This document shows, in pieces, positions 1 to 64,000 of a stretch of 64,000 nt of DNA (positions are counted from its first letter, which is position 1; each line of letters begins with the position of its first letter). Under the pieces are notes generated by a model that was not told the DNA's origin, searched no databases, and saw only the letters and a list, made by a program, of their open reading frames with translations. Both the position numbers and the translations under genes were made by a program. The stretch covers positions 73,045-137,044 of the forward strand of contig CATQHX010000078.1 in assembly GCA_958296065.1 (NCBI GenBank). Direction: 5' to 3'. Origin of the DNA: Vicinamibacterales bacterium. Its GTDB lineage: Bacteria; Acidobacteriota; Vicinamibacteria; Vicinamibacterales; UBA8438.

Positions 1-1198
1 CGAGCCGCTCTTCAGCGGCCCGGATGGCTTCGGCTATCGGAGGTACTTCGTCGAGCCGTGGCTTGCGTGCCACGTGCACGTTGATCAGAACCTGGGGATA
101 GATGCGCAGCCCGCTCACCAGGTCGGCGAGTTCCATCCCGCTCTCCGCGACGATCCGCAGCATGGACAAAGCCGTCCCGAGTCCGTCTCCGGTCGGCAGG
201 AGGTCGGAGAAGATGACGTGACCCGACTGTTCACCGCCGAGGCAGACGCCGCGCCGCTCCATCTCCGCGTGCACGTGAGCGTCCCCGACCGGACACCGGT
301 GGAGCGCGATGCCCGTCTCGCGCAGCGCCGACTCGAGCCCGAAGTTGCTCATCACGGTCGCCACCACACCACCGCCCGCCAGCCGACCGGACCGCTGCAG
401 ATGACGGGCCGCGACGAACAGAACGCCGTCTCCGTCGATGATCCGGCCGCTGCCGTCGACCAGCACGACCCGGTCGCCATCACCGTCGAACGCGAAGCCC
501 AGTCGGCACCGCTGCTCGACCACCGCCGCCTGCAGCGCCTCGGGATGGGTCGAACCGCACCCCTCGTTGATGTTGCGGCCGTCCGGTGCCGCGTGCAGCT
601 CGACCGCGGAAACGCCCAGCCGTCCCAGCACGCGGGAGGCGATCCCGCTGGTCGCACCATGGGCGCAGTCGATGGCGATCGGCAGGCCGGCCACGGGAGC
701 ATTCCCCACAACGTCGATCAGGTGGTCGACGTAGGCCTCGAGCACATCCGCCTTCTCCAGCAACGGCCCTTGCACATCCGGCACCGAGCCCGCCGCGCGC
801 AGGCTCGCGACCCGTGCCTCGAGCCTGCGCTCGAGGCAGTCGGATGCCTTCGCCCCGCTCGACTGCAGGATCTTGATTCCATTGTCGGGATACCGATTGT
901 GGGAAGCGGAGATGGCGACACCGGCATCGAAACCATGGCTCGCCACGACGACGGCGACCCCCGGCGTGGGCATGATCCCGATATCCACAGGCGATCCGCC
1001 TCGCGCCCGTACCCCGGCGGCGAACCGCTCCTCGACCCAGCCGCCGGTATCCCGCGTGTCGCGCCCGCAGGCGATGCGGGGTGCGCCGCCCAACTCCTCC
1101 GTCAGGGCCGCACCGACGCAGGCGATGGTGACTCCGTCGAGCGGCGGGGTACCGGGAACGCCGCGCACGCCATCGGTGCCGAAAAGGACGCTCGACAT
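1..1198 (-). CDS. glmM: Phosphoglucosamine mutase (3' end runs off the window)
   Basis: Manual translation from the ATG at 1198 gives MSSVLFGTDGVRG...ISASHNRYPDNGIK (catalytic Ser loop) and AIDCAHGAT; gene follows cdaA-cdaR. Confidence 0.92.
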   Translation of the reverse strand, partial: MSSVLFGTDGVRGVPGTPPLDGVTIACVGAALTEELGGAPRIACGRDTRDTGGWVEERFAAGVRARGGSPVDIGIMPTPGVAVVVASHGFDAGVAISASHNRYPDNGIKILQSSGAKASDCLERRLEARVASLRAAGSVPDVQGPLLEKADVLEAYVDHLIDVVGNAPVAGLPIAIDCAHGATSGIASRVLGRLGVSAVELHAAPDGRNINEGCGSTHPEALQAAVVEQRCRLGFAFDGDGDRVVLVDGSGRIIDGDGVLFVAARHLQRSGRLAGGGVVATVMSNFGLESALRETGIALHRCPVGDAHVHAEMERRGVCLGGEQSGHVIFSDLLPTGDGLGTALSMLRIVAESGMELADLVSGLRIYPQVLINVHVARKPRLDEVPPIAEAIRAAEERL

Positions 1199-1347
1199 GC
1201 AATCGACAACTGGCTTGGGAAGACCGTGCGCCCGAAAGTCCGCTCGCGGAACACCGACCCGGCGTTGTCCGCACCAGCACCGGTGGCGGACACGCAAACT
1301 CCCGGCCGGCGTCGTCCGCGTCACCGTTCGCGGCGCAGACTGCTAAC

Positions 1348-1383
1348 GCGCCGAAACGCCTCGCGGGCTCGGCGTTTCGGCGC
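1348..1383. terminator. Perfect 13-bp stem-loop between cdaR and glmM
   Basis: GCGCCGAAACGCC-10 nt-GGCGTTTCGGCGC; no clear U-tract. Confidence 0.45.
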
Positions 1384-1389
1384 AGACTC

Positions 1390-2304
1390 CTAGCGCACGG
1401 TAACGGTTACCCGCGAAGGGTCGATGTGCGTTACGCCGATGCCGGCGCTACCCACGATGCTGACGGGCAGATTGTAACGGCCGGGCTGGAGCCCCGCAAG
1501 ATCGACGAACGCCTCCAACCCCGTGTCCGCGAGGGATTCCACTCGGTCTTGCGGGCCGCGTACGCCGACCGTGATCGAAGGCGGCTCGATAGACGCGGCA
1601 CGAGTGCCGCCGTCCGTCTGCACCGGCACGGAACGCAGGACACGCTCCGTCGGCGCAGGCACGATCTCGACGGTCACCTGCGCCGAGCCGGGAGTACGGA
1701 GCCGGACCATGGGGTCGGCGGCCCCAACGGTCACCGTTGCCTGTACGCGGCCGGATGCCCCCTCTATCGACACCGGTTCGGTCAACGCCTCGGTCAGGCC
1801 GGCAAGGCGGCTCTCCGGGCCTACCACCTGCACGGTCGCCGGCGTGGTGCTGATTCGACCGACCGCAAACCCCTCAGCCGGTCGACCCTGAATGTCGGGC
1901 ACCACCGTCACCGCTCTCGGCGCGCCGACGGATTCGAGCGAGACCGTGATCGTCGCGGGAAAGACCTGCGTCACCTCGACACCGAACGGGACCCGTACAC
2001 GCCCCGCGAACATGTCGAACAGGCGGCGGCGCCCCGGACGTTCTCCGGCCAGATCGATGGCCGCTACCACGTCGCCGGGTTGCAGGCCACTCACGATGTT
2101 GGCTGCTCCACGCACCCGGACACGGACGTTGTCGGGCAGGTCGCCGCCCACGTGCAGGAGCTCCGGTACGTTCTCGAAGCCGAGCGGCACGTCAATCCCG
2201 CGCTCGACCACCGGCTGACCCGCCACCTGGAGCCAGAACACCACGGCCAGCGCCAGCGCCAGCAGCTTGAGCCCGAGGTCGCGCATGACCAACTGGCGGA
2301 ACAT
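1390..2304 (-). CDS. cdaR: CdaR/YbbR-domain diadenylate cyclase regulator
   Basis: N-terminal TM (LKLLALALAVVFW) and repeated YbbR-like beta domains; overlaps the cdaA stop (TGATG). Confidence 0.85.
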   Translation of the reverse strand: MFRQLVMRDLGLKLLALALAVVFWLQVAGQPVVERGIDVPLGFENVPELLHVGGDLPDNVRVRVRGAANIVSGLQPGDVVAAIDLAGERPGRRRLFDMFAGRVRVPFGVEVTQVFPATITVSLESVGAPRAVTVVPDIQGRPAEGFAVGRISTTPATVQVVGPESRLAGLTEALTEPVSIEGASGRVQATVTVGAADPMVRLRTPGSAQVTVEIVPAPTERVLRSVPVQTDGGTRAASIEPPSITVGVRGPQDRVESLADTGLEAFVDLAGLQPGRYNLPVSIVGSAGIGVTHIDPSRVTVTVR

Positions 2305-3107
2305 CAGAAGTCGCTCCCGACCGGACGTCCCCGGCGTGCCGGCCGTACCAGCGTCTCGAGCCTCGCCGCGAGACGACCGGCGTCGAGGTCGCGGTCGATC
2401 TGCCCGTCGACCGCAAGGGACACCGTGCCGGTTTCCTCGGACACCACGAGCGCGACGGCATCCGATTCCTCGGTCAGTCCTATCGCCGCGCGGTGGCGCG
2501 TGCCGAGTTCCGTGCTCTGGGGACTGACGGTCAGCGGCAGGAAACAGGCCGCGGCCGCAATCCGCTCGTCCTGAACGATCACGGCACCGTCATGCAGCGG
2601 CGACTCGGTCTGAAAGATGCTCACCAGCAGATCGTAGGTCACCCGCGAGTCCAACGGGATTCCGCTGTCGACATAGTTGCGAAGGCCGATCGCACGCTCG
2701 ATGGCGATCAGCGCACCGACCTTCCGGCTGGCCAGCAAGCCCGCAGCCGTGACGATCTCCTCCATCGTCTCGTCCGTCGTTGCGCGACGCGTGAAGTAGC
2801 GAAAGGCGGGAGCGCGACCCAACCTCGACAGGCCACGCCGGATGTCGGCCTGAAACAGCACGATAGCTGCGAAGACGATGTAGCCGAACATGTCGCCGAT
2901 GATCCAGCGCACCGTCCGCAGCGTGGCGAGCTCGGAGGCGTAGTAGAGGCCGACGAGCAGCACTCCCCCGAAAACCACCTGTGCCGCGCGGGTGTGACGG
3001 ATCAGCTTGAGAAGCTCGTAGAACAGGAAAGTGACAACCGCGACGTCCAGCACGTCGCGCCAGCCGACGCGAACGCCGAGCATGCTTCCGATGACATCGA
3101 ACACCAT
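2304..3107 (-). CDS. cdaA: Diadenylate cyclase CdaA/DacA
   Basis: Three N-terminal TMs; LHDGAV (DGA) and GTRHRAA (RHR) motifs. Confidence 0.93.
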   Translation of the reverse strand: MVFDVIGSMLGVRVGWRDVLDVAVVTFLFYELLKLIRHTRAAQVVFGGVLLVGLYYASELATLRTVRWIIGDMFGYIVFAAIVLFQADIRRGLSRLGRAPAFRYFTRRATTDETMEEIVTAAGLLASRKVGALIAIERAIGLRNYVDSGIPLDSRVTYDLLVSIFQTESPLHDGAVIVQDERIAAAACFLPLTVSPQSTELGTRHRAAIGLTEESDAVALVVSEETGTVSLAVDGQIDRDLDAGRLAARLETLVRPARRGRPVGSDF

Positions 3108-3108
3108 G

Positions 3109-4026
3109 TCAGCCCCAGCGGTCCGTCATCTGCGGAACGGCCGACTCCGCGCTGTCCGGTTCCCTTCCAGCCGCCGCCCGAATCGCGTCCGCCACCCGGA
3201 CGACATCCACATGCGCGGCTACCCGGTGCACGCGTACGATGTGCGCGCCGAGGCATACGGCCGCGGCGACGGCGGCCGCCGTACCCCATTCCCGCTCGGT
3301 GGGTCGACGGTCACCGAGCGCGGCGGTCAGAAACGACTTGCGGGACGGCCCGATCAGGATCGGTCGGTCCAGGCTTCGAAGCAAGGGCAGGTCCGCCAGC
3401 GCCGCAAGCGTTGCATCGGCACGCTTGGCGAACCCGAGACCCGGGTCCACCACGATCTGCTCGCGCGGAACGCCTGCCGCGACAGCCCGATCGACGACGT
3501 TGCGCAACTCGGCCGTCACCTCCGAAGCGACGTTGCGATAGCTCGCGTGCCGGTACATCTCGCGTGAGATGCCCCGGTTGTGCATGAGCAGCACCGGCGC
3601 TCCGGCACCGGCAGCTACCCTGGCGAGCGCCGGTCCGGCCGCGAGTCCGGAGACGTCGTTGATCATCGCCGCGCCGCGGTCCAGTGCCGCCCGCGCGACC
3701 TCAGGCTTGTACGTATCGATGGAAACAGGCGCTCTCACCTGCCCGGCGAGCCGGTCCAGTACGGGCAGGATCCTCCGCATCTCCTCTTGCGCCGGCACTT
3801 GCTGCGCGCCGGGGCGCGTCGATTCACCGCCGATGTCGAGAAGATCCGCCCCTGCTTCTTCAAGCGCAACGGCCCAAGCGGCAGCCAGCCCGGGGTCCAT
3901 GGTCACGCTGCCGTCGGCGAATGAATCGGGCGTGACGTTGACGATGCCCATGACCAGGGTTCGCATCCCCAAGGCCAGGGTACGCCCTCCGGGCAGTGCG
4001 AGCGTATACCGCGTCCTTGGCGTCAT
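3109..4026 (-). CDS. folP: Dihydropteroate synthase
   Basis: MGIVNVTPDSFADG, DIGGESTRPG, DPGLGFAK, SRKSF, IVRVH motifs. Confidence 0.96.
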   Translation of the reverse strand: MTPRTRYTLALPGGRTLALGMRTLVMGIVNVTPDSFADGSVTMDPGLAAAWAVALEEAGADLLDIGGESTRPGAQQVPAQEEMRRILPVLDRLAGQVRAPVSIDTYKPEVARAALDRGAAMINDVSGLAAGPALARVAAGAGAPVLLMHNRGISREMYRHASYRNVASEVTAELRNVVDRAVAAGVPREQIVVDPGLGFAKRADATLAALADLPLLRSLDRPILIGPSRKSFLTAALGDRRPTEREWGTAAAVAAAVCLGAHIVRVHRVAAHVDVVRVADAIRAAAGREPDSAESAVPQMTDRWG

Positions 4027-4102
4027 CCTCGATTCGGAACGAACGACAACCGCCGGCCTTGCGCAGATTGGCGCTGGACGTGGGGGCCGGACGGGTAAGG
4101 CC

Positions 4103-6024
<1,922 letters not shown>

Positions 6025-6028
<4 letters not shown>

Positions 6029-7440
6029 CCGAGACCTCCCGTCTTCACGATCTTCAAGGTTACCACGCCTTCGTCCGTGTCGATCATTCGTGCGCCCTCC
6101 GACACCGCGTGCCCTGCCACCCAGACGATGCCAAGGTGGTCGTCGACCACGAGCGGAACGATCCCGCGTTGCTCGCGCGGCACCTTGCGATCGACGAAGA
6201 AGTCCTGCAGTTTCTTGCTGCGCCCGCCCAACCCGAGCGGACGAAACACATCGCCGGGACGCCAGCTCCGCACCGTCAGCGGCAACGAGATGCGCGCTGC
6301 CGGCAGTGCAACGACGTCGCCACGGGCGACGAGCCGGGCCGGCCGCCCGCCACGCGCGGCCGCGATGCGCAGACCCGCCTCGACAATCTCCACCTCACCG
6401 GGCGCGGTCAGCGGGTACTGGAAACCTTCACCGACGACCCCCGGCGCCGCACGGCCGGGCCGGCGCCGAATTCGCAACGTCGACCCGGATCGCTCGACCC
6501 TGCAGCCGGGAAAGTCCGCGGAGGCCGGAGCGGTGCCACCTGCGTCCGCCAGGCGCCGGAGACGCTCGACGTGATCGAAGCCGACCCCTCGTTCGCCGAC
6601 CCGCTCCAGGGCCCTCCGGGCGACGCGACGCGCGATAGCGGGCGGTTCGGCTGTCAGCAGCGCGGCGTCCATATCCAGGCCGCCCTCTGTACATTGGACG
6701 ATCTTGTCCGCCATTGCGTTCGCCGCAACCTCGATCCAATCGTCGTCGTCCCTGGCGATCGCCGCACCGCGGGCAAGAACGTCGGTGATCGCGGGCGAGA
6801 AGTGCTCGGCCAGGAATGGAATCAGCTTGTGCCGCACGCGATTGCGGAGGACACGCTCGTCGCGGTTGCTGGCATCCTCCCGATGCGACAGGCCGCGCAG
6901 GCGGAGGTACTCGCGCAACTCGCTCCGGCGGATATCGAGCAGTGGACGCACTACTGCGCCGATGCGCGGGCGGATGCCGGCCAGGCCGGCCGGCCCCGCA
7001 CCTCGGATCAGTCGCAGGAGAACGGTCTCTGCCTGATCGTCGCGCGTGTGGGCAGTCGCCACGAGATCGGCGGCTCCCTCTCGAACCATGCGCTCGAACA
7101 GCTCGTACCGGATCCGGTGCCCGGCCGCCTCGACGGAAATCCGCTCGCTGCGGGCCCGCGCCGCCACGTCGACACGCTCGACGATGATCGGTACACGGAG
7201 TTCCCGGGCGAGTTGCCGGCAGAACGTCTCGTCATCGTCCGCCGACGCGCCTCGCAGGCCGTGGTTGACATGCAGGAGCCCCGCTACCGACCGGTCCGTT
7301 TCCAGCACTGGCTCGCACAGCAACGCGGCGAGGGCCACCGAGTCGCCGCCGCCGGAGCATGCCACGAGGACACGAGCGTCCCGCGGAATGAACCGGTCGC
7401 GGTCGATGGATTGCAGGACGCGGTGCGACAGCGTGGACAC
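6025..7440 (-). CDS. tilS: tRNA(Ile)-lysidine synthase
   Basis: SGGGDS PP-loop, [20 protein letters not shown] motifs. Confidence 0.95.
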
Positions 7441-7462
7441 AGTGCTCGCTCGAAGTGCCAGT

Positions 7463-8116
7463 TCATATGCCGGCCATGCGCCTCACTCCATCCCGGAACA
7501 CCTGGAAGCTCACCGACCGGTTGCTGTTCACGTCCATGTGCGGCGCGATTCTCCGTGCCCAGTCACACTTCGCCCTGCCTGCGGCCGGGTAACCGGCGCT
7601 CGTGAGTTGCGGGGCTCCGCCCGGGTGAACGGCGTCCGCGAGAACTTCCCACGTGCCGCAAATACTGTCCTGAACGTAAGCACTCAGAACCGTGTCCCTT
7701 GCGTTGGGATAGGCGGCCTTCAGTGCGCCCCGATCTCCCAGCAACCATGCCTCGCCCTCTTCGATCGCAATCCTGAACAGCGTGCTCGGCCGCGGCCTGC
7801 AAGCGTTCAGTACGCCGACCAGCTCCCGTTTGAAGGCCGCGCAGTTCCTGTTGTCGAGGTCCACGACGATGACGACGCAGTCACATCCATGCCGCAGACT
7901 TCGCCCATACCCACGCAGCAGTCTGGGAAGCTGGTTCAGCAGAAGTCGTTTCCGCGGATCCGGCACGGCGCGCAAGTTCCTCGGTATCCGGCCAATGCCC
8001 TTGTAGGGATACAGCTTCCAGGAATGGGCCTGCCCGTTCTCGCCCAGAATCTTCTCCAAGACGATATCGAGCGCGATACTGCCGGATTTGTCTTCGATCA
8101 ATACCTCGAAATGCAT
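7463..8116 (-). CDS. DUF4276-like TOPRIM-fold protein (putative nuclease partner of the upstream ATPase)
   Basis: LIEDKSG (TOPRIM Glu), VVDLD (DxD), IAIEEGEAWLLGD; 4 bp downstream of the ATPase. Confidence 0.7.
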   Translation of the reverse strand: MHFEVLIEDKSGSIALDIVLEKILGENGQAHSWKLYPYKGIGRIPRNLRAVPDPRKRLLLNQLPRLLRGYGRSLRHGCDCVVIVVDLDNRNCAAFKRELVGVLNACRPRPSTLFRIAIEEGEAWLLGDRGALKAAYPNARDTVLSAYVQDSICGTWEVLADAVHPGGAPQLTSAGYPAAGRAKCDWARRIAPHMDVNSNRSVSFQVFRDGVRRMAGI

Positions 8117-8120
8117 CGGT

Positions 8121-9416
8121 CTACTTCCTATCCAGATACTCGCTGTACCAGAGACCGCCGAGCGGCAACCCTTCCGTCACCATGGAGCTGACCACCTCGT
8201 CGTCACTGGCTCGACACACCGCGGCGAAACCGTCGGCCTGCTTTTCCAGAATCCATGTCTCGTCCGGCTTCAGCGCGTCGACGAAATACGGCTGGTGCGT
8301 CGTGACGAATATCTGTGGTGCGTTCTTCTTTCCCGTGGCATGCTCGCGAAGCTCCTCGGCCAGGATCTCCAGCAACTTGTGGTACAGACCGTTCTCCGGC
8401 TCCTCGATGCAGATGAACGGCGGCGGCTCCGGATCCTCCAACATGAGCAGGTAGGCAAAAACCTTCAGCGTCCCGTCGGACATCTGTTGCGCATAAAAGG
8501 GATCGCCGAACCCCTTGTCGTTGAACCGCAGCAGCAGTCGTCCATCCGGACTCTGCTCCGTGTCGATCCGGTCGATGCCTGGGATCCTCCCTGCAATACG
8601 ATTCAGGATGCCCTCGAATCTCTCCGGCTGCTCACGCTCCATGAACTGCACGACGTTGCCGAGGTTGTCACCGTGAACGTTCAGATGCTTCTGCGGCCCA
8701 GCCAAGGGCAGACTTCGCGCGGCGTCTGGAGTGAAGTAGCTCAGGTACCACCCTTCGACGAACTGGCGAAACGACGATATTCTCGGGTGCTGTTTCAAGG
8801 CTCCGAGGGTCGCGATGCCGAGTTTGCGCCTGTCCTGCAGCTCCACGATCTCGGTTTCCGCACTCTCTTCTCCGACCACTCTTCGTGCGATCTGGTCAAT
8901 CAGGGATTCCAGGACGATCTTCATCCCCTTGGCCTCGTCGATCTGTCGTCCCTGGGCGTCTCCTCTCCAGGCCAATCCCCGGCCATCGTTCATCATGAGG
9001 AACGAAAATGGCCGTCCGTGTCTCTGTCCCTTGCGGCGCTGGCGAAGGCGCTCACCGGAAACATAGGGCCGCCCCGTATCGTCCCGGTCAATCGCCAGCT
9101 CGTAGGTGATGGGCCGAGCCTTCGGTTCTTCTCTGTAGTAGACCTCGAATTCAATCGGGCCGTCGCCGCCCTGTGAGCGGATGCGCTCGAATCCGCCCCG
9201 GCCTCCAGCGTCGCACGCCTCCTCGACCCCCAGCTTGAGGCAGTCCGCGAGAAACCCAAAGGCGTCGAACAACGAACTCTTGCCCACCCCGTTCTTCCCG
9301 ATCACGACGGACATCGGCGTCAAGGGCTGAGCACGCTGCGTGTTCCACAGCTTGCCGAGTGTCAGGTCCTTCAACACGCGGTAGTTCGCGATCCGGATTC
9401 CCTCGATTTTCGCCAC
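8121..9416 (-). CDS. ABC-type (AAA_21/AAA_15) ATPase, defence-associated
   Basis: GTG start with GAGG SD; GKNGVGKS Walker A, MSDGT signature, IEEPEN Walker B, TTHQP H-loop. Confidence 0.88.
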   Translation of the reverse strand: MAKIEGIRIANYRVLKDLTLGKLWNTQRAQPLTPMSVVIGKNGVGKSSLFDAFGFLADCLKLGVEEACDAGGRGGFERIRSQGGDGPIEFEVYYREEPKARPITYELAIDRDDTGRPYVSGERLRQRRKGQRHGRPFSFLMMNDGRGLAWRGDAQGRQIDEAKGMKIVLESLIDQIARRVVGEESAETEIVELQDRRKLGIATLGALKQHPRISSFRQFVEGWYLSYFTPDAARSLPLAGPQKHLNVHGDNLGNVVQFMEREQPERFEGILNRIAGRIPGIDRIDTEQSPDGRLLLRFNDKGFGDPFYAQQMSDGTLKVFAYLLMLEDPEPPPFICIEEPENGLYHKLLEILAEELREHATGKKNAPQIFVTTHQPYFVDALKPDETWILEKQADGFAAVCRASDDEVVSSMVTEGLPLGGLWYSEYLDRK

Positions 9417-9497
9417 TGCGTCGATTCCTCGCGTCGACCTGCCCCATGTGGTCCTTCCCGCACGGCCGGAAGGCGCCTCCGTTTCGTCGTCGGGTCG

Positions 9498-9526
9498 AGA
9501 GTACAGTTCAGCGCAGGCGTTCGCAA
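9498..9526 (-). promoter_or_regulatory. Putative sigma70 promoter of the ATPase gene
   Basis: TTGCGA-17 bp-TACTCT on the minus strand. Confidence 0.45.
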
Positions 9527-9628
9527 GACATAGGGTGCCCGGTCCGACGAAGCGCAGCAGGGCGCACGGCCCCCGCGCACGTTGGGGCAACAGTCAGCGG
9601 CGCCGCCGGCCGGGGCGAGGGAAAGAGG

Positions 9629-9705
9629 TGGTGCCGGTGCAGGGACTTGAACCCCGGACCTAGCGGATATGAGCCGCTTGCTCTAACCATCTGAGCTACA
9701 CCGGC
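9629..9705 (-). tRNA. tRNA-Met(CAT), most likely elongator
   Basis: Cloverleaf GCCGGTG...AGCGG-CTCATAT-CCGCT...TTCAAGT...CACCGGCACCA; TATAAT about 13 nt upstream. Confidence 0.93.
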
Positions 9706-9811
9706 ATGGGATCCAGTCATTATACGTCAGTCCGCTCCGCAAACGCCGCCCATCGGCACCCATGGGCGGGCGAGCCCACGGGCGCAGGAGGCGCGGAAAC
9801 GCGCGACCGCC

Positions 9812-10855
9812 CTACAGGATCAGCATCGAGTCGCCGTAGCTGTAGAAGCGGTAGCGCCGGTCGACCGCCTCGCGGTACGCGGCCAGGATCGCGTCCCGGC
9901 CGGCCAGCGCGCACACCAGCAACAGGAGCGACGAACGGGGCAGGTGGAAGTTGGTCAGCAGACCGCCGACGACCCGGAAATCGAAGCCGCCGTATATGTA
10001 GAGGTCCGTCTCTCCGGTAGCGGGTTCGAGCCGACCGCCGTGGGCGCGGGCAACGGCCTCCAGGGTGCGGGTGGTGGTGGTGCCGACCGCAACCACGCGA
10101 CGGCCCTCGTCGAGGGCCCGGTTGACCCCTGTCGCCGTGGATTCCGGCACGGCGTACCGCTCGGGCGCCACCCGATGCGCTTCGACCTCATGCGTCCGCA
10201 CCGGCTCGAAGGTGCCGTACCCGACATGCAGGGTGATCGCGTGGCGCTCGACGCCGCGCGCCCGCAGCCGATCGAGCAGCACCGGAGTAAAGTGCAATCC
10301 GGCGGTCGGGGCCGCCACGGAACCACGCGCGGCCGCAAAGACGGTCTGGTACCGTTCCTGATCGACGGGCCTATCGGCCCGCTTGATGTAGGGCGGCAAC
10401 GGCACGTGTCCGATGGCGTCGATGGCGGCATCCACATCGCCGCCGTCCGCGGCGAGCCGAATCGTGCGCCGTCCGTGATGGTGACGGGCGAGCACCTCCA
10501 GCTCCAGCCGGTGGCCGCCGGCCGCGAATACCGCTCGCGAGCCGATCTTCAGCTTCTGTCCAGGATGGACGAGGGCATCCCAGCGCTCCCCATCCAGCCG
10601 CGCCAGCAAGAGGCACTCGACGGCGCCGCCGCTCGGGTCGCGGCGGCCGAGCAGCCGCGCCGGCACGACGCGCGTGTCGTTGACCACGAGCACGTCGCCC
10701 GGTTCCAGCAACGTGTCCAGGTCAGCAACACGATGGTGCGAGCGGGCTCCGGTGGCGCGGTCGAGCCGGAGCAGGCGCGCCGCGTCCCTCACCGGCAACG
10801 CTTCCTGGGCGATCAGCTCGGCCGGGAGCTCGTAATCGAAGTCCGACAGGCGCAT
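9812..10855 (-). CDS. queA: SAM:tRNA ribosyltransferase-isomerase
   Basis: MRLSDFDYELPAELIAQ, PLPPYI, AAPTAGLHF, VGTTTTR, TNFHLPRS, FYSYGD motifs. Confidence 0.97.
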   Translation of the reverse strand: MRLSDFDYELPAELIAQEALPVRDAARLLRLDRATGARSHHRVADLDTLLEPGDVLVVNDTRVVPARLLGRRDPSGGAVECLLLARLDGERWDALVHPGQKLKIGSRAVFAAGGHRLELEVLARHHHGRRTIRLAADGGDVDAAIDAIGHVPLPPYIKRADRPVDQERYQTVFAAARGSVAAPTAGLHFTPVLLDRLRARGVERHAITLHVGYGTFEPVRTHEVEAHRVAPERYAVPESTATGVNRALDEGRRVVAVGTTTTRTLEAVARAHGGRLEPATGETDLYIYGGFDFRVVGGLLTNFHLPRSSLLLLVCALAGRDAILAAYREAVDRRYRFYSYGDSMLIL

Positions 10856-10873
10856 GGACGAGACGGGCGCGCC

Positions 10874-11905
10874 TCAGGTCGCCCAGCGCAGCAGCACCGC
10901 GCCGACGGTGAAGCCAGCTCCTACAGAGGCCAGCAGGACCCGCGCCCCCTTCTCCAGGCGGCCCTCGCGCCGCGCATCCGCCAGCGCCAGTGGAATGGTC
11001 GCTGCCGTCGTGTTGCCGTACCGCTCGATGTTGATCACGACCTTGTCCCGGTCGACCCCGAGATGCTCCGCGGCGCTCATGATGATGCGCCGGTTCGCCT
11101 GATGCGAGACGAACAGGTCGACGTCTCCGGCATCGAGTCCGTTGGCGTTGAGCACGCGGTGGCAGATCTCGGTCATCTTGCGGACCGCGAACTTGAACAC
11201 GGCGGGACCATCCTGATGCACGTAGTGAAGACGTCCGTCGACGGTCTCGTGCGACGCGGGCCGCAGGCTGCCGCCGGCCGGCATGCACAAGGCAGGACCG
11301 CCGCTGCCGTCGATCTCGTGCGCGAAGTCGACGATCCCCGGCTCGTCGTCCGCGGCAGGGGACACCACCACCGCTCCGGCGCCGTCGCCGAACAGCACGC
11401 ACGTCGCTCGATCCTGGAAATCGATGATGGACGACATCACGTCGGCGCCGATAACGAGCGCGTGGTCGTGCGCACCGCTGGCCACCATTTGCGCGCCCGT
11501 GGTCAGCGCGAACGTAAAGCCGGAGCACGCGGCCCCCAGATCGAAACCCCATGCGTTCGTGGCGCCGATCTTGTGCTGCACGAGGCAGGCCGTGCTCGGA
11601 AAGAACATGTCGGGTGTCGTCGTGGCAACGACGATGAACCCGATCTGCTCGGGGGCCACCCCCGCTTCGGCCATCGCCGCGATCGCCGCCTCCTTGCCGA
11701 GGTCCGACGACGCAACCCCGTCGTCGACGATATGCCGCTCGCGGATGCCGGTGCGCTTGAGAATCCACGCGTCCGTCGTGTCGACCAGCTTCTCGAGGTC
11801 GGCGTTCGTAAGCAAGCGCGGAGGCACGTACGTGCCCAGCGACGTGACCTTGACACGCCGCCGCGCGCCGTTCCCATCGAATCGCCCACCAGTTCCGTTC
11901 GCCAC
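10874..11905 (-). CDS. fabH: Beta-ketoacyl-ACP synthase III (start approximate)
   Basis: AACSGF, FGDGAGA, HQAN, GNTTAA catalytic triad. Confidence 0.93.
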
Positions 11906-12045
11906 TCGCTCTTCGTCCTTGTCTCCGGCATCCGCTGCCGGTGTGCCTGGCCCGCGCCCGCCCTGGCCCGGCACTGTCGCCTTGCGGCGCCGGTTGTCGC
12001 CCAACCAACCCTACAGGAGTCCGCGCCGTTCCACGGCGCCAACTC

Positions 12046-13068
12046 CTACAGCAGCCGCGGGTGCCGCTCCGGGCCGGGAAGCCCGAAGTAGTCGTAGGCG
12101 CGGGCGGTCGCCACGCGCCCGCGCGGCGTCCGATCCAGAAACCCGGCCTGAATCAGGTACGGCTCGTAGATGTCCTCGATCGCGTCCTTTTCTTCGCTGA
12201 TGGCGGCCGCAAGGCTGTTGAGCCCCACCGGACCGCCCCCGAACTTGTCGATAATGGCATGGAGCAACCGCCGGTCCGCCTCGTCGAAGCCCTGCTCGTC
12301 CACCTCCAGCAGTTCGAGCGCCCTGCCGGCGACCTCGACGGTGATGGCCCCATCGGCCCGCACCTCGGCGTAGTCGCGCACCCGCCGCAGCAGCCGGTTG
12401 GCGACGCGCGGGGTCCCGCGCGAGCGGCGCGCGACCTCGCCTGTCGCCGCTGCATCTATCGGAACGCCGAGGATGCGGGCCGATCGGGTCACGATCTCCA
12501 CCAGGTCGCGCTCCGTATAGAAGTCGAGCCGGTGCACGATGCCGAACCGGGCGCGCAACGGAGACGTCAGCAGCCCGGCCCGGGTCGTGGCGCCGATCAA
12601 CGTGAAGTGTTGCAGGGGAACCTTGACGGAACGCGCGCTCGGACCCTGTCCGATCATGATGTCGAGCTCGTAATCCTCCATCGCCGGATAGAGGATCTCC
12701 TCGATCGCCGGGCTCATGCGGTGGATCTCGTCGATGAACAGCACTTCCCGCACCTGCAGGTTCGTCAGAATCGCCGCGAGATCTCCCGGCTTCTCCAGTA
12801 CGGGGCCGGCGGTGCTGCGCACCGGCACGCCGAGCTCGTTGCCGATGACGTGGGCCAGAGTCGTCTTGCCGAGCCCGGGCGGACCATAGAGCAGGACGTG
12901 GTCCAGCGCCTCGTCGCGCTTGCGCGTCGCGGTGATGGCGACGGTGAGGTTCTCGCGCACGCGGTCCTGGCCGATGTAATCGTCGAGGGCGCGGGGACGG
13001 AGCCCGGCCTCGTACTGGGCATCCTCCTCCACGCGGACCGTGCTGAGAACGTGCTCGGTAGTCACCAC
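12046..13068 (-). CDS. ruvB: Holliday junction helicase RuvB
   Basis: [34 protein letters not shown] motifs. Confidence 0.98.
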
Positions 13069-13129
13069 CGTCCGACCATTCTATGCGCCGGGTCGGGGCG
13101 CGGGCCGGAAGGCGGGCCCGGAAACCGGA

Positions 13130-13726
13130 TCACCCGGCCAGCTCCCGGAGCGCCTGTCGAAGCGTCCCCTCGAAATCGCTCGGCTTGCGCTTCAGCGCCG
13201 CGCTCACGGCGCGTTCGACGAGCGGTCGCTGGTAGCCGAGGTTGAGGAGAGCCGAGATGACGTCGCCTCGCAGGTTGCCCTCCCCGACCTCTGCCGCACC
13301 GCCGCTCTCGTCGGCCAACGCGGCGGCCGCGAGCTTGTCCTTCAGCTCCAGCGCGATTCGTTCGGCCGTCTTGCGCCCCACGCCCGGGATGCCCGTGAGC
13401 CGTGCGACGTCGGACGCGCGGACGGCCTCGACCAGCGCCGGCGGCTCCATGCCCGACAGAACCGCGAGGGCGAGGCGCGGGCCCACGCCGCTGATGCCGA
13501 TCAATCGCTCGAACAGGTCCAGCTCCAGGCGCGTCACGAACCCGAAGAGGGAGAGGGCATCTTCACGCACGTGGGTGTGGATGCGCAACGCCACCTCCGC
13601 TCCCCGCTCACCGACGGCATAGTAAGTGGAAAGCGGGACTTGGACCTCGTAGCCGACGCCCCCGACGTCAATGACAATCCGGCCTGGCTGCTTCTCCGCA
13701 AGGGTTCCACGGAGCGCTGCGATCAT
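13130..13726 (-). CDS. ruvA: Holliday junction protein RuvA
   Basis: MIAALRG, GVGYEV, VREDALSLFGF, HhH motifs GVGPR and GVGRKTAERI. Confidence 0.96.
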   Translation of the reverse strand: MIAALRGTLAEKQPGRIVIDVGGVGYEVQVPLSTYYAVGERGAEVALRIHTHVREDALSLFGFVTRLELDLFERLIGISGVGPRLALAVLSGMEPPALVEAVRASDVARLTGIPGVGRKTAERIALELKDKLAAAALADESGGAAEVGEGNLRGDVISALLNLGYQRPLVERAVSAALKRKPSDFEGTLRQALRELAG

Positions 13727-14292
13727 GGTTCCGACCGCCGGCCAGCGGTGTCCGGGGGACGGTAACGCCGCCAGGAGCGCGGCGCTCCGCGCGTTTCGAC
13801 GGGCTGCTCGCCGCTCGTGTCCGGCCGCATCGAGTGCGCGTGGCACACGGCCACCGCCAGTGCATCCGTCACGTCCAGGCGGGAGGGCGGCGGATCCAAT
13901 CCAAGCAGCAGGCTCACCATCTGCTGGACCTGTTGCTTCTCGGCACGACCATAGCCGACCACCGCCCGCTTCACCTCGGCCGGAGCGTACTCGAACACTT
14001 GCAGCCCGGCCTCGGCGGCAGCAAGCATGACGACACCACGCACGTGGCCCAGCTTCAGGGCACTGCGCGCGTTGCGCGCGTAGAAGAGATCCTCGATGGC
14101 GACCGCCTCGGGCCGGTGCTCGTCGAGCAGTGCGGTCAGGCCGTCGTGAATGATACGCAGCTTCTCGGGAAAGGCGCTCCGGCCCGGCGGGCTCAGCGCT
14201 CCGCAGGCGAGGATACGGTGACGGCCGGCCGACGCATCGATACAGCCGTATCCCGTGTGGGCGGAGCCGGGATCCACCCCGAATATCTTCAC
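13723..14292 (-). CDS. ruvC: Holliday junction resolvase RuvC
   Basis: GVDPG, AIED, GYGRAEK, DVTDALAVA motifs. Confidence 0.96.
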   Translation of the reverse strand: MKIFGVDPGSAHTGYGCIDASAGRHRILACGALSPPGRSAFPEKLRIIHDGLTALLDEHRPEAVAIEDLFYARNARSALKLGHVRGVVMLAAAEAGLQVFEYAPAEVKRAVVGYGRAEKQQVQQMVSLLLGLDPPPSRLDVTDALAVAVCHAHSMRPDTSGEQPVETRGAPRSWRRYRPPDTAGRRSEP

Positions 14293-15038
14293 GCCAGGGA
14301 GGCCTCAATCTCCTTGGCTTCGATGTCGAAGTTCGACCAGACGTGCTGAACGTCGTCCTGGTCCTCGAGCACGTCCATCAGCTTGATCATCTGTTGCGCG
14401 GCCTTGCCCTCCACCTTGACGAAGTTCTGCGGCAGCATCGCAATCTGGGCCGAGATCGGGGTTGCACCCGCGGCCGCGACCGCCTCCCGTACGGCTTCGA
14501 GGGCCTCCGGACTGCTGACGATCTCCCAATTGTCGCCATCCTCGCGGAAATCGTCGGCCCCGGCGTCGATCGCGGCCGTCATCAACGTCTCCTCGTCCAC
14601 GCTACCCTGCTCCACGACTATGTGGCCGTGCTTCTCGAACATCCACGCCACCGAGTTGGTGGTGCCGAGATTGCCGTTGTGCTTCGACAACAGGTGGCGG
14701 ATTTCGCCGACGGCGCGGTTCGTGTTGTCCGTCAGGCACTGGATGAGGAGCGCCGCGCCGCCCGGCCCGTAGGCCTCGTAGGTCACCTCTTCGTACGAGA
14801 CGCCCGGCTCCTCCCCGGTCCCGCGCCGGATGGCGCGCTTGATGTTCTCGGCCGGCATGTTGGCCGCCTTGGCGTCGGCGATGACGGTGCGCAGGCGGGG
14901 GTTCATCGTCGCATCGCCGCCGCCGTCGCGCGCGGCCACCGTCAGTTCCTTGATGATGCGGGTGAAGAGCTTGCCGCGCCGCGCGTCCGCCACGCCTTTC
15001 TTGTGCTTGATCGAAGCCCACTTGGAATGCCCAGACAT
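14289..15038 (-). CDS. yebC: YebC/PmpR family protein
   Basis: MSGHSKWASIKHKK, YEAYGPGG, TDNTNR motifs. Confidence 0.96.
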   Translation of the reverse strand: MSGHSKWASIKHKKGVADARRGKLFTRIIKELTVAARDGGGDATMNPRLRTVIADAKAANMPAENIKRAIRRGTGEEPGVSYEEVTYEAYGPGGAALLIQCLTDNTNRAVGEIRHLLSKHNGNLGTTNSVAWMFEKHGHIVVEQGSVDEETLMTAAIDAGADDFREDGDNWEIVSSPEALEAVREAVAAAGATPISAQIAMLPQNFVKVEGKAAQQMIKLMDVLEDQDDVQHVWSNFDIEAKEIEASLA

Positions 15039-15118
15039 GACCCCATTATCGCAAAACCCCCGGCCGCGGAAAACCTCTCGGGGGCCGTCCGACGGTTGCA
15101 GACACGCCGGACGGCAAG

Positions 15119-15904
15119 TCAGACTCGCCGGGCGATGATCACCCAGACCTCCGCGTCGGGCGACCACTCCGCGCCGGCGTAATCGCCCAGGACGGCATCG
15201 ATGCGGAAGCCTGCCTGCTCCAGGCGCGCCGCCACCTGCGGCACGCTGACGGTGCGGAACGCGAGCGAGAAGCGGTGTACGGTGCGGCGCCGGCCGCGCC
15301 ACTCCACGAACTCCTGATCGAAGACGGTCAGGCCGTGCTCGCGCACTTGCCGCACGGACTCGATCAGCGTGACGCGGCGTCCCCCGCTCATCGGCCCGCG
15401 CAACCCCACCCGCCGGTGGTACTCCTGCCAGCGCGGCAGCTCCGGGACCAGGTCGATGCCGAATCTCCCGCCGCGGGGCAGTACGCCGGCGACCGACTCC
15501 AGCATCCGCGCGAGATCCTCGTCCGAAAGCAGCGACTGCAACATGCCGTACGGCGCCATCACGAGCCGGCAGCGCCAACGGCGGCGAAACGGCAAGGCAC
15601 GGATGTCACCGCGCAGAATCGATGTCTTGCCGTCGAGGCGGGCGCGGCGGATGCGCACCCGCAGCCGGCGCAGCATCGGCGCCGACCGATCGATGCCGAC
15701 GAAGCGGCGCGCCGCTCTCGCCACCGGCACCGACAGGCGCCCGGTACCGCAACCCAGCTCCAGCACCGCACCGTCAGCGCGACGGGCCAGGTCCGTCCAG
15801 AACCGCACGTCGCGGCGCCCTATGGTGCGCCGGTTCTCCCAGTCGTAAAACGGGGCGTAGGCGTCCCAGCCCTGCCAGCCGGCGGCGCTGGTGTCCGAGG
15901 TCAT
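15119..15904 (-). CDS. Class I SAM-dependent methyltransferase
   Basis: VLELGCGTGR, GIDRSAPML, GDIR motifs. Confidence 0.85.
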   Translation of the reverse strand: MTSDTSAAGWQGWDAYAPFYDWENRRTIGRRDVRFWTDLARRADGAVLELGCGTGRLSVPVARAARRFVGIDRSAPMLRRLRVRIRRARLDGKTSILRGDIRALPFRRRWRCRLVMAPYGMLQSLLSDEDLARMLESVAGVLPRGGRFGIDLVPELPRWQEYHRRVGLRGPMSGGRRVTLIESVRQVREHGLTVFDQEFVEWRGRRRTVHRFSLAFRTVSVPQVAARLEQAGFRIDAVLGDYAGAEWSPDAEVWVIIARRV

Positions 15905-16030
15905 GCATCGTCAGGCGTCGTCCGGGCACCCGCCGTCGGGAGCCGAGACAGGAACGCGCCGGCTCGTAGTATAGAAGCAGCGCTCGGACCCTGGGTTCTC
16001 CGCGGAGCCCGCTACGGCGAGGAGAAGACG

Positions 16031-16300
16031 ATGGTGTTGCTGGTTCGCAATCGCGTACGGGACATCGACAGATGGAAGCGGGTCTTCGACCGCCAGGCGG
16101 CCGCGGGCGCCGCCGCCGGTCTGAGGGTCCTTCACGTATGGCGCGCGGTCGATGCGGAGGACGAGGTGTTCTTCCTGCTCGACGTCGAGGATCGGGCCCG
16201 GGCGGAGGCGTTCATGGCATCGCCGGAGTCGGCCGCGGTGGGGGTCGAGGCGGGCGCAATCGACGGGGAAGTCCACTTCCTCGACGAGTTTCCACCGTAG
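16031..16300 (+). CDS. Small dimeric alpha-beta-barrel (ABM/cyclase-like) protein
   Basis: AGGAG SD then MVLLVRNRVRDIDRWKRVFD...; 89 aa. Confidence 0.65.
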   Translation: MVLLVRNRVRDIDRWKRVFDRQAAAGAAAGLRVLHVWRAVDAEDEVFFLLDVEDRARAEAFMASPESAAVGVEAGAIDGEVHFLDEFPP

Positions 16301-16311
16301 TATAGGATTGC

Positions 16312-16863
16312 ATGTCGCTCGTACCCGTCTGGGCGCCGAACCTGCATCCGCTCGTCGTGCACTTTCCGATCGCCCTGCTCTTCGCGGCGGCGGCGGTCGA
16401 CGCGGCCAGCCTCCTGATGCAAGCGCACACGCCGGTGCGGGACGTCGCGACGTGGTTGTACATCGCGGGTGCGGCGACCGCCGTCGGCGCCTACTTCACC
16501 GGCTACACTGCCGCGCAGGCGGCGGGGCCGCCGGCCGAGTTCGCTGCGCTCGTCGCCCTGCACGCCGATCGGGCATTCGTCGCGACGTGGCTGTTCGCCT
16601 TCTTCGCTTCGCTGCGGCTCGCGATGTCGTACATCCTTCGTCCGCGGCGAGCGTTGCGGATCGGAGCATTCGCCGTCGCGCTGGTCGGACTCGGTGCGCT
16701 CGCGCAGACCGCGCTGCACGGCGCCCGGCTCGTCTTCGAACAGGGATTCGGGGTCCGGGCGGTCGCCGCCGGGCAGGCATCGACGGAAACCGTGGAGAAG
16801 GCGCCCGCCAGACGCATGGTGGGGCCGTCGGCGGCACGGCTTGAAAGAGAGGATCCGGAATGA
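16312..16863 (+). CDS. DUF2231 family membrane protein
   Basis: LHPLVVHFPIAL motif, about 4 TMs, GARLVF. Confidence 0.8.
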   Translation: MSLVPVWAPNLHPLVVHFPIALLFAAAAVDAASLLMQAHTPVRDVATWLYIAGAATAVGAYFTGYTAAQAAGPPAEFAALVALHADRAFVATWLFAFFASLRLAMSYILRPRRALRIGAFAVALVGLGALAQTALHGARLVFEQGFGVRAVAAGQASTETVEKAPARRMVGPSAARLEREDPE

Positions 16864-18971
16864 GGTCGCTGCTGATCATGTCGCTCGTCGCGCTGGCTGC
16901 AACCGGCGTGGCGTCCGCCCAGGAACAGACATCGGAGGGGCCGTGGCAGACCTACGGCACCGAGAACGGCGAATGGCGCAGCTACGCCGGCGACATCGCC
17001 GGCACCAAGTACTCGCCGCTCGACCAGATCGACGCCGGCAACTTCAGCGACCTGGAGATCGCGTGGGAGTGGACGTCAATCGACAACTTCGTCAGCCGGA
17101 CCACCCCCGGCGGCGGCGAGTGGTCGGCCCCGCTCGAGGTCATCGTCGACTCGCTGGTCGAGGAGACCCCGAACCTCTACCGCAGCAGCCAGCCGCCTAA
17201 TCCGTCGCGCCTGCAGGTGACGCCGCTGATGATCGACGGCGTGCTCTACTTCAACACGCCGCTGTCGCAGGGGGTCGCCGTGGACGCGACAACCGGTGAG
17301 ACGCTCTGGATCTTCAACCCGAAGGGCTACGAGGAAGGGACCCCGTCGATGAGCGGCCCCTGGACACAGCGCGGCGTGGCCTACTGGACAAACGGCGAAG
17401 GCGACGAGCGCATCTTCTGGGGCACCGGCAACGGCTACATGGTCTGCGTGAAGGCGAAGACCGGGCAGCCCTGCCCCGACTTCGGACCCGACGGGAGCGG
17501 CATGGTCGACGCAATGATCGGCATTCCGCGGGTGGAGCGCGAAGCGCGCGACTACCTGAACGCCCTGCTCTACTCCATCAACTCGCCGCCCATCGTCGTG
17601 CGCGACAAGGTGATCCACGGCTCGCAGATCGCCGACCGGCGCATCACCCGCGAAGCGCCTCCCGGCTGGGTCCGGGCCTGGGACGTCCGCACCGGCGCGC
17701 ACGCCTGGGACTTCCACACCGTGCCGAACAGCGCCGACGAGTTCGGCGTCGACACCTGGCTGAACGAATCGTGGCGCTACTCCGGAAACGCCAACGTCTG
17801 GTCGATGCTGGCCGGCGACAACGAGTTGGGCCACGTCTACCTGCCGACCGGCACCACCACGAACGACTACTACGGGGCCGACCGGCCGGGCGACAACCTG
17901 TTCTCGGAATCGATCATCGCCGTCGACGTGGAGACGGGCCAGCGAATGTGGCACTTCCAGGCGGTCCACCACGGGCTGTGGGACTACGACTTCCCGACGC
18001 ATCCGAACCTGGTCGACGTGGAGGTCGACGGCCGGCCCATCAAGGCGCTGGTGCAGGTGAGCAAGCAGGCCTTCGTCTACGCTTTCGACCGGGTTACCGG
18101 CGAGCCGATCTGGCCCATCGAGGAGCGGCCGGTGCCGCAGGCCACGAACATGCCGGGCGAGATCCCGTCTCCCACGCAGCCGTTTCCGACAAAGCCGGCC
18201 CCGTTCGACTACCAGGGGGTCACCATCGACGACCTGGTCGACTTCACGCCGGAGCTTCGGCAGATGGCGATAGAAGTCGTGAGCAACTACCAGATCGGGC
18301 CGCTGTTCACCCCGCCCGGCCGGGCCATCAACGGCGGCACGCAGGGCACGCTGATGCGTCCGCCCGACTTCGGCGCTGCCGGCTGGGCCGGCGCGGCGGT
18401 GGACCCCGAGACCGGGATGCTCTACGTCCCGTCACGCAATATCGCCGTCGCCATCCCGCTCTACACGCCCGACCCGGACCTCGGCGCCACGATGCTCTAC
18501 ACGCACGGCGCCCCGGAGGATCAGCGGCTGCGCCAGATCCGGCAGGGACAGTCCTACCAGGCGCGGATGCCGCAGGGCCTGCCGCTGCTCAAGCCGCCCT
18601 ACTCGCGGATCACCGCCATCGACATGAACACCGGCGAGCACGCCTGGATGGTGCCCCTCGGCAACGGCGACCGCATCCGCAACCACCCGCGGCTGCGCCA
18701 CCTGAACCTGCCGCCGCTCGGCGACGGCACCATCGGGGGGCCGCTGCTGACGAAGACCCTGCTCATCAGCACCGTGCCGACCGCCGGCAGCCAGGGCGGA
18801 CCCGGCCTCGTCGCCTGGGACAAGCAGACGGGCGAGATCCGCGGCGCGGTCGACCTGCCCGCGGGCACCATCGGCACGCCGATGACCTACCTGGTCGACG
18901 GCCGGCAGTACATCGCCGTCAGCATCGGCGGCGGCCCGCGGGTGGTGGCCTTCGCGCTGCCCGCGGATTGA
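16860..18971 (+). CDS. Secreted PQQ-dependent dehydrogenase (glucose/quinate type)
   Basis: Signal peptide; YSPLDQI, WHFQAVHHGLWDYD, PPYSRITAIDMNTG, PMTY..GRQYI motifs. Confidence 0.9.
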   Translation: MRSLLIMSLVALAATGVASAQEQTSEGPWQTYGTENGEWRSYAGDIAGTKYSPLDQIDAGNFSDLEIAWEWTSIDNFVSRTTPGGGEWSAPLEVIVDSLVEETPNLYRSSQPPNPSRLQVTPLMIDGVLYFNTPLSQGVAVDATTGETLWIFNPKGYEEGTPSMSGPWTQRGVAYWTNGEGDERIFWGTGNGYMVCVKAKTGQPCPDFGPDGSGMVDAMIGIPRVEREARDYLNALLYSINSPPIVVRDKVIHGSQIADRRITREAPPGWVRAWDVRTGAHAWDFHTVPNSADEFGVDTWLNESWRYSGNANVWSMLAGDNELGHVYLPTGTTTNDYYGADRPGDNLFSESIIAVDVETGQRMWHFQAVHHGLWDYDFPTHPNLVDVEVDGRPIKALVQVSKQAFVYAFDRVTGEPIWPIEERPVPQATNMPGEIPSPTQPFPTKPAPFDYQGVTIDDLVDFTPELRQMAIEVVSNYQIGPLFTPPGRAINGGTQGTLMRPPDFGAAGWAGAAVDPETGMLYVPSRNIAVAIPLYTPDPDLGATMLYTHGAPEDQRLRQIRQGQSYQARMPQGLPLLKPPYSRITAIDMNTGEHAWMVPLGNGDRIRNHPRLRHLNLPPLGDGTIGGPLLTKTLLISTVPTAGSQGGPGLVAWDKQTGEIRGAVDLPAGTIGTPMTYLVDGRQYIAVSIGGGPRVVAFALPAD

Positions 18972-18988
18972 GGGCGGACCCAGGCTCG

Positions 18989-20472
18989 ATGAATGTCACC
19001 AGGCTGCGCCTCGAGAACTTCAAGCGCTTCACCGACCTGACCATCGACCTGTCGTCGTGCGCCGGCGCGCCGAAGCTGGTGCTGCTGATCGGGGCGAACG
19101 GCAGCGGCAAGTCGTCCGTCTTCGACGCGTTCGAGTACCTGTCGGCACAGCACAAGGGCGACGCGGCGCCACCCTCGACGCGTTTCTCGGAGGCTTTCTC
19201 CGATGCGTTCTACAAGGGCGAGGCGTACGAGAAGTTCCTGAACTACCTCAAGAAGGACCCGGCCGCAGAGATGTCGGCGGCCTGCGCGTTCGGGGGAGGC
19301 TTCGAAGTCCGTCGGTCCAACGGCTCGAGCCCGACGACGTCACCGACCGAGTGGGACGTGAAGTCGGCGTTCTACGGACGGAGCTCGTTGCGAACGGTCC
19401 CCGAGCTTCGCGCCACGCCCCAATCCGTGGACGTGGGGACCGACCCCGACCGCCCGCGGCGGTTCATCGAGTTCGACACGCGTTTCGCTTCCAGAAAGGC
19501 CAGTCGAACGTCCACTACGACCTGCTCAGCAGCGGCGAGAAGGAGGTGTTCAACATCCTCCTCAACCTGTTCACTCGCCGCGAGCACTTCCCGAACGCCA
19601 TCTACTTCATCGACGAGCTCGACGTACATCTGCACACGCGGCTTCAGCACGCGCTGATCCGGGAAGTGGTCGAGCACTGGATTCCGGACTACTCGCAGCT
19701 CTGGGCGGCCAGCCACTCGCTCGGCTTCATCGAGTACGCCGGCGAGGCCGCGGATGCGGCCATCATCGACTTCGACGACCTCGACTTCGACCGCCCGCAG
19801 GTGCTGGCGCCGGCGACGAAATCCCCGGACATCTTCGACATCGCGGTGCCCAGAGACTCCGCGTTGAAGGTCTTCCCCAACCAGACGCTGGTCGTCTGCG
19901 AAAACCAGGACGCGCTGCTCTACAACGCGATCCAGCTCCCCGGCCTGTTGTTCGTCGGCGCCAGGGACAAGAACGCCGTCGGGCTGCAGATCAGGACGAA
20001 CGACGAGTTCCGCGGCCTGATGGACCGCGACTTCCTCGGTTCGGACGAAATCGAGGAATTGCGCCGCGAGCAGCCGCACCTCTTCGTGCTCGGGTACTAC
20101 TCCCTCGAGAGCTACGTCTACCATCCCCTGAACCTGGCGGAGGTGTCGCCGCCCGGATTCGACGAAACGGAATATCGGGGTTTGCTCCAGGCGCGCATGG
20201 TGGAAGCTCGTGACCGCCTGCTGATGAACCTGGAACGGAGCCGCAACGGCTACGAGGTTATCAAGACGCTTCCCAGGGAGACGAAGGCGCGTGCGATGGA
20301 GGAGATCGCGAAGGCGACGGCGTCCGACGATTTCGAGACCTTCTACTCGTTCCTCGACATGAAGAACCAGCGCCCCGGCGATTATCTCGGGGAGTTCAAC
20401 CTGCAGCGCCTCGATCTTGCACGAACCGCCTGGATGCGGGACGCGATCACCGCGGTCCTCGGCGCCGCGTAG
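18989..20472 (+). pseudogene. Frameshifted ABC-ATPase fused to a C-terminal TOPRIM-like domain
   Basis: 5' frame carries LENFKRF and GANGSGKS; a different frame from about 19485 carries LSSGEK, FIDELD, ASHS, then VCENQD and MDRD. Confidence 0.8.
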
Positions 20473-20481
20473 CGCGGAGAG

Positions 20482-20747
20482 AGAGTGCGCGCAGATCCTG
20501 CGCGGCAGCGCCAACGGCCGGACCGACTGGAAGGGCTACATCCTCCCGCTGCTGTTCTTCAAGCGGATCAGCGACGTCTGGGACGAAGGACGTCCGAGGC
20601 CCGAGAGACGTACGGCAACATCGATCTGGAGCTCTTTCCGGAATTGCACCGCTTCACGCTGCCGGACGGCCACTGGCGGGACGTGCGCGAGACGCCGGCC
20701 AACGTCGGCGCCGGCTCGTGCGATGCGCGCCATGGAACGTGCGAATT
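20482..20747 (+). pseudogene. hsdM: Relic of a type I restriction-modification M subunit N-terminus
   Basis: ILRGSA..RTDWKGYILPLLFFKRISDVWDE, then in other frames HWRDVRETPANVG and AMERAN; no start codon and no catalytic domain. Confidence 0.75.
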
Positions 20748-20781
20748 CGATCGTACGCACATCCGGCCGGCGCCGCCAATC

Positions 20782-21042
20782 TCACCGGCGCCGATAAACC
20801 TCCCGGCGATGTGCGACCCGTACGACGAGGACGACGAGGACCTCGTCGAGGACTTCGTAGACGATTCGATAGTCGCCGACACGAACCCGTCGCAGGCCGA
20901 GAAGCTCCCCCTTCAGGACGCTTCCCCTGAGTGGACGCGCTCGAAGGTCGTCGATCGCTGCAACGATTCGGCGGCGCTCAGCCTCCGGAATGCGGGCGAG
21001 CTCCCTGGCGGCGCTCCGCTTGATCCGAACCGAGTAGTTCAT
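20782..21042 (-). CDS. RelE/ParE-family toxin
   Basis: YSVRIKRSAAREL...LRRVRVGDYRIVYEV...VAHRREVY. Confidence 0.9.
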   Translation of the reverse strand: MNYSVRIKRSAARELARIPEAERRRIVAAIDDLRARPLRGSVLKGELLGLRRVRVGDYRIVYEVLDEVLVVLVVRVAHRREVYRRR

Positions 21043-21241
21043 CCCTGACTCTGTCCCAGTCCAGCACCGGGTCGGCGGGATCGCGCAGGCGCTCCAGCGC
21101 TACCGAGAGATCGTCGAAGTCCTCCAGGTAGCGCTCCACCGCCTGACGGACGATGTCTGCCCTGCTGCGGTGCAACGCCTTGGCGGCGACATCCAGCGCC
21201 TCCACAACGTCATCCGCCAGGCGTGCCGTGATCTGACTCAT
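20978..21241 (-). CDS. Ribbon-helix-helix (CopG/RelB-like) antitoxin
   Basis: ITARL...SRADIVRQAVERYLED; lies upstream of and overlaps the toxin. Confidence 0.85.
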   Translation of the reverse strand: MSQITARLADDVVEALDVAAKALHRSRADIVRQAVERYLEDFDDLSVALERLRDPADPVLDWDRVRDELLGSDQAERRQGARPHSGG

Positions 21242-21263
21242 TGCGGCCCCTTGAGTTCACACG

Positions 21264-21276
21264 ATGTCGTTGACAT
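21264..21276. promoter_or_regulatory. Inverted repeat, probable antitoxin operator
   Basis: ATGTC-GTT-GACAT next to a minus-strand CATAAT -10-like hexamer upstream of the antitoxin. Confidence 0.5.
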
Positions 21277-21369
21277 TATGATACTTCCATCAGCACCGCC
21301 TCGACGTTCCGTTGGTCGAACCGACTGCGTGTTTCCGGGCCCGCCGCATTGGTGCGAGCGTGTCCCTCA

Positions 21370-22590
21370 TCAGCCGCGGAGGAAGGCGTCGGTTTCCTCG
21401 ATGACGCGATCCTGCATCGCGGGCGTCAGTTCCGGGTAGATCGGTAGCGCGAGCGACCGTGAGGCGGCATCCTCACTGTTCGGAAACGCGCCCGCCGGGT
21501 GAGCGAGGTGGTGGAAGCACGGCTGCCGGTGAAGCGGCACGGGGTAGTAGATCATCGTATCGATGCGCCGCGCCGCGAGGTGTTGGCGCAGAGCGTCCCG
21601 CCGGTCCGCGACACGGATGACGTACTGGTGGTACGTATGGAGGTCTCGTCCCCAGGCGGGCGCGGGCAGCTCTACGCCGGGGATCGCCAAGTGCTCATCG
21701 TAGTACGCGGCGCGCTCGCGGCGCCGCGCGTGCCAGCCGTCCAGATGCTGCAGTTTCGCAGCGAGTATCGCCGCCTGCAGCGTGTCGAGACGGAAGTTGC
21801 CGCCCACCTCGGGATGCCGGTAGGCGGCGTGCCCGCCGTGGTTGCGTAGCCGGCGCACGCGTTCCGCCGCCTCGGGATCACCGGTGACCACCAAGCCCGC
21901 ATCCCCCATGGCCCCCAGGTTCTTGGTGGGATAGAAGGAGAAGCAGGCAAGCGTGCCCATCGTGCCGGCCCGTCGGTCGCCGTGGCTGCCCCCACGGCCT
22001 GCTCGACTGCCGCTGGTGCCGCCGCGGATGCTGCCGCCCGCGCCGCCGCTGCTCCCGTTGGCGCCGCCACCGGGATAGCGTGCGCCCAGCGCCTGCGCCG
22101 CGTCCTCGACCACCGGGATCCCGTGCGACGCGGCCAGCTCCAGCATGGGGGACATGTCCGCGCACTGTCCGAACAGGTGCACCGGCACGATTGCCTTGAC
22201 CCGCGACCGACGCTCCGGTTCGCGCTCGAACCAGTCGGCCAGGCGCGCGGGGTCGATGTTGAACGTCCGCGGATCGATGTCGACGAAGACCGGGATCGCA
22301 CCGAGCCGGGCCACCGCGCCGGCAGTGGCGAAGAACGAGTAGGGCGTCGTGACGACGAGATCGCCGGGACCGACGTCCAGAACCATCAGCGAGACGAGCA
22401 GCGCATCCGTGCCGGAGGAAACGCCGATCGCGTGGTCGACGCCGATATAGTCGGCCATCGCCCGCTCGAAGGACTCGAGCACCGGTCCGCCGACGTAGCG
22501 GCCGGAAGCGACGACGTCGAGCACCGCCCGCTCGATTTCCGGCCGCGTGGTCTCGAGCTGGGCGGCCAGGTCGAGAAACGGGACACGCAC
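21370..22590 (-). CDS. DegT/DnrJ/EryC1/StrS PLP-dependent aminotransferase
   Basis: VPFLDL, SGTDAL, VHLFGQ, EDAAQA, SFYPTKNLG (PLP Lys). Confidence 0.92.
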   Translation of the reverse strand: MRVPFLDLAAQLETTRPEIERAVLDVVASGRYVGGPVLESFERAMADYIGVDHAIGVSSGTDALLVSLMVLDVGPGDLVVTTPYSFFATAGAVARLGAIPVFVDIDPRTFNIDPARLADWFEREPERRSRVKAIVPVHLFGQCADMSPMLELAASHGIPVVEDAAQALGARYPGGGANGSSGGAGGSIRGGTSGSRAGRGGSHGDRRAGTMGTLACFSFYPTKNLGAMGDAGLVVTGDPEAAERVRRLRNHGGHAAYRHPEVGGNFRLDTLQAAILAAKLQHLDGWHARRRERAAYYDEHLAIPGVELPAPAWGRDLHTYHQYVIRVADRRDALRQHLAARRIDTMIYYPVPLHRQPCFHHLAHPAGAFPNSEDAASRSLALPIYPELTPAMQDRVIEETDAFLRG

Positions 22591-22592
22591 TA

Positions 22593-23075
22593 TCAGAGGT
22601 CCACGTCGAGCTGCCTCGCCATCGGGATGAAGGCGATGCCGTTGACCGCGCGCTCGGGTCCGGTCTGGCGGAAACCGAGCCGCTCGTAGGCCGGCACGCC
22701 GTAACGCGACGAGTTGACCGTGACCCGCTCGAGGTCCGGGTCCGCGGCGCGGGCGTCCGCGAGCGCCGCGTGCAGCAGCCCCTTGGCGATACCGTGCTGC
22801 TGGTGCGCCTTGTCGACGAAGAGGAGCGCGACGTGGTTGTTCTGCCGGATCTCGATCATGCCGGCCAGCACGCCGTCGACGGTCGCCACGCGAACGAAAT
22901 GGTCCTCGGCGGTACGCGCCTCGAGCGCCTCGGGCGCGACGAACCTGCGGAACTCCGCATTGCCTTCGTCGGTCAGCTCCGGACCGATGAACTCGTCGAA
23001 CGACGAGAGGACCAGCGCCGAGACGGCGCCGGCTTCGCCGGGCTGCATGACTCGATAACACACAGCGTCGCTCAC
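22593..23075 (-). CDS. GNAT N-acetyltransferase
   Basis: LFVDKAHQQHGIA motif A; VNSSRYGVPAYERLGF. Confidence 0.88.
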   Translation of the reverse strand: MSDAVCYRVMQPGEAGAVSALVLSSFDEFIGPELTDEGNAEFRRFVAPEALEARTAEDHFVRVATVDGVLAGMIEIRQNNHVALLFVDKAHQQHGIAKGLLHAALADARAADPDLERVTVNSSRYGVPAYERLGFRQTGPERAVNGIAFIPMARQLDVDL

Positions 23076-23141
23076 GTCTGACCTCGCGGTTTGCCGCGTG
23101 CCCCGCCCGCCGTCGCGGGGCGGCGCGACAGGGGAAAGCTC

Positions 23142-23594
23142 CTAGCGGGACAGGCTCTTGATGTAGTTGACGAGGTTCCAGATGTCCTCGTCGCGAAGCT
23201 GGTTGCCATAGCCCTGCATGTCGGCGGTCACGCCTTCCTTGATCACCGTGAATATCTCGCCGTCGCTCGCGCCGTGCGTCCAGACGTCGTCGGTAAAGTC
23301 GGACGGGATGCCGCCCGCGTGCGACATGTCGCCGTCTCCCGCGCCCCGATTGCCGTGACACTGCCGGCACAGGAAGACGTAGCGCTGCCGGCCGGCGACC
23401 AGCGACTCGCGGGTCGGCTCGACCGGGTTCTCCAGCGCCTGCGCATCGGCGTGCTGGTGAGGCTCCGCGGGATGCTCCTGCGCGGTTGCCGCGGCGGCAG
23501 AGACCTGGACTGCGACAGCCAGCGCGAAGCCGGCCGCAGCCGCCGCTGCGATGAGGCGCCCCCTCCAGCGATGAACGGCCAGTACGAAGTTCAT
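23142..23594 (-). CDS. Exported monoheme c-type cytochrome
   Basis: Signal peptide, CRQCHG heme motif, DMQGY, IWNLVNYIKSL; GAGG just before the ATG at 23594. Confidence 0.88.
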   Translation of the reverse strand: MNFVLAVHRWRGRLIAAAAAAGFALAVAVQVSAAAATAQEHPAEPHQHADAQALENPVEPTRESLVAGRQRYVFLCRQCHGNRGAGDGDMSHAGGIPSDFTDDVWTHGASDGEIFTVIKEGVTADMQGYGNQLRDEDIWNLVNYIKSLSR

Positions 23595-23598
23595 ATCC

Positions 23599-24114
23599 TC
23601 ATTCCTGCGGCGCATCGAAGTTCTCCCACATGTACTCGGGAAAGTAGGTGTGCAGATGCATGAAGACCTCGTGAACGAGGTTCACCGCCCGGTTCACGCC
23701 GTAGCCGTGATGATGCTCGCGCGCCACCACCTCTAGCGACAGGGCGGCCCGACGAACGAAGCAGCGCACCTCGGCGCGCTCCGGATCGACACGCCGATGC
23801 GCCGGCAGGTCGGCGGAGGCACGGCCCCGGACGAACCGGCGCAATGCACCCGCCAGCGACGACCGCGCCGGCACGTTCGGGAGCAGATCCCGAAACGCCA
23901 GTGTGCCGGACGCGGGATCGTAGCGCAGCGTGAACGGCGACGGCGCCAGCCAGCGGAACGTGAACTCGTACCGCCCGCGCCGGCCCGGCCCTTCGGCCAG
24001 CCCCCGAAAGACGCCCCGCTCGGCATACTCCTGCAATCGAGCCCGCACCTCGGTCAAGCCGTCGTGCAGCGGCCCGCGCCCCTCCGTCCGAACGTCCCGG
24101 CCTTCCTCCACCAA
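23599..24114 (-). CDS. Hypothetical protein, no signal peptide
   Basis: 171-aa ORF that exactly fills the gap between the ThDP enzyme stop and the cytochrome c; protein-like composition. Confidence 0.7.
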   Translation of the reverse strand: MVEEGRDVRTEGRGPLHDGLTEVRARLQEYAERGVFRGLAEGPGRRGRYEFTFRWLAPSPFTLRYDPASGTLAFRDLLPNVPARSSLAGALRRFVRGRASADLPAHRRVDPERAEVRCFVRRAALSLEVVAREHHHGYGVNRAVNLVHEVFMHLHTYFPEYMWENFDAPQE

Positions 24115-26067
24115 CTAATGGTAGTAGGACATCACGCCCGGCTCGATCTTGCCGAGGAACCCGGGCGGATACTGGTCGCGCAGCCAGAACTCCTTCTTGG
24201 CCTGCACGTTGACAACGCTGGGACGGCTCTCGTCGAGCGCCACCTGGTAGGCCCGCTCCAGCGCCGGCCGCATTTCGTCGGGCCGCGTGACGTACTCGCC
24301 GTGCGCCCCGAGCGCCTCACCGAGCTTGTCGTAGCGCAGATTCTCCTGGAACAGGTGCACCGGGAGCCCGAGGGTGTTGTTGCGCTGGCCGGTCCACGTG
24401 CCCCACGCGTTGTTGTTGTAGACGACGATCACGGCCGGGAAGCGGTACTTGGACAGCGTCTCGACTTCCATCGCGGTATAGCCGAAGCCGCCGTCTCCCG
24501 TAATGCCAATCACCGGATGGCCCTCGAACCCGGCCTGCGCCCCGACGCCGTGCCGGACCGCCGCCGCTACGCCTACCGTGTAGCCGATGTCCGGACCGAT
24601 CGCCCCGTACTGGTACGCGCCGTTGATGATCTGCGCCGGCCGGTGCGCGCGGAGGTAGCGCCGCGTGTAGCGGGCGATGCCATAGCCGCCCTGCAGGATC
24701 GTGGTGCGATCCGCCGGCAGGTCGCCGTGGTGCAGGAAGTCGGCGAGTTCCTTGCCGATGACCGCCGGATGCACCGCGTCGGTATAGCCCAGACCAGTTC
24801 GGTAGTACTCCTCGTTCTCCGCCTCGAACGCCTCCCGCGCCGCGGCCACCTCGGCCACCCACGCCTCGCGCCGCTGGCGTGGCATGGCGTCGGCCAACGC
24901 CTCGAGCGCGGCCCGTTCATCGCTGACGATGCCGACGTCGATCGGCAGGTTGCGCCCGATGTCTTCCGCGCCTGGATCGATGCGGATGTAGCGCGCGTCG
25001 GGGCCGAAAGCGAACTCCCCGAGCGTCGGCATGCAGTACTGGCCGACGAGCAGGACGACGTCCGCGCTCATCATCGCCATCGGCGCCGCGTCGGCCGACA
25101 GCTCGTGCTCGGCCGGGAACTGGCCCTTCATGGCGCCGGACTCGACCACCGGAATGTGCGCGCGCTCGGCCAGCTTTCGAAGCGCATCCCACGCCTTGCT
25201 GTAGAGGACGCCGTTGCTGGACACGATGACCGGCCGCTCGGCGCTCCGCAGCAGTTGGACCGCCTCGTCCACGGCCCGCGGATCGGGATGGGGTCTGGCG
25301 TCGGTGCGGTACTTGGTCTTGTCGTAGAAGTACTCGACGTCGATCGGATCGGTGAACCGGGCGCGGGCGATCTCGGCCGGGAAGTCGAGGTGCACCGGCT
25401 TCGGCACGCCGCTCTTGAGCTGCCGGAACGCGTAGCCGGCGTACTCCCAGGTACGGGCGGGAGTGATGAGCCGCTTGCCGTACTTCTTGATGCCCTCGGT
25501 CAGCGGCTGTTGCCGCTGATCCTGGATGCCCTGCTCGGTGTCCTCGGCGAAGATGGTCTTGTTGCTGGCAAGAACGAGGATCGGCGAGCGGGCCGAGTTG
25601 GCGGCCGAGATGGCCCCGATCATGTCGGTGAAGCCGGGCCCCTCGGTCCCCGAGGTCGCCGCCACCTCGCCGGTCGCGCGGCAGAAGGCGTCTGCCGCGT
25701 GGCAGAGCGAGCCCTCGTGGCGTCCCGAGTAGGTCGGAATACCCATGTCGCCGATGGCGTGCACGACGTCGTAGTTGCCCGGGCAGCAGAACAGCGCCTT
25801 GACGCCCTCTTCCTTGCAGGCGCGCGCGAACACCTGTGCGCCGGACATCGGGAAGTCGATTTCCGGCAGCGGGGCCGCCTTGGCCTTCTCGAACTCGCTG
25901 GGGATGGTGATCGGCTTGACATCGTCCTCGGCGGCGCGAGCGGCTCCGCCGCCGCCGAGCGCGGCCGCCGTAGCCCCGGCTCCACCCAGAACCGCCTGGC
26001 GCATGAACGCGCGCCGTGACTCCGCCGTGCCGCCGGATCGCTTCGCGCTCCGCGTCTTCGTCTTCAT
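24115..26067 (-). CDS. ThDP-dependent enzyme (OXC/HACL/ALS family) with twin-arginine signal peptide
   Basis: GGAGG SD; SRRAFMR...AARA signal; RHE catalytic Glu; GDGGFG-x-NNN ThDP motif. Confidence 0.88.
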
Positions 26068-26164
26068 GAGATCCTCCACACGCCTGGACGCCGCCGGGCT
26101 CCCGCCGTTCTCGCGATGAATGCCGCAGTGCGCCGCGTGGTGACCGCACCACTGCGCGCACGGC

Positions 26165-26193
26165 ATCCTAATCGCGCGTCCCCAAGGTGTCAA
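26165..26193 (-). promoter_or_regulatory. Near-consensus sigma70 promoter of the ThDP-enzyme operon
   Basis: TTGACA-17 bp-TAGGAT. Confidence 0.7.
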
Positions 26194-26261
26194 CGCGATG
26201 CCGACACAGTTGCGCCGGGCGGGACGGGGCCGTGCAACCGCCGCGGTGCGACCACGGCAGA

Positions 26262-27095
26262 CTACTCGGCGGAGACGAGCAGGACCCGCGCGTCCCGCGC
26301 ACACCGCGCGCCGACGTTGCTCGTGTGCCCGTCGGCGGAGAAGGGCAGCCTGACCGAGAGCCGCAAGACGCCCGGAAAGTTGAGCCACGACGCGCCGCGC
26401 ATGATGCGCAGGTAGCCCGTCTCCGCCGGCTGCGGATCGGTGAGCGGCCCGTCCGGATAGCGGATCGTGATCCAGCCGTTCACCCACTCCCAGACGTTGC
26501 CGGTCATGTCGTGGAGTCCGAAATCGTTCGGCGGAAACGAACCGACCGGCGCCGTGTTCAGCCAGTCGTCGACCCCGCCGGTGGCGCCGCTGCAGCACTG
26601 CGGGGCTCCGAAGTTGGAGTAATCGCGCGTCAGCTCGTCGCCCCACCAGTAGAGGCGCCCGTCATGCCCGGCCCGCGCCGCGTACTCCCACTCCCACTCG
26701 GTGGGCAGGCGCCCGCCGGCCCAGGCGCAGAAGGCCGCGGCATCGTGCCAGGTCATGTGAACAGCCGGGTGATCGGGCGCCTGCGGGTAGTCTGGGACCG
26801 CCGGCCGTGCGTAGCCGGTCGCCGCCACGAACGCGGCGTACTGACCGACGGTCACCTCCGTCGCCATCAGGTCGAACGTCGACAGCGTCACCTCGTGACG
26901 CGGGCGTTCGCTGTCGAGGCACGCGGCATCGCCCGGTACACAGCCCATCCGAAAGGCACCGGCGGGAATCGTCACCCACGGCAGCGCAATCCCCTGCGCC
27001 GCACCCGGGAGGGCACTCACGCCAATTCCGAGCGCGACCGCGGCCGCGGCGCATGCTCGCCGCCACGAGGCAGATAGGCGCATCCCAGCGTTCAC
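26262..27095 (-). CDS. Exported FGE-sulfatase/SUMF1-fold protein
   Basis: Signal peptide; [43 protein letters not shown]. Confidence 0.88.
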
Positions 27096-27568
27096 CCCTT
27101 GACCGCGATCCCTGCCACCTCGAAACGCGCCCCGAACAGCAGGGTGCCGGAGCCCAGGAACGCGCGGGCCGGCGGAGCCTCGTTGAAGTATTCGCGGTAC
27201 ACGCTGTTGAACGCGCCGTACAGCGAGACGTCCGAGCAGAAGACCTTCACGCTGACCAGGTCGTCCATCGTCATGTCGGCCTCGGCCAGCACGGCCTGGA
27301 TGCCGTTCATGACGTTGCGCGCCTCCTGCTCGGCGGTCGCCGGCGGCCGGCCGGTCTCCGGGTCCATGCCGAGACGACCCGCGACGTACAGCGTGTCGCC
27401 GGCCAGCACAGCATCGCTGAACGGCGCGGTCGTCGTGCGGCCCGGCAGGTTGATGGCACGGGGCGAGGAATCCTGCGTGGCGTTCAGCGCGGCCACCACG
27501 CCAGAGACGAGCACGCCGATGACGATGCCTGCGACGAAGACGAAACCGTTTCCACGAGCCCTCATCAT
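27092..27568 (-). CDS. RidA/YjgF family protein with N-terminal signal/TM
   Basis: APFSDAV, LYVAG, FNSVYREYF, PPAR (catalytic Arg), RFEV. Confidence 0.88.
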   Translation of the reverse strand: MMRARGNGFVFVAGIVIGVLVSGVVAALNATQDSSPRAINLPGRTTTAPFSDAVLAGDTLYVAGRLGMDPETGRPPATAEQEARNVMNGIQAVLAEADMTMDDLVSVKVFCSDVSLYGAFNSVYREYFNEAPPARAFLGSGTLLFGARFEVAGIAVKG

Positions 27569-27713
27569 GTCCTCCTGGTCGAAACGTGCAACGCGCTCCG
27601 CGTAGGCCGATGCAAGGCCTTCATCCGTGCGCGTCCACTCGCCGGCCGCGGGCCGGCGCCACGGGTTTCCGCCTGCCGATCGAATGCTGCCGGCGCACGG
27701 CGCGGTCCGGCCC

Positions 27714-28694
27714 TCATGCGCCGGTCAGGAACACTGTCGAGCCGGTGGTCCTCCGGCCCTCCAGGTCGCGATGCGCCTGCGCCGCGTCCTTGAGAGCGTA
27801 CGTCTGGTTGACCTCGATACGCACCGCTCCGCTCCCGACGACATCGAACAGCTCCGCCGTCGTCTCCTCGAGCTCCTGCCGCGTCGCGGTATAGGTCGCC
27901 AGGGTCGGACGCGTCAGGAACAGGGAACCTTTCTGGGCCAGGATCGCCGGCTTGAACGGGTCGACGGCGCCCGACGCGTTGCCGAAGCTCACCATCAGCC
28001 CGCGCGGCTGCAGGCAGCGCAGCGAGTCGTCGAACGTGTCCTTGCCGACCGAGTCGTAGACCACAGGGACGCCCTTGCCGCCGGTCAGCTCCTTCACGCG
28101 GTCGACGAAGCTCTCCTCGGTATAGACAATCGGATGGTCGCAGCCGTGGGCCTTCGCCAGCTCCGCCTTCTCGCGGGTGCCGACGGTGCCGATGACCGTG
28201 GCGCCGAGGTGCTTCAGCCACTGGCAGGCGATCAGGCCGCACCCGCCCGCCGCGGCGTGGAAGAGCACCGTTTCGCCCGGCTGCACGGCATGGGTGCGCC
28301 GGACGAGGTACTGCACCGTACAGCCCTTCAGCATGACCGCAGCCGCCTGCTCGTCACCGATCCCGCCCGGGATCTTCACAAGCAGCTTCGACGCGATGAT
28401 CCGGCGCTGCGCGTAGCTGCCGAGGCTCATGCAGTAGGCGACCCGGTCGCCGACCGCCACCTCGGTCACTCCTTCGCCGACGGCTTCCACCACGCCGGCC
28501 CCCTCGTTGCCGATGGTCAGCGGGAACGACGGCGCCGGGTACAGGCCGGTCCGGAAGTAGACGTCGATGAAGTTGAGCCCGGCCACGGTCTGCCGGACGA
28601 CAGCCTCTCCCGGCCCCGGATCGGGAACGTCGACCGCCTCCCAGCGCAGGACTTCGGGACCGCCGTTTTCGTGAATGCGAATCGCGTGTGTCAT
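27714..28694 (-). CDS. qor: NADPH:quinone oxidoreductase (zeta-crystallin family)
   Basis: GLNFIDVYFRTG, HAAAGGCG, YDSVGKDTF, FGNASG, GSLFLTRP motifs. Confidence 0.92.
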   Translation of the reverse strand: MTHAIRIHENGGPEVLRWEAVDVPDPGPGEAVVRQTVAGLNFIDVYFRTGLYPAPSFPLTIGNEGAGVVEAVGEGVTEVAVGDRVAYCMSLGSYAQRRIIASKLLVKIPGGIGDEQAAAVMLKGCTVQYLVRRTHAVQPGETVLFHAAAGGCGLIACQWLKHLGATVIGTVGTREKAELAKAHGCDHPIVYTEESFVDRVKELTGGKGVPVVYDSVGKDTFDDSLRCLQPRGLMVSFGNASGAVDPFKPAILAQKGSLFLTRPTLATYTATRQELEETTAELFDVVGSGAVRIEVNQTYALKDAAQAHRDLEGRRTTGSTVFLTGA

Positions 28695-28819
28695 CGATCG
28701 CTCCGGGCTGGATGAACGTTCTCGGTGAGTTGCAGGGCGATCTTAGCAGCCGGACGGCATCGGAACCGACCGGGGGGCCGGCCGACGCCCGACCGCCGTT
28801 GCGGTACCATAGCCCGCAG

Positions 28820-30130
28820 ATGGCCACGACCACCGGCGCCTTCGACGCGCACCACCCACCGTCGTCCGATCTGCTCGCCGACTGCGTGCACTGCGGCTTC
28901 TGCCTGCCGCCGTGCCCGACCTACGCGCTGTGGAACCGCGAGACCGACTCGCCCCGCGGGCGAATCCACCTGATGAAGGTGGCGCTGGAGGGCAAGGCGG
29001 AGATAACGCCGGAGTTTGCGCGGCATTTCGACACCTGCCTCGGCTGCATGGCCTGCCTGACCGCGTGTCCGTCCGGGGTGCAGTACGACAAGCTGGTGGA
29101 AGCCGCCCGGCCGCAGATCGAGCGGCACGTCGAGCGACCGGCGGGCGATCGCCTGTTCCGGCGGTTGGTCTTCTCGCTCTTTCCCTACCCCGGCCGGCTC
29201 CGCTGGGTGGCGCTGAAGCTGTGGGCCTACCAGCGGCTGGGAATCCGGTGGCTGGTGCGCGCGAGCGGACTGCTGAACCTGCTCCCCGCGCGGCTGCGCG
29301 CCCTGGAGGCGGTGGCCCCGCCCATCACGTTCGACGGCATCTGGTCCTCGATGCCCGCCGTCATCCCCGCGCAGGGTGAGCGGCGGCGGCGCGTGGCCAT
29401 GCTGCTCGGTTGCGTGCAAAGGGTCTTCTTCAGCGACGTGAACGCCGCCACGGCTCGCGTGCTCGCGGCCGAGGGCTGCGACGTGGTGATCCCGCCGGCG
29501 CAGGGGTGCTGCGGCGCCCTGATGATGCACTCCGGCCTGGAGAGCGAAGCGGAAGCGATGGCGCGGCGCTTCATCGACGCTTTCGAGCCGGCGCTGGCCG
29601 ACGTCGACGCCATCGTGATCAACGCCGCCGGTTGCGGGTCGACGCTGAAGGAGTACGGGCATCTGCTGCGAGACGACCCGAAGTACGCGGCACGTGCGGC
29701 GGCGCTGGCCGCCAGATGCCGCGACATCTCGGAAGTGCTGGCCGAGCTCGAACCGCGGGCTCCGCGACACCCCCTGAAGATGCGCGTGGCCTACCACGAC
29801 GCCTGTCACCTGCAGCATGCGCAGGGGGTGAGCATGGAGCCCCGCCAGGTGCTGGCCGCGATACCGGATCTCGATGTGTGCGACGTGCCGGAGGGCGGGC
29901 TCTGCTGCGGGTCGGCGGGCATCTACAACCTGGTGGAACCGGAGGCCGCGGGCGAGCTGGGGCAGCGCAAGGCGAGGAACGTCCTGTCGACCGGGGCGGA
30001 CGCCATCGTGTCGTCGAATCCGGGGTGCCTGTTGCAACTCGGCAGCGCGCTCGAGCGCGAGGGACGACCGTTGCCGGCCATGCACCTTGTCGCGCTGGTC
30101 GACGCTTCGATCCGGGGCCGCCAGCCGTAG
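28820..30130 (+). CDS. glcF: Glycolate oxidase Fe-S subunit
   Basis: CVHCGFCLPPCP and CLGCMACLTACP; two CCG domains. Confidence 0.9.
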   Translation: MATTTGAFDAHHPPSSDLLADCVHCGFCLPPCPTYALWNRETDSPRGRIHLMKVALEGKAEITPEFARHFDTCLGCMACLTACPSGVQYDKLVEAARPQIERHVERPAGDRLFRRLVFSLFPYPGRLRWVALKLWAYQRLGIRWLVRASGLLNLLPARLRALEAVAPPITFDGIWSSMPAVIPAQGERRRRVAMLLGCVQRVFFSDVNAATARVLAAEGCDVVIPPAQGCCGALMMHSGLESEAEAMARRFIDAFEPALADVDAIVINAAGCGSTLKEYGHLLRDDPKYAARAAALAARCRDISEVLAELEPRAPRHPLKMRVAYHDACHLQHAQGVSMEPRQVLAAIPDLDVCDVPEGGLCCGSAGIYNLVEPEAAGELGQRKARNVLSTGADAIVSSNPGCLLQLGSALEREGRPLPAMHLVALVDASIRGRQP

Positions 30131-30168
30131 CTGCGGGAGCCAACTCCGCCCGCCGCCCGCCACCGCTG

Positions 30169-44281: not shown

Positions 44282-45732
44282 GGTTCGCTGGACGCGACCT
44301 CCTCGACGTCGGCGATCTTGAGCACCATCTGCCGGTAGGCATCGGTATCACGCGGCGGATCCACGGGATATGACTTTGTGTAGCACGCGTTGCAGTACTG
44401 ATCGTGCCGTGCGCCGACCGCCTGTCGCAACCCCGCCAGGCTCAGGTAGGCGAGTGTGTCGGCCCCCATGAAGTCGCGGATCTCGTCGACGCTCTTCCGG
44501 GCGGCAATCAGCTCGTCGCGGTAAGGCGTGTCGATACCGTAATAGCAGGGCGCGACGGTCGGGGGACAACTGATGCGCATGTGCACCTCCCGCGCGCCGG
44601 CCGCCTTGATCATCGACACGATCTTCTGGCTGGTCGTCCCCCGCACAATCGAGTCATCGACCAGCACGACCCGTTTCCCGTCGAGCACGCTCCGCACCGT
44701 GTTCAGCTTGACCTTCACCTTGAGGCCGCGGACCGACTGGTGCGGCTGGATGAACGTGCGGCCGACATAGTGGTTGCGGATGAGCCCCATCTTGAGCGGA
44801 ATGCCGGAGCTCTCGGCGTAGCCTATCGCCGCGACCAGCCCCGAATCGGGAATCGGAACCACCACGTCCGCCTCGACCGCCGACTCCTGCGCGAGCAACT
44901 GTCCGAGGTTCGTGCGCACCGTGTTGACGCTCTGACCGAACACGTCGCTGTCGGGACGTGCGAAATAGACGTGCTCGAACACGCAGTGCGCAGCCGGCGC
45001 GGGCGGGAACGGCTTGTACGAGCGCACGCCGTCCTCGCCGATCACCAGGATCTCGCCCGGCTCCACTTCGCGCTCGTAGCGGGCCCCGATCAGGTCCATG
45101 GCACAGGTCTCGGAGCAGACGACATAGGCATCTCCCAGACGGCCGAGGGCGAGGGGGCGGAATCCGTGCGGGTCGCGCACCGCGATCAGGTTGTTCGGCG
45201 TCAGCAGCACGAGCGAGAACGCGCCGCTCACCTGTGACACCGACTCGACGATGGCATCCTCAGGGGTAGCGGCGCTCGACTTGGCGTAGAGATGCAGGAC
45301 GACCTCGGTGTCGCTGTTGGTCTGGAAGATCGAGCCCTCCCGCACCAACCGATGCCGCAAGTCGCCCGCGTTGACAAGGTTGCCGTTGTGGCAGAGCGCG
45401 ATCTGCCCATGCGAGCAGTCGATCAGGATCGGCTGCGCGTTGACGATGCGGCTGTCGCCGGAGGTGGAGTACCGAACGTGGCCGATCGCGGACGCACCGG
45501 GCAGGGCGGCCAGCATCCGGTCGTTGAAGGCGTCGCCGACGTACCCCATCGCGCGCGACAGCTTTACCGTTCCGTCGCACGCGGCGGCTATCCCGGTGCT
45601 TTCCTGGCCCCGATGCTGCAACGCGTACAGGCCGAGGTAGGTCAGCGACGACGCGTCCTTGTGGCCGTAAATGCCGAAGACGCCGCACTCGTCGTGGAAC
45701 TTGTCGTCCATGCTCTCAGCCGTTGCGTTCAC
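44278..45732 (-). CDS. purF: Amidophosphoribosyltransferase
   Basis: ECGVFG, QHRGQ, HVRYST, VDDSIVRGTT motifs. Confidence 0.97.
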   Translation of the reverse strand: MNATAESMDDKFHDECGVFGIYGHKDASSLTYLGLYALQHRGQESTGIAAACDGTVKLSRAMGYVGDAFNDRMLAALPGASAIGHVRYSTSGDSRIVNAQPILIDCSHGQIALCHNGNLVNAGDLRHRLVREGSIFQTNSDTEVVLHLYAKSSAATPEDAIVESVSQVSGAFSLVLLTPNNLIAVRDPHGFRPLALGRLGDAYVVCSETCAMDLIGARYEREVEPGEILVIGEDGVRSYKPFPPAPAAHCVFEHVYFARPDSDVFGQSVNTVRTNLGQLLAQESAVEADVVVPIPDSGLVAAIGYAESSGIPLKMGLIRNHYVGRTFIQPHQSVRGLKVKVKLNTVRSVLDGKRVVLVDDSIVRGTTSQKIVSMIKAAGAREVHMRISCPPTVAPCYYGIDTPYRDELIAARKSVDEIRDFMGADTLAYLSLAGLRQAVGARHDQYCNACYTKSYPVDPPRDTDAYRQMVLKIADVEEVASSEP

Positions 45733-45840
45733 TCGCCGGCGGCCCTGGCACCCACATGCCGGCGGCTGGCAAGTCAGTTCGCGGTTCCCCGCGTCGTCTG
45801 CTCGGTATCTGCGACGCAGACTCCCAACACACCGATCCCG

Positions 45841-48066
45841 TCATGCGGCGGGAACCTCGAAGTACCGCGACAGGCCCGTCGCCCATCGTTGCTCCGCCTC
45901 GGCCAACTCCACTTCGACGGCCGGTTCCCCGTCGAACGTGAACCGCAGGCGCTCGCCGCCGGTTCTACCCAGCACCTGCGCCGGAACACTCGCCGCCGCG
46001 GCTCGCTCCAGCACGGCGTCCGCGTCCGCCTCCCGTACCGATACGACGATCTGCGAGGCCGCCTCGCCAAACAGCGCGGCTGCCAGGCCGGCCCCGTCAC
46101 TCGAACCGGGAATCGCCACGTCGAAGCCTATTCCGCCGTTCCCGAACGCACATTCCGCCAGCGCAACGGCCAAGCCGCCATCCGAGCAATCGTGGGCTGA
46201 ACGCAGGCGCCCGGCCTCGGCAAGCTCCGCCACCAGTTGCTGCAGAGCACGCTCTGCCTCCAGGTCGAGCTCGGGCGGTGTGCCGCGCACGATCCCGTGC
46301 ATCACCTTCAGGTACTCGCTGCCACCGAGCGCGCCACCCGGCGCTCCAAGCAACATCACGACCGCCCCGGCCTCGCGGAACACCCGGCCCACGACCCGAC
46401 GGGCGTCCTCTATTATGCCCACCACGCCGAGAACCGGAGTCGGCAGAATCGCCTGGCCATCCGTTTCGTTGTAAAGACTGACGTTGCCGCCGGTGATCGG
46501 GATGTGGAGGGCACGACAGGCGTCGCCGATTCCGGCTACCGCCCGGGCGAACTGCCACATGATCTCCGGCCGCTCCGGGTTACCGAAGTTCAAGCAGTTG
46601 GTGGCGCCGATCGGCCGGCCGCCAACGCAGGCGACGTTGCGGGCCGACTCGGCCACGGCCAGCATCGCCCCGCGGTACGGATCGAGAAAGCAGTACCGCC
46701 CGTTGCCGTCGACTGAGAACGCCAGGGCGCGAGGTGTCCCCTTGACGCGCACCACGCCTGCTCCCGCACCTGCGGGCACGATGGTGTTGGTCCGCACCAT
46801 GTGGTCGTACTGACGGTATATCCAGCGCTTGCTCGCGATGCCTGGCGAGCCGAGGAGCCGCCGAAAGGCCATGGACGGCGTACCGCCGGGCGCCAGCACT
46901 GACAGGTCGAGCGTCTGTCGTTGGTGGAGATCCTCCGGCTCGCGGTACGGGCGATCGTAGAGCGGCGCTTCGTCGGCCAGCGGCCGGTTGGGGATCTCCG
47001 CCACGATCTCTCCGCCGTCGCGGACGCGCAGCAGGCCGTCACCGGTCACTTCGCCGATCCGCACGGCGTGCAAGTCCCACTTCTCGAACACGCGATCGAC
47101 TTCCGCCTCGCGTCCCTGCCGCACTATGAAGAGCATCCGCTCCTGCGACTCGGACAACATGATCTCGTACGGTGTCATGTCCGACTCGCGCTGCGGCACA
47201 CGGGCGACGTCGATATCGATGCCGGCACCGCCACGGGCTCCCATCTCGCACGAAGAGCAGGTCAGCCCGGCCGCCCCCATGTCCTGCAGCCCGACCAGTG
47301 CGTCCGTCTGCAGCACTTCCAGACACGCCTCGAGCAACAGCTTTTCCATGAAGGGATCGCCGACCTGCACGTTGGGGCGCTTTTCGGCCGACGCGTCGTC
47401 GAACTCGGCCGACGCCATCGTCGCGCCGTGAATGCCGTCGCGGCCGGTCTTCGCACCTACGTAATAGACGGCATTGCCGGTCCCCTCGGCCCGACCCCGA
47501 ATCACGCCATCCACCGGAGCGATGCCCAGGCAGAAAACGTTGACGAGCGGGTTGCCGGAGTAGGTGTCGTCGAAGGCGACCTCGCCACCGACGGTCGGGA
47601 TTCCGATGCTGTTGCCGTAGCCGGCGATCCCGGCGACCACCCCCTGGACCAGCCTCCGGGTCGCCGGCGATTCCAGCGATCCGAACCGCAGCGAGTCGAG
47701 TAGCGCAACAGGCCGGGCGCCCATCGTGAAGATGTCGCGAATGATCCCGCCCACACCGGTCGCCGCGCCCTGGTACGGTTCGATGAAGGACGGATGGTTG
47801 TGCGATTCGATCTTGAACACGGCGGCCAGACCGCCGCCGATGTCGAGCACTCCCGCGTTCTCGCCCGGTCCCTGCAGCACGCGCGGGCCGGCGGTCGGCA
47901 GGGTTCGCAGGTGGATCCGCGAGCTCTTGTAGCTGCAGTGCTCGGACCACATCACCGAGAAGATGCCCAACTCCAGCAGATTGGGGTCGCGCCCGAGGAT
48001 GGCGACGATGCGCTGATACTCCTCGGTGGTCAGCCCGTGCGCCGCGATGGTGCCGGGATCGATCAC
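45841..48066 (-). CDS. purL: FGAM synthase large subunit
   Basis: [37 protein letters not shown] motifs. Confidence 0.96.
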
Positions 48067-48266
48067 GAACGGGCTCCGGTCAGCAGCAGGATCCCGAAGG
48101 CGGCCATCACCACTCCCGCCAGAGCCAGCACCGCCGCCACGATGACTCCCCCCGGTGGCGGCAGCGGCACGACGCTTGCGCCGAAGAGCGCCGCCACGGT
48201 GAGCAACAGCAATCCGATGCCGACGAAGATTCGGGCGAGTCGCCGCCGCGCTTCCGGAGACGCCAT
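48063..48266 (-). CDS. Small two-TM hypothetical membrane protein inside the pur operon
   Basis: 67 aa; start overlaps the purQ stop (TGATG) and stop overlaps the purL start (GTGA); GGAGG SD. Confidence 0.65.
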
Positions 48267-48982
48267 CAAATTGCCTCCGCGACGGACGCGGGCACAGCCG
48301 CTGCCGCCAGCACCGACTCGAACACCACGCGGCCGTCCGTGCTCCCGACCGCGACCTCGCAAGCTCGCTCGGGATGCGGCATGAGGCCGAGGACGTTGCG
48401 CTCGCGGCTGCAAATCCCCGCGATCGCCTGGGTCGACCCGTTGACGTTCCGCCGCTCGTCAGCGGCTCCGTCCGGCGCTGTGTAGCGGAAGACAATCTGC
48501 CGGTTCTCGGCGAGCTCGCTCAGAGTCCCCGGATCAGCGTAGTAGTTTCCCTCGCCGTGGGCGATGGGGATGCGCAATACCTGGCCGACGGCCGCGCGTC
48601 GCGTGAACGGCGTGTCCGAGGCTTCCACCCTCAGGTGCACGTGCTCGCAGATGAACTTCAAATCGCGGTTCCGCCGCATTCCCCCGGGCAGCAGTCCCGC
48701 CTCGAGCAACACCTGGAAACCGTTGCAGATGCCGATGACCGGCCCGCCGGCAGCGGCGAATTCCCTCACCCGATCCATGATTGGCGAGAAGCGGGCGATG
48801 GCGCCGCACCGCAGATAGTCGCCGTACGAGAATCCACCAGGCAGCACCACCGCGTCGGGGCCGCGCAGATCGGTCGCCTTGTGCCAGACCAGGTCGACCT
48901 GCTGTCCCAGCACGTCCGCGAGCGCGTGGTACGCATCGTGGTCGCAGTTCGATCCGGGAAAGACCACCACCGCAAATCTCAT
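48266..48982 (-). CDS. purQ: FGAM synthase glutaminase subunit
   Basis: FPGSNCD, GICNGFQ, MPHPER motifs. Confidence 0.97.
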
Positions 48983-49025
48983 CCTGACGCCTGCCTCCTG
49001 CCTGCCTGGCTTCTTCCCGGGCAGC

Positions 49026-49271
49026 TCACGGTTTGCCGACCTCGACCCGGTAGCTCTCGATCACAGGGTTCGCCAGCAGCCGGTCGGCCACCTCGCCCGC
49101 GAGCGAACGCGTCTGGTCGACGGTCGGCGCGTCGATGTCGAGCTCGAAGTACTTGCCCTGTCTCACATCGCGAACCGCGTCGTAGCCGAGGCTGTGCAGA
49201 GCCCCTGCGATGGTCTTGCCCTGCGGGTCCAGGATCGAGGGCTTCAACGTGACGTAGACTCTCGCCTTCAC
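49026..49271 (-). CDS. purS: FGAM synthase PurS subunit
   Basis: [23 protein letters not shown] motifs. Confidence 0.95.
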
Positions 49272-50635
49272 GACGCCTCCGAAACGAGCCCGACCCGCTC
49301 GCCGATCCGTGCGGCCGGCGGCTGCACCGCGGCAGCCTCCCCGGTCGCGAACGCACGGTCCATGATCGCATCCACGTGGCGAAGCTGCACGTCCAGATCG
49401 AACGCACGCTCGATCCCGGCCGCATCGAGCACGGCGGTCACCTCGCCATCGGCCAGCAGCAACGACTTGAAATCGCGCCCCTCGTCGTGCGAGCGCATGG
49501 CGTTGCGTTGCACGAGCAGGTAGGCATCCTCGCGAGACACGCCACGACTGGCGAGTTCCAGCAGCACTGTGCCGGAGAACACTACGCCGCGGGATCGCTC
49601 CAGATTCTCGCGCATCCGATCGGGGTAGACGACCAGGCCGCGTACGATGCGGGTAAAGCGGCGAACCATGTGGTCCAGCGCACAGAAGCTGTCCGGCACG
49701 ATGACCCGCTCGACCGACGAATGCGAGATGTCGCGCTCGTGCCACAGCGCGACGTTCTCGATGGCGGCCAGCGCGTTGACGCGCACCACGCGGGCCAGGC
49801 CCGTGATCTGCTCGCAGCCAATCGGGTTGCGCTTGTGGGGCATCGCCGACGAGCCCTTCTGGCCCTTGGCGAACGGCTCGGCCACCTCGCCGATCTCTGT
49901 CTTCTGCAGGCCGCGCACCTCCAGCGCGAACTTCTCGAGAGACGCGGCGGCAATCGCCAGGGCGCTCAGCAGCTCGGCATGACGGTCGCGCTGCACGACC
50001 TGGGAAGCGACCGGGGCCGGGGTCAGACCGAGACGGTCGCATACCCCCTGCTCGATGGCCGGATCCAGGTGCGCATAGGTTCCGACCGCCCCCGACAGCT
50101 TGCCGACGCTGATCGTCTCCCGGGCGCGGACCAGGCGCTCGCGGTCGCGCACCAGCTCGGCGAACCAGAGCGCCAGCTTGAGGCCGAACGTCATCGGCTC
50201 CGCGTGGACACCGTGGGTCCGGCCGATCATCGGGGTCCGCCGGTGCTCGTCCGCCCGTTGGCGCACGGCTTCCGCCAGGGCATCCAGGTCGGCCAGCAGC
50301 AGGTCGCACGCCTCGCGCATCTGCAGCGCGTGGGCGGTGTCGATGACGTCCGACGACGTCATGCCGAAATGCAACCAGCGCGCCGCGGGACCGACGTGCT
50401 CGGCCACCGCCGTCGTGAACGCGATGACGTCGTGCTGCGTCGTCTCCTCGATCGCCGCGACCCGCGCCGCGTCGACGGCGCCGCGCTCCCGGATGTCGCG
50501 GGCCGCGTCCAGGGGAACCAGACCGTGGTCGGCCATCGCTTGCGCGGCGGCGATCTCGACGCGCAGCCACGTGTCGTACTTGCGCTGATCGGTCCACAGG
50601 CGGCCCATCTCGCGCGGTGTGTAGCGGGAAATCAT
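49268..50635 (-). CDS. purB: Adenylosuccinate lyase
   Basis: [27 protein letters not shown] motifs. Confidence 0.97.
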
Positions 50636-51522
50636 CGCGAACGAACCTCGTTGCCGGCCGGGTCCGGACTCGCGCCGGGCGGGACGGGAAACGGAAGCGC
50701 CGTCTGTCGCGGAGCGGCCGGCGGCGATGTCGCCGGCTGCGCCCAGGCAGCCAGCTCGATGGTCGGGGTCACCCGATCCTGGCACGCCACCACCACGTCC
50801 ACATCGGTCCTGCCGCTCCCCGACAACGCCTCCCGACAGGTCATGCGGGCCAACTCCGGCAGATTGTTGACGCGACTCAGATGGGCGAGCACCAGGCAGC
50901 GTACCGACGCGCCCAGATGGTCGCGCACGAACGCGGCGAGCGATTCATTCGAAAGGTGGCCGCCGTCGCCGGCGATGCGTTCGCGGGTCGAGCGCGCGTA
51001 CGGACTGACGCGCAGAAGCTCGGTCGCGTGGTTCGATTCGATGACCAGCAGCCGGCAGTCACGGAATCGCTCTATCAGCAGGGGCGTCAGCTTCCCGATA
51101 TCGGTGGCGTAGCCGATGGCGCCTTCCGGCGTCTCTATGCGAAAGGCGACCGTCTCGGAGGCGTCGTGCGGCACCTCGAACGGAATGAACCGCAGGCCAC
51201 CCAAATCGACCGCCGCGCCCGGCGCCAGCTCTCGCCAGTCGACACCGTCCATCGACCTCCATTCGTCGCGGACGGCGGCGGTCGCCCAGGTTCGCACGCC
51301 GTGACGCTTCGACAGCATGCGCAGGCCTCGGGTGTGGTCGCCGTGGCCATGCGTAATCAGGATGGCGTCCAGCATCCCGGGGTCGACGCGGACCTCCCGC
51401 AGGCGGCGGCTCAGCTCCCGATAGCTGAACCCCGCGTCGAGCAGCACGCGATTGCCCGCGTGGCGCACGAGTGTCGCATTCCCGGCGCTCCCGCTCCCCA
51501 GCACCGTCAACTCGACCCCGAT
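50632..51522 (-). CDS. Metallo-beta-lactamase-fold hydrolase (YycJ/WalJ-like); start uncertain
   Basis: LGSGSAGN, THGHGDH, PHDA, ATDIG, ESNH, GHLSN, LAHLS motifs. Confidence 0.85.
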   Translation of the reverse strand: MGVELTVLGSGSAGNATLVRHAGNRVLLDAGFSYRELSRRLREVRVDPGMLDAILITHGHGDHTRGLRMLSKRHGVRTWATAAVRDEWRSMDGVDWRELAPGAAVDLGGLRFIPFEVPHDASETVAFRIETPEGAIGYATDIGKLTPLLIERFRDCRLLVIESNHATELLRVSPYARSTRERIAGDGGHLSNESLAAFVRDHLGASVRCLVLAHLSRVNNLPELARMTCREALSGSGRTDVDVVVACQDRVTPTIELAAWAQPATSPPAAPRQTALPFPVPPGASPDPAGNEVRSR

Positions 51523-51545
51523 GGCTCTGTCCCTCCGCTCGGTGG

Positions 51546-52805
51546 TCAGCCCAGATCGAGCCGCGCCGGCGAGAGCGATGCCCCCGAGACCGGGCCCACC
51601 GCCGTCGCGGCCAGCGCGCCGTTCCGAAACAGATCCGCCGCCACCCGCTGTACGTCGCCGGTCGTGACGCGGTCGATACCGGCAAGGGTCTCGGACAGCG
51701 GTACCTGCCGGCCGAAGTACATCTCGCACTGCGCGAGTTGCGACATGCGGCTGCTCGTGCTCTCGAGGCCGAGCACGCAACTGCCCTTCAGGTGATCCTT
51801 CGCGCGCTGCAGCTCGTCGTCGGGCACCGCCGTGCGCCGCAGCCCGCGCAACTCCTTCACGACGAGCTCCACCACCTCGGCCACCGCGGCCCCGTCGCAT
51901 CCCACGTACACCGTCAGCACGCCGGCATCCCGGTACGCGGTCAGGCCGCTGCTGACCGCGTAGGCCAGCCCGCGCTTCTCGCGGATGTTCTGGAACAGGC
52001 GCGAGCTCATCGAGCCGCCCAGCACCGTGTTGAGCACGTAGGTGGCGTAACGGTCCTCGTGGCTCTGCGGATACCCGCGGGTGCCGAGGCACAGATGCGC
52101 CTGTTCGAGATCCTTGTCGCGCAGCTCGATCCCGGCGTCGACCGACGGCTCGCGGGAACCGGGCGGCTCGCCGCCTTCCGCCAGCGGCGCGAACGCCGTC
52201 CCCACCAGGTCCCGCATCTCGGCCGCGTCGACGCTTCCGGCAGCCGAGACGATCAGGTTGCCGGCCGTGTAAGCGCCCGCGAAGTACCTGCGGAGAGCCG
52301 CCGCATCGATTGCGCCGACCGACTCGGCGGTCCCCAGGATCGGGCGCCCGAGCGGATGGCCCGGCCAGAAGCTGGCCGTAAACACCTCGTGGACCAGATC
52401 GTCCGGCGTGTCCTCGACCATCTTGATCTCTTCGAGGACGACGCTCTGCTCGCGACGGATCTCCTCGTCCTCGAACGCCGGGTTCAACAGCAGGTCGCTC
52501 AGCAGATCGACGGCCCGCGGGAGATGCTCGTCGAGCACCTTCACGTAGTAGCCGGCGTACTCCTTTGCCGTGAACGCATCGAGCTGCCCGCCGATGGAGT
52601 CGATCTCCTGCGCGATGGCCTCCGCCGAGCGCGATGTGGTCCCCTTGAACAGCATGTGCTCCACGAAGTGCGCGATGCCCGCCCGGTCGGAGCCCTCGTG
52701 CCGGGAGCCGCTGGTCAACCAGGCTCCCAGACTGACCGAGCGGACCGCCGGCATCGGCTCGGTGAGCAGACGGAGACCGCTATCGAATTCGTGACGCTCG
52801 ATCAT
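51546..52805 (-). CDS. M16 (pitrilysin-family) zinc peptidase
   Basis: HFVEHMLFKGT (HxxEH); SSRLFQNIREKRGLAY. Confidence 0.93.
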   Translation of the reverse strand: MIERHEFDSGLRLLTEPMPAVRSVSLGAWLTSGSRHEGSDRAGIAHFVEHMLFKGTTSRSAEAIAQEIDSIGGQLDAFTAKEYAGYYVKVLDEHLPRAVDLLSDLLLNPAFEDEEIRREQSVVLEEIKMVEDTPDDLVHEVFTASFWPGHPLGRPILGTAESVGAIDAAALRRYFAGAYTAGNLIVSAAGSVDAAEMRDLVGTAFAPLAEGGEPPGSREPSVDAGIELRDKDLEQAHLCLGTRGYPQSHEDRYATYVLNTVLGGSMSSRLFQNIREKRGLAYAVSSGLTAYRDAGVLTVYVGCDGAAVAEVVELVVKELRGLRRTAVPDDELQRAKDHLKGSCVLGLESTSSRMSQLAQCEMYFGRQVPLSETLAGIDRVTTGDVQRVAADLFRNGALAATAVGPVSGASLSPARLDLG

Positions 52806-53025
52806 GTCGGAGGGCATCCGCCCCACAGGGGCCGCCAGAGGAGCGCTGTCAGCACGCAAACGCTTGCAAAGACTACAGTTAAACGAACCCAGGCACCTGA
52901 ATCGTACCACACGTTACAGGATCGCAGCAACTGGCATCCGTCCGTTGGGCCGCTGCACGCCGCCTCCACCGCCGCCGGCCGCGTGGTAGCATGCGGCCCG
53001 TCCGTCCGCCGGGACACGCTGCCCA

Positions 53026-54111
53026 ATGTCTGCGCCACAGATCCTCACCGAGCTCGAGCCCGACGCGCTCGCCGAGGCGCTGGCCAGCTTCGGGGCGAAG
53101 CCGTTCCACGCCCGGCAGATCTACCGCTGGATCTACCGGCGCGGCATCGCCGATTTCGCCCGCATGACCGACCTGTCGAGGGACCTGCGCGCGAATCTCG
53201 AGCGGACGTTCACCATCCCGACGCCGGCGGTCACCACGCGCAGCGAGTCCGCCGACGGCACCGTGAAGTTCCTGCTGCGGCTCGGCGATGGACGGGAAGT
53301 GGAGTCGGTCTTCATCCCCGACACCCCGGCGATGACGTTGTGCGTGTCGACGCAGGCCGGCTGCGCCATGCGCTGCGGCTTCTGCCTGACCGGGCGGATG
53401 GGCCTGCTGCGCAACCTGACCGCCGGCGAGGTCGCCGCGCAGGTGCGGGTGATGGCGCACGACCTCGATCTCGCCGGCCGGCGCTTCAACATCGTGCTGA
53501 TGGGAATGGGCGAGCCGCTGCACAACTACGACGAGACGATGAAGGCGCTCCGGATACTGGCGGCCGACTGCGGGCTCGCGGTGAGCCCCCGCCGCGTGAC
53601 CCTCTCGACGGTCGGCGTGCTCCCGGCGCTCGAGCGGCTGGCCCAGGAGCCGCTGATGCCCAACCTGGCCGTCTCGCTGCACGCCACCACCGAGGAGCTG
53701 CGCGACCGCCTGGTACCGGTGAGCCGCAAGTACGGGCTCGCGGACCTGATCGCCGCGTGCCGCCGATTCCCGCTGGCGCGGCGCGACCGGATCACCTTCG
53801 AGTACGTCCTGCTGCGCGACGTCAACGACGGGATTGCCGACGCCCGGCGGCTGGCGAACCTGCTGCGCGGCATCCGGTCGAAGATCAACCTGATCCCGCT
53901 GAACGAGGCGCCCGGCATTCCGTACCGCCGGCCGTCCGACGCGCAGATCGACCGCTTCGCGCGCACCCTGGCCGAGCGGCACCTGACCGTGTCGGTGCGC
54001 AAGAGCCGCGGACGCGACATCCGCGCCGCCTGCGGGCAGCTCATCGTCGAGGGGGCGCGGCCGGCCCCGGGACAGCGCGCCGCCGCCCTGCTCGAACGCC
54101 GACCGCCGTGA
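53026..54111 (+). CDS. rlmN: 23S rRNA/tRNA m2A methyltransferase
   Basis: CAMRCGFC radical-SAM motif, MGMGEPL, AACGQL. Confidence 0.95.
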   Translation: MSAPQILTELEPDALAEALASFGAKPFHARQIYRWIYRRGIADFARMTDLSRDLRANLERTFTIPTPAVTTRSESADGTVKFLLRLGDGREVESVFIPDTPAMTLCVSTQAGCAMRCGFCLTGRMGLLRNLTAGEVAAQVRVMAHDLDLAGRRFNIVLMGMGEPLHNYDETMKALRILAADCGLAVSPRRVTLSTVGVLPALERLAQEPLMPNLAVSLHATTEELRDRLVPVSRKYGLADLIAACRRFPLARRDRITFEYVLLRDVNDGIADARRLANLLRGIRSKINLIPLNEAPGIPYRRPSDAQIDRFARTLAERHLTVSVRKSRGRDIRAACGQLIVEGARPAPGQRAAALLERRPP

Positions 54112-54122
54112 CGCAAGCGCCG

Positions 54123-55406
54123 TCAGCCGGCGGAGGCGACCAACTCACCGACCATCGTCTCGCCGGCAGCGGTGATGCGCACCCGCACGCGTTCGTTCCC
54201 GGGGCACTCGGCAGGTACCCGGACGCGCAAGTAGTTGTCGGTCAGCACGACCGTATCGCCGGCCCGGGCGAGCGTCAGGCCCGACCGGACGTTGCCGACC
54301 TGCGACGCCCGGAACCGCTCCGCCAAGGTTGCACCGACCTCCCGCACGGCGCGCGCCCGCTCGCGGATGCAGCGCCCGTGCACCTTCCCGGACATCCCCG
54401 TCGCCTCCGTGCCGGGACGATCCGAGTAGGGGAAGACGTGCAGATACGTAAGAGGACTGTCACGAATGAAGCGGAGCGTCGTCGCGGCGTCGCCGTCCGT
54501 CTCCCCCGGGAACCCGACCACGAGGTCGGTGCCGAGCGCCGCGTGCGGCAGGCGTTCGCGAATGTCCGTAACCACGGCCCGGTACCCGGCCGCCGTGTAC
54601 GGCCGCCGCATCCGTCGCAGGACGGCGTCGCTCGCGTGCTGCAGCGGCAGATGAAAGTGCGGCGCGAACCGCGGGCTCGTGGTCACCAGCTCGACCACTT
54701 CCGGGGTGCAGTCCATCGGCTCCAGCGAGCTCATCCGCACGAGCAAGTCGGACGGGTGGGCGGCGAGCGCTCCCAGCAACGCCGCGAGCGACGACGTCGG
54801 AGTCAGGTCGCGGCCGTAGGAACCGAGGTGAACCCCGGTGAGCTGCAGCTCACGGTACCCGGCCTCGACGGCCTGGTCCACCTCGTCGAGCACGCGCGGC
54901 AACGGCACGCTGCGCCCGCGCCCGCGCGTCGACGGGATGATGCAGTACGCACATGCCTCGTCGCAGCCGGTCTGCACGCGCAGCGTGTAGGCCGTGCGCC
55001 CCCCCTCGTCCGGCCGGATCGGAGCGCCGCAGGCGCCCTGCCCCGCACCGAAGCGCACCGCCGTGGTCGGCTCGACAGTGCCCAGGATGCGCGCCGCGAG
55101 CTCCTCCTTCTCCACGTTCGGCACCACGGCGACGACGCCAGGCAGGGCCGCGACCTCCTCGGCGGCACGGGATGCGTAGCAGCCGGTGGCGACGATTCGG
55201 GCGCCGGCGTTGGTCCGGGCGATGCGCCGGATAGCCTGACGCGTCCCCTGATCGGCGGTTGCCGTGACCGAGCAACTGTTGACGACCACAACGTCCGCCG
55301 CCTCGACCGGAGCGGGGCTCGCCCCTGCAGCGCGCAGGCCACGCTCCAGCGCGAACGAGTCGGCCTGATTGACCCGACAGCCGAACGTGACCACGGCAAA
55401 CTTCAT
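54123..55406 (-). CDS. mtaB: tRNA methylthiotransferase, MtaB type
   Basis: TFGCRVNQ, NSCSVT, CDEACAYC, VGFPGET, HVFPYS motifs. Confidence 0.88.
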   Translation of the reverse strand: MKFAVVTFGCRVNQADSFALERGLRAAGASPAPVEAADVVVVNSCSVTATADQGTRQAIRRIARTNAGARIVATGCYASRAAEEVAALPGVVAVVPNVEKEELAARILGTVEPTTAVRFGAGQGACGAPIRPDEGGRTAYTLRVQTGCDEACAYCIIPSTRGRGRSVPLPRVLDEVDQAVEAGYRELQLTGVHLGSYGRDLTPTSSLAALLGALAAHPSDLLVRMSSLEPMDCTPEVVELVTTSPRFAPHFHLPLQHASDAVLRRMRRPYTAAGYRAVVTDIRERLPHAALGTDLVVGFPGETDGDAATTLRFIRDSPLTYLHVFPYSDRPGTEATGMSGKVHGRCIRERARAVREVGATLAERFRASQVGNVRSGLTLARAGDTVVLTDNYLRVRVPAECPGNERVRVRITAAGETMVGELVASAG

Positions 55407-55493
55407 CGCTTGGGGAGTATATGTGACGGAGCTCTCGTTGCTCGTGCGCCGAATTATGGTAAAACGCGTCTTTTTTTGACACGCACAGAGCCG

Positions 55494-56591
55494 ATGCCGC
55501 CTCTATCGTTGCGCAGTACGCAGGCGCCGGCCAACAAGCCGCGGCAGGTGATTGTGAGCTCCATCAGAAGACACGACAGACATCGGAACGTCCCGCAACG
55601 GGGAATCTTCGCTTCATGCGCGATGCAGCGCGTGCTGGCGATCGCGACGCGCGCCGCCCCCAGCGACCTCCCGGTGCTGATTACGGGCGAATCGGGAACC
55701 GGCAAGGAAGTGCTCGCGCGCATCATCCACGACCGTTCCGGCCGCCCTCGCAATCAGTTCGTCCCATACAACTGCACCGGAACCACCCGCGAGATCGTCG
55801 ACTCGCAGCTCTTCGGTCACCGGCGCGGCTCGTTCACCGGCGCGAGCGAGCAGGCGCCCGGGGTGATTCGAAGCGCCAGCGGCGGCACCCTGCTCCTGGA
55901 CGAGATTGGCGAGCTCGACGCGCACATCCAGCCCAAGCTGCTGCGCTTCCTCGAGAACTACGAGATTCAGCCCATCGGCCAGCCCCGACCCTTGAACGTC
56001 GACGTGCGCATCGTGGCCGCCACGAACGCGGATATCGACCGGATGGTTCGCGAGAACCGATTTCGCAAGGACCTCTTCTACCGCCTCAACATCATCCGCA
56101 TTCACGTTCCCCCCCTGCGCGATCATCGCGAGGACATCCTGCCGCTCGTCGACTACTTCCTGCGCCGTTTCTCCGCCGAGCAACACAAGCGGGGCATCAG
56201 CCTGTCGCGCGAGGTCATCAGGCACTTCATCGCGCACGACTGGCCGGGAAACGTGCGGCAACTGGCCAACGAAATCAGACGCCTGATGACCCTCGCAAAG
56301 AACGGTACGGTCATCACGACGGCACACCTCGCGCAGTGGGCCGAGTCGTTCGGGTCAGCCCCCATCGAGGCCGACACCGAGGCGTCGGCCTACCCGGGAA
56401 CGGTCACGATCGCCGCGGACCAACCCTTGCCGGCCGCCGTTGCGGAGCTCGAACGCGCGCTCATCATCAGAGCGCTCTCGATCGCCAGAGGTCACCTGAG
56501 TGCCGCGGCCGTCCGGCTCGGCGTGTCGCGCAAGGGCTTGCTGCTCAAGCGGCGCCGGCTCAATATAGACGAGCTGCTGGCCCAGGATTGA
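55494..56591 (+). CDS. Sigma54-dependent activator (AAA+ and Fis HTH) with no sensory domain; start uncertain
   Basis: GESGTGKE, GSFTGA, LLDEIGE, WPGNVRQL motifs; C-terminal HTH. Confidence 0.85.
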   Translation: MPPLSLRSTQAPANKPRQVIVSSIRRHDRHRNVPQRGIFASCAMQRVLAIATRAAPSDLPVLITGESGTGKEVLARIIHDRSGRPRNQFVPYNCTGTTREIVDSQLFGHRRGSFTGASEQAPGVIRSASGGTLLLDEIGELDAHIQPKLLRFLENYEIQPIGQPRPLNVDVRIVAATNADIDRMVRENRFRKDLFYRLNIIRIHVPPLRDHREDILPLVDYFLRRFSAEQHKRGISLSREVIRHFIAHDWPGNVRQLANEIRRLMTLAKNGTVITTAHLAQWAESFGSAPIEADTEASAYPGTVTIAADQPLPAAVAELERALIIRALSIARGHLSAAAVRLGVSRKGLLLKRRRLNIDELLAQD

Positions 56592-56607
56592 GTAACGTCA
56601 GAAGTCC

Positions 56608-58113
56608 ATGGCCGAAGACACCTCCGCAACCCGTGTCGAACCGCCGCTCGGTCAGGCGCTCGTCCCCGTCGTGCTGCTCATCGCGTTGCTCGGCGGCGCG
56701 GTGTACCTCTTCGGCGACGAGTCGTCGTTCGGCCCCAACCAGATCGCGCTGGTGCTCGGGACGGCCGTCGCGGGGCTCGTCGGCCTGGCCAACGGGCAGT
56801 CGTGGGCGGAGATCGAGGGGGCCATCAAGCGCGGCATCGCCACGTCGATGGGCGCCGTCCTGATCCTTCTCGTCGTCGGCTCGGTCATCGGCACCTGGAT
56901 CCTGGCCGGCATCGTGCCGACGATGATCTACTACGGCCTGTCGCTGCTGGCGCCTTCGATCTTCTACGCTGCCGCGTGCGTCATCTGCGCCGTCGTCGCG
57001 CTGGCCACGGGCAGCTCCTGGACCACCGCCGGCACCGTCGGCCTGGCCCTGATCGGCACCGCCGCGGCCTACGACCTGCACCCGGGAATCGCGGCCGGCG
57101 CCATCATCTCGGGCGCCTACTTCGGCGACAAGATGTCGCCCCTTTCCGACACCACCAACCTGGCCCCGGCGGTGGCCGGCTCGGAGCTGTTCACCCATAT
57201 CCGCCACATGGTCTGGACCACGGCCCCCAGCTTCGGCCTCGCGCTGATCCTGTTCGCCGCCATCGGCCTCGCCACGCCGGCGCCGGAGGGTGCGGGCGAT
57301 CTGGACGCGGTGCTGGCCGCCCTGGACCGCAGCTTCGCCATCGGCCCGCACCTGCTGATTCCGCTGGCGCTCGTGCTGACCCTGGTGGTGCGCCGGATGC
57401 CGGCGTTCCCGGCGCTGCTGATCGGGGCGCTGGTCGGGGGCCTTTTCGCCGTCGTGTTCCAGCAGGAGGCGCTGCTGCGCTACGTCGGCGAGCCGGAGCT
57501 GGCGCGCCCGGTGGCGCTGGTCAAAGGCGTGTGGCAGGCGCTGCACGGCGGCTACGTGCTGGAGTCCGGCAACCCCGCCCTCGACGAGCTGCTCTCGCGC
57601 GGCGGCATGGCGAGCATGCTGCAGACCGTCTGGCTGATCATGACCGCGATGATGTACGGCGCCGTGCTGGAGGCCACCGGCATTCTGCAGGCGCTGGCCC
57701 GCCGGATCCTCTACGCCGTGCGCAGCGCGGGCGGCCTGATCGTGGCCACCCTCGCCACCGCGTTCGGCGTCAACGTCCTGGCCTCCGACCAGTACATCTC
57801 CATCGTGCTGCCGGGCCGGATGTTTCGCCGCGAGTACGAGCGGCGGCGGCTCGACCCGAAGAACCTGTCGCGGAGCCTCGAGGACTCGGGCACGATCACC
57901 TCGGTGCTCATCCCCTGGAACACCTGCGGCGCGTTCATGGCCCAGACGCTGGGCGTGTCGACGCTGACCTACGCGCCGTTCGCCTTCTTCAACCTGATCA
58001 ACCCGCTGGTCGCGGCCGTCTACGCGTTCGCGCGGATCGGGATCGCGCCGCTCGATGCGGCGGCGGCCCGGAACGTGGATGCCCCCCCGGAGCACCCGCC
58101 GACCGCGGTGTGA
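56608..58113 (+). CDS. nhaC: Na+/H+ antiporter NhaC family
   Basis: TGSSWTT, SGAYFGDKMSPLSDTTNLA, EDSGT, IPWN motifs. Confidence 0.92.
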   Translation: MAEDTSATRVEPPLGQALVPVVLLIALLGGAVYLFGDESSFGPNQIALVLGTAVAGLVGLANGQSWAEIEGAIKRGIATSMGAVLILLVVGSVIGTWILAGIVPTMIYYGLSLLAPSIFYAAACVICAVVALATGSSWTTAGTVGLALIGTAAAYDLHPGIAAGAIISGAYFGDKMSPLSDTTNLAPAVAGSELFTHIRHMVWTTAPSFGLALILFAAIGLATPAPEGAGDLDAVLAALDRSFAIGPHLLIPLALVLTLVVRRMPAFPALLIGALVGGLFAVVFQQEALLRYVGEPELARPVALVKGVWQALHGGYVLESGNPALDELLSRGGMASMLQTVWLIMTAMMYGAVLEATGILQALARRILYAVRSAGGLIVATLATAFGVNVLASDQYISIVLPGRMFRREYERRRLDPKNLSRSLEDSGTITSVLIPWNTCGAFMAQTLGVSTLTYAPFAFFNLINPLVAAVYAFARIGIAPLDAAAARNVDAPPEHPPTAV

Positions 58114-58165
58114 GGGAACCTCGCCGCGACGAGCGCGGTCTTCAAGTCGCCGGCAGCCGGAATGA

Positions 58166-58717
58166 CTACGGCTGGGCCGCGTCGGCCCGCAGCACCTGAT
58201 CGAGGGCGAGCACGCGGCGCACGGCATTGCTGACCGCGCGCCCGGTGAAGGACGAGCCGGCGATCCGCCGGATGCCGCGCCGGATGGCCAGCTCGTCGTG
58301 TAGCACCTGCCCGTCGAACTGCCGCAGCCAGTCCTGCGGCGCCATGTACTGCGCCGGCTCGAAGAAGACGGTGACGTCGACCCGCTTGACGCGTCCCTCG
58401 GTGTCGAGGGAGATGAGCAAGCTCTGCCGTTCGGTCTTCGGCGTGTGCGTGTCGATGTAGGCGCGCCCGACGACCGCGCCGGCCTCGTTGCGGGCGATGT
58501 AGCGGGGAAAGATCCTGCCCTGCATCCCGACGCGCGCGATCGCGGCCACCGCCGCCATCTGCTCGCGGGTCAGGATGACCCGGTCGCGCGTCACCGCCGC
58601 GCCCGGGTAGACCGCCGCGAGCGCCTCGCTGCGGGTGATGACGCCCTCCTGGGCGCCGGGAGCGGCCGCGCCGGCGAGCAGGACGAGCAGAACCGTCGCG
58701 AGGAGTCGTCTTGTCAT
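58166..58717 (-). CDS. Exported FMN-binding domain protein
   Basis: Signal peptide; FFEP..Y, WLRQF; IAGSSFT resembles the flavinylation motif. Confidence 0.7.
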   Translation of the reverse strand: MTRRLLATVLLVLLAGAAAPGAQEGVITRSEALAAVYPGAAVTRDRVILTREQMAAVAAIARVGMQGRIFPRYIARNEAGAVVGRAYIDTHTPKTERQSLLISLDTEGRVKRVDVTVFFEPAQYMAPQDWLRQFDGQVLHDELAIRRGIRRIAGSSFTGRAVSNAVRRVLALDQVLRADAAQP

Positions 58718-58800
58718 GTCGCATCGCACCAGGAACGGAGCACGTCATTCTACCGCCAGCGCGCCGCGCGGCCAGCAGCTCCCGCGCATTCTCCGGCCGC

Positions 58801-59445
58801 TCAGGTCTCGGGGTCGGTCTCCGCTTCGCGCAGATCCCGGAAATAGTACGCGAACGCCGTACCCGCGATGGCGCCGACCGTTAGCACCTTGAGCACGAAG
58901 CGCACGGTCACGGCGCCGTCCAGGAAGTTGTAGACGACCGCCGCCACGCTGCCGATCAGCACGCACGAGGCGACGAAGAGCGTCACGTAGGTGAGCTGCT
59001 GCCGGAGCCGCGAGGCGCGCGCCGTCGGGTCCGACTCTACGCTGCGGCCGATCACGCGTGCGACGTACAGGAACACCGGACAGGCGACCACCAGCACCGA
59101 GACCGCCCAGCGGACGGCGTCCCGCGTGAACTCCTCGGGCGGGTCCTCCGCATGCGGAAACGCCAGGTCGACGACGCCGAACGCCAGCGCCCCCAGGTTG
59201 AAGGCGCTCACGAACAGCGCCAGGAACATCACGGCGTACAGGAACGCCTCGCGCGGCTTCACCGAGACCGCGGGCCGCGGGACCGGGATCGGATACCCGG
59301 CGGCCTCCGCGAAACGGGCCAGCGCCCGCGCGACCTGATCGCGCGGCCAGCCCGCGCGGACCAGCGCCTCCTCGACGTCCGGACGCGAAACGCCGCGCGC
59401 GAGACTCTCCCTGACGAAACCGACCAGGTCCGGGTTGAGCGCCAT
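58801..59445 (-). CDS. DUF5671-like membrane protein
   Basis: ALVRAGW, PIPVPRP, REAFLY, four TMs, FAYYFRDLRE. Confidence 0.72.
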   Translation of the reverse strand: MALNPDLVGFVRESLARGVSRPDVEEALVRAGWPRDQVARALARFAEAAGYPIPVPRPAVSVKPREAFLYAVMFLALFVSAFNLGALAFGVVDLAFPHAEDPPEEFTRDAVRWAVSVLVVACPVFLYVARVIGRSVESDPTARASRLRQQLTYVTLFVASCVLIGSVAAVVYNFLDGAVTVRFVLKVLTVGAIAGTAFAYYFRDLREAETDPET

Positions 59446-59596
59446 CCGCATCTCCTCCTGTGAAATCCCGGCCGGCACGGCCTCGTACCGATTATGCCCG
59501 GACGCGCCCGTGAACGCAGCCGCCGGGAGACCGGCGCGGCGCCGGCCCCCGCGCATGCCTATAATCGGCGAACACGAGAAAGAGAGGCCCAGCGCC

Positions 59597-60499
59597 ATGC
59601 GTCGGACGTCGATCGTCGTTCTCCTGCTCATCACGCCGATCCCGGCCGCGGCGCAGGAGTCCGGCCCGCCGCGCACCCCCTGGGGTACGCCGGACCTGAG
59701 CGGCTACTGGGAATACCGCAGCGCGACGCCCCTGCAACGGCCCGCCGCGCTGGCCGGCAAGGCCGTGCTGACGCCCGCCGAGGAAGCCGAGTACCTCACC
59801 GAACGTCACGCCGCGATCGGGCGCGAGCGCGACCTGCAACTGAACGCCGACTGGTGGCAACCGGGCGGACTGACCGACGGCCGGACGTCGTTGATCGTCG
59901 ATCCGCCCGACGGCAGGCTGCCCGAACGCACCGCGGCCGGGGCGGAGCGGGCGCGCACGCTCGGCATCGCGATCCGGCTGCGGTCGGCCGACGGCCCGGA
60001 GGACCGCGAACGCTACGAGCGCTGCATCATGGGGCGGACGGTCCCGCTGCTCGCGGTCTCGCCGAACCGGCTCGCGCAGATCTTCCAGACGCCGGACCAC
60101 GTCGCCATCCTGCACGAGCAGAACTCCGACCTGCGCATCGTCCCGCTCGACGGCCGGCCCGCGCCGCCGGCGTCGATCCGCCAGTGGCAGGGCAGCTCCC
60201 GCGCCCGGTGGGAAGGCGACACGCTGGTCGTCGAGACCGGCGGCTTCAACGGCGCCTGGACGATCCAGGGCAGCGGACCCGACGCGCGCTACGTCGAGCG
60301 CATCCGGTTCTCCGACGCCGACACGCTGCACTACGAGTTCACGGCCCACGATCCCGACTCGTTCGCCGGCCCCTGGACGGTGATGTTCCCGATCACGCGC
60401 GCGGCCGGGCCGGTGTTCGAGAACGCCTGCCACGAAGGCAACTACAGCATGCCGCTCATCCTGCGCGGCGCGCGCGCCCAGGAGCGCGAGCGGCCGTGA
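59597..60499 (+). CDS. Secreted hypothetical protein
   Basis: Signal peptide; PRTPWGTPDLSGYW, WQGSSRARWEGDTLVVET, ENACHEGN; TATAAT upstream. Confidence 0.8.
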   Translation: MRRTSIVVLLLITPIPAAAQESGPPRTPWGTPDLSGYWEYRSATPLQRPAALAGKAVLTPAEEAEYLTERHAAIGRERDLQLNADWWQPGGLTDGRTSLIVDPPDGRLPERTAAGAERARTLGIAIRLRSADGPEDRERYERCIMGRTVPLLAVSPNRLAQIFQTPDHVAILHEQNSDLRIVPLDGRPAPPASIRQWQGSSRARWEGDTLVVETGGFNGAWTIQGSGPDARYVERIRFSDADTLHYEFTAHDPDSFAGPWTVMFPITRAAGPVFENACHEGNYSMPLILRGARAQERERP

Positions 60500-61749
60500 C
60501 GGGTTCCACCGGCCGCGCAACCGGCGGCCCCGTCGCCCAGACCGCGCGCATCGAATCCATCGACGTGCTGCGCGGCTTCGCCCTGCTCGGCATCCTGGTG
60601 ATGAACATCCAGTTGTTCGCGATGCCGGAGGCGGCCTACTACAACCCGACCGCCTACGGCGATCTCGAAGGCGCCAACCTGTACGTCTGGCTCGGCGGAC
60701 GGCTGCTGGCCGACCAGAAGTTCATGACGATTTTCTCGATGCTGTTCGGCGCCGGCATCGTGCTGATGACGACAAGGGCCGAGGCGCGCGGAGCGACGCG
60801 CCGCGTGCACTACCGCCGCATGGGATGGCTCGCCGTCATCGGTCTGCTCCACGCGCACCTGCTGTGGGCCGGCGACATCCTGTTCCTGTACGCCGTCTGC
60901 GGCATGCTGGTCTACCCGTTCCGCGGACTGCCTCCCGGCCGGCTGCTGGTCGTCGGCACGGCGACGGTCGCCGTGGCGTCGGCCGTCTTCGCGGGCCTGC
61001 AGGCATCGCTGCCCTCCTGGCCGGAGGAAGCGCTGGCCGAGGTCACGGTCGGCGCGTGGCAGCCGACGCGGGCGATCGTCGACGACGCCCTGGCCACCTA
61101 CCGCGGCGGCTGGCTGGAACAGCTTCCGACCCGGTCGGCGATGGCGTTCGGCTTCGAGACCTTCATGCTCGTCATCTGGGGGGGCTGGCGCGCCGGCGGC
61201 CTGATGCTGATCGGAATGGCGCTATTCAAGCTCGATGTCTTCAGCGCCCGGTGCTCGCCGCGTTTCTACGGCGCCTTGATCGCGGCGGCGCTCGCGGCCG
61301 GCATCCCGGTGGAGGCCTACGGCGTCGCGCTCGATTTCGAGTACGGGTGGGCGCTCGACTGGTCGCTGCTGCAGGGCCGGCAGTTCAACTACTGGCCGAG
61401 CATCGCGGTCGGTCTCGGCTACGTCGGCCTCGTCATGCTGGCGTGCCGGTCGACGGCGCTGCGCCGCGCCACCCGCCCGTTCGCCGCCGTCGGCCAGACG
61501 GCGCTCAGCAACTACCTGCTGCAGACGGTGATCTGCACGACCATCTTCTACGGCCACGGTCTCGGGCTCTACGGGTCCGTCGACCGCGTGGGGCAGCTTG
61601 CTATCGTCTTCGGCGTCTGGGCGGTGCAGTTGATCGCCTCGCCGCTCTGGCTGCGGCGTTACCGCTTCGGCCCCGCCGAGTGGGTGTGGCGATCGCTGAC
61701 GTACGGGGCACACCAGCCGTTGCGGCGCGCGACGGCGGCGGCGCCCTGA
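60496..61749 (+). CDS. DUF418/YeiB-family membrane protein
   Basis: IDVLRGFALLGILVMN, FSMLFG, GDIL, GQTALSNY, GPAEW motifs. Confidence 0.88.
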   Translation: MTGSTGRATGGPVAQTARIESIDVLRGFALLGILVMNIQLFAMPEAAYYNPTAYGDLEGANLYVWLGGRLLADQKFMTIFSMLFGAGIVLMTTRAEARGATRRVHYRRMGWLAVIGLLHAHLLWAGDILFLYAVCGMLVYPFRGLPPGRLLVVGTATVAVASAVFAGLQASLPSWPEEALAEVTVGAWQPTRAIVDDALATYRGGWLEQLPTRSAMAFGFETFMLVIWGGWRAGGLMLIGMALFKLDVFSARCSPRFYGALIAAALAAGIPVEAYGVALDFEYGWALDWSLLQGRQFNYWPSIAVGLGYVGLVMLACRSTALRRATRPFAAVGQTALSNYLLQTVICTTIFYGHGLGLYGSVDRVGQLAIVFGVWAVQLIASPLWLRRYRFGPAEWVWRSLTYGAHQPLRRATAAAP

Positions 61750-61823
61750 CGCGGACGCGCCTCGCCGCACACCGCAGCGGCGACCGGCGCTAAACGGCGC
61801 ACGGCCGCCGCCGCCCGCGGCGA

Positions 61824-62864
61824 TCAGGGCATCAGGCCTTCGACCAGGGTGTCGATCCGGTAGAGGCCGGTCCGCGCCGTGATGTAGAGCGTGCGGCCGT
61901 CGTTGCCGAACGCCGCGTTGGCCGGCTGCTCCGCCGGCCGCACCGTGCCGAGATGGTCCCCCTCGGGGCTGATGACGACTATGCCCCCGGGTCCGCTCGA
62001 CCAGAGGTTGCCCGCCGCGTCGACCGCGAAGCCGTCCGGGACGCCGGCGTCCTCGCTGTCGGTCAGGTCGAGCAGCACCGTGCCTTCGCCGACGCTCAGA
62101 TCGTCGTTGACCGGATAGGCCACCCACTGGCGCGCCTCGCCGTCCGAGTTGGCGACGTAGAGGGTGCTCTCGTCCGGCGAGAGCCCGATGCCGTTGGGCC
62201 GGGTCTGCCCGTCGGCCAGCAGGTGCACGGCGCCGTCGGGATCGAGGCGGTAGACGCCGTTCCAGTCGAGCTCCGCCGCCTCGGGGCTGGCGAGGCCGTA
62301 GGGCGGATCGGTGAAGAAGGCCGCGCCGCTGGAGTGGAAGACGATGTCGTTCGGGCTGTTGAGGCGGTTCCCCTCGTAGCGGTCGGCGAGCGTCACCCGC
62401 GAGCCGTCCTCCTCGATCCGCGCGAGGCGCCGGTTGCCGTGCTCGCACAGCACGACGCGGCCTTCGAGGTCCAGCGTCAGCCCGTTCGAGCCGCCCTGCC
62501 CGTTGGTTTCCAGCTCCGGCAGGAACACCGGGTTGAGGAACACGCTCGTCCCCTCCGCCTCGGACCAGCGGTACACCGTATCGCCGGGAATGTCGCTGAA
62601 CAGCAGGTGGCCGTCCTCGGCGCCGCCCACCCAGACCGGCCCCTCGATGAACTGGAAGCCGTCTGCGACCTGCTCGACCGCCGCGTCGGCGCCGAGGAGC
62701 TCGTCCAGGCGTGGATCGAGCCGCTCGACGGTGCCCGCAGCCTCTTCGGCGGGCGCCTCCGGCTCGGGGGCGGGCGGCTCCTCGGCCGGCGCGCAGGCAA
62801 AGAGCGCGGTGAGCATCCAGGCGGCAACAAGCGCGGTTCCTCTATGCATGATTCGAGTCCTCAT
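61824..62864 (-). CDS. SMP-30/gluconolactonase-family lipoprotein
   Basis: Lipobox LFAC; EGPVW, SNGL, NSPND, PNGI, PDG, PAN motifs. Confidence 0.88.
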   Translation of the reverse strand: MRTRIMHRGTALVAAWMLTALFACAPAEEPPAPEPEAPAEEAAGTVERLDPRLDELLGADAAVEQVADGFQFIEGPVWVGGAEDGHLLFSDIPGDTVYRWSEAEGTSVFLNPVFLPELETNGQGGSNGLTLDLEGRVVLCEHGNRRLARIEEDGSRVTLADRYEGNRLNSPNDIVFHSSGAAFFTDPPYGLASPEAAELDWNGVYRLDPDGAVHLLADGQTRPNGIGLSPDESTLYVANSDGEARQWVAYPVNDDLSVGEGTVLLDLTDSEDAGVPDGFAVDAAGNLWSSGPGGIVVISPEGDHLGTVRPAEQPANAAFGNDGRTLYITARTGLYRIDTLVEGLMP

Positions 62865-62932
62865 CCCTCCTCGTTCCCTTGCTGCCCGCATTGTAGGCAA
62901 TCCGAACGGGTCGCGGCACGGCTGCAGGCGCC

Positions 62933-63982
62933 CTACGGCGTCGCCGGCAGGGGGAATCGCGCCTCGAAGGCTGGCGTCGCGCGGAACGTGACATCCGCCG
63001 AACCAGGCTCGATGGCGATGAAGCAGGCGGCGACGCCGCGCGCCGCGGCCCACGCGATCCCCTGGTCCGGCCCCATCACGTACAGCGCGGTCGACAGAGC
63101 GTCCGCAACGAAGGCGCTCTCGTGCCAGACCGTGACCGACGCGGATCGGAGGACGGGCCGTCCGTCGCGCGGGTCGATGATGTGGCCGATCCGGCTGCCG
63201 TCCTCCAGAACCAGATCCCGTTCGGAGCCGCCGCTGGTGGCGATGGAGCCCGCCGCGAGCGACAGATCGAGAACGGCCGTGCCGCGCCGCGCGGGGTGCG
63301 CGACACCCACCGTCCACGGGCCGTCGGAAGCCTCTCCGGAAACCGCCATCTGCCCGCCGAAGTCGATGCGCCAGACGCCCTCCCGGCCGCGCTCGGCCGC
63401 GCGCACGCGGTCGATGGCCGCGCCCTTGCCGAAACCGCCGGCGTCCAGGATCACGGCGGCGTCCCGCGTGACGGCGCACCGCTCCGGATGGAGCGAGAGG
63501 TTCTCGAATCCCGCGCCGGCGAGCGCCGCTTCCAGCTCGTCGTCGTCAGGATGCCGCCCTTCCTCGCGCAGACCCCAGGCGTCGATGAGAGTGCCAATCG
63601 CCGGATCGAACGCGCCCCCCGTCGCCTCCTGCCAATCCCCGACGCGCGCCAGCAATGCGCAGGTTCCCCCCGGCAGCCGCAACGCCTCTCCCACCGGCTG
63701 CCGGTTCAATGCACTCAGGACGGTGTCGTCCCGCCACGTGCTGAGCTCGGCCTCGGTCCGCTCGACGATGCGGACCATGCGCTCCAGCTTCGCCAGGCCC
63801 GTTTCGCGGTCGATCGCCTCGGTGACGAAGGTGGCGAGGGTACCCATCAGGAAGACGGTGCGCTCGACGCGGACCGGGTTCTCCACGCCCGCGGCACGTA
63901 CGGGGGCCGTCGCAAGACCGCAGACCGCCGCGCCGAGGCACAACAGCCGGCGCACTGCGACGCGTGAGGCGAGGCGCGTCAT
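62933..63982 (-). CDS. apbE: FAD:protein FMN transferase
   Basis: LMGT, FDPAIG, DAGGFGKG, ATSG, HIIDPR, ADALSTA motifs. Confidence 0.92.
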   Translation of the reverse strand: MTRLASRVAVRRLLCLGAAVCGLATAPVRAAGVENPVRVERTVFLMGTLATFVTEAIDRETGLAKLERMVRIVERTEAELSTWRDDTVLSALNRQPVGEALRLPGGTCALLARVGDWQEATGGAFDPAIGTLIDAWGLREEGRHPDDDELEAALAGAGFENLSLHPERCAVTRDAAVILDAGGFGKGAAIDRVRAAERGREGVWRIDFGGQMAVSGEASDGPWTVGVAHPARRGTAVLDLSLAAGSIATSGGSERDLVLEDGSRIGHIIDPRDGRPVLRSASVTVWHESAFVADALSTALYVMGPDQGIAWAAARGVAACFIAIEPGSADVTFRATPAFEARFPLPATP

Positions 63983-64000
63983 GGCGAAACGGGGGCGGGC

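Follow-up and report, generated by a model that had tools for sequence, protein, structure and literature searches.

A candidate Tat-exported ThDP enzyme encoded with a small partner protein and a cytochrome c in Vicinamibacterales

To our knowledge, all ThDP enzymes studied so far reside in the cytoplasm or in an organelle. A locus in a Vicinamibacterales bacterium raises the question of whether one of them leaves the cytoplasm, and with which partners, as a gene for a complete ThDP enzyme with a twin-arginine (Tat) signal peptide stands there beside genes for a small protein and a monoheme cytochrome c. All of these elements, reported in a first-pass annotation of the DNA, were found on the minus strand where it had placed them. 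Coordinates are positions within the window, the whole analysed stretch of 64,000 nt, and each gene is counted on the minus strand.

Layout and conservation of the gene trio

On the minus strand, the ThDP enzyme gene comes first, then the 171-aa ORF, then the cytochrome c gene. The features of the locus are:

26165 to 26193, minus strand: TTGACA-17-TAGGAT, a promoter-like site ahead of the ThDP gene; 10 of 12 consensus matches
24115 to 26067, minus strand: ThDP enzyme, large subunit of 650 aa with Tat signal; ATG with Shine-Dalgarno, three TPP domains
25933 to 26067, minus strand: twin-arginine signal peptide, residues 1 to 45, read from the sequence; predicted cleavage between ARA and AEDD
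24409 to 24498, minus strand: ThDP/Mg-binding motif GDG...NNN, residues 524 to 553; key residues invariant in 30 sequences
24997 to 25017, minus strand: middle-domain loop E351-F-A-F-G-P-D357, family-specific; the small protein is predicted to dock here
23599 to 24114, minus strand: small protein, 171-aa ORF without a Pfam or NCBIfam family; secretion-chaperone-like fold predicted
23142 to 23615, minus strand: monoheme class I cytochrome c (PF13442, PF00034); alternative start at 23594

The stop codon of the enzyme gene abuts the small ORF, as first described, with TAG at 24115-24117 and TTG directly following at 24114. The 4-bp gap that had been reported between the small ORF and the cytochrome gene holds from the second cytochrome ATG at 23594 (4 nt); from the first ATG, the cytochrome ORF overlaps the small ORF by 17 nt. 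The proposal that the unit has its own promoter stands in part: one consensus-like site, TTGACA-17-TAGGAT, is present, but one site found against 0.4 expected in shuffled sequence is a weak signal. RNA-library contigs of at least 99% identity covered all three genes and bridged both gene junctions, with the proviso that these are contigs only, that such libraries may contain DNA, and that a contig spanning two genes is not proof of one transcript. None of the contigs matching the locus covered positions 25948-26650, the stretch that holds the 5' end of the ThDP gene and the promoter-like site.

Across related loci, the small ORF was adjacent to the enzyme gene in 70 of 73 that could be assessed, and in the three others the small-protein gene was found elsewhere in the genome (3/3). 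A cytochrome c gene accompanied the enzyme in 59 of 68 loci; in the other nine, the small ORF was present and cytochrome c was absent within 5 kb. The same three genes were kept in three different gene orders and across several lineages, and the groups with related loci include Vicinamibacteria, Blastocatellia, and Gemmatimonadota. Conservation of the trio, on which the first-pass reading hinged, is thus borne out. A reverse search starting from the small protein retrieved 19 loci in 15 of 301 Acidobacteriota genomes, every one with a ThDP homolog beside it (19/19). Among six paralogous loci, whose enzymes share 50-60% identity with the present one, one was without cytochrome c. In L069, an upstream ORF was considered as a displaced small protein and ruled out (hhalign probability 0.2).

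The neighboring glcDEF genes had been taken as a hint of function, and this suggestion was not upheld. glcF lay within 5 kb of the trio in 34 of 78 loci, all of the Vicinamibacterales type and none from Gemmatimonadota or Blastocatellia, and in the window it is three genes away on the opposite strand. A functional link was rejected in favor of synteny at the level of the order only.

Predicted export and family placement of the ThDP enzyme

The start ATG of the enzyme, at 26067, has GGAGGA (Shine-Dalgarno) 6 nt ahead of it, and residues 1-45 have the layout of a Tat signal, with a basic n-region, S17-R18-R19-A-F-M, a Gly/Ala-rich h-region, and A43-R-A45 before the predicted cleavage site. TatC is encoded in the same genome (216.8 bits, over the cut-off); hence the RR motif, h-region, AxA site, and translocase component that mark a Tat substrate by sequence are all there. 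A [ST]RRxF[LIVM] motif was found in 78 of 78 related loci, 53-71 residues ahead of a conserved FPM, with a variable n-region around the fixed RR motif, and the RR pair also occurred in six of six more distant paralogs (50-60% identity). The first-pass annotation had allowed for homologs without the RR peptide or for a translation start further downstream, and both this conservation and the Shine-Dalgarno sequence at the upstream ATG speak against that. Since the RR motif recurs in all 78 loci and the trio in several lineages, the motif and the trio are more than a chance arrangement. On these sequence features, the ThDP enzyme is very probably exported. No exported ThDP enzyme was found in the part of the literature covered, which lay outside subscription journals, and a 2026 review of Tat nowhere mentions thiamine.

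Three Pfam domains, TPP_enzyme_N, M, and C (PF02776, PF00205, and PF02775), each scored over their cut-offs and, together with the catalytic Glu and GDG...NN, place the protein in the ThDP decarboxylase (POX/AHAS/OXC) superfamily. The R116-H117-E118 motif is present, E118 being invariant in the family alignment, as are G524, D525, and N551-N553 of GDGGFGY...NNN (residues 524-553) in 30 sequences. Database relatives of 612-657 aa share 74-97% identity with the enzyme and carry the automatic source name 'acetolactate synthase large subunit-like'. The best PDB match was the OXC 8vzj (single-sequence E 8e-47, profile E 2e-57), in agreement with the earlier placement closest to oxalyl-CoA decarboxylase/2-hydroxyacyl-CoA lyase. 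OXC and HACL/S (8vzj, 8vzk, 7pt2, 2c31) are built on the same three-domain ThDP fold and likewise carry the catalytic Glu and GDG...NN, at only about 25-30% identity to the present enzyme, which differs in its Tat signal, its small predicted partner, and its cytochrome c. Three further features set its family apart, namely an invariant C-terminal tail ending in His that differs from OXC/HACL, an invariant G-N-Y in the loop equivalent to the OXC/HACL G-I-P, and the invariant E351-FAFGP-D357 loop, a motif absent from the aligned OXC/HACL chains.

The enzyme scored below every NCBIfam cut-off, including those of the OXC/HACL models NF006721 (190.2 vs. 557), TIGR03254 (174 vs. 739.4), and NF058623 (184.9 vs. 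600). Its best score was with an acetolactate synthase model (238.3 vs. a cut-off of 587 bits), and the pair does not have the make-up of an acetolactate synthase with its regulatory subunit, the enzyme falling short of the large-subunit cut-off and the small protein being without ACT or any other Pfam match. According to PMC11271303, R156 and R276 of HACL/S bind ADP, and R260 and R400 bind acyl-CoA (ApbHACL/S numbering). When mapped by hand from the alignment to 8vzj, at less than 30% identity, the ADP arginines R156 and R276 align with V221 and Y344, both conserved in the enzyme family, and the CoA arginine R260 aligns with A328 (single sequence) or P329 (profile). R400 has its counterpart in the invariant R469, where alignment confidence is low, and Val occupies the first ADP position in the solved relative 8vzk too. 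Because of these last two observations, the absence of three of the four ADP/CoA arginines is only suggestive of lost nucleotide and CoA sites. Together with the scores below every NCBIfam cut-off, it agrees with the first-pass view that this is not an ordinary acyl-CoA lyase.

Inspection of the sequence and alignment could show no flavin or iron-sulfur site in the enzyme. The glycine-rich loop after the first middle-domain strand reads S-S-N-G, which speaks weakly against dinucleotide (FAD-type) binding. An iron-sulfur cluster formed by the conserved C84, C95, C122, and C345 was considered and rejected, as by alignment position these residues fall in different domains. Modeled by itself in AlphaFold2, from a shallow 30-row alignment, the enzyme reached a mean pLDDT of 64, too low for its fold to be searched or its pockets inspected.

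The small protein and its predicted complex with the enzyme

The small protein matched no family in Pfam or NCBIfam, a PDB sequence search with it gave a chance match at best (E 0.21), and a Foldseek search of the PDB with its model returned nothing at E<=1e-3. Its relatives, 307 representatives at E<=1e-3, make up a protein family that has no name. Homology to relatives begins only at about residue 17-22 of the 171-aa ORF, so the true start is uncertain. In one database protein of 439 aa, a piece of TPP_C is fused with the latter half of the small protein, which may be a gene-calling artefact.

Complex prediction for the enzyme and the small protein gave ipSAE values of 0.74, 0.74, and 0.76, against 0.00 for the best control; the runs agreed in at least 44% of contacts, with a small-protein pLDDT of at least 82. 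The calibration mark that was passed is reached by 116 of 157 solved complexes and two of 215 mismatched pairs, and is a rough one here, own alignments having been used. Since the small protein has no sequence relative in the PDB, the pass does not reflect memory of a solved complex. The model took the enzyme as a monomer, although in reality it probably forms a dimer or tetramer. The predicted contact with the least expected error is the FAFGPD loop of the folded middle domain, not the signal peptide, and the small protein contributes R33, G34, H106, and R107 to the interface, all within its 10 most conserved positions. As modeled, the small protein probably binds the ThDP enzyme. None of 47 family members has a signal peptide, and this, combined with the predicted binding, would fit a Tat 'hitchhiker' if the two proteins were exported together.

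Proposed system, alternatives, and known systems

The third protein exceeded the cut-offs of PF13442 (44.3 vs. 27) and PF00034 (35.7 vs. 21.3), has a single CxxCH at residues 83-87 (23355-23369), and has an N-terminus that, read directly, is hydrophobic and signal-like, features that mark it as a class I c-type cytochrome. None of 10 longer cytochrome relatives carried a TPP domain, which is weak evidence regarding a ThDP-cytochrome fusion.

We tentatively propose that the three genes encode one extracytoplasmic ThDP enzyme system, Tat-exported and heteromeric, that acts on a CoA-free carbonyl substrate and probably passes electrons to the cytochrome, a reading that falls a little short of probable. 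Because ThDP sites in this superfamily lie at dimer interfaces, and because we know of no ThDP supply outside the cell, the enzyme would fold, dimerize, and take up ThDP/Mg in the cytoplasm. The signal-less small protein would dock on the middle domain, as the model predicts, and the RR peptide of the enzyme would then take the assembly across the membrane via Tat. The small protein would either ride along as a 'hitchhiker' subunit or, as an assembly chaperone, leave at the membrane. The cytochrome c would be exported separately, since c-type cytochromes travel through Sec and have their heme attached outside. In the periplasm, a CoA-free 2-oxo acid would be decarboxylated, or an aldehyde added directly; the ThDP-bound enamine would then be oxidized, its electrons entering the respiratory chain by way of cytochrome c, and hydrolysis of the acyl-ThDP would yield a carboxylic acid. 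That this cytochrome c is the enzyme's electron acceptor is plausible, if not quite what we would expect. Direct transfer from enamine to heme would be without precedent, as every ThDP oxidoreductase known to us uses flavin or iron-sulfur. The fullest version, a new class of respiratory dehydrogenase in which a flavin-free, Tat-exported ThDP enzyme oxidizes a periplasmic 2-oxo acid or aldehyde and hands the enamine electrons directly to a dedicated cytochrome c, while the signal-less small subunit with its secretion-chaperone-like fold escorts the enzyme or holds the system together, is put forward as a doubtful one.

A different possibility, which we consider rather unlikely, is that the exported ThDP enzyme is non-redox, a lyase, decarboxylase, or carboligase engaged in acyloin cleavage, desulfonation, or aldehyde ligation, and that the cytochrome is a neighbor serving other periplasmic dehydrogenases, for example those with PQQ. 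All of the closest solved relatives (OXC, HACL, benzaldehyde lyase, formolase, and glyoxylate carboligase) catalyze non-redox reactions, no redox cofactor site was found in the present enzyme, and nine of the 68 loci do without the cytochrome. PQQ dehydrogenases occur within 5 kb in nine of 78 loci and are immediate same-strand neighbors of the trio in four of these (L064, L068, L072, and L077). Nine of 78 is, however, a small share, whereas the cytochrome stays with the enzyme through three gene orders and in 59 of 68 loci, and in the window its start overlaps or abuts the small ORF.

Instead of being a subunit of the exported enzyme, the small protein might act in the cytoplasm as a Tat assembly or proofreading chaperone specific to this substrate, keeping hold of the enzyme up to ThDP loading and not following it out, which again seems improbable rather than likely. 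Such a role fits the missing signal peptide, the predicted binding to the enzyme, and the predicted fold (pLDDT 94): in VIA-align, 16 of the top 18 rows were type III secretion chaperones or YbjN-DUF2299 proteins over 98-126 residues, led by 1s28 (Z 8.8) and with SicP 1jyo at Z 8.0, and DUF2299 occurred in 23-27% of the members of look-alike Atlas clusters. However, the Z-scores of 6.6-8.8 are in the range that the fold-comparison tool rates as common. Type III class I chaperones and YbjN/DUF2299 proteins (1s28, 1jyo, 4h5b, 8q8o), in which CesT/SycE/YbjN proteins have in common a helix, sheet, helix, hairpin, helix arrangement, resemble the small protein in its predicted fold without a sequence-family match, and the partner of such a chaperone is a type III substrate, that of the small protein a Tat substrate. 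Type III chaperones are acidic, whereas the small-protein family is mostly basic (median pI about 9.4), and the predicted contact is on the folded middle domain rather than on the signal peptide. The abutting or overlapping frames fit subunits made in fixed proportion, which is not decisive.

That the enzyme works in the cytoplasm as an acyl-CoA lyase or acetolactate synthase of the ordinary sort, its N-terminal extension untranslated or a non-working signal, is very improbable: the automatic name, the fold, and the ThDP motifs are those of an ordinary enzyme, but all 78 of the 78 loci conserve the extension as protein, the RR being fixed and the n-region variable, a Shine-Dalgarno sequence precedes the upstream ATG, no curated family cut-off is reached, and three of four ADP/CoA arginines are missing.

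Should the proposed extracytoplasmic system hold, thiamine would join the cofactors carried out by Tat, and carbon-carbon bond chemistry would take place in the periplasm, beside the PQQ and flavin dehydrogenases that yield aldehydes and keto acids; in its fullest version, it would be the first case known of a ThDP cofactor leaving the cytoplasm and of electrons going from ThDP to heme. With cytochrome c as the acceptor, carbon oxidation would gain a new entry into respiration, relevant for Vicinamibacteria, Blastocatellia, and Gemmatimonadota, groups of soil and sea that are abundant but have been little cultured. For synthetic one-carbon pathways, which use HACL and formolase enzymes, a relative of these that is CoA-free and secreted by nature would also be of interest.

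Among known ThDP enzymes, benzaldehyde lyase, formolase, and glyoxylate carboligase (2ag0, 4qq8, 2pan) belong to the same superfamily branch and use CoA-free aldehydes or 2-oxo acids as substrates, but they match less well (E 1e-27 to 1e-34) and are cytoplasmic, non-redox, and without partner proteins. Pyruvate oxidase/PoxB ('pyruvate dehydrogenase [cytochrome]'; 1pow, 3ey9) resembles the proposed system in that a ThDP enamine is oxidized and its electrons go to an acceptor, but it has FAD in its middle domain, works on the cytoplasmic side, and is a weaker match still (E 1e-21 to 1e-24). Escherichia coli PaoABC (PMC4273604) is reported to be a periplasmic carbonyl-oxidizing enzyme co-translocated via Tat by the hitchhiker route; unlike the trio, to which it has no sequence relation, it uses molybdenum, FAD, and iron-sulfur and is without ThDP. 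The Burkholderia glucose dehydrogenase (PMC6719666), one of the three-subunit FAD dehydrogenase complexes, carries FAD and a 3Fe-4S cluster, has a three-heme cytochrome, and bears no sequence or fold relation to the trio, and its RR signal is on the small subunit while the catalytic subunit rides along, the reverse of the present arrangement. The two nevertheless share one architecture, in which a large catalytic subunit is combined with a small one (about 18 kDa) and with a c-type cytochrome, and there too a folded, cofactor-loaded pair passes through Tat with one partner lacking a signal.

Gene arrangement and the conserved twin-arginine signal

The three genes of the module all lie on the minus strand, head to tail.

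Features of the module (positions in the window)
24115-26067, minus: ThDP enzyme gene, 650 aa, three ThDP-enzyme domains above the Pfam cut-off
23599-24114, minus: small ORF, 171 aa, opening with TTG
23142-23615, minus: cytochrome c gene, 157 aa, one CxxCH, hydrophobic N-terminus
26193-26165, minus: promoter-like site, 1 site against 0.4 expected

GGAGGA stands 6 nt upstream of the enzyme's ATG, and its TAG stop abuts the TTG of the small ORF with zero gap, as the first-pass annotation had it. That annotation also placed the cytochrome c gene 4 bp after the small ORF, which is true from the second ATG, whereas from the first the two genes overlap by 17 nt. The promoter of its own that it gave the unit corresponds to an existing promoter-like site, but a weak one by the number expected. 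RNA-library contigs from two data sets carry the operon at ≥99% identity. Two of the runs X13-X16 were labelled sponge metagenome, and the matched region was 22400-27700; the tables of X13 and X14 are identical, as are those of X15 and X16, and may represent the same data filed twice. Contigs bridged the enzyme/small-ORF junction (23811-24542 and 23633-24220) and the small-ORF/cytochrome junction (23549-23797), although contigs prove neither transcription nor a single transcript.

Residues 1-45 of the enzyme read as a twin-arginine signal, in which a basic n-region is followed by S-R-R-A-F-M and an h-region rich in Gly and Ala, with A-R-A ahead of AEDD; TatC is encoded in the same genome. With each species represented by a single genome, a scan returned 264 stretches encoding enzyme relatives, of which the best 78 loci were kept; these belong to Acidobacteriota (Vicinamibacterales and others, Blastocatellia among them) and to Gemmatimonadota. 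In all 78 of these best loci, [ST]RRxF[LIVM] was found in frame upstream of the conserved core, 53 to 71 residues ahead of an invariant F-P-M and preceded by a freely variable n-region. More distant paralogs (50 to 60% identity) found via the small protein likewise had an RR pair ahead of a hydrophobic stretch, in 6/6 cases. At the sequence level, the Tat signal proposed for the enzyme is thus conserved among its homologs. Translation from a downstream start at MSGAQV was rejected because a segment conserved at the protein level would be lost.

Conservation of the three genes and their neighbors

A small-ORF homolog directly followed the enzyme in 70 of the 73 loci whose downstream sequence extended for 650 nt or more. 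Where at least 1300 nt were available, the cytochrome c gene was present in 59 of 68 loci, 56 of them with the small ORF; nine had the small ORF without cytochrome c, and three had the reverse. In all three cytochrome-only genomes, the small gene was located elsewhere, standing alone. Conversely, a small-protein profile searched against 301 Acidobacteriota genomes matched 19 places in 15 genomes, every one with a ThDP homolog within 1.5 kb. At paralog loci fetched via the small protein, the order was cytochrome-enzyme-small protein (L103, L104, and L108) or small protein-cytochrome-enzyme (L106 and L107); no cytochrome was found near the enzyme of L105. The trio first noticed in the window is therefore a conserved unit by sequence, and its persistence through shuffled orders, three in all, argues for a functional one.

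In loci L103-L108 (genomes G296, G050, G044, G221, G016, and G196), the module occurs as a paralogous second copy, with enzymes at 50 to 60% identity and permuted orders. Two small-protein copies were found in 4 of the 15 genomes holding the small protein.

Features around the module (positions in the window)
16860-18971, plus: PQQ dehydrogenase, 703 aa, signal peptide, 4 kb from the trio
19057-20472, plus: AAA_21 ATPase gene, adjoining the ParE/RHH pair
20782-21241, minus: ParE toxin (PF05016) and RHH antitoxin (PF01402), overlapping frames
26262-27095, minus: exported FGE-sulfatase-like protein (PF03781), start overlapping the RidA-like stop by 4 nt
27092-27568, minus: RidA-like protein (PF01042), hydrophobic N-terminal segment
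28688-32930: glcF (CCG and Fer4 domains), plus; glcE-like and glcD-like FAD oxidase genes, minus
34001-40000: GC 0.57-0.64 against ~0.69 elsewhere, GC skew strongly negative, at -0.23 over 34-36 kb; possible foreign origin or RNA operon

In Vicinamibacterales-type loci, quinone-oxidoreductase-like, RidA-like (hydrophobic N-terminus), and exported FGE-sulfatase-like genes were found upstream of the trio and a GNAT acetyltransferase gene downstream; none of these neighbors, glcF included, was kept in Gemmatimonadota or Blastocatellia loci. The hint of C2 metabolism taken from an adjacent glcDEF was not supported: glcF was near the trio in 34 of 78 loci, and in the window it is convergent with the glcE-like and glcD-like genes, so the three do not form one operon. 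The RidA-like and FGE-sulfatase-like pair precedes the trio in many loci of the Vicinamibacterales type, but not in those of other lineages. Its hydrophobic segment suggests that the RidA-like protein is exported or membrane-anchored; if exported, such an imine deaminase would yield 2-oxo acids outside the cell.

Periplasmic PQQ dehydrogenases produce aldehydes, lactones, or keto acids. An unclassified PQQ dehydrogenase was encoded within 5 kb of the trio in 9 of 78 loci; in L064, L068, L072, and L077 the two are direct neighbors with the same orientation. The one in the window scored below every NCBIfam cut-off, closest to the glucose/quinate/shikimate family (376 vs. 833 bits) and "acido-empty-quinoprotein group A", and its relatives adjoin the trio in some Blastocatellia loci. 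The link between the trio and a periplasmic dehydrogenase is recurring, far from universal.

Enzyme class and the small protein

The closest solved relatives of the enzyme are oxalyl-CoA decarboxylases (OXC) and 2-hydroxyacyl-CoA lyases (HACL; E 8e-47), in agreement with the initial assignment by eye, followed by BbmA, benzaldehyde lyase/formolase, and glyoxylate carboligase; no NCBIfam model came near its cut-off (top score 238 bits vs. 587). The family is tightly conserved (mean column identity 77% across 30 sequences from several lineages), with four specific features: P-I-x-I-P-x-E-F at the mature N-terminus, G-N-Y at the position of HACL's G-I-P loop, an invariant middle-domain loop E-F-A-F-G-P-D, and a C-terminal tail, also invariant, that ends in His. 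Neither ADP nor CoA is expected in the periplasm. In 2-hydroxyacyl-CoA lyase/synthase, ADP is bound by R156 and R276 and acyl-CoA by R260 and R400, according to PMC11271303. Mapped by hand on the alignment with PDB chain 8vzj, whose arginines fall at these numbers minus one, the ADP arginines correspond to V221 and Y344 and the acyl-CoA arginines to A328 and R469, at <30% identity and with the R469 stretch poorly aligned; 8vzk likewise has Val at the first position. On this mapping, three of the four are lost, which fits a site free of ADP and CoA.

The small ORF matched no Pfam or NCBIfam model. Its family comprises 307 representatives (E ≤ 1e-3) among 1.84 billion proteins, most of 150 to 170 aa, with near-invariant positions including R33, G34, H106, R107, R108, and Y161; none of 47 members had a hydrophobic N-terminus. 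In two database proteins, part of the small protein is joined to a TPP_enzyme_C fragment (P0232, 439 aa) or to 440 residues without a family match (P0229, 575 aa); these may be true fusions or artefacts of gene calling. The AlphaFold2 model was confident (pLDDT 94), and Foldseek returned nothing at E ≤ 1e-3. In an all-against-all structural search, type III secretion chaperones and YbjN-family proteins filled 16 of the 18 top rows, at Z 6.6-8.8, a commonly reached range, and look-alike clusters in a protein atlas, with DUF2299 in 23 to 27% of members, lay in the same direction. The fold may be secretion-chaperone-like or YbjN-like, although type III secretion chaperones are acidic and this family is mostly basic.

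Complex prediction with the full enzyme as a monomer scored 0.74, 0.74, and 0.76, against 0.00 in all three controls; the runs shared at least 44% of contacts, with partner pLDDT at least 82. In the method's calibration, 116 of 157 solved complexes reached the mark, as did 2 of 215 mismatched pairs; these counts apply approximately here, since our own alignments were supplied. The small protein is predicted to bind the folded enzyme, contacting the middle domain (residues 277-278, 333-336, 352-357, 375, 377, and 406) and 557-560 through conserved R33-G34, H106-R107, and its last long helix; the model did not place it on the signal peptide. By sequence, the small protein has no relative of solved structure, so the prediction does not reproduce a complex already solved.

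Proposed mechanism and comparison with known systems

We propose that the enzyme would acquire ThDP and assemble in the cytoplasm, be exported via Tat with or after help from the small protein, act on a CoA-free carbonyl substrate, and be re-oxidized by the Sec-exported cytochrome c. The electron path is the weak point, because no flavin or iron-sulfur site could be shown in the enzyme and the cytochrome is missing from nine of 68 loci. The same two observations favor the main rival, in which the exported enzyme is a non-redox lyase or carboligase and cytochrome c serves the neighbors.

Full-text literature searches, judged on titles and abstract openings, turned up no description of an exported ThDP enzyme, and thiamin, ThDP, and TPP appear nowhere in the text of a 2026 Tat review. 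An exported enzyme coupled to cytochrome c would share the architecture of three-subunit FAD dehydrogenase complexes, namely a catalytic, a small, and a cytochrome c subunit, as described in PMC6719666. In those complexes, however, the small subunit is the Tat hitchhiker subunit and the cofactor is flavin, whereas in the trio signal carrier and passenger would swap roles and thiamine would replace flavin.
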